Part shown: positions 1 through 33,000 of the stretch, piece after piece
Layout: every line of letters begins with the position of its first letter
Position numbering within the stretch: position 1 is the first letter of the stretch
NCBI GenBank assembly: GCA_907165135.1
Contig: OU015569.1
Coordinates: forward strand, 3,937,001-3,970,000
Reading direction: 5' to 3'
DNA length: 33,000 nucleotides
DNA from: Oikopleura dioica
Lineage: Eukaryota > Animalia > Chordata
The notes under the pieces: generated by a model
Seen by the model: the letters and a program-made list of their open reading frames with translations, nothing else
The model's database searches: none
Told to the model about the DNA's origin: nothing
Translations under genes and position numbers: made by a program

Positions 1-288
1 AATATATTTTGAACAAGCAGAACATTAAAAGATAGATAAATTCTAGTCTAAAAAACGTTAGGTCAAAAGAAAGTTGTATGAATTATGTCTTGAAGAAGAC
101 GTTATCAGGGTTGTGGACTTTTTTATTCTGAATAAATGGGTCGTTTGAAAGTCTACAAGCCTGAACGGTCGGGTAGAGGGCAGTCATGAAATTGAGTAAA
201 AAATTGGGTACTTTTGCTTTAGTGGAGCATCATTATACCAGTTTTTGGACGTTATTAAATTCTAATCAACTATCTGTAGCAAACAGAA

Positions 289-2456
289 TCACAGCAATTG
301 TTGCTTTTGAGATGAAGGAGTTGACTTAACTATACACGAGAGCTCGTCCGAAGACGAGTCCTGGAAGAGCTTTTCTTTCTGCGAGTTAGAGTCGTCAGTA
401 AAGAATGCTTCGAAATAAGGAATATCCCAGAGTAAGCTGGAGTACAATGATCGCGCACGCTGATCAGGTGGAGGCATTTGGAAAAAGAAGGAACTCAACA
501 ATGCAACGGTGACGCAAGTAAAGAGACCTGTCGTTGACAAGAAAATGTAGGAGATCTGGAAAGTGCTTGATGACTCTTCAGCCGAAGGAACGGATGTAGC
601 AGTGCTGAGGGGAGATTCCGGCAGTGAAGTTAAGTTGAAGCACTGCATCGTGTTCACTACAAAGAAGAGATGACCACCTCGATATGCTATTACTAACCGG
701 CTAATGGCTTGGTAAATTCGTCCGTCGGATTGTCCATTACATAGAACAAAATAGCGAGTCCAAGTCCGGCAAAATAACCAATTTTAGCGGGAGCCTTGGA
801 GATCCAGGGGCAAAACATTCCCAAAGAGAACAATCCCAAGGTCGGTCCAGCGACGATTCCGTTGACACTCATCGCAGCCTGCAGTACTGTTTCTCCAAGA
901 GCGTCAGCGCCATACGCAGCCATAATGACGAAGATACCAGCGATAAATACAATAATTCGTGACCAGACGTAAGTGTTTTGACGGATTACGCGGAAATTGC
1001 CCTTCAGCTCGTCGATAAGAACAGCACATACGCCGTTTATACCGCTAGATACAGTAGAGAGTGTGCCAGATGTGGCTGAAGCTAGGAAAAGGCCCGGGAG
1101 CCCCTTGTATTCAGCCAATTTCTGCATGACCATGTATGGCACAAGCTGGTCTTTTTGCTCGATTACCCCCGCTAAAAGATCGTTTATCAATTGCACAAAA
1201 TTAACGTAAATTACCTGCTAGAGGGTCACAACCGACATAATAGGCAAACATGATCAGTCCAGAGAAAGCGGCCGTTACGTTGATGGCAATCAGCGCAAAG
1301 GAGTTCAACCAAATAGCTTTTCGTGCAGTTCCCTCGGATTTGCAGCAGATGTATCTTTGGATGTTTGATTGGTTTGTCCCGTAAACCCCTATCAAGAGTT
1401 TATATCCTCAAATAGAATGTTTTAAGTATTACCAAGCCAAACGCCGAAGGTGGCACCGAAGACAGTAGAGAGAACGGAATGTCTGACTCGAGGGTCCATG
1501 GAAAAGTCGTTGAATGCAAGTCGGCCGTTGTCGAGCGCCGTTGAATAGATGAATTCAATGCCCATGTCTTTGCACCCTTTCCAAATTAGAGCAATGAAAC
1601 CGGCGTACATGGAAATATACTGGACAACATCCGTCCAAATTACGGCCTAGAACCAAGATTGAATGGCGTTCGGATCGTTTAACATTACCTTTATGCCGCC
1701 CAGGGAAGTGTAGACGCAACAAACAACTCCCATGATAGCGATGGCCACATTTTTCGGAACATTACACACTTTCTCGATGGCGACAGCGGGAGCATACACG
1801 ACTGAAATAGAACATATTAACAATTGAAGATGGGTAAGCACATTTTAGAACGCACAAGACGACATAGATGACGAAGGAACGTACCGATGCCAGCATAAAT
1901 GATAGCGTTGAAAGTAAACACAACAGAGAGGATAAGTTTGAATTGCCGATCAAATCGCTTCTCGATATATTGGTAAGAGCTGGTGTAGCCTTGGCGATAG
2001 AAGAAGGGCATGTAGATACGGGAAGTGATGAATGAGACGAGAAGATAAGAAACGCCGTACCAGAGAAACATTATCCCAAAGTAGTAGATTTCGGCGGGAG
2101 TGGAGATCACCGTGATTGAAGACATAAAAGAAGCTGTCAGCGACAGAGCTACTGGGAAGGCAGACATCTGAAATAGCCTTGAACCTGAGTGACACGTTTT
2201 CAGGACTTACAGAACGGTTGCCGACGAGATAGGTATCCTCATCGGAGATGGAATCGTTTTCTAATTTATTTTCTTTCTTCCTCGAATCAATCCAAGCATA
2301 GAAGAGCCCGATAAATGCCTAGAATTAATTTTTATTATAAGCTACCCAGGAATGCTCAATATTTACCGAAATTGCGAGGAGACCACTGAACACTGAGTAG
2401 TCTTCAGGTGATAGGGTGGGCAGTTCAGAAGTCAAGTCGATAATTCGTTCGCCCAT
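289..2456 (-). CDS. Sodium:solute symporter, SLC5A6/5A8/5A12 (SMVT/SMCT)-like; multi-exon
   Basis: Spliced via short GT-AG introns: MGERIIDL...DYSVFSGLLAIS|AFIGLFY...YLVGNRS|MSAFPVALSLTASFMS...PAEIY, LGGIK|AVIWTDVVQ, GTNQSNIQRYICCKS, DQLVPY, GLPGLFLA..SGTLSTVSSGIN, GPTLGLFSLG. These are SSS-family motifs. Confidence 0.93.
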
Positions 2457-2681
2457 CTCTTCTTGCGTGTATTCTCTCTAGCTCAATTGAAAGTGTCGTT
2501 CAAGTGGATAAAATTGCAAAATTGAGATGTCCCAGAGCCGAAATCCTCAGTCTATATATAAGATTTTTTAAGCGACCGGAAAATCCCATCATTTTCTCGA
2601 GATTACTACACAATACTAGATCATTCGACAATGGGCCCTATTAATACAGTAAATTCCGTTAGTTAACAGTAGTAAATGATG

Positions 2682-5042
2682 TCAGCTTAACGTGATCGTA
2701 CTCTGTTTACGCTGATCCGGAATGCTTTGTCTCTTTTCTTTCTTACGGTCATTCTGGTTCTGTCTTTTGTAGTTTGGAAAGCTCGGCATTTCTGCACACG
2801 TACAAGGCAGTGGATTCTCTTAAAAAAAGAATAACTGCTGATCTAATCTTCATTATTCAATAGCTGTAGATGAAATAAATTCCTAAATTTTTAAGTCGAT
2901 TTAAAAGTCAATAAAATACCTCTGAAGTACTGATGTTTGAGTGCCGCTGCTGCTGTAATCCTCTTTGAAGGGCAATAGGCGAGCATGTTGTTGAGTAGTC
3001 TAAATCCAGCTTCGGAATTCCACCAAGGAAATTTCGACTTCAAATTATTGTATGGCTGGACTTTCAGCGATCGACCTTTTTTGGCTCTAATTTCTTGAAA
3101 TATATTAAATTTACCAATTGGTAGAATTACTTCTAGAGGGACGTGAAAATAAAGAATCTATAAAGCATTTCCTTTTACAAGCGGAAGATCGCCATAACCA
3201 GGCCAAATAGTTTCATTAGGGCTTCCAATCGTATCTATTATCTTGTCTATAAGCTCAATCTCGTTTCGGGCGGGAAAAAGGGGGTCGTGAAGAAGAAGCT
3301 CTGACAGAACGCACCTAAACAAAATGGCATTATTCGGAGATAAAATTTAAATAGCCATTCATCGATTGTTTTCTTAAATTCGCTTTCAATACATACCCGG
3401 CCGACCAAAGATCCATAGCCGTGGTGTGAATGCTATCGCCGAATAACACTTCGGGCGCTCTATACCACAAAGTAACGACTTTTGGCGTCGATGGTTTCCG
3501 AGGAGTACCAAACGATCTTGCCAGTCCAAAATCTGCTATTTTCAGCACTCCGTCGTCTAGACCACATAAATCAATCAGGCGCATTTGCTTTTTTTACCTG
3601 TCAGAAGAAGATTTGAGACTTTAATATCCCGATGAGCGATGAACTTCGAATGCATGAATTCTAGCCCCCTCAAAACTTGAACCATCAGGCACTTTACTTG
3701 ATCTATGAGCAGGTGATCAATGTGTAATTGGGCCACGAGTTTACCTTCTAAAAACGGCTTGGACATGTGGTCGAGTAGCGATCCCAAATCGTATTGACAG
3801 TATCCCATGACGAGGAATAGACTCTCCAGTTGTTGTCCAACGGCGACTGCCTGTAGTAAGTCACAATCAAAAAGAGGCGGAAAAGAGGAGAGTTGACTTA
3901 CCCTTAGATCGACAATGTTTTCGTGCTTGAGCGAGAAAAGAAGGGAGATTTCTCTAATCGAGCTGACTGGAATTCCGTCCCGTTCTTTCTCCATTCTGAC
4001 TTTCTTCAGCGCCACGATTTCGTCGTCAGCCGTGTCTCTCGCTCTGTACACAATGCCGTAAGTTCCTTCTCCGATTCGATTTAGCTTTTCGAATTCTGTA
4101 ACTGGTCTTTTCGCTCGTGTTCCGGAAATTGTCCATAAATGTCACTCGAGTTTTGTTTTTTTCAAATTTAGACGGCGAGGACATTTCTCGACAAGTCCTA
4201 CAACGACCCATTTTGAGTCTCTCGGGGATCTCACTCTGCTCCAATGTTTTTACGTCGACAATTGGGGGCAGCTTTTTGGGCGGCTTCGAGTAGGAACGTG
4301 AGGATGACACATTCGACGCTTCATCCTCCGATTTTTTTCGACTTTGCGCGCGGCGACTGTCTACTTTGGCTTTTTAATACAGCCCTATTAATTCCAGTTG
4401 CAACTGGACCAGTGTCCACTGAGATCGATCTATTCCTGATCATCGATAATTCAAAAAAGCGTTCCTTGGTTATCTTCGTAGGAGAGATTTCTCTTCCGAT
4501 CTTTGTGAAGTGATTTTCGACGCTCATCCTGAATCAACCGTTAGCGATTACAAAAGTGCACAAGTCGTCAAGTTATTTGAACAGGCGCAAGTTTTCTGAA
4601 ATGAAACTTCTCGAAATCGGACGTTACCTTTTTGGTTTCACTCTTTTTGAGTCTTTTTTAGGCTCAATGATCAATCTCTCGTTCATTCTAACTCGTTAAA
4701 AGCAAAAAATCTGCAGAGAAGATTCTTGATTTTGATTTTTAGTTTCTGTAAACCCAAATCGCCCTGAAAATGCGAATATGCGGTTACGTCAGAAATGGGC
4801 AATAGTGAGCCGTTCCTGGAAGAATCTACTTGGATAGATTGGCCTCTTGCATCTTTCTGTACTTGACTCCGACTGGACAGGCCATGATGGGATGCTCGCC
4901 CGATGCTACTAGAGCCGTAATAAGCAGCGTTGCTTGAATTAGAGCCTGTAAGACCCTTGTAGCTCGTCTGCGCGGGCTTGTTCTTCGGCTCCCGCTTTGG
5001 GAACTGCGCCACGGGTACGTAGTTGTCGTCCCCTCTGATCAT
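2682..5042 (-). CDS. CDK10: Cyclin-dependent kinase 10; 5' exons above about 4530 uncertain
   Basis: [49 protein letters not shown] (PISSLRE-type), [54 protein letters not shown]; stop TGA at 2682-2684. The start at 5042 (MIRGDD) is tentative. Confidence 0.9.
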
Positions 5043-5892
5043 CTCCCTTCGTCTTCTCTGAGTTTTCTCTCGGCGAGGGCTAAGGGAAAATACTACGCTC
5101 AGGGAAATGTTACGCAACTGGCTGAGTTTGTGGCCCACAGGCGGGGCCAATCAGCGCAGTCTGGGATAAGCTCTCAAAATCGGAGAAAACCGGGGAAAAG
5201 AGACTTTTCGTAAGTTATAAAAGAAGAAACAATAAAGTGAAAAGAACGGCAGTTCAGAATAAGCAGGATCGCTCTCCTCGAAAAGGTACACTAATTGTCT
5301 TTTTGTAAAATAACCTCTAGGCGGGTTCAGTTATGATTTTACGAAAGAGCTTATTTCTCAATGAAAATGCATCGCTTTAAGTTTCTGCATTAGCACTAGA
5401 GCCTTCGAGAATTTTCCATTGTGCTTAGGATTTAGCCTCTTTTATTCTGCCATAAATAATAGAAAATACCCATTCACGTAAATAATTCTTCATTTTTAAG
5501 GGTAAAAGCGTTTGAAATTGGTACTTAGGATTTGGAAATTGCCCAGTGTATCGCAAGTTATTGAATCTTTCAAGGATAACTAACATCGATAGTCATCAGC
5601 ACTCGCCAAATCACAATAGGAGCGATTCTATATATTTCTCGGTTTTGAAAGCTTGAATTCGATCGAAAACGCAATTGCCAATTGATTGAGCTCTTCAATC
5701 ATTTTAATTAAAAGCAGCTTGTGAACACTTTTCACTGAAAAGTGCTCTCTCTTCTTTCCAAGCATTTTCATAAGTGCCGGGAGAGCAGTTCTTAGGTTTC
5801 GCATGTGATTGTTCTTTCTATTTCTTTACGTAAATAATTCAGCCAAACGGGACCAAGAATGAAAACTGGACTTAAAGCGAGTTGAATCGGAA

Positions 5893-8098
5893 ATGGACAC
5901 GCTGAGCCACTTTCTGCGGCGATCGTCGCGCAACCGCCGTGCAATGGCTCTTGGCAACAACAACGCCAGTGTCGAGCGCGTCTTGCAGGAAGCGAGCCTG
6001 CTTCAAGAAGCCCCATCTGCGATTTCCTCGCCCGTTTCGAGCGTGCCACCGCCGCTGCCCGATCGGCCACCAGCGACGCAACCTTCGCGACTGCGAACTT
6101 CAGCCCTTCGTCGCCGTGCCACCTTCAGAACTGAAAACGGCGATCAACGTCTTACACTACGAGATCGACGACACTTTCTTCGAACACTCGAGTCTCAGCG
6201 CTCCAGATCGAATCTTTTGGCAACAAAAAGTCATCTCTCTTCTTCTGGTAAATAAAAAAAGACGCCTTAACAACATTTTCGAACTAAATTTTTCAGTGAA
6301 GCAGACATCGCGCCTGTTCGATATTTGGAGCGAAATAATCAAAGGTGTCCAGGGCAGACATGGCAGCTTCGTTGCGTCTTATTTTTACTTTCTGAAGTCG
6401 CTCCTTCAATTCTACGCTCTCCCTTCCTTTCTATGTATATTGTTTATATATTCGCCTTACAGACGCCACGAAAATCTAACTGACGAACTCAATAATGCGA
6501 CATCAAAGAAGTTTCATTTAAAAGACCTTGTCACTGGCGAAGGATGGTTTCTCAACTCAGGTAGATTAAAAAAAGAGACTTTGCTCTCATGTTTCAATTT
6601 TAGGTCTATATTTTGGCTCATATCCCACCGATTCTGCTCTTTCGTCCTATAGCATTCCGACGGCGTATGCAACAACCATTTTGGTTATTTTTTGTATTTC
6701 AGCAGTTCGCATCTTCAATCAAGGGAGACGTCATTTTTCCCTAGCTGTCCACTATCAAATGATGTCTCAAAATGGAATCTCCAAACTTCTTCTTTCTGGG
6801 TGGGATTACTCGATCGTGGACCCTCACATGGCGAATCTCCAGAAACGTTCGAATGCACTCTTCATCAAAGAAAAGCTTGCAAAGGACTCAAGAGCTACTT
6901 CGTCGGTAGTGATTATGTGGACAAAGTCTGCATTCATCTGGATTCTTTGTTTGACCCTTGTTTTCGCTTCATGCGTCATGATTGTAATTATCGGTCGGAG
7001 ACATTATGACGACTTCTTATACGCCTGCAAATACTGGTATCGGCCGTGTCCTGAAACAGAGAAGATTCCGCTTATTATTCCCGCTCTCACATCGTTACTT
7101 TCATGTCTTCTTACTCGCCTATTCGTGGTGCTTGGAGAAATGGAGCATTTCAACAATGAACACAGAATAATCTTAACGATCACTAGAATCCTAGTCATGC
7201 GATTCGCACTGTTGACGTCGCTTATTTACGAACTGAGCGAACGGTACTCGATCAGATTTTGCGTTACCTGATTTCTTTTTTATAGATCTCAGAATGAAGA
7301 CTGCTGGGAAGATGTGATAGCACACGAACTCTACAAGTTCTTTTTCTTCGACACGATGTGCTCGTTCTTGATCAACACAATTTTCTGCGAGTGTCTAGTG
7401 TCACTAGTTCGAAAAGGATGCTCAATGAGACCTCCTGTTTTCGACGTCATTTCGAATGGAATCGAAATAGTCTTTGGCTGTTCTATTACGTTTCTAGGAA
7501 TGGCTATTCAGCCCTTTGCAGTGCAAGTTTGCACCTTTTTGTTTACTTCTATCGCGAATGCTGAATATCCTGAATGGAGGATTATATTTTTGTCCGCTCC
7601 TTCTTCTTGGGGCCGTTGGGCGCGTGTTTATCACATTTTATGTAAAGATCTTGGTTGTCAGATACGTTAGCGATGAGCCCCACGATGTTATCACCCTTGG
7701 CGCGATCTCAACGATGACCACTGTTTCCGAGACGCTGTCCTTTTGCTACTCAATAATCCTCATGATTGCTGTTGTCCTCCCGAAAAACACCTCGAACTCT
7801 TGTGGCCCGTTTAGAAATCTCGAATATCCATTGCAAATATTTTCCTCTTTGGCGAACAATGCGGCTCACATACGGTACTATTTCTTTTTCGATTCTGTAA
7901 TCATGCTCTGGTTCTAGCCAAGCATTCGACAAAACTGTTAGCATCCTGACTTCATCTGTCCTTCTCAGTCTCCTAATTCTATCGTTGTTTGGACTTATCC
8001 TAGTCGTACACACAAGAATTCGCGGTCAAAATCGCGAAGTTCATCGGCTCAAGAAAATGCTTAAGAAACGAGGGTACACAACGCAGCTCCGCAGTTAA
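5893..8098 (+). CDS. Transmembrane channel-like (TMC) family protein, compact and divergent
   Basis: IWSEIIKGVQGRHGSFVASYFYFLK, LVTGEGW, LSGWDYSI, CWEDVIAHELYK, FDVISN..ITFLG|LYFCPLL and SCGPFR match TMC signature blocks; stop TAA at 8096-8098. Confidence 0.9.
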
Positions 8099-8429
8099 TC
8101 CTGAACATTCCAATTCTCAATTCTGTAAATAACAGCCCAGCTATTCCTCTGACCTGCACTTTCTTCATTCCAATTCTCTGCACCGATATTTTTCCTGCAC
8201 TAACTGATATAAATTAAAGGACCTTCATAACAATAGATTTGAATCTTCTGTGATTTTATTTGAATAAAAGGTATGGTAAGGAATACCATACTATCAAGAA
8301 CTGTGAGTGTGTATCATCGAGTTTGTTCGAGGCGCTTTTTGTTGTTGACTTTTCGTGGGGATCTGCGGTTGAAGGGATTACAAGGATGGTTACAGAAAAA
8401 GGGATTGGGTAGAGTTTGGGAGGCATCCA

Positions 8430-9299
8430 CTATGTCTCCATCGCTTCACTTGCGCTTAATGACATGCTTGCAAAAGCATCGCATGGTCCATCTTGGGCGA
8501 CTGCTGGATTCTCAACCACTCGCAAACTATCAAAATAATCAGTTATTTCTTGTCAGACTGACAATGTCAGTTATGTAACGAGGAAAATGTGATAATCCGC
8601 ACCTTTGAGTTTCGTAGAATCCAATGCCGTTGAGAATCATGGTAAGGTCGTCGTATTTTCCGGCAGGAAGGGTGAGATACCGCCCTGAAAATAATTGTCA
8701 TTATCAATCTCTGCTGAATGTTAGCATAATTGAGAGTGACAACATAATTCACCCTGAGATTCTATCGTATCATTTTCCTAGTTGCGTTTAACCGAGTAGC
8801 TTAAATGATTAGGTATGCGCTGGAGCAGTTCATTTGAATTTTTTTTACTTTTTAGATATTCTGATCGATTTATAAGAGTCGGCTTACAGTAAGACGCTCA
8901 GAGTGTGCTCATTGTGGCAGCCACACAAAAAACAGCGGGGTCACAAGATCACGGGGGGAATTCTCCTTTTCAAAGGCGGGCTCATTGTTTTTTCTCACTA
9001 GGGTGTTGAAAAGGCGACTGTTTACGGCATGCCCTCAGAGTACATACCTTGAAAACCCAAGTTACTGTATAAAGTCCACGCTCCATTTTCGACGATGGCG
9101 GATTTCGGGCACAAACGGCGATATCCAAGGGCAGCGAAGTTATCCGTGAAGCTCTTAAATAGAAACTGAGCTTCGCCCCTTCGAAAGATTTCATCAGTGA
9201 CATCCTCTTGTTTTCTAAAGAAACAAATGTTGTCTTTACCTGTCCGTTGCCTCCAAAGTGTCGTTCGGAAAACAACTGAATTCTGCTTGGTGGTGCCAT
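8430..9299 (-). CDS. Single-domain beta/gamma-crystallin family protein (114 aa, 4 exons: 9299-9240, 9153-9048, 8684-8603, 8526-8430)
   Basis: Spliced: MAPPSRIQLFSERHFGGNGQ|SFTDNFAALGYRRLCPKSAIVENGAWTLYSNLGFQG|RYLTLPAGKYDDLTMILNGIGFYETQS|LRVVENP...MET*. Two Greek-key motifs (IxLFxxxxFxG; SxxVxxGxWxLYxxxxFxGRxxxLxxGxY...SLR). All introns are GT-AG with consistent phases. Confidence 0.88.
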
Positions 9300-10069
9300 T
9301 TTGATGTAGTCTTTCTTCAGTTAAATATTCCTCGCGCTCTCTTGGATTTGACCGAAAACAACTCTGCCTCGTCTTGTTAATAGTTAGCCGCCAGGTGCGC
9401 CGACAAAAAGTCTAACTGAATCCTCGTTACTGCGCCGGGCGTGTGTAAACTTAGTCTTCTAGAAAAACAACGTGGCGAAGCTGGTATTCCTTTGGGGGAG
9501 CCTCTCTTCTGATTTTAGCAACCACGTGCTCTTTGGCTGTCTGGTTTATGAGTTGGGCCGACCTCTGCCCCTGGAGAGGATACGCTCTCCGCTGGGAGTG
9601 CTATCAGATTGTCGTCCTCGCATGACCCATTTTGGCGATCACATGACGTTATTAAGATGCTGACTGCAAACCCTAGAACCCCCAGGTCAAGACTAATGAC
9701 GGCCGAAATCTCAGTGATTAATTTCTTCGATAAGTTTAAATGTATTTAAACTTTCAATTTCCCCAAAAGACGACCCACACGTTTCAATATCAAGGAGCGG
9801 TAATTAAAAAACAACCCGAGTGTTTTAAGTTAACACTCGTTTTCGACATCAACAACACGTTCCTTGCTCTCACTTTAAGTAATTCATTTTGGTTTCGAAG
9901 AGAGACCTTGTCTGTTTTTGAGCCATGCTTGAATATTCAAGAATCAAAAGACATATCTGTGAGTAACAACCATTTAAGATTTAACTCACTCGAGCGGTTT
10001 CTTATAAATATTACAAAAATATATTCTTAGTACATATAAAAGTAGGTTTCTGAGCAGATTGAGTTCATT

Positions 10070-12578
10070 TTACTGGATGTTGAGAACGCGATTCGGTGGA
10101 ACTTTTGCGAGTTCTAAGTAATTAGAGCAGCTCGAACTGATGCAAAACAAATTTGAACATCTCAAATCGTTGTTGCTAGTTCAAGTCTCTGTGCCAGGAA
10201 TTAATCTTAATACGTATGTACTTCGAACTTTGCCTTGAAGGTCTTTGTTGACTTCCATCGTCACGTACTGGTGCAATAGAACACGGAGTTCTTCGTTCTG
10301 TGTCTGCAAGCTTTCGTTGTCGCTGACGAGTCTGAAAGACAATTAGAAACGTCAAGTAGTGTGTATTCGGGTACTTACGAGGCGCGCTGGTTGAGACACT
10401 CAAAATAACTCTGCTGAGCTTTGTAAAGAGCGTTCCAGAGGATAAGCTTCTTATCGTTGATAATGTGAGACCTAAAAATATAAAGATTGAAGAGTTCAAA
10501 TCAATGATTTCAGTTCTCAGACATTCAAAGCTTGAGCACCGATAATGTGTATTTTTAGAAGTTTTAAGAGCCACGTCGCGACAGATTTTATTGTTCGCGA
10601 AAGAGGTTCATAAACATTTAAAATCGTTAGCAAGTGGGTTCGAATTGTTCCAATGATTTCCTACCTTTCCTCCCAGACTTCCCACTTGATGTCTCCCTTC
10701 GAATGGTTCGAGCTTGTGAGGCTAGTTTTCTTTCTCCTCAGCATCGCATTGTTGATGTAACTGAGAATGCCCTAAATTGAGAATTGATGAACGGCGTAAG
10801 AATGAGATCTAATCATGTCAAGTGCCCTATTCGCGTTAATGGTTATTTTATCTTCGGGTCAATTAAGTGGATAGCAAAAATACCTCGAGAGCATTATTTG
10901 GATCGGCTTTTTCACCGATCGCCCCGTAGTTCGTCATTTCCGCCATCAGCAGTTTGAGTTCAGACTCGTCGTCAATGTTGAGCGCGGCGAAAATCGCATC
11001 GATAAGAATAAGTCGTTTTTCTTCTGGCTTCAGCGGCTCGATAAGCTTGTTAAGCATGGCTTCAACCAGGAACGAGCACTCTGAGCAGAGCAAGTCAAAT
11101 GCCTGGTCAGCTTGCTTCTTGGGGATGCTAGTTTCCCCAGCAAGGATTTTTTAGCATACTCCATAGCAGATGGTCTATGTTGCTTGGAAGTGCTCTTGTT
11201 GTATTCGGGCATGACAAAGTCTACTCCAAGCTGCTGCTCGGAAATGATCTTGTCCGCCTGAAGCGTTCGATTCACCAATTCCATAAGTTCCTGCATGTTC
11301 ATCTCCCAGACCTCTCGGAACTTTTTGTTGTCAGCATCCTCGAAATGCTTCTTTTTCTTTTGGAAGTCGGCGTACTGTTGAAGCAGTCGTCGGTAATCTT
11401 CTCGAAGGTTGCATCCTTCTACGCGGGCTTTTTTCTCTTGCGCCTCGAGCTTTGATCGTAGACTGTTCAGCTGATCCTGCATTTTTGTCAAGCGACGCTT
11501 CTGCTGGCTGTTAGTGATCGTATTTTCGTCATCGCGTTTTTTGAGGACTTGGAAGTTATACTCGAGCTTCTCCTGGTTCAGCTGGTATGAAGCGCGCATA
11601 CTTTCAAGCTGTTGCTCCAGAACTTGCACGTCAGTTTCCAGCTTGATCTTTGTAGTGTGAAGGTCTTCAGCGTCCCGCAGACGGAGCCTGTCGATTTCTG
11701 ACTGTAAAATGTTTTTAAAGCGGAAGAGAGTCCTAAAGAGTTACCTGGAGTTCATCGCGGAGCTCGAACCTGTCTTCGAGATAGTTATTTTCGGTTTTGC
11801 TGAGATGTGCAGCCTTTTCACGCCACAAGTCAGTTGCTTCAACATCTTTGAACTGAGCGTCCAGAGCAGCGATGACTTGTTTTGCTTCGTCTCTGAAAGC
11901 CCGGTCCATCGTCCTGTACTGTTCCACCATTCGCTGTGTGATAATATCGAGATCATCGTACTGCTTCTTCAAGGTCTTGACGTACTCATCTTCGCTGCAT
12001 TTCAGCTCTCGATTCAGCTCAACTAGAAAAATCGTTAACTTTTAGACCAAGAGATTAGAATCACACCTATAAGCTGGTTTTTAGCGCTCAAGACTTCTTC
12101 GCATGCTTTGCATTGGTCAGTAAGCGCGTCCCGAAGTTCCTGAGGAACATCTCTTGCAAGCGATCCTGTCCATCTTCGGCGGATAGCCTCGAATTTCTCC
12201 AGATTAGCGTCAGCTTCATCCGCCAAGATTTTCATGCGACGCTTCTTCTCTTCGTGGACTTCTTTTCTCCTCTCGAACTCTCGCGCAACAGCTGCAATTT
12301 CAACGTTCGAGACGAGTTCAGTGCCTGCCTTTCTCAGAAGCGCGAGGCGGCCCTCCGACACTTTCATCTGGGGGTTCACATCGATTTGTTTCTTTTCCTC
12401 CTCGCTGAAAAGACGCGTATATTTTTTCGGAAAATAAGAAAACTTACATGACCAAGTCGGGCTGCTCCTTTGCTCGGACTCTCTGCTTGATTCTGTCCCG
12501 ACGCTCTTGCATTCTCTTCTCTTTCTCTTCTTGCTCTGTTCCCACCACCCCATCGTCATTGCGAAGTCCGGAAAACAT
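10070..12578 (-). CDS. DRC1: Dynein regulatory complex subunit 1 (CCDC164)
   Basis: TTTTCAG|A-ATG start; KRMQERRDRIKQR, DVPQELRDAL, EYVKTLKKQ, KIKLETDVQVLEQQLESMRASYQLNQEKLEYNFQVLKKRDDEN, LLCSECSFLVE..IDAIFAAL; C-terminus LRVLLHQYVTMEVNKDLQVPP. Confidence 0.95.
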
Positions 12579-12603
12579 TCTGAAAACGCAAATTCCACTC
12601 GCG

Positions 12604-12617
12604 GTCCCTCGAGATAC
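12604..12617. promoter_or_regulatory. Candidate X-box (RFX site) upstream of DRC1
   Basis: GTCCCT-CG-AGATAC, a quasi-palindromic 14-mer 26-39 nt upstream of the DRC1 ATG, resembling the GTNNCY-NN-RGNDAC X-box. Confidence 0.35.
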
Positions 12618-12832
12618 CCTTCGCTAAAATCTATTTCATAGTCAATAAATCACTGTCCAGATTTGTCTCCTATCACTCTCAGATTCTGACTCATTCTCTC
12701 TTTCTCTGCGTACTTAGACAAAGTGTGCTCTCAGCAGAGATCAAACTTTGCTTTGTTGACAAAAGAGGCCCAGTAAAACTTTTCAGACGATGATCACGAG
12801 AAATTAAACGATTTGAAAAAACGGGCTTTATC

Positions 12833-13679
12833 ATGGAAACCTCGACTGTTCCCATCCACCTTGCCATTGTTAATACGACTTCAGTTTTTGAAGAATATGA
12901 AGGCGAATATTGGACACTTATGGGTATTTAGCATTAGCATTAGAAGGCTAAACTAGCTTGAATGGACCTTTCAGGATGCTCTATTTTTCTTACGCTTATG
13001 GGCTTCTTTTGGCTCCTTTCAACAGTAGGAGGAATCGGAACCATCAAAGATCTACTATGCGGGTAAAAAATTATTGTCTTCAAATATCTTAACATTTGTT
13101 CAAGTTTGGCGTGTTCTGCTGCCTGCGAAGGATGGAAAAATGTTGATTACATCACTGAAAGCGTGACGTTCTTTAGCTATTGGACCTGTTTGCCATGGAT
13201 AACCTTTACTTATTGCCTATTGACGGTAAAATGATATGGGATTCAAAATGTATCAAAATTTTGCAGCTTATAAATGGCATTCTGGGAATCTGCGCCGTTA
13301 GATTTGAGCATCTTCCGTCACTCCAAGCTTTCATGATTTTCACAGTGGTCTCCCTTGTTGTTGGTATTCTACTATTTTGGTTCTACGCATGTATCAGTGT
13401 GGCATACTCCTGTTGCCGCTGTTGCTGTGAGAAAATCATTGAAGAAATAAAGGTATTTAAAAAAAAGTTCTTATATCATCATGGTACTTTCAGGAAATGG
13501 ACGAGATGGAAAGCCAACCGGTGAATAACAATCCCACAGAAGGACAGAACAAGAAAACTGAAGAGCCCGTGGAACATAACTATTGTTGTAACTTTTTCCT
13601 ACACTTTGCAGTCCCAATGATTCTATATTTTATCTGTCTATGCATTATCCTTAGCGTTGGCTGGTCCTTTGCCTTTTGA
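12833..13679 (+). CDS. Orphan cysteine-rich membrane protein with about 4 TM helices, 5 exons
   Basis: METSTVPIHL...YWTLMG|CSIFLTLMGFFWLL...LCG|LACSAACEGW...FTYCLLT|LINGILGICAV...SCCRCCCEKIIEEIK|EMDEME...VGWSFAF*. GT-AG introns keep frame; AATAAA follows the stop. Confidence 0.7.
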
Positions 13680-13787
13680 AACCTCTTGAATAAACGCAAG
13701 CACGAATTCTAAGAGAAGTGGTCACAGAGTTATAAAAATAAAGTATATATTAGTAGCATAGAAAAATAATAGAGGCGCAGGATCAAA

Positions 13788-14701
13788 TTAGAGCTGGTAA
13801 GGGATATCGTCCTGCTTGTCGAGTTGGTGAACCAAGGGAGTAGAAAACTTTGCGCTTCTCTTGAATTCTTCGCCAGCTGTTCCACCGACGATCTGTCCTT
13901 TCGTAGCGCTGAAAACAACGAATAATCATTTGATTTTACAAAGCAGACTTACGTTTTGTAAGCTTCATGAAGCTGGCTCCAAACAGTGATGGGCTTTTCG
14001 TTGAGGCAAGAGGAGTCGAACTGAGGTGGTCCCGGCTGAGTAGGGATGCGAGGATTCGCGCGTCGCGCTTCAAGGCGTTGCCTTTCCTCCTAAAACCGTA
14101 GTTTAGTATCAAAGACAAGAGTGTTAAAAAAAGAGATTCATGCACTGATTTTGATGTTTCATCAAAGGGCTAGAGTAAATGTAAATAAATGAGGTAAAAG
14201 CATGCATTAAATGTGTTAAGAGTCTAACCTCTTGTTTACGCATTTCCTCTGCTCTCTAAAAATAAAATTGAAAGGCTCTGCGATACTTGAAGCGAGTGAG
14301 TTCTACCTCCTCGTCAAGAACTTCTTGCAGGGCATCTTGATATCTCTTACGGGTCAAAACGCCGGCCTGAGCCTCTTTGGGGCGGCTATCGGGCTGCTTG
14401 TAGTAATCGGCGGTAGTTGTCAAGAACTGGTGATCAGCCTTTTCTCCAGTAATCTAAAAGATCGCTCATCACAGCTCATAACTACTCAATCTATCTTACC
14501 AGATTTTTGTGGCCATTTTTAAGCTCTACGCTGGTCGAAACCTCACCGTCAGATGATCTATTCAATCTATCCTGAAATAACCAGCTAAGTCTCTCCTGCA
14601 AGAAAAACACGCTAACTTACCTCGACCCAGTTTTCTAAGAGAGTCCGACCGCCCGCATTAGGACTTCTAATCAAGTTGCAGCCAAAGGGAGGGGCGCTCA
14701 T
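13788..14701 (-). CDS. SPAG8: SPAG8-like axonemal microtubule inner protein, 5 exons
   Basis: TTTTAG|A-ATG; MSAPPFGCNL..GRTLLENWVE|DR..KNGHKNL|IT..LTTTADYYKQP.., NEKPITVWSQ, FKRSAKFSTPL. These match the SPAG8 blocks LLxNWxEER, GHxGLLT, EQPxTFW and FRKNxxFSTP. Not in the ORF track. Confidence 0.8.
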
Positions 14702-14861
14702 TCTAAAAATGTAAAAATGTTAATTCAGAAATTCGCGGTTTGTTCGTTTTTGTTTTATAAAAAAAGATATCAATATTAACTATATTTAGCACATCAACGA
14801 AACCCGTTGTTACAGAAATGTAGAACGAAGTCGAGGTGTGGATGAGTTGTCTTGCTTCAAT

Positions 14862-16217
14862 TTATCGTTGTCGGGGCTTGTTGAGCTTGCGAGAGACCTT
14901 GCCCAGATCTTGGTACTGGGTGGTGTACTCGGAGCGGAACACGATTCGACGACGGTCTTTATCAGTTCGCTCGACACAGTGCTCTCGCTGCATTCCCTTC
15001 AGATCTTCTTCGTCGATGTAGTTGGCCTTTAAAATTGATTTAATAAAAGAAAACGGCAATTAAAAATTACCTTGAAGACAGTCTCAACGCTGCTGTGATG
15101 CTGGAGTGGCAAGTGCCAGTGTCCGCTACCAAGGGAGGTGATGAGACGATCAGCCCAAACTGGACGTTGCTTGTCTGTTGGAATATACATATGCGGTGGG
15201 TAGCACTAGAAAGCGTCACATGTATAAATCAAATTCGCTCGCATACCTTGAAAAATCGGCTGTTAGTGGACTCGTCTCCCATTCGATCGGAGAGCCCCTG
15301 TTTGAGACAGTTCTTGCTATCTGTTGGCTTCCCTTATTGCTTCCACGAACGATTCGGCACTGAAAAACTCGAATTCATATTTAAAATAATTTTAAAGACT
15401 TACATCGGTCTCGAAAATGGGGAAGAGTGGTTCCTTCTTTGGCAAATTTTTCATCATCTCGAACAAATCGACTTCAAGCTCTGGCTTCTGTTCGCCGCTC
15501 TGGGGCTCCAAAAGGGGCACGTTGAAGACCTTCTTCTTTGGAAGTTGGCTTCTTGATAGCTGGCGAATTCGAGGCGTCGATGGCTTCTTCAACTCTTCTT
15601 CACTTTCTCGGGGAGGGAGAAGAACCAGCTAAAAAAATCAATGTTTTCTAGAGCAGACTTTGTTTACTTTCCACAATTTGGGTGAAACTTACCGGTTTCT
15701 TGCGCTTATTCTTCATAAGATCAATAATTTGGTCTTCGTGCTGCTTGCATTCAAAACGGCGAAACTGCTCCCGCTGCGCATTACGCTTTTCTGCGTCTGT
15801 GTTCAATCGAGATTGGCTAAAATTCGATGTCAAACACGCAGAATTATTATCTTACCGAATGCAGCAATATGTCTGGCCGATTTTTTGAATTTCAGCATTG
15901 GTGAGGCCAAGGCGTGGACCACGGCTCTTCTCGAATTCAGTAAATGAGCCTTCGTTAGGAGCACCGGCCCGTGTGTAGCGTCGAAAAGACTGAGGAGGAA
16001 GTTTGGGATTTATCTGCCGTTCTCTTTCCTACGAAGACTTTCAAAGCTGAATAATAAAAAAGTGACTTACCAGCCCAAGATGCGCCTTGTTTAGATTTAT
16101 CCTCTTGAACCCACTTCCTCGACTCTGCGACTGTTTGACGCCCTGGTGGGGCCTTGCACCTGAAAATACTCAAATACTTCTCTCTCGATTAAAAACGAAA
16201 AAAATACCATTCTCCAT
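14862..16217 (-). CDS. Uncharacterised multi-exon protein with C-terminal Mn/SAXO-like motifs
   Basis: MEN|GARPHQG..HLGL|ERERQINPKLPPQ..YCCIR|QSRLNTD..KKP|LVLLPP..FETD|..RFFK|CYPPH..SSVETVFK|ANYIDEE..IVFRSEYTTQYQDLGK..QR*. Canonical splice sites, with one frame ambiguity near 15330. Confidence 0.7.
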
Positions 16218-16428
16218 CCCTCGAAGAACTGTGCTGAGCCCCTTCTGACAAATTCGGAAAACATCAATATTACTTCTAGAAACTTTTTTCCATTTTTTTT
16301 TTTATTTCAGCGCTTTTGTGAAAATATAAATTCGTTTATGGTAGCAAAATAGAAGAATTATTCGGAAGTAGAAATCAAAAGGTCAATAGTAATAGTACAG
16401 TAAATTTACAGTAAATAGAAAAACACAC

Positions 16429-17278
16429 TTATTGAGCGGTAGCAACTGTAATTGGAGCGATGTGGTGAGCCTTCCATCTAGAAATCGAGGCTTTATTTTC
16501 ATCCTCTTCTTCTTCGCCGTCTTCAACCACGATGCTCACGTACTCGCCGTGTTGCTCGCAGCCAATGTCGAAAACGTATTTTCCAGGACTGAAGGAAATA
16601 CGAAATTTCAGTTTTTCATCATTTAAACCGTACCCGCTTATTTGGTTGGTCTTCCAGCCGCCCTGGTAGCGGTGATTTTTGTGAATGAGCTCAGCACCTC
16701 CATTTGCCTGGTCACTTTCCCACTTTCCTTTGAAGACTGTGCCGTTCTCTCTGAAAAGAAGATGTAAAGAATTCGGAACTAGTTTAGCTGTATTTACTTG
16801 AACGTGTAAGTACCATCGCCGTGGCGTTTATCATCTTTGAACTGGCCTTCGTAAGTGTCACCGTTGACATATGTGTACGTTCCTGAGAGTATTTTTGACT
16901 TCGTTTGTTTTACGAAAAAAGTTTAGTAACGTACCGATTCCATTTTTCTTGTCGTCTTCCCACTGACCGGAGTAAACTGAGCCGTCTGGGTAATACATTT
17001 TTCCCTCACCGACCTTTTTATTTCTCGAGTAGGATCCGACATATCGTGCTCCACCCTAAAATCTAAGCTCCACGGATAATTCTTAGTCTTTATACTTTGA
17101 ACTTGTAGACACCTTCGCCATGCCTTTGTCCCTTTTCGTACTGTCCTTCGTAGACATCTCCGTTGGACAAAGTCGCCTTCCCGGTGCCGTGCCGTTCCCC
17201 CGCTTCGTTCCGCTCGCCATCGTACTCGCCAAAGTAGAACTCTTGTCCGTCCTCGAATTCTGCCTCGGAATCCGACAT
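16429..17278 (-). CDS. RSPH1: Radial spoke head component 1 (MORN repeats)
   Basis: [42 protein letters not shown], repeated YxGxW/F...HGx[17 protein letters not shown], acidic stretch, RWKA C-terminus. Confidence 0.93.
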
Positions 17279-17351
17279 TTTAGTTCTTAGCTGAATCAAA
17301 ATAAACTGATGGATGAAGGATGAATATCTTAAATGTACAGGCAGAGCGAAG

Positions 17352-17909
17352 CTAAAAATCATCATGAGGGGGCATTGCTTTTATTATTTCCTCTTCAGCC
17401 TTTTTTATCAGCTCTGGATGCTTTGCGGCCATCTTCCGTTTGATAACTTTGAGCCGTTCGTAAGTGGCGTCCATGTCAGTCTTGAGACTGAGAACAACAG
17501 CAGTGTGGTCGTTTAGGCGTTCTGCTAGAATTGCGTAGTGGTTTCCGACGATCAGATTAGCGTTGTGAACCATTTCTCCTGTCTTCTCAAATCTAAAGCG
17601 ATTTACCAGCTTTTTATGATCAAGATAGGAAGAAAATTATGCTTGGCAAAGTGGGGATAAAATGATCACAAAGACGACTCGAGCGATAGGATGACCTTTC
17701 AAAATTATAAATTATAAAAATAGCTGCTACAATGTTGACTTGTTGGATGAAGGCAATTACTTGCCGAACAAATTTCAACTCGCTTACCTCAGAGCAGTAT
17801 CCCGCTGCGCACGTTCTACTTCTTCTATGTCCTGACGACAGAGGATCTGCGTAATATGCTCTGGAGGAGCATTACTGCCACTTTCATCGTGCTCTTGATT
17901 GCGACTCAT
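17352..17909 (-). CDS. KXD1: KxDL-motif protein 1 (BORC/BLOC-1 associated), 2 exons
   Basis: [16 protein letters not shown]|[12 protein letters not shown]...[32 protein letters not shown] matches KXD1 RFEKTNEML...[29 protein letters not shown]. Confidence 0.9.
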
Positions 17910-17941
17910 TGCGCGCCCTGTTTCGGAAAAATCTTTTCCCC

Positions 17942-17955
17942 GTTGCTGGGGCGAC
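17942..17955. promoter_or_regulatory. Candidate X-box (RFX site) at the head of the KXD1-RSPH1-orphan-SPAG8 cluster
   Basis: cGTTGCT-GG-GGCGACg, 33-46 nt upstream of the KXD1 ATG; close to the GTTGCY-NN-GGCRAC RFX motif. Confidence 0.5.
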
Positions 17956-20592
17956 GGAATACACCTCCACTCCTCTGTTCACGAAACTAACAAAATCGCC
18001 AGTTTTTCTTAACACAAAAAAGTCAAAATAGCCTCCGTGTCGTCACAGATTATTGACTCTGTAGTGAGCTGTTGTGATGGTCACATCAGAATTTTGGAGA
18101 AGTGCATACAAAAGAATACATTTTTCTTTCGCAAGTCTTTATTATGGTCGAAGTAAGAGCTCGAGAAGAACAAAAAGCGACAAGAAATAATACTTGGTCC
18201 AGGAAGAAATGACGGTGTTTTTTTCGAATTGCAGTGAAAGAGCTTAATTGTTCTGGGTATAAGGAGATACGTCGTCTTTGCTTTTAGTAGCTGAATATCA
18301 TCCAAACCATAACAGTGAGCACTGACATAGCAAACATGTAAAGCGCCCCTTTGAAAATTGAGCTATTGAGCCGTGAATAAGTATTTTTTCTTAATTACCG
18401 ATCAGCAAAGATAAACGCTGGTGTTCCATTGTGAGAAAATTGTAGTAGCTAATACAGTTATCTCGTTGTCGGGTAAAATCGTTCCCGCTCAAAGCCGGGC
18501 TATCAATCGAGATTCGATGCTCATCAAAATAATTAAGTTATCAGTAAATATTAGCCCTGACTTAAAATATACCCAGTGTGTATATTGCTAGAAGAGGTTA
18601 AGACTGGTTGATATCAAGGAAGACTTATACTTCAAAATTCGAGAGCATAGAAGAAAATTGACAGTTTCTTAACCTACACCTGTAGTAGACATCCTTCTTG
18701 AATGAATGGGATGCGTCTCTTATTAATAGGATGAAATGCTATCAATATCGATTTTTCTACACATATTTCCTACTCTCCTTGAAAGTGAGAACTCGTCTAG
18801 CTGCAGCATGTATTTCTTATATTTTTCAGTCAACTGGCAAAGATGAGACCAGGGAGATGAAATTCAAGATGACCAAGCCGTCAAAATCAATCATCGCTTT
18901 CAATATATTTAATTTATCTTCCATCAAAGTAAAATCAAAGCAAAAAGAAAATATTTTTCCAGTCGTCTCCATCTAATCCTTAGTTCAATAAGAATCTATT
19001 TTCGAGTGAAGATTCAATCTCGTATTTAATTTGGACGCGCACAAAAAGTGGATATATTTCAAATATGTAGCGCCTGGGAAAGAAAGATGATTCCATTGAC
19101 TCTACTATGTCCACATCCGTAGTAGATGGATGAATTCCCTTTGTACCCCCCAAGAATTTTAGAACAGAGCAATTAAGGCCCTCATAAATAGGCGCAAGTT
19201 AAAGTGGTTTAGTTTACGAGCCCACGTGAACTAATAAGAGACAGACAATGAGAAGTTAACGAGCCATTGCGACAACGGATTTTACGCGGCGGCGATACCG
19301 CAGCCGATCTCCTATCCGTATTACTCGCCACCGGCCCATGTTTCGTTTTTCGACTATTGAGTTATTGTAGAGTTGTGTTTACTAACTTTGAGAGAAAAAA
19401 AAGGATGAAAGCTTTTAGTTAACAAAGGGAGTCGCCTCTGCTCGTGGAGCTATGGGAGTGAGATGGTGTGCTTGAGTGTTGACTATCGGCTTCGGGTTTG
19501 GGCCCGCGTTCGTGGAGGCGGGTATCGGGTGAAAAAGAAAGACAACCGAAGGAACACACAGAGAATGAGAGCTACTTCAACCAACTAAACAGTGAAATTA
19601 ACATAACACCGCCTTGTCTGGTGAAAAGAGAGAGAAAGAGAACTCGCCGAGAGAAAATTATCTGCGCCATTTGTGTGAAAGAATAATGGACAATCCAAAT
19701 GCGCCTCCTCTTTTCGCAGGGACCGATCGACCATAATGCGATGTTTGACCCTTTCGGGTTGTTGTACCCAGGGGACTGGGTGAAACTTCGTAGATTTGGT
19801 CACTCGGCTCTAGATCGAGACCTCGACTGACGCGCCTCGTAATTTTACTATAACAGCGTTAGTGAGATGGAAACGCTAACTGAAAATGATTAGATGGCGC
19901 CTGCTTCGTTGAAGAACAGTAAAACCTTGCAAACTCACGTGAAACACAATTGCAAAGCTTTCTGTCCTTTACCGAATCGGGGAGAAGTATTCGACGACAT
20001 CGAAATCAAGGAAGACAAAACAAGGAGGAACTTAGTAGTACACTCTGGGTAACAGTGGCGGATTAATGGCCTTGCGTGAAACTTTGACGCTTGTACCAAG
20101 TCTGTTAACGCCGTTGTAACCGATACGTGGACACGATCGACAGACCATCTTTCCTTCGAGAATAAGGCAATTGCCGTTTAGTTTGCCCGTAGAGCAACAT
20201 AGTAATCGCTTAATTATGGTCATAACTTTAGTTGCGACTATAATTCTGAACGAGGCAATTCATCATTTTCCGCAAAGCGCAAATATTTACTTAGCACGGA
20301 TGAGCTCGAGCTGGACGGTCAATAGCAATCAGTCATTCTTCGGAAGCGACTGGATTGAAGCTTTAGTCAAATACGAAGCCTGGTTAGTTGAAATTCGATT
20401 ACTAAGAATTTCTTCTACTCTCAAAAATGGTAATAATCCAAATGACAATTGCAAGGAAGTCTGAGGTCAATTTTAATTCAAGGAAGGAATTTATTTACCA
20501 ATAGAGCAATATTTAGAAGACACAGTAAGACAGTCATTAAGTACTAAAAGAAGCGGATTCGAGAATAGACAGAATAAAAGAAGGAATAATCG

Positions 20593-22688
20593 TCATCGTT
20601 GTAACGGTGCCATTACGGCCTTATCTTCGGCGGCAGCTTTTTTATGTTTCTGGTACTCTTCGGCGGGCAAATAGCCGACATAGGCGAGCATGTAAACGGC
20701 TCCTTTCAGTCGCCCCGCAAGAAGAGGAGCATACGAAGAAATGATGCCTTCCGTCCAAGACGAGGCTGGATAAATAAACATGGCAGCGCTGAAAATAATA
20801 AATCAGTTTTGTCGAGGAAATCAAACAAACTGGAATAAGTGAATGTTCGATAAATGGTGGATAAATTATAAAACTTTACCCTTATGATTTGAGCATGAAA
20901 ATAATACTTAACCAGCGCTAGAATGAAAAGAATGTTTAAGAGGAAATCTTCTCGAATAAAATTAATTACCGTTCTTCACTGTTAACATAAACTAGTCCAA
21001 CAGAATTCGTGAGTTGAAAATATTGATTTAGGCTTTTGATGCTGCGCTGTGAGCCTCGGCCTTTTGTTATCAACAAGAATGCGCCGACTTTGCCTTGTTT
21101 CGCTTTTTCGGACATAGAATTCGCAAGATTGTGGTTGAAAGTAAGACGATGCTTTATGCTCATTTTACTGAGGGAAGAGAATGATAGGGATAGTCGTTTC
21201 TGGTCGCCAGCGATTAGCGAGAAACGAGCGGAGATAGGCTGCTTCTTGATCTCGAGCTCGCCTTCCCAACAATCGCCCAGAGCTGAGTGAAGCTCGAGAA
21301 GACTGCCAGATTCGCGTGCTCGTCGTTCATGATAGGCAGACAACGAAGAGAATGTACCGATCTTTTCAGCTCCCTCCTGTGTAAACGCGTAGTCGACGCG
21401 ACAACGTCGCTCTGAACCAGGAAGCCGCTTCCCTCGGAGGGCGGAGATAGCGTAAGTCACACTGTCAATAGTCTGGAAAGTAACTTCTGCCCAATCGGAG
21501 TTCTCGTTTTTCCTTGTGGAAGATGTTATTATTATATAAATGAGAAGACGCTCACTTGATGTTATAGATGGAGCCGTATTTACTACATTCACGCTGAAGA
21601 AGAGTTGTAGTTACTTCTGGGCCGAGGCCACCGACCCATAAAACTTTACTCGGAACAGGTCTTCCCCAGCCCACACGAATCGCGTTTCTATGAAGTACTT
21701 TTCCGTTCATCGCTAACTTCGCTTTCCAGGCCATGTTCAAATCCAAGTATTTCACGAAGCCAAAGTTGGAGTGATTTGCATTTCGTGCTTGTTTTATGTC
21801 GCATTCAAGAATATCGCCATATTCTTCAAATTCTGAGTAGATGTCTTCCCGATTGAGGCTTCGATCCAAATTTCCCAAGAATAATGAGCGAGTTGCTCCT
21901 GGATCGTCTTCTGGTGGGTAATCTTCACCGGGCCTAAATCAAAACGTTTCGCGAGGAATCTCGGCAAACTCTACCTATGAGCCCTTCCACCGGGAAAGAA
22001 TTTTTCGCCTTCCAGATGTGTTCGCTTTCGACCCGCTTCATCGCGAGGAAATTCAAAGTCCGGCTTGATTCCTGGCCTCGTTGCGTACCCACGCGGCTCA
22101 TCTCTCCCTCTTCGTTCGCTACTCCGGTAGCGCTCGGTTCGCTCTTCGCGTGGTGGCGATCGCCTGGATCTGCTGTGTGACCTATACAAATCCTACATTC
22201 TTGCTCTTCAATGTCTATTTTTACCTGTATTCGTCCCTGTACTCGGGACTGTGCCGGTCTCTTTTATATCTATGATAGTCATCGTAGCGCCGGTCATCGT
22301 CGTGAGGGGACCTTCTGTAAATAAGAGTTAACGAAAAAGTCGAAAAGCAAGCTTACCGATCTCGTTTGTGACCAAGCCAAACATCGATTCGCAGTCTCCG
22401 CTCATTCATTACAAGGTGGCCACGGGCTGCCTTCGCGTCTTTTGCAGAATCGTGGTGCGCGAATTCGATGAAGCCGACGCGTTCGTCGTGGTCGTCTTTC
22501 CCCATACGAACCTAAACTCCCGTTTCGAATCTTACTTAAACAAGCAGACTTACTCTGCATTTTCCATATTTTGAGTATTCTTCTTGGAGACAGTCCACCA
22601 CGTCATTATCCTTTATTTCACCGGGGATGTTTCGGACAACAAGATTTCGGTAGTACGGCTCATCTTCGTCCGATCGATATCTTTTCAT
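20593..22688 (-). CDS. RBM15: RBM15/Spenito-like RNA-binding protein (3 RRM + SPOC)
   Basis: RRM1 ERVGFIEF..AKAARGHLVMNERRLRID; PPEDDPGATRSLFLGNLD (RRM2); RVGWGRPVPSKVLWVGGLGP..ALRGKRLPGSERRCRVDYA (RRM3); SPOC WEGELEIKK..LNQYF..VGLV. Confidence 0.92.
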
Positions 22689-22779
22689 TTCTTAAGAAAA
22701 TTTATCGAAATCGTTATTTTTGAATAGAAGGTCTTCACGTTGAAGGAACTGAAAAGAACTGAGTGAGATCTGTAAAGTG

Positions 22780-24168
<1,389 letters not shown>

Positions 24169-24285
24169 GAACTCTCATCTGAATAGAAGGTCTTTTTAAC
24201 TACATGACACATTGAAATCAATTTTAATATCAATTATGCGTATTTACAGTTTGATGGTGATAAGAGTTGACGGAAAATAGAGTTA

Positions 24286-24963
24286 TCATTTTTTTGATTT
24301 TGGAAAAAAAGTGCAGCGCGAAGAGAAAGGGGGTAACTCGTTCTCTTGGAAATTCTCCAGAGAAACGGGGATACGAAATGCCACTTCGTTTTGAGTTAAT
24401 TGAACAATTGTGCTTATAGTTTTAGAGGAGAGCTTTATAAGGATTAAATATCTTAGGTAAATTTCAATACGATACATGACTTGCTTTCTTACTTTGATTT
24501 GAGTTATTGAAGCCTTTTACATTTTTGGTGTCATCAATAAAAGAGGCGAGATCGCCTCAAATTTGGAGAGGAACGATAGATTACGACAAATTATAGCATT
24601 TTGGAGAAAATTTTTAGTTACCTCCGAAAGGGAAGAAGCCTGACTTGTATTTGTCATATCCGAGTATGTAAATTAAAAAGAGCCGAGAAAAGCTCATGTG
24701 ATTGTTTGTTTAAAAACTTTCTGACATGAATACTCTGTGAATGTGCTCGGTGCGGATTTAAGAAGAATAATGAAAAGACAATCTAGATTGAGTTGAAAGG
24801 ATTTTATATGAATCAGAATGTTCTGTGTTAACAATAAAGGAGAAGTAGAGACCAACGCTACAAACATTATTTGAACAAGAAAAATTCTTTTTGCTTTTTT
24901 CATGCGTAGTTTCTCAGAAGTTAGGGTAGGTCCATCGGGTTTAGAATAAGCGTACTGGGCCAT
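24286..24963 (-). CDS. Probable orphan gene between CAPZA and TMEM184C; exon structure unresolved
   Basis: AAAATG start MAQYAYSKPDG..KKAKRIFLVQIMFVALV (hydrophobic); internal exon-like SRLFLIYILGYDKYKSGFFPFG|gtaac; terminal ORF ending at 24286; same strand and tight spacing as its neighbours. Confidence 0.35.
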
Positions 24964-25162
24964 TTTATTTTCATTTTTTGGCTACTTAACCGTTAGAAAA
25001 CGGACTGTGATTGAATGTGTTAGCAAAATTGTATTTTTTTGTTTTAGCAAAGGCGCTTTTGCACAAGTCCGAAAAGTAAAACGGAATCTTGCATTTTATA
25101 TTTTGTTGAATAGGAAATAAGAGAAACAAAACTATAGAACAGGCATTTTTGCTTTTTAAATG

Positions 25163-26160
25163 TTAATGATTGGCAGCTTGGGTAGCTTCTTTCCCGATTC
25201 TGTAGCCAAGGAGTTTGTGCCAGTCGATCTTTGTCTTGGTCATTGGCAGCTGCCGTCTGAGTGCTTTGAAAGTAGTGTCCGACATTTTCACGTAGTTGTC
25301 CGAAATGGCGCTTTGGTAGTCGCCCTCAGAAGTCTTCACATATTTGATCAGATCCGCCACGAACTGAAAAATAAAAGTAAAGCAAAGACGATGATAAACG
25401 GCACCTGATTTCTGTCGTAGCACATTTCGTGTTCGTATTCTTTTTTGCAAAGCAGTTGGACGTTTCCGTTCTCGTAGTAATGGACTTGTATGCGCAGCAG
25501 ACCCGAGATCGTCGCCTGGCCATCATTGATTTCAATCGTCCAGCATGATCGCTAAACAGCGAAATTAGCGAACTAGAATTACGAAAAAGGGATTACCCAA
25601 CGGCCGCCCCAGTGATTTCTCGACTGGAATTCGTGATCTTCGATGCAGATGATGACTGTGATTTTGGAGGCTTCTGACTGACCGTAGACAGAGGTGGTGC
25701 CATTTGGGTAATGAGCGTTGACGTAGGCTTCCACCGCGGCCTCGACTTCTGCCCTTAGCGGTTCGCTCTTTTCGTCCGTCGGGATCTGCTGGAGGTCGCT
25801 GGCCGCGCGCTGCATGTGATGGTAGTCGAACGACTGAAACAATAATTATCGCTAATTGGAGCTTAAGTGACGCACTTGTTTCGACTTGGGATCGTAGTAT
25901 CGACCATTTGGAAGTGCGGCGGCAGGCGTCAGCAGGCACTTCTCTCCCGTGCCCAGTTCGACGGGGAGGAACTGTTCGACGTTCCACTGCGGCACCGCAA
26001 TCCGACAGGCCTCTTTCATCTGATTTTCATTGTGCAGGATCGTCGCCACGTCGTTGTAAACCTCGTTGAATTCGCCGGGCGGAGCAAATTTGAGGAAGTC
26101 GGCGGCCATCTCTATCTTCGTCGCCTCGCTGATCGGCTCTTCGTCGTACGAATCTGCCAT
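25163..26160 (-). CDS. CAPZA: F-actin capping protein alpha subunit
   Basis: [54 protein letters not shown]|[36 protein letters not shown]. Confidence 0.97.
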
Positions 26161-26743
26161 TTTTTTATTTTCTAAACGCAGTTTTCTCAAAAGAAATTCA
26201 AGATGGCGAAAAAGAGGTGATAAAACACTCAGCGCTGATGATACATACAAGAAGCCGTAAAAATTATTATCTGCGATCTATGCGCATTTTCAGTAGTCAA
26301 TTTAATAACTAGAACATTTATCAGATAAATTGATAATAGACATTTAACTGACTTGATTAACTACGCCATGTTCTTGATGATTTAAAAATAAGAATGAATA
26401 AGGTTAGAAATTGACTGATTTGAGCGCAGAATTAGAGAGAACTGAGAGGGCGCTAGAATAATTTCATCAGGGCGGGCGGAGTCTCTTTTCCTCTTTTGAT
26501 AATTTGATATTGATGGCGACTGGAACTAATGAAGCCAATGGCTGCCGAAACTGGTGTTTTCTTTTATTTCTCTTTTCTGGCGACTTTTTGGAAAAATAAT
26601 TCTCTTGGGGGCTTTCGGTGATTGGGCGTTTCGACGAGAGCCTCTATTGGGCGTTTTCAAAAAGAGCCATTTTAGAGGAAATTCAAAGGCAAACGCGAGA
26701 TCCTGGACGAAGAAAAACGGAAACGCAAATTTGATTAATCGAA

Positions 26744-28372
26744 ATGCCGCGAATCTACCTCAAGAATTTCCCCCAATCAGCCGGCGAGCAGGAGATACGC
26801 CAGTTCTTCAGAAAGGTAGCGACTCTCTCTTGATTCCTCTTTTGTCGATTATCGTTGTTTTCCTTCTATCAGTTTTAAATAAAGTCAGTATTCAGCGGAT
26901 ATCGAAGGCGTCAATCTTGTCGAGAAGAAAAACGAGGACGTCGTTATTTCGCGTTTTGCGTTTCTTCAAATCCGCGACGACTGCGCCAATCTGCAAAGGC
27001 TTCTCAAGGAAAACGGAAAAGAGTGGGACGGCGCTAGAATCGAAGTGAAACAGGCGAAGGAGAGCTTCAGAGAGCGGGCGGCGAAACTGCGACAGGAGAA
27101 AAAAGAAGTCGAAAATAAAGAAAACTTCCAAGCGCCTTTTCAAGCTGCCAAATTCGAAAAAAGCGACTCGGATGATTCCTCCTCTTCTTCGGATGATGAT
27201 GATGAATCAATTGAAGAACAAAAAGAACAGAAGAAACGAAAACTCGCCGAGGCTTCCAAACTTTTGCAAGCGAAACTATCCCAACGAAAGAAACAGTTTT
27301 GCTTTTTTCAAAATATGCTTCGATTTTTAGCATTTTCTTTTGCGAACTGTATGAAAAGGAAAGCGCCAAAGCAAAAACGCACGGAGATGATCGTCGAAAA
27401 GACGCGTTGTCTGAAAGAGAAGCGCGTTTTCAGCGGATGAAAATGGCAAAGCCAAGCGGCACAAAAGTCAGGTTCGATTCAAGTGACGAAGATGAAGAGA
27501 CCGGGAAAGGACGCGACTTGCTGGACGGATCGGGATCAGAAGAAGAGATGGAACCTGATTTCTCGTCGAAGATGCGTCCCGAGTTTGGAGACGCTTCTGG
27601 AGCTGGACTCTTTCAAATGGAACAGAACTTTAATGACGAGAGATTTAAACTTGATGAACATTTCAAAGACGACGAAAGACTTCAGGCGAGGCTCAAAATC
27701 GTCAATATTGCCTTCTTGTCCAGTGAGAAATACAAAAAAGAGCCCTTATAAAGGAGAAAGTAAGCAGGCAAAAGCAACAGGAACTGCGAGCACGGAGAAA
27801 ACGCGAGTTCCAAAACACCGTCTACAACCCATACGCGTCCGATGACGAATCAGAGAACGAAGAAAATGCCTTCGACCAGAATCAATTCACGAATTTAAAA
27901 GCGCCAGAAATATCAGCTGAGACGCACTTTGGCGTGAAGAAGTTGAACATCGGGGTCGAAGAAAGTGAAACAGGCGAGCAAGCGGCGGGCGGCTTTTCTT
28001 TGCTGTCGATGTTTAACAGGCCTGAGGGTCAGGACGAAGATGCAAGTGCTGAAGACGGAGATCAGATGGATGACGGAGTATCAACAGTCCGGAAAGCGCC
28101 CCCGCAGGTAGAATCTTCTTTTTGTTTGGCAGTTTCTAAATGTTTGATAGATAACGAAAGTGCTATTGGGCGGAGAGCGCGAAGAAGTTGACTTTAATTT
28201 TTGGCAAACGTATGACTTGAAGAAGTTCAAAGTCGACAAGGCGAAAGTGATCGAAGAAAGACGAGCATTGCGCCAAAAATCAAAGCAAGACTATTACAAC
28301 ATCGCGAGAAGGCATAAAGTAACCAAGCTCGGTCATGATGCGCTGCTAGAAAAACTCTTTCAATGGTGGTGA
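26744..28372 (+). CDS. NOL8: Nucleolar protein 8-like (N-terminal RRM, acidic/basic regions)
   Basis: MPRIYLKNFP..FFRK|..RFAFLQI..NGKEWDGARIEVKQAKESFRER, KVRFDSSDEDE, RPEFGDASGAGLFQMEQNFNDERFKLDEHF, YNP, GFSLLSMF, C-terminal W..RR.LRQ. Confidence 0.85.
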
Positions 28373-28589
28373 AATGAAAATAAATCATGCCAAGCCTTTG
28401 GAAATCTTTGTCTATTTATTTAAGCTCCACTTGTAAATTATCAGAATAAGCTTTTCTTCGCCAAAGTAATTGAAAAATAGTGCAGCAGTCTCAATTAGGG
28501 GAAAAGTAGTCCTAGCTCACTTTTTTTGCAATCTCACATCGTTTCAAATTTTGGCAGAATTCACTAGCATATTTTGAAGGAAGGTTTTG

Positions 28590-29287
28590 AAAAATCATCT
28601 CAAAGAGCGACTTGTTGTCCACGATACCACAGACTGGTTGAAACTCCATGAGGAAAACTGTAATGGATTCAAATTAGTACAATCAAAGGCAGAAAAATGG
28701 GTCTTGTGTGAAAGTGAATACATTCCTATCGATCCGACAGCTTGTACAATCATGTTGGTGATCGGGGTCAGTATTCTTACAACAGCTCTTCGTAACTCGT
28801 CTTATTTGGGAAATGTGAAAGATGTTATTTTTTAATACTTCAGCTATTCAAGCTATTCTAATATTCTCCCTCCCATTCCTGAGGCGCGACTCAAAATTAA
28901 AAGCCCTATTTTCCTTGCTCCTCTGACGGAATCACCGATAACCCGGGTTATGCGCAGTTCGGTCGGTATGTTGAAGACATCATGTGCTATGTGTCGAATA
29001 TTATGTTGCATATCGAACGCAATTTCCAAATTTTGATCGCCTGACTATTAAAACATAAATAGTTATCTGAAAATTCATACGACAAATCTTCTCACATCAT
29101 CTAGCACTTGTCTTCTTGCGTCCTCCTCTGCCCGAAAGAAATCATTTTCTAACGGTTCTTGACTGTTTCCGGAGGAGTATCCGGAGTCTGTCGAAGGGTT
29201 ACGATTTATTTTATATGGAGATAAGGTTTTAAAGACAAAACCCTAGGGATTTGCGAGTTTAAAAAATTAAACCCCCACTTGAGACAT
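28590..29287 (-). CDS. Probable gene with DSGYSS degron and F-box-like segment (Emi1/Emi2/Rca1-like candidate); 3' end unresolved
   Basis: TTTCAG acceptor 5' of ATG 29287; MSQ|GFVFKTLSPYKINRNPSTDSGYSSGNSQE..RRFV|SGDQNLEIAFDMQHNIRHIAHDVFNIP..; possible later Cys-rich exon SCCKNTDPDHQHDCTSCR. Confidence 0.45.
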
Positions 29288-29789
29288 AAAAGCGCAGATA
29301 AACTCCTCTTTCAATTCTGAAATATAAATTTGGACTAGGTTGGTAACTATCTCTTCGTATTTCTGCCCAAGTGGGGAAAATCGATTAACTCCCCGGGCCC
29401 ATTCGTCGGTACATGCTCGTCGAGCAAGAGTTGGTCAAGTCGATCAAGTTTGATGCAGCGTGACAGGATGAACTTATTTTGATTAGATGCCCCGGAGGTA
29501 AAGTCAAATTTGTTGGACAATCAACTTTGTTTGTAAGCAAACTTCTATTCGGCTTTACAGTTTGAAACCTTTTTGAGTAAGTCTTTAATAATGCAATTTT
29601 ACCCGACACGTTTTTTTATCACGCAAGGATAAAAATGTTAACAGTGATATTTAAGCCTGCAATATAACTTATATTATATAAAACACGAAAGAAATTATCT
29701 AATCCATCACTTGCTGTTGGTGATTTTGTGAGGCAGTGAAAGAAGTGGGCGATGTACAGTAAATAACGGGAAAAAAATCGCGTCGGGAA

Positions 29790-31060
29790 TCATCGACGAC
29801 CCTCGGCAAATTTCTTCCCTTTCTTCGCGAGCTCTGCGAGGACAGCTTCCTTCTCGGTAATGATGGGCAACTTGGAGATCGACTCATTCTAAAGAATAAT
29901 TAACTTAAATCGAATGTGGTCGTTGAACGTACCGATGTAGAGGCATACTTCTGCTTGGTGGCTGTGTACTTCTTCTTGTGCGCACCAAAATGCACCATAA
30001 ACAGGCTTTTCGCCAGTAAATTGGTCACATTCTCGAGATCTGAGACGGAGTATTTCGAGGTGTGCTCAAGAATCGGCAGCCATTCTCCCTCGCTAATGAG
30101 GTTGATTGACAGCCACAAGGCACCCGCAGCCACTAAGGACGGCTTCATGCTTGCCAAATCGTAGTCCATCAAAGCAAGCTCGCACAGGTACTAAAAACAA
30201 ACGTCAACAAAAATAAGAGAAGCATTAACATTACCTTTGACAGGATGTACTCGAGGATCGATCTTGTCCTCTGCGACTCTTGAAAATCGTCGCAGGAACT
30301 CAAGCGAGTATGCGAAAGATAGTTCGCAATCCAGACGACCAAGAACTTCCAGCTCCATGTCTTTTATCTCGTCTAAAATAGCTTTTATTTTCAGTATTTG
30401 TCTCAATTTCGCACCTTCTGTGTAAGCTTTGTCACAAACGTAGACAAAGTCGCTGACAGCTGGCGAGTAGATCTCCTCATTTTTCGATGCAAGCATCATG
30501 CATGCAACGCCGACAAGTTGCATTTGCGACTTCTCAACAGTTTCCACGCGCTGAAGATAGCGATCCATGTACGCGACGGATAGGAACAGTGTGTCGTTGA
30601 GGAGACGAAATCGTCGCCCAACTTGCACCATCCAGTCAGTAAGGATCTGACGCATCTTCGGCGAGGCGCGGTGACCGTGGTGAGCCAGAAAATTAGGTCG
30701 CACTTCCTTCGAGTGCTCGAGGAAGCGCAAGTACCCATAAACTTGCTCGACGTGGTCTTTGCACCACCGTTCGTCCGACTGAAATGAGGTATGAATCATC
30801 CAGATTTAAAAACAATAAATTTACCTCATCCTTCACTTCAATTTTCTTGAGCTGGGCTTCTAAAGCCTGCGCTCCGCTGTCAGATGCTTCCCAGGCCATC
30901 TCGACAGTCTCATTGGGAGTTATCTCGGTAGGTCTGATGGCCTTCACCGGACCGGTCTCCTGGACATTCACATCTCGATTGAGAGCTAAAAAAGTAAAAC
31001 ACGCTCACTTTTACACTATATCTCTGTCTTACCCTGAAGTTGTTCCCGGTCAGTATTCAT
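29790..31060 (-). CDS. CCNB: B-type cyclin; 5' end uncertain, frame anomaly at about 30235-30250
   Basis: D-box-like REQLQALN; cyclin box MRQILTDWMVQVGRRFRLLNDTLFL..MDRYL..MQLVGVACMMLASKNEEIYSP..DFVYVCDKAYT; FLRRFSR; YLCELALMDY; KYAST; stop TGA at 29790-29792. Confidence 0.92.
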
Positions 31061-31867
31061 CTCGACGATTAATAGCAAACGACAGTTGGATCTCACGAAT
31101 TCAAAATATTTTCTTGCAAGTGCAAAATTTTCCTTTCGCAGATGGGTTTTATACGGTTCATGTCCGGCACTGACAAACCAGAGCACCACGAACGAGCCAC
31201 CGTGAGAAGAAAGCCGTTGTCGATTCAAATGAAAAACTCAGAGCGCGCAGTCCGACTTGCCGTTGTTGATGAAATCTTGCTACCCCGGTGACCTTAGTCT
31301 GATTTTCAGATTTGACGTTTCCTTGAAAAGTCATTCCGGCATTTCAAGCCAGGGGCTGACAAAACTTCTTTCTGTTGGGAAATTCAATATTTCAAGGATT
31401 TCCAAGCAAGCTCATTTCATTTTCATAAAACTTAGTCGCGCGAGTTGTGTCAAATTTATAATTAAAAATTTTCTTCCTTGATCCCATAGATAAATAAAAT
31501 TTGTTGCACAACTGTGGTAGTATGACTTGGTACTTCTATTTGCATGAGGTAAATTCGAAATATAATGAAGACATTTTAGGTAAGTATCGTAACATAAGTA
31601 ACGTATACTGTATTGGCAATACAGCATTTCACAAGTAAGATACCACAAGTAAGATTAGTTTACAACAAATTGAAGGAGATTCTATTGAGACAGATATGTT
31701 TCAGTGTTAATCCAAATCTGTCTCATATAACTCGCAAATAATGTCCGAGATGATTTTTGTAAGCCATTTTAATTCGTGAGATCATAAAATTTATTATCGA
31801 TTCTGAGCAATCTTCGTCGACCCATTTTTACGTTGAAAACCGAGTTTTTACGGGGCCCCGTCGGTCC

Positions 31868-32121
31868 GGCTGGCTAGCGCAAGTGGTAAAGCCGCCGGAC
31901 TGAAGAGGCGAGTCGGGTTGAGTCCACTGCAGGTGGCAGGTTCGATTCCCTCTCCCGAGGTAAGTTTATCGTCACTCGAATGTATATCGATGGCGATCTA
32001 CATAACTAAAGGATACTCCCCAAAAAACGCGCCTATCTGAACGAGCTCAAACTTGGAGAAGATAGGCGGTTTCTCTGGTAAACACCGGAAGTCTCCGTGA
32101 CTAGGTGAGCCAGAGTTTTTT
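31868..32121 (+). ncRNA. tRNA-headed Pol III-type element (SINE-like or structured ncRNA)
   Basis: A box TAGCGCAAGTGG (31875), anticodon-like GGA-CTGAAGA (Phe GAA), B box GGTTCGATTCC (31939-31949). The acceptor stem does not pair. Three hairpins and a T6 run (32116-32121) follow. Confidence 0.55.
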
Positions 32122-32871
32122 CTGCAACTTTTTTTTATCATACCCATGTGTTGAAGATGTACAATTCATGTACATCCTATGCTTTCGAATATGCCTGTGG
32201 AAAATATGAAGCTATTTTGAGTATGCATCTGCCAAAAAAATATCAGACCAAAGAATGAAAACTACAAGCATGAAGAAGGTGCTTTTTTCGCCTGATTCAT
32301 ACTTTAGATAGAATTTATAACAAAAACTGGACGGAAATTGGTGTTTATTTTTTTCTGAAAAACGGATTTCAATATGGATAAAGAACAGAGGAATAGAGAA
32401 CCGGGAGCCGATGCGTAACATTGAAATAGGTTGGGAGAAAAGCAGGGAATTAATCGTTCCTTGTGTTCGTTCTGAAAATATGTTTAGAAAAAGCGCGACG
32501 GCTTATGGTACCTTTATTTCGTTAGGTATTGTTTCTTGATCACTTTTGAGCTGAAGGCTGTTCGAATCCTTCTTCTGTCTTGGCTTTTTCACGCTTCTGG
32601 GGCCGGTTATAATTTCTGCTTTTTTATTATATAGAGAAATAAAGTCTTAGTTGAGGGGGCGGCTCCACCGAAGGCTTTCTAAAAGGAGGAAGAAGGTAGG
32701 GTGGAATAAACGTAGTAAGTAATGGGTGATTAGTAGTTGGCGAAATGGACTTGAGGGCCTCAACTTGAGGCTGACTTCGAGTGAGCAAATTGTGAAATCA
32801 CAGGCGATCAAATATTCATTTGGGTGGAGGAAAGGCACGAGAGGATGAAAGCCTGGCTGTGGAGGGACGTT

Positions 32872-32959
32872 TTATTTTTTGGTAGAACCGGAGGCCTTTT
32901 CAACAGCTTTGCACTGAGATTTTTGTTTGAGCATCGTCCAGTCGAAAACGTAGTCATAG
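32872..32959 (-). CDS. CSNK1A1: 3' coding exon of casein kinase 1 (alpha-like); rest of gene lies beyond the window
   Basis: TTTTCCAG|C-TAT.. reads YDYVFDWTMLKQKSQCKAVEKASGSTKK*, matching the CK1-alpha YDYTFDWTMLKQK end of the kinase domain. Confidence 0.85.
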
Positions 32960-33000
32960 CTGGAAAAGGGTATCCAATGCGAATTCAACTACGTTCCTAT

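What the first reader, a model, noticed from the sequence alone, without database searches (positions are those of the whole stretch)
13788..17955. Putative motile-cilia operon KXD1-RSPH1-orphan-SPAG8 led by an X-box-like motif
Seen: four minus-strand genes with stop-to-start gaps of 73, 211 and 160 nt; AG acceptors shortly before the ATGs (TTGATTCAG, TTTGTCAG, TTTTAG); GTTGCTGGGGCGAC just upstream of the first gene; DRC1 about 1.2 kb further on, on the same strand, with its own X-box-like 14-mer. Known: RSPH1, SPAG8 and DRC1 are axonemal components, RFX/X-box controls ciliary genes, and larvaceans use SL trans-spliced operons. Inference: a functionally coherent axoneme operon, which would also tie KXD1 (BORC) to ciliary expression.
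Basis: partly seen in the sequence, partly recalled or inferred. Interest (0 to 1): 0.8.

Follow-up and report, generated by a model that had tools for sequence, protein, structure and literature searches.

The report
Oikopleura cilia-gene operon with X-box
Three tightly packed genes of the larvacean Oikopleura dioica (RSPH1, an unnamed conserved gene and SPAG8) form an ordinary spliced-leader operon that public data had already predicted. It is probably headed by KXD1, whose promoter carries a conserved RFX-type X-box, but no co-transcription with KXD1 was shown.

Summary
The window is Oikopleura dioica, Okinawa assembly OKI2018_I69, X-specific region.

**Observation.** The four minus-strand genes and their gaps of 73, 211 and 160 nt are exactly as described.

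**Gene identities**
- KXD1 is confirmed by the Pfam KxDL family.
- RSPH1 is confirmed by a collinear match to solved RSPH1 chains.
- SPAG8 is confirmed: the spliced product matches the sea-urchin SPAG8 chain at E 6e-8.

**Operon**
- Reads show the spliced leader joined at the predicted SPAG8 acceptor.
- Published SLOPPR annotation of the Bergen genome already lists RSPH1, gene 3 and SPAG8 as one operon, without KXD1.
- A published table marks all three as trans-spliced.
- KXD1's membership rests only on its small gap to RSPH1 (73-90 nt in four lineages). No polycistronic RNA was seen.

**X-box**
- It is the only strict RFX consensus site in the window, one of about 20 such 14-mers in the genome, and it is conserved against Bergen.
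- Nine other ciliary loci lack one, so RFX function is plausible but unproven.

- Gene 3's real trans-splice site lies inside a conserved TCTAGA spermatogenic promoter element.

Overall this is an ordinary instance of known kinds and of modest interest.

The parts
17942..17955 (-). X-box-like palindrome (GTCGCCCCAGCAAC on the gene strand), 33 nt upstream of the KXD1 ATG
   Evidence: Only strict RFX-consensus hit in the window, 0.14 expected. One of about 20 sites of GTYGCCNNRGCAAC in 64 Mb. Lies in a 17-nt block identical to Bergen against a 75% background.
17352..17909 (-). KXD1 (KxDL motif protein, 120 aa). Exons 17909-17788 and 17592-17352; intron 195 nt.
   Evidence: Pfam KxDL 32.8 bits against a cut-off of 27.2. 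85% identical to O. dioica CBY23035.1, which UniRef names 'KxDL motif-containing protein 1'. Substitutions against Bergen fall at third codon positions. No RNA depth in the four runs laid.
17291..17299 (-). Candidate SL acceptor of RSPH1 (TTGATTCAG), 12 nt before the ATG
   Evidence: An AG at this column is present in all lineages aligned. The Bergen gene model starts just after an AG 5 nt further upstream; the other lineages aligned also have an AG at that column, but this window does not. No SL read was seen here.
16429..17278 (-). RSPH1 (radial spoke head 1, 221 aa, 5 exons). Transcript 3' end at about 16362.
   Evidence: MORN repeats. Exon 1 aligns to residues 7-62 of solved mammalian RSPH1 at E 3e-21, and exon 2 to residues 64-101. 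Introns confirmed by RNA joints, and an X1 contig ends at 16362.
16275..16280 (-). TCTAGA element whose AG|A is the trans-splice site of gene 3 (exon starts at 16275). It is a candidate spermatogenic core promoter.
   Evidence: Lies in an 18-nt block identical in three lineages. The Bergen gene model's 5' end falls exactly after TTTCTAG. The published TCTAGA class is described in PMC6389100. Motif positions.
14862..16217 (-). Gene 3, unnamed, 344 aa, 8 exons. The assembly lacks one G in the run at 15331-15333 (exon 6).
   Evidence: Exons are 95-100% identical in protein to Bergen. Five introns confirmed by RNA joints, and the X1 contig carries an extra base after 15330; Bergen also has the extra base. 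No Pfam, PDB or Atlas match by exon.
14703..14708 (-). SL trans-splice acceptor of SPAG8 (TTTTAG; exon starts at 14702, ATG at 14701)
   Evidence: SL letters are joined here in X10 (5 reads), X12 (8 reads) and an X1 contig. The SL 32-mer occurs 49 times elsewhere in the genome against 0 for the control.
13762..14701 (-). SPAG8 (CFAP143 family, 194 aa, 6 exons; stop ends at 13788, mRNA end at 13762)
   Evidence: The spliced model equals database protein P0009. P0009 matches sea-urchin SPAG8 chain 8snb_7Y at E 5.9e-8 over residues 14-187. All introns confirmed by RNA joints.
12787..13687 (+). Opposite-strand unnamed gene, SL trans-spliced, between SPAG8 and DRC1. Not part of the operon.
   Evidence: SL at 12784 and a contig reaching 13687. 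The Bergen counterpart is a 216-aa gene, marked trans-spliced. No Pfam match.
12035..12581 (-). 5' part of DRC1: acceptor AG at 12581-12580, ATG at 12578. A separate transcription unit.
   Evidence: SL joined at 12582 in an X1 contig. Pfam NYD-SP28 58.4 bits.

Best explanation
This is a spliced-leader (SL) operon of Oikopleura dioica on the X-specific region.

**How it works.** RSPH1, a conserved unnamed 344-aa gene and SPAG8 are transcribed head to tail. They are separated into single mRNAs by 3' end formation and trans-splicing of the 40-nt leader at AG acceptors just before each start codon.

**Probable head of the unit.** KXD1 ends only 59 nt before RSPH1's candidate acceptor and probably heads the same unit. 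Its promoter carries a conserved RFX-type X-box, which would switch the unit on in ciliated and sperm-forming cells.

**Second entry point.** Gene 3 also has a conserved TCTAGA element laid exactly over its trans-splice site. In the published scheme for this species, such elements are male-specific internal promoters. They start transcription about 45 nt downstream and give untrans-spliced mRNA in testis.

**Shown here:** gene structures and names; SL on SPAG8; conservation of gene order, X-box and TCTAGA.

**Taken from publications:** operon prediction and SL status in the Bergen lineage.

**Inferred:** co-transcription, KXD1 membership, RFX binding and use of TCTAGA.
For: **Layout and gene models**
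- Gaps, GT-AG introns and models. RNA joints confirm most introns of genes 2-4.

**Trans-splicing**
- SL is joined at 14704/14703 in two studies and two lineages.
- The SL is encoded 49 times elsewhere in the genome.

**Published support (Bergen lineage)**
- The SLOPPR GFF files for the Bergen reference list operon OP387/OP487 on scaffold_6, 482102-488127. It holds three genes, with SL reads on the second and third and intercistronic distances of 1 and 31 nt.
- These coordinates match the RSPH1, 344-aa and 194-aa genes of locus L001.
- PMC6883708 Table S2 marks all three 'Trans-spliced: yes'.

**Conservation**
- Gene order from the RRM gene to DRC1 is identical in Bergen.
- KXD1-RSPH1 adjacency with a 73-90 nt gap holds in four lineages.

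**Expression**
- One metatranscriptome gives similar contig depths for genes 2-4: 4.5, 5.5-6.6 and 6.2.

**X-box**
- Strict consensus, unique in the window.
- About 20 such sites genome-wide.
- A 17-nt identical block against Bergen.
- An RFX DNA-binding domain is encoded in the genome.
- Two other strict sites sit just upstream of a CFAP65/HYDIN-like gene and an LC8 dynein light chain gene.

**TCTAGA**
-.
Against: - No read or contig bridges any of the three gaps.
- KXD1 had zero depth in all four runs while genes 2-4 were covered.
- KXD1 is absent from the SLOPPR operon, and RSPH1 had no SL reads there.
- RSPH1's 'trans-spliced' label could come from gene 3's site at the edge of its gene model, given the rule used.
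- In Bergen the KXD1-RSPH1 gap is 352 nt, with a TATA-like run 15-22 nt before the RSPH1 model start.
- Gap 2 holds conserved blocks: TCTAGA, and ACCATAA in this lineage. These could be a promoter of gene 3's own.
- The strict X-box pattern is not in excess over its reversed control genome-wide.
- Six of the 20 strict sites are inside long ORFs.
- None of nine other ciliary loci (IFT20 x2, RSPH3, RIB43A x2, tektin x4) has one within 1.5 kb.
- With 75% background identity, a 17-nt identical run is uncommon but not rare: three runs of exactly 17 nt, and eight longer, in 1.9 kb of aligned upstream DNA.
Confidence: 0.6

Rival explanations
1. The operon has three genes and starts at RSPH1. KXD1 is an independent single gene that merely lies upstream. 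The X-box then serves KXD1 alone, or acts from about 650 nt away on a start site of RSPH1 inside or just after KXD1.
For: - SLOPPR calls RSPH1 'upstream in operon' with no SL reads and leaves KXD1 out.
- KXD1 had no depth where genes 2-4 had 4.5-6.6.
- The Bergen gap is 352 nt, with a TATA-like run before the RSPH1 model start.
- KXD1 protein is less conserved (85%) than genes 3 and 4 (94-100%).
Against: - In four lineages the gap is only 73-90 nt and must also hold KXD1's 3' end, which leaves little room for a promoter.
- The RSPH1 model's 5' end follows an AG, and an AG is kept at this place in all lineages. That fits an acceptor rather than a start site.
- RSPH1 is labelled trans-spliced.
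- SLOPPR saw SL on only 9% of genes, so its zero is weak evidence.
Confidence: 0.3
2. There is no co-transcription. The genes are a conserved tight cluster, each with its own small promoter, and the SL is added to single-gene transcripts, as happens for about 40% of SL mRNAs in this species.
For: - 58% of SL transcripts come from operons, so the rest do not.
- Gaps 2 and 3 contain strongly conserved blocks, including TCTAGA and an ACCATAA-like element.
- No bridging RNA was seen.
- Published operon calls rest on distance plus SL only.
Against: - Distances from 3' end to acceptor are about 60-85 nt here, and 1 and 31 nt in the Bergen models. That is within the range where 98% of SLOPPR calls match reference operons.
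- SPAG8's acceptor is 1 nt before its ATG, and no promoter element was recognised in gap 3.
- Depths of the three genes are similar.
Confidence: 0.15
3. The 14-mer before KXD1 is not an RFX site. It is a chance match, or the site of another factor, kept by ordinary promoter constraint.
For: - There is no genome-wide excess over the reversed pattern.
- 0 of 9 sampled ciliary loci have a strict X-box within 1.5 kb.
- Runs of 17 nt or more occur 11 times in 1.9 kb of aligned upstream DNA.
- No paper on RFX targets in Oikopleura was found.
Against: - It matches both half-sites perfectly with the canonical 2-nt spacer.
- It is unique in 33 kb against 0.14 expected.
- It is the longest identical block in the 220 nt before the ATG.
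- Other strict non-coding sites lie 100-400 nt before a CFAP65-like gene and an LC8 gene.
- An RFX gene is present.
Confidence: 0.4

Closest known systems
Oikopleura dioica SL operons (Ganot 2004; Denoeud 2010; Danks 2015; SLOPPR, PMC7986045; Plessy 2024, PMC11067885)
   Same: - Same-strand genes with short gaps, a single 40-nt SL added at AG acceptors, and downstream genes trans-spliced.
- The RSPH1, gene 3 and SPAG8 trio is itself listed as operon OP387/OP487 for the Bergen genome.
- By the 500-bp rule of PMC11067885, all four genes would be called one operon.
   Different: - Published O. dioica operons are described as functionally loose, leaning to housekeeping, translation and germline genes, and as rarely conserved between lineages.
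- Here two of the three members are axonemal, and the order is kept between Okinawa and Bergen.
- Stop-to-ATG gaps of 160-211 nt exceed the classic 60-nt cut-off. UTR-aware distances are about 60-85 nt.
TCTAGA spermatogenic core promoter and internal operon promoters of O. dioica (Danks 2018, PMC6389100)
   Same: A TCTAGA in a T-rich context whose AGA coincides with a trans-splice site, in front of an internal operon gene. That paper reports 89 such cases.
   Different: No CAGE data were available here, so the male start site about 45 nt downstream (around 16236-16230) is predicted, not seen.
RFX/DAF-19 X-box promoters of ciliary genes in nematodes, flies and vertebrates (from general knowledge)
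   Same: An imperfect palindrome GTNRCC-NN-RGYAAC within about 100 nt of the start codon of a gene unit that encodes axonemal proteins. The genome has an RFX DNA-binding domain.
   Different: - The gene directly behind it is KXD1, a BORC/BLOC-1-related protein not known as a ciliary gene. The ciliary genes would depend on it only through co-transcription.
- No enrichment at other ciliary genes of this genome was found.
C. elegans hybrid operons with internal promoters
   Same: A polycistronic unit in which a downstream gene also has its own tissue-specific promoter (cited).
   Different: O. dioica has a single SL and no SL2. Operon membership therefore cannot be read from the leader type.

Membership tests
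O. dioica SL-resolved operon | Consecutive genes on one strand with short intercistronic distance (60 nt or less strict; 413-500 nt or less relaxed) | tested here: met
   Stop-to-ATG gaps are 73, 211 and 160 nt. Stop or 3' end to acceptor is 59 nt or less, about 84 nt and about 60 nt. The relaxed rules are met; the strict rule is borderline.
O. dioica SL-resolved operon | Downstream genes receive the spliced leader at an AG acceptor | tested here: met
   SPAG8: SL reads and a contig at 14704/14703. Gene 3 and RSPH1: only through published Bergen data.
O. dioica SL-resolved operon | A polycistronic precursor spanning the gaps | tested here: inconclusive
   No read or contig bridges a gap. The libraries were poly(A)-selected, the raw reads came from a 90-95% identical lineage, and depth was low.
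O. dioica SL-resolved operon | One upstream promoter, with no obligatory promoter in front of internal genes | not testable with these tools
   This needs CAGE or a promoter deletion. The conserved TCTAGA over gene 3's acceptor suggests an extra male-specific internal promoter.
RFX X-box | Match to GTNRCC(N0-3)RGYAAC close upstream of the gene start | tested here: met
   GTCGCCCCAGCAAC, 33-46 nt before the KXD1 ATG. It is the only hit in the window, against 0.14 expected.
RFX X-box | Conserved between lineages, and an RFX factor is present | tested here: met
   A 17-nt identical block against Bergen. PF02257 match of 72.9 bits in the genome. Only two lineages could be compared.
RFX X-box | Motif associated with ciliary genes in this genome | tested here: inconclusive
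   Of 14 strict sites outside long ORFs, three precede cilia-related genes: this cluster, a CFAP65-like gene and an LC8 gene. But 0 of 9 sampled ciliary loci carry one, and there is no excess over the reversed control.
RFX X-box | RFX binding and RFX-dependent expression | not testable with these tools
   This needs ChIP or DAP-seq, or a reporter with a mutated motif.
SPAG8 / CFAP143 | Sequence homology to a SPAG8 of known structure over most of its length | tested here: met
   P0009 (equal to the spliced model) against 8snb_7Y 'Sperm-associated antigen 8': E 5.9e-8, residues 14-187 against 11-193. The next hits have E above 0.1.
SPAG8 / CFAP143 | Pfam PF22584 (CFAP143) above its cut-off | tested here: not met
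   P0009 has no PF22584 hit at E 0.1 or below. Relatives P0011 and P0015 reach only 15 bits against a cut-off of 27. This short form covers only part of the 437-position model.
RSPH1 | N-terminal MORN repeat array collinear with RSPH1 rather than other MORN proteins | tested here: met
   Exon 1: best three hits are mammalian RSPH1, E 3e-21, query 6-61 against 7-62, including the non-repeat lead-in. Exon 2 continues at 64-101, though there MORN1 scores higher.
KXD1 (KxDL family) | Pfam PF10241 above its cut-off | tested here: met
   32.8 bits against a cut-off of 27.2 on exon 2 alone. UniRef names the Bergen orthologue KxDL motif-containing protein 1.
TCTAGA spermatogenic core promoter | TCTAGA in a T-rich context, 40-50 nt upstream of a sharp male-specific start site | tested here: inconclusive
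   The motif and its context are present and conserved in three lineages, with the AGA on the trans-splice site. The start site itself could not be tested. The motif count in the window (9) equals expectation (10).

The most novel reading that the evidence does not exclude
A four-gene unit driven by RFX through the X-box places the BORC/BLOC-1-related KXD1 under the motile-cilia programme, together with RSPH1, SPAG8 and a so far unnamed, strongly conserved 344-aa protein that is itself a new axonemal component. In testis, a TCTAGA promoter laid over gene 3's trans-splice site uncouples gene 3 and SPAG8 from KXD1 and RSPH1. One locus would then switch between operon and sub-operon modes by sex or tissue.
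Probability: 0.2. Interest if true: 0.6.

Novelty: new member of a known kind. Interest (0 to 1): 0.33.

Why it matters
If the unit really runs from the X-box through SPAG8, it would be a clear case of a functionally coherent, transcription-factor-addressable operon in a chordate. O. dioica operons are otherwise described as functionally loose and evolutionarily unstable.

It would also:
- give a handle on how RFX-type control works in a genome where many ciliary genes have no promoter of their own;
- nominate an unnamed conserved protein as a candidate axonemal component, and link KXD1 to ciliary expression.

As it stands, the core of the finding was already predicted in public supplementary data and follows known rules. 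The practical gains are:
- better annotation (SPAG8 named, the gene 3 acceptor corrected, an assembly frameshift flagged);
- a specific, testable locus.

Tried and rejected
**Exon-by-exon searches of genes 3 and 4**
- Pfam gave nothing.
- The solved-structure sequences gave nothing for SPAG8 exons 3, 5 and 6, or for the fused Bergen exons. Only the full-length database protein found SPAG8.
- Gene 3 exons 3 and 8 found nothing in PDB, and exon 3 found nothing in the Atlas.
- A word search with the Bergen stop-free ORF around exon 5 returned only genomic ORF fragments.

**Looking for transcripts**
- The contigs fetched through KXD1 relatives were all genomic.
- P0009 has no contig on record.

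**Published tables**
- Exact NCBI coordinates were not in the SLOPPR files. Four-digit prefixes found the operon.
- The gene ids were absent from the one stored supplement of PMC6389100.
- KXD1's id was not in the stored, truncated part of PMC6883708 Table S2.

**Other negatives**
- Rfam found no family in the window or in the ultra-conserved upstream blocks. Folding of those blocks gave z-scores no better than -1.9.
- No telomerase-like template was found there.
- DRC1 as part of the operon is rejected: an opposite-strand SL gene lies between.
- The DRC1 X-box is rejected.
- The RRM gene as upstream operon member is rejected on distance: 2.7 kb of non-coding DNA.
- The search of earlier findings was never open.

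- The joined spliced models were built only inside scripts, to check frames and to compare with stored proteins.

Full report
**What the window is**

The loose ends of RNA reads at three acceptors read, on the gene strand, as the leader ending in TTGTCTAACAG. This 32-mer occurs 49 times elsewhere in the window's genome, against 0 for the control.

KXD1 exon 2 finds Oikopleura dioica CBY23035.1. The spliced gene 4 product is identical to CAG5095887.1, named OKI2018_I69.XSR.g14385. The genome has 64.28 Mb in 19 contigs. The window is therefore O. dioica, Okinawa assembly, X-specific region.

Raw reads filed under the same species label are only 90-95% alike, with differences at third codon positions. 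They come from another cryptic lineage.

**Checking the observation**

The four minus-strand genes, their start and stop positions and the gaps of 73, 211 and 160 nt are exact. My exon models use only GT-AG introns of 39-195 nt. Twelve of the sixteen introns of genes 2-4 appear as joints in reads or contigs.

GTTGCTGGGGCGAC is at 17942-17955. Read on the gene strand (GTCGCCCCAGCAAC), it fits GTNRCC(N0-3)RGYAAC perfectly. It is the only such site in 33 kb, against 0.14 expected.

**Gene identities**

| Gene | Identity | Evidence |
|---|---|---|
| 1 | KXD1 | Passes the Pfam KxDL cut-off on exon 2 alone |
| 2 | RSPH1 | Exon 1 aligns to residues 7-62 of three solved mammalian RSPH1 chains at E about 3e-21, including the non-repeat lead-in; exon 2 continues at 64-101 |
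| 3 | Unnamed | No Pfam, PDB or Atlas match by exon |
| 4 | SPAG8 | See below |

For gene 4, single exons found nothing. The exhaustive representative search with the fused Bergen exon returned the full-length protein P0009, which equals my spliced model. P0009 matches the sea-urchin sperm doublet chain 'Sperm-associated antigen 8' at E 5.9e-8 from end to end. No other hit is below E 0.1. Its relatives touch Pfam CFAP143 only below the cut-off.

Gene 3's exons are 95-100% identical in protein to Bergen at about 77% DNA identity. It is a real, strongly constrained gene of 344 aa. A published Blast2GO table also leaves genes 3 and 4 unnamed, so the SPAG8 name is an annotation gain.

The joined models were used only inside scripts. 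All searches were made by exon reference or with stored proteins.

**Is it an operon?**

- The leader is joined at the AG 14704/14703, one base before the SPAG8 ATG. This is seen in 5 and 8 raw reads of two runs and in a full-length contig of an unrelated metatranscriptome.
- The same contig set shows SL on DRC1 (12582) and on an opposite-strand gene (12784). DRC1 is therefore a separate unit.
- Depth at the 5' ends of RSPH1 and gene 3 was only 1-2 reads, KXD1 had none, and no record bridges a gap.

Published evidence for the Bergen reference, where gene order from the RRM gene to DRC1 is identical:
- The SLOPPR GFF files list a three-gene operon on scaffold_6, 482102-488127. It has SL reads on the second and third genes and none on the first, with intercistronic distances of 1 and 31 nt.
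- The coordinates are those of the RSPH1, 344-aa and 194-aa genes.
- The 5' ends of all three gene models follow an AG.
- A ribosome-profiling table marks the three genes, and the opposite-strand neighbour, as trans-spliced. RNA levels in day-6 females are 16.6, 9.8 and 7.3 RPM.
[quoted passage not shown] RSPH1's label could therefore stem from gene 3's site at its 3' edge.

By the 500-nt rule used for the Okinawa, Osaka and Barcelona assemblies, all four genes would be one operon. None of these sources shows a polycistronic RNA. They rest on distance plus SL.

**KXD1**

For membership:
- The stop-to-ATG gap to RSPH1 is 73-90 nt in four lineages, with 59 nt from stop to the candidate acceptor in the window. 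This must also hold KXD1's 3' end, so little room is left for a promoter.
- An AG is kept at that place in every lineage.

Against membership:
- KXD1 is not in the SLOPPR operon, and RSPH1 had no SL reads there.
- KXD1 had no depth where genes 2-4 had 4.5-6.6.
- In Bergen the gap is 352 nt, with a TATA-like run shortly before the RSPH1 model start.

I put KXD1 membership near even odds.

**The X-box**

For function:
- Strict consensus with the canonical 2-nt spacer.
- Only about 20 sites of GTYGCCNNRGCAAC in 64 Mb.
- The longest identical block (17 nt) in the 220 nt before the ATG when compared with Bergen.
- An RFX DNA-binding domain is encoded in the genome.
- Among the 14 strict sites outside long ORFs, one lies about 100 nt before a CFAP65/HYDIN-like gene. 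A perfect palindrome lies about 80 nt before a TATA box of an LC8 dynein light chain gene.

Against function:
- No excess over the reversed pattern.
- Six strict sites are inside coding sequence.
- Runs of 17 nt or more occur eleven times in 1.9 kb of aligned upstream DNA.
- None of nine other ciliary loci has a strict site within 1.5 kb. The few one-mismatch matches lie within or downstream of the matched gene regions rather than upstream. Some of those genes may themselves be internal operon genes.
- No paper on RFX targets in Oikopleura was found.

The DRC1 '14-mer' fits only a pattern that occurs 40 times in the window, and it lies in a segment missing from Bergen.

**A second promoter inside the unit**

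Gap 2 is unusually well conserved in three lineages. The conserved AG belongs to GTTTCTAGAAGT, and the Bergen gene 3 model starts exactly after TTTCTAG.

Danks et al. 2018 describe TCTAGA in a T-rich context as the core element of over 70% of male-specific start sites. It lies 40-50 nt upstream of the start and is used as an internal promoter in operons. In 89 cases its AGA is the trans-splice site, so the testis mRNA lacks the leader.

The element at 16280-16275 fits that class. A start about 45 nt downstream (around 16236-16230) would give a 13-19 nt leader before the ATG at 16217. It would also skip an out-of-frame upstream ATG at 16264 that the SL-spliced form carries.

This suggests a hybrid unit. 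In some cells it runs as an operon with SL. In testis, gene 3, and by read-through SPAG8, start from an internal promoter. This is inference from motif, position and conservation; no CAGE data could be laid.

**Verdict**

- It is open for KXD1, plausible but unproven for the X-box, and wrong for the DRC1 motif and the gene 3 acceptor.
- The locus is a member of known kinds: an O. dioica SL operon, an RFX-type promoter and a TCTAGA internal promoter. Its functional coherence and its conservation are somewhat unusual for this species.
- Interest is modest.

Noticed in passing
window 19200-19990 (both strands), between the RRM gene and KXD1: A cluster of ultra-conserved non-coding blocks. Runs of 67, 50, 50, 47, 42, 35 and 35 nt are identical to the Bergen lineage against a 75% background, with no codon periodicity. 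There is no Rfam match and no strong fold signal; one 20-bp imperfect hairpin lies at 19895-19995. No gene is annotated there in Bergen. They could be enhancers or an unannotated RNA.
   Followed up: partly
window 15331-15333 (gene 3, exon 6): The assembly has a run of three G (gene strand). A same-lineage transcript contig has four, and Bergen also has an extra base. As written, the window's gene 3 is frameshifted (1034 nt of CDS). This is most likely a homopolymer error of the assembly.
   Followed up: yes
window 12582-12784: A 200-nt divergent region lies between the SL acceptors of DRC1 (minus) and an unnamed opposite-strand gene (plus). It probably holds a bidirectional promoter. It contains a 21-nt block nearly identical to Bergen (one mismatch), CTTTTGTCAACAAAGCAAA, which is not a strict X-box.
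   Followed up: partly
window 15647-15652 (intron 4 of gene 3): A second TCTAGA lies about 20 nt before the exon 5 acceptor and is conserved in Bergen (L001 14256). It could mark another internal start site, or be chance.
   Followed up: no
window 16262-16264: An upstream ATG, out of frame with the gene 3 start, lies between the conserved trans-splice site (16276) and the ATG (16217), and is present in three lineages. It would be in the SL-spliced mRNA but not in a TCTAGA-driven one.
   Followed up: partly
L001 10641-10994 against window 17279-17351: The KXD1-RSPH1 gap is 352 nt in Bergen but 73-90 nt in the window and in three metagenome-derived lineages. The extra DNA is AT-rich.
   Followed up: partly
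L009 1962-4246: In one metagenome contig, gene 3 exons 1-2 follow RSPH1 as usual, but exons 3-8 are not found in the next 2.3 kb. A mitochondrial-carrier-like ORF appears instead. This is a lineage-specific rearrangement, a large intron or a chimeric contig.
   Followed up: partly
G000, many places on C1 (for example 1043176-1043200, 3379461-3379485): A dispersed repeat carries overlapping 15-mers (GTAACCCTAAGTAAC and GTTACCTTCGGTAAC) that fit the loose X-box pattern. These inflate genome-wide counts of that pattern.
   Followed up: no
L020 (G000:C1:14335263) and L032 (G000:C5:5372574): Two other strict X-boxes. A perfect palindrome GTTGCCATGGCAAC lies about 80 nt before a TATA box and a non-coding first exon of an LC8-type dynein light chain gene. 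GTCGCCCTGGCAAC lies about 100 nt before the ATG of a CFAP65/HYDIN-like gene.
   Followed up: partly

Follow-up and report, generated by a model that had tools for sequence, protein, structure and literature searches.

The minimal Mn unit follows the syntax [TS]-[TS]-x(4)-[YF] (PMC10973386). Proteins built from repeats of such units, among them MAP6, MAP6D1, SAXO1/2, SAXO5/TEX45, TEX26, C2orf73, MDM1, and Chlamydomonas FAP363, are basic and largely unstructured alone. The combination of a Mn unit with an NWE motif is common to SPAG8, CFAP107, CFAP95, and CFAP68 (PMC10973386), the NWE-module seam microtubule inner proteins (MIPs), whose family motif is [ILV]-L-I-G-N-W-x-E.

For the planktonic tunicate Oikopleura dioica, TCTAGA has been described as the spermatogenic core promoter, lying 40 to 50 nt upstream of male-specific starts and occurring at 73.5% of testis-specific genes but at 11% of ovary- and 2.5% of trunk-specific ones (PMC6389100, Danks et al. 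2018). The element also marks internal operon promoters, and its AGA sometimes doubles as a trans-splice acceptor (PMC6389100). Lineages of O. dioica seldom share an operon, and genes that sit in one have only loose functional ties and weakly correlated expression (PMC11067885). No literature on Oikopleura MIPs or sperm proteomes was found in our search.

Here, we describe an O. dioica gene that is cotranscribed with the radial-spoke gene RSPH1 and a SPAG8-like MIP gene, is under strong purifying selection, and has three Mn-like units in an invariant C-terminus. At most, its product works like a Mn-motif protein, and it is not a demonstrable member of the SAXO1-2, SAXO5-like, or CFAP68 families.

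Gene structure and transcript support

Within the window, by which we mean the whole 33,000-nt stretch of DNA that was analyzed, the region 14862-16217 coincides exactly with a spliced minus-strand gene of eight exons, from its ATG to its stop (16217-14862). Its introns are GT..AG and 39 to 64 nt long, and its database entry is CAG5095889.1 (Oidioi.mRNA.OKI2018_I69.XSR.g14386.t1) of the Okinawa assembly OKI2018_I69. RNA support was drawn from contigs of the metatranscriptome run X1 with at least 99% identity to the window (same lineage), which confirmed the joints between exons 2 and 3, 3 and 4, 5 and 6, 6 and 7, and 7 and 8. The joint between exons 4 and 5 and the remainder of the model were confirmed by L003, a spliced RNA contig of another lineage, whose 1,035-nt coding sequence (CDS) is gapless and codon-for-codon collinear with the gene model. 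The gene is expressed as spliced polyadenylated RNA. In what follows, P0006 is the transcript-derived protein (344 aa) and P0001 the deposited protein (332 aa).

16208..16217, minus strand: exon 1 with the ATG (16217-16215); start MENG... as in P0006, in-frame stop upstream
16071..16168, minus strand: exon 2; acceptor 16159 gives 344 aa, acceptor 16168 (9 nt longer) gives 347 aa
15856..16028, minus strand: exon 3; joints 16027->16070 and 15816->15856 in X1 RNA contigs; sole open frame
15693..15816, minus strand: exon 4; joint 15816->15856; joint with exon 5 deduced from GT..AG and collinearity with L003
15404..15628, minus strand: exon 5, a Pro/Lys/Glu-rich linker; joint 15359->15404; collinear with L003
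15247..15359, minus strand: exon 6; joints 15359->15404 and 15205->15247; ends with STNSRFFK (15270-15247)
15330..15331, no strand assigned: one-base shortfall; a three-G run on the minus strand, four G in RNA
15071..15205, minus strand: exon 7; joints 15205->15247 and 15025->15070; single copy in the genome
14862..15026, minus strand: exon 8 with the stop; ANY (15026-15018) finishes motif 2, FRSEYTTQY at 14939-14913; single copy

Two exon 2 acceptors, 9 nt apart, lead to a product of either 344 or 347 aa. The form spliced at 16159 agrees with P0006 and L003, and the acceptor at 16168 was found in reads of another lineage (joint 16168->16208) and in contig L007. The odd 118-nt 5' end of L007 had no match in the genome, and the contig was taken for chimeric. 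The exon 2 donor at 16071 was confirmed by the joint 16027->16070 (cut +1). Exon 4 encodes a basic, predicted helical stretch with KNKRKKP, and exon 7 begins with CY, finishing the first motif, and ends with SSVETVFK (15094-15071).

Exon 6 measures 113 nt in the window versus 114 nt in RNA, and an X1 contig of at least 99% identity carries the extra C behind 15330. Read literally, the window falls out of frame within exon 6 and runs into a stop codon in exon 8; with the base added, the frame after it is that of P0006 and stays open to 14862. We take the missing base for a homopolymer error of the assembly, which is described as nanopore-based in a cited title, or at most for a private allele. 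Because the assembly is one base short, about 50 residues of CAG5095889.1 are in the wrong frame (approximately residues 218-270 of P0001), whereas P0006 is in frame throughout this part.

Purifying selection on the coding sequence

Across 86% nucleotide identity, the candidate and L003, which represent two deeply diverged lineages, differ by 127 synonymous versus 11 nonsynonymous codon differences, giving a dS of ~1.1 and an overall dN/dS of 0.017 (Nei-Gojobori). All 11 amino-acid changes fall within residues 1-205, and the C-terminal 139 residues (206-344) combine 59 synonymous differences with no amino-acid change. Against reads of a third variant, exon 8 showed 12 differences, every one of them at a third codon position. 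In RSPH1, the same two lineages differ by ~11 changes in 219 residues, so that the constraint on the orphan equals or exceeds that on a core axonemal protein. The candidate is under strong purifying selection, which for a protein without a predicted fold is consistent with an extended contact surface for a highly conserved partner.

Protein character and Mn-like motifs

The product is basic and very hydrophilic (R 10.4%, K 9.5%, P 7.2%; GRAVY -1.1; pI 9.9), in agreement with a sequence-only reading of the locus that had described a hydrophilic, Pro/Arg-rich protein. Its observation that no globular domain could be recognized was also borne out, no Pfam domain being found and the single-sequence AlphaFold2 model reaching a mean pLDDT of 36.5. 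No residue of that model exceeded 70 and the motif helices were predicted without confidence, making it too poor for use. The protein contains two Trp, in PVWADRL and GHWHLP, and the NLS-like basic runs KNKRKKP and PKKK.

Both short motifs pointed out earlier near the C-terminus, SVETVFKANY and FRSEYTTQY, are present in P0006, and a third, SRFFKCY, is added here. All three Mn-like units lie inside the invariant C-terminus.

P0006 residues 238-247: STNSRFFKCY, spanning the exon 6/7 joint
P0006 residues 283-293: SSVETVFKANY, spanning the exon 7/8 joint (SVETVFK/ANY)
P0006 residues 320-328: (IV)FRSEYTTQY, in exon 8

The pattern [ST]x[YF]xxx[YF], which was picked post hoc, was observed three times where shuffles gave an expectation of 0.13 (P ~2e-4). 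The minimal Mn syntax, [TS][TS]x4[YF], was observed twice where 0.25 was expected (shuffles, P 0.025), the matches being STNSRFF (238-244) and SSVETVF (283-289), while the third unit fails the strict syntax. Because the motif is short, such counts are weak evidence alone. When they are aligned on h-F-[KR]-x-x-Y, the three units could be read as internal repeats.

With the Mn-repeat proteins the candidate shares a basic composition, little structure on its own, and short [ST]-rich units with an aromatic end (STNSRFF, SSVETVF, SEYTTQY), placed ~35-45 residues apart. Unlike those proteins, it has no profile match and three units only, the last of them off the strict syntax, and each unit bears its own extension, h-F-[KR]-x-x-Y. 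Its likeness to the NWE-module seam MIPs SPAG8, CFAP107, CFAP95, and CFAP68, which are small, disordered proteins of sperm or cilia, extends to the two Mn units. Unlike them, however, P0006 has no N-W-x-E, and the candidate is placed outside the NWE module family because this motif is absent.

Search for relatives

The searches identified no relative of the candidate outside O. dioica (exhaustive search: exon 8). Within their reach it is an orphan, which upholds the status it had been given in the sequence-only reading. Pfam searches at E <= 10 with each exon, P0001, P0006, and residues 200-344 of P0006 returned only chance matches to Trp_halogenase and Toxin_33 (Waglerin). Sequence searches of the PDB, whose chains include solved doublet microtubules, likewise gave chance matches only (Affilin, Trp halogenase) for exons 7 and 8, the full protein, and the C-terminal domain. 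No similarity to radial-spoke, N-DRC, or other axonemal chains among the solved structures was detected, and clear homology to a nonciliary family appeared in none of the Pfam, PDB, and sequence searches run.

A word search with exon 8, P0001, and the C-terminal region of P0006 recovered O. dioica sequences only. When exon 8 was searched exhaustively against 1.84 billion representatives, the candidate itself and four long repeat proteins were returned, and we take the latter for low-complexity chance matches. A metagenome scan found six loci, all from O. dioica, with a protein that equals P0006 or nearly so. Identities of 65 to 69% in the same scan were produced by tblastn reading through introns. 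In the candidate's own genome (64.3 Mb, 19 contigs), exons 7 and 8 were single copy, with no paralogue.

Comparison with the SAXO and CFAP68 families, the homology check proposed at the outset, gave no match in Pfam profiles or PDB chains. Profiles of SAXO1-2 (PF05217) and SAXO5-like proteins (PF15373) had zero matches in the whole genome, and the CFAP68 profile (PF06608) matched C5:14195655 (45.5 bits), which is not the candidate; the CFAP68 orthologue at that other locus carries TLVGNWNE. With language-model features, the named nearest proteins among the matches listed were CFAP68, SAXO5-like, and DUF4722, at scores of 0.80-0.87, which fall where shuffled proteins often reach. These neighbors, of which CFAP68 was the best named one, are a weak lead, and to DUF4722 no named protein could be linked.

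Operon context

The candidate sits, as had been proposed, between RSPH1 and a downstream NWE-motif MIP gene that is most like SPAG8.

17352..17573, minus strand: last exon of a KxDL-motif gene (PF10241, 27.4 bits)
16435..17278, minus strand: RSPH1 orthologue with MORN repeats, the upstream cistron (PDB RSPH1 E 4.7e-73; MORN E 3.5e-27)
13788..14704, minus strand: SPAG8-like NWE-module MIP gene, 194 aa, downstream (RNA joints; ATG 14701)

The downstream gene carries the NWE motif TLLENWVE, followed by the Mn unit TTTADYY. The sole PDB match of its exon 1 was sea-urchin SPAG8 (204 aa, same position; E 0.64), and the PDB search with its two other exons gave no support for SPAG8. Since support for SPAG8 comes from exon 1 only, "SPAG8-like NWE MIP" is the safe name. 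Unlike this neighbor in sequence, the candidate shows no similarity to the protein, and an origin as its tandem duplicate was ruled out, the local alignment score being no better than that of shuffles.

Two RNA contigs, L003 and L006, carry in order a spliced leader (SL) just before the RSPH1 ATG, the spliced RSPH1 CDS, the spacer, and the candidate CDS, and L006 extends into the start of the SPAG8-like gene. The trans-splice acceptor of the latter lies at 14704, 158 nt past the candidate stop, where a loose read end carries a sequence that we take to be the O. dioica spliced leader. The gap between RSPH1 and the candidate is 217 to ~220 nt and that between the candidate and the SPAG8-like gene 158 nt. 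The marks of an O. dioica operon were thus found: the genes share a strand with gaps of at most 500 bp, the RNA is polycistronic, and SL trans-splicing was observed at the RSPH1 and SPAG8-like cistrons. By these marks the locus is an operon as the term is used for O. dioica.

The KxDL gene terminates ~50 nt ahead of the site at which RSPH1 is trans-spliced and probably belongs to this operon as a further upstream gene. Gene order was kept in other lineages (L006, L008, P0007). DRC1 is located at about 10.9-12.6 kb of the window, 2.3 kb further on, and RSPH1, the SPAG8-like gene, and DRC1 place three axonemal genes within 7 kb. An apparent plus-strand gene lies between the SPAG8-like gene and DRC1.

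A conserved TCTAGA element upstream of the candidate

The spacer ahead of the candidate contains two conserved elements.

16275..16280, minus strand: TCTAGA, 63 nt ahead of the ATG; may serve as male-specific core promoter, as trans-splice acceptor (TCTAG/A), or as both
16226..16240, minus strand: conserved block TCAGCACAG, from the alignment; at the transcription start that the 40-50 nt distance to TCTAGA predicts

The TCTAGA element was absent from the observations of the sequence-only reading and was added by the present analysis. It is embedded in an invariant 18-nt block of T/A-rich context, the rest of the spacer having diverged, and its spacing to the ATG is an identical 63 nt in the window, L003, L006, L009, and L011. 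Transcription is predicted to start near 16236, ~19 nt before the ATG, in the TCAGCACAG block. Across the whole window, TCTAGA was found nine times versus 11 expected and is hence not enriched. No TCTAGA precedes the start of the SPAG8-like gene; a male-specific transcript from the candidate promoter would therefore carry both the candidate and SPAG8.

Compared with the spermatogenic TCTAGA genes of O. dioica, the likeness consists in a fixed, conserved distance to the ATG, here inside an operon, and in an AGA that could double as trans-splice acceptor. On this basis, the candidate is probably expressed in spermatogenesis. The locus would be a clear instance of a male-type promoter lying inside an O. 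dioica operon, in a position to drive a candidate-SPAG8 transcript.

Discussion

The explanation that we prefer, while granting it somewhat less than an even chance, is that the candidate would be a lineage-restricted, spermatogenesis-expressed microtubule-binding protein of the Mn type, possibly an axonemal MIP. It may act in sperm, and possibly in other cilia, as a Mn-motif binder of the microtubule lattice. As the middle cistron of an RSPH1-X-SPAG8 transcription unit, it would in spermatogenesis be served by its own TCTAGA-driven internal promoter, from which the transcript would start ~19 nt before the ATG and include SPAG8. The Mn units of MAP6/SAXO, SPAG8, CFAP95, CFAP107, and CFAP68 suggest by analogy that each C-terminal unit could form a short helix of ~7 residues and dock in a groove between alpha- and beta-tubulin. 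The basic N-terminal half might run along a protofilament. Testis expression, microtubule binding, and a luminal (MIP) location are thus what we infer from sequence features. The earlier proposal of an uncharacterized axonemal MIP survives in part: the Mn-like motifs, cotranscription, and the TCTAGA element speak for it, whereas no homology to SAXO, SAXO5, CFAP68, or solved MIP chains was found.

A more specific form of this reading, which we regard as rather unlikely, is an appendicularian-restricted MIP of the sperm flagellum that has three Mn-like units, shares with SPAG8 a transcript started at a male-specific promoter inside the operon, and might fill a SAXO-type luminal site. SAXO-type proteins, the holders of that site in other animals, were not detectable in the genome. 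Were the candidate a MIP, it would illustrate that the luminal proteins of a chordate sperm axoneme can gain lineage-specific members made from the same short tubulin-docking motif, and the 139 invariant residues with their three motifs would offer a compact, testable example.

There is a serious prospect, if one short of even, that the candidate is instead a conserved, disordered, basic protein, probably of the male germline, that is unrelated to microtubules and works as a nuclear, chromatin, RNA-binding, or adaptor protein, its motifs being coincidental and its position a matter of operon packing. The lack of homology to any MIP or microtubule-associated protein (MAP) and the NLS-like runs KNKRKKP and PKKK agree with such a role, although coincidence has to account for three motif copies (shuffling P 2e-4 and 0.025) that all fall in the invariant C-terminus. 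Operon packing would suit the loose functional relation and weakly correlated expression of O. dioica operon genes (PMC11067885) and the presence of a nonciliary KxDL gene in this string of genes. If several hundred of the ~17,000 genes are axonemal (an estimate), chance alone should moreover yield a few axonemal-x-axonemal arrangements. Packing does less to explain why RSPH1, the SPAG8-like gene, and DRC1 lie within 7 kb and why lineages with a scrambled genome have preserved the gene order. Most testis genes carry TCTAGA and a minority of them are axonemal, which speaks for this rival; the named language-model neighbors, however, include the MIP families CFAP68 and SAXO5-like.

We consider it improbable that the candidate is a nonluminal axonemal or centriolar protein, such as a radial-spoke/N-DRC adaptor or an outer-surface MAP, coregulated with RSPH1, SPAG8, and DRC1. 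Neighborhood and cotranscription would suit such a protein, and Mn-type motifs are found as well in proteins like MAP6 and MDM1, which bind centrioles or microtubules at other sites (PMC10973386), but neither similarity to radial-spoke, N-DRC, or other axonemal chains in solved structures nor any specific pointer to an outer-surface site was seen.

A broken gene or annotation artefact, suggested by the literal frameshift in exon 6 with its stop in exon 8 and by a deposited model that must leave the true frame, is scarcely credible against same-lineage RNA (at least 99% identity) that has the missing base, intact transcripts in other lineages, a dN/dS of 0.017, and a shortfall located in a homopolymer run of a nanopore-based assembly. 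The wrong-frame residues of CAG5095889.1 would mislead homology or proteomics searches that use this record.

Operon context and putative promoter of the candidate gene

The operon that carries the candidate gene, RSPH1, and the SPAG8-like gene probably starts further upstream than RSPH1 and mixes ciliary with non-ciliary genes. Upstream, the final exon of a gene with the KxDL motif stops about 50 nt short of the RSPH1 trans-splice site, and downstream a DRC1 orthologue with an NYD-SP28 domain (E 7e-13 against DRC1 chains) constitutes the third axonemal gene inside 7 kb. What looks like a small membrane-protein gene lies between DRC1 and the SPAG8-like gene on the opposite strand. Window positions are as follows.

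17352-17573 (-), KxDL-motif gene (PF10241), last exon, taken together with 17278-17300
16275-16280, TCTAGA element, inside an invariant 18-nt block
about 13180-13680 (+), apparent small membrane-protein gene
about 10863-12598 (-), DRC1 orthologue

TCTAGA upstream of the candidate matches the published O. dioica spermatogenic core promoter (PMC6389100), and its distance to the ATG was exactly 63 nt in all lineages seen. Lying inside the operon, the element is placed to drive a transcript comprising the candidate and SPAG8.

Remaining genes of the window were named by Pfam and are ordinary and non-ciliary.

3330-4051 (-), protein kinase
21555-21878 (-), RRM protein
22783-23829 (-), Ostalpha-type solute transporter
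25855-26250 (-), F-actin capping protein alpha subunit
30194-30799 (-), cyclin

Corrected gene model

The assembly is one base short in the exon 6 G-run (window 15330-15331), and the deposited gene model compensates for the missing base with a wrong-frame stretch: residues about 218-270 of CAG5095889.1, ~50 residues, are out of frame, the true frame being regained before GHWHLPL. Same-lineage RNA and other-lineage transcripts gave the correct frame. Two exon 2 acceptors 9 nt apart (window 16159 and 16168) yield proteins beginning MENGARP or MENVFSGARP, both forms being present in RNA from other lineages. L007, a metatranscriptome contig covering the candidate, is probably a chimeric assembly; its 5' end (positions 1-118) had no genome match and no in-frame ATG.

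SAXO and CFAP68 profiles in the genome

SAXO1-2 and SAXO5-like profiles returned zero matches across the O. dioica genome; as neither matched anywhere, this null result does not prove that such genes are absent. The CFAP68 orthologue was recovered at C5:14195655-14195801 of G000, the genome searched (45.5 bits), with TLVGNWNE as its NWE motif.
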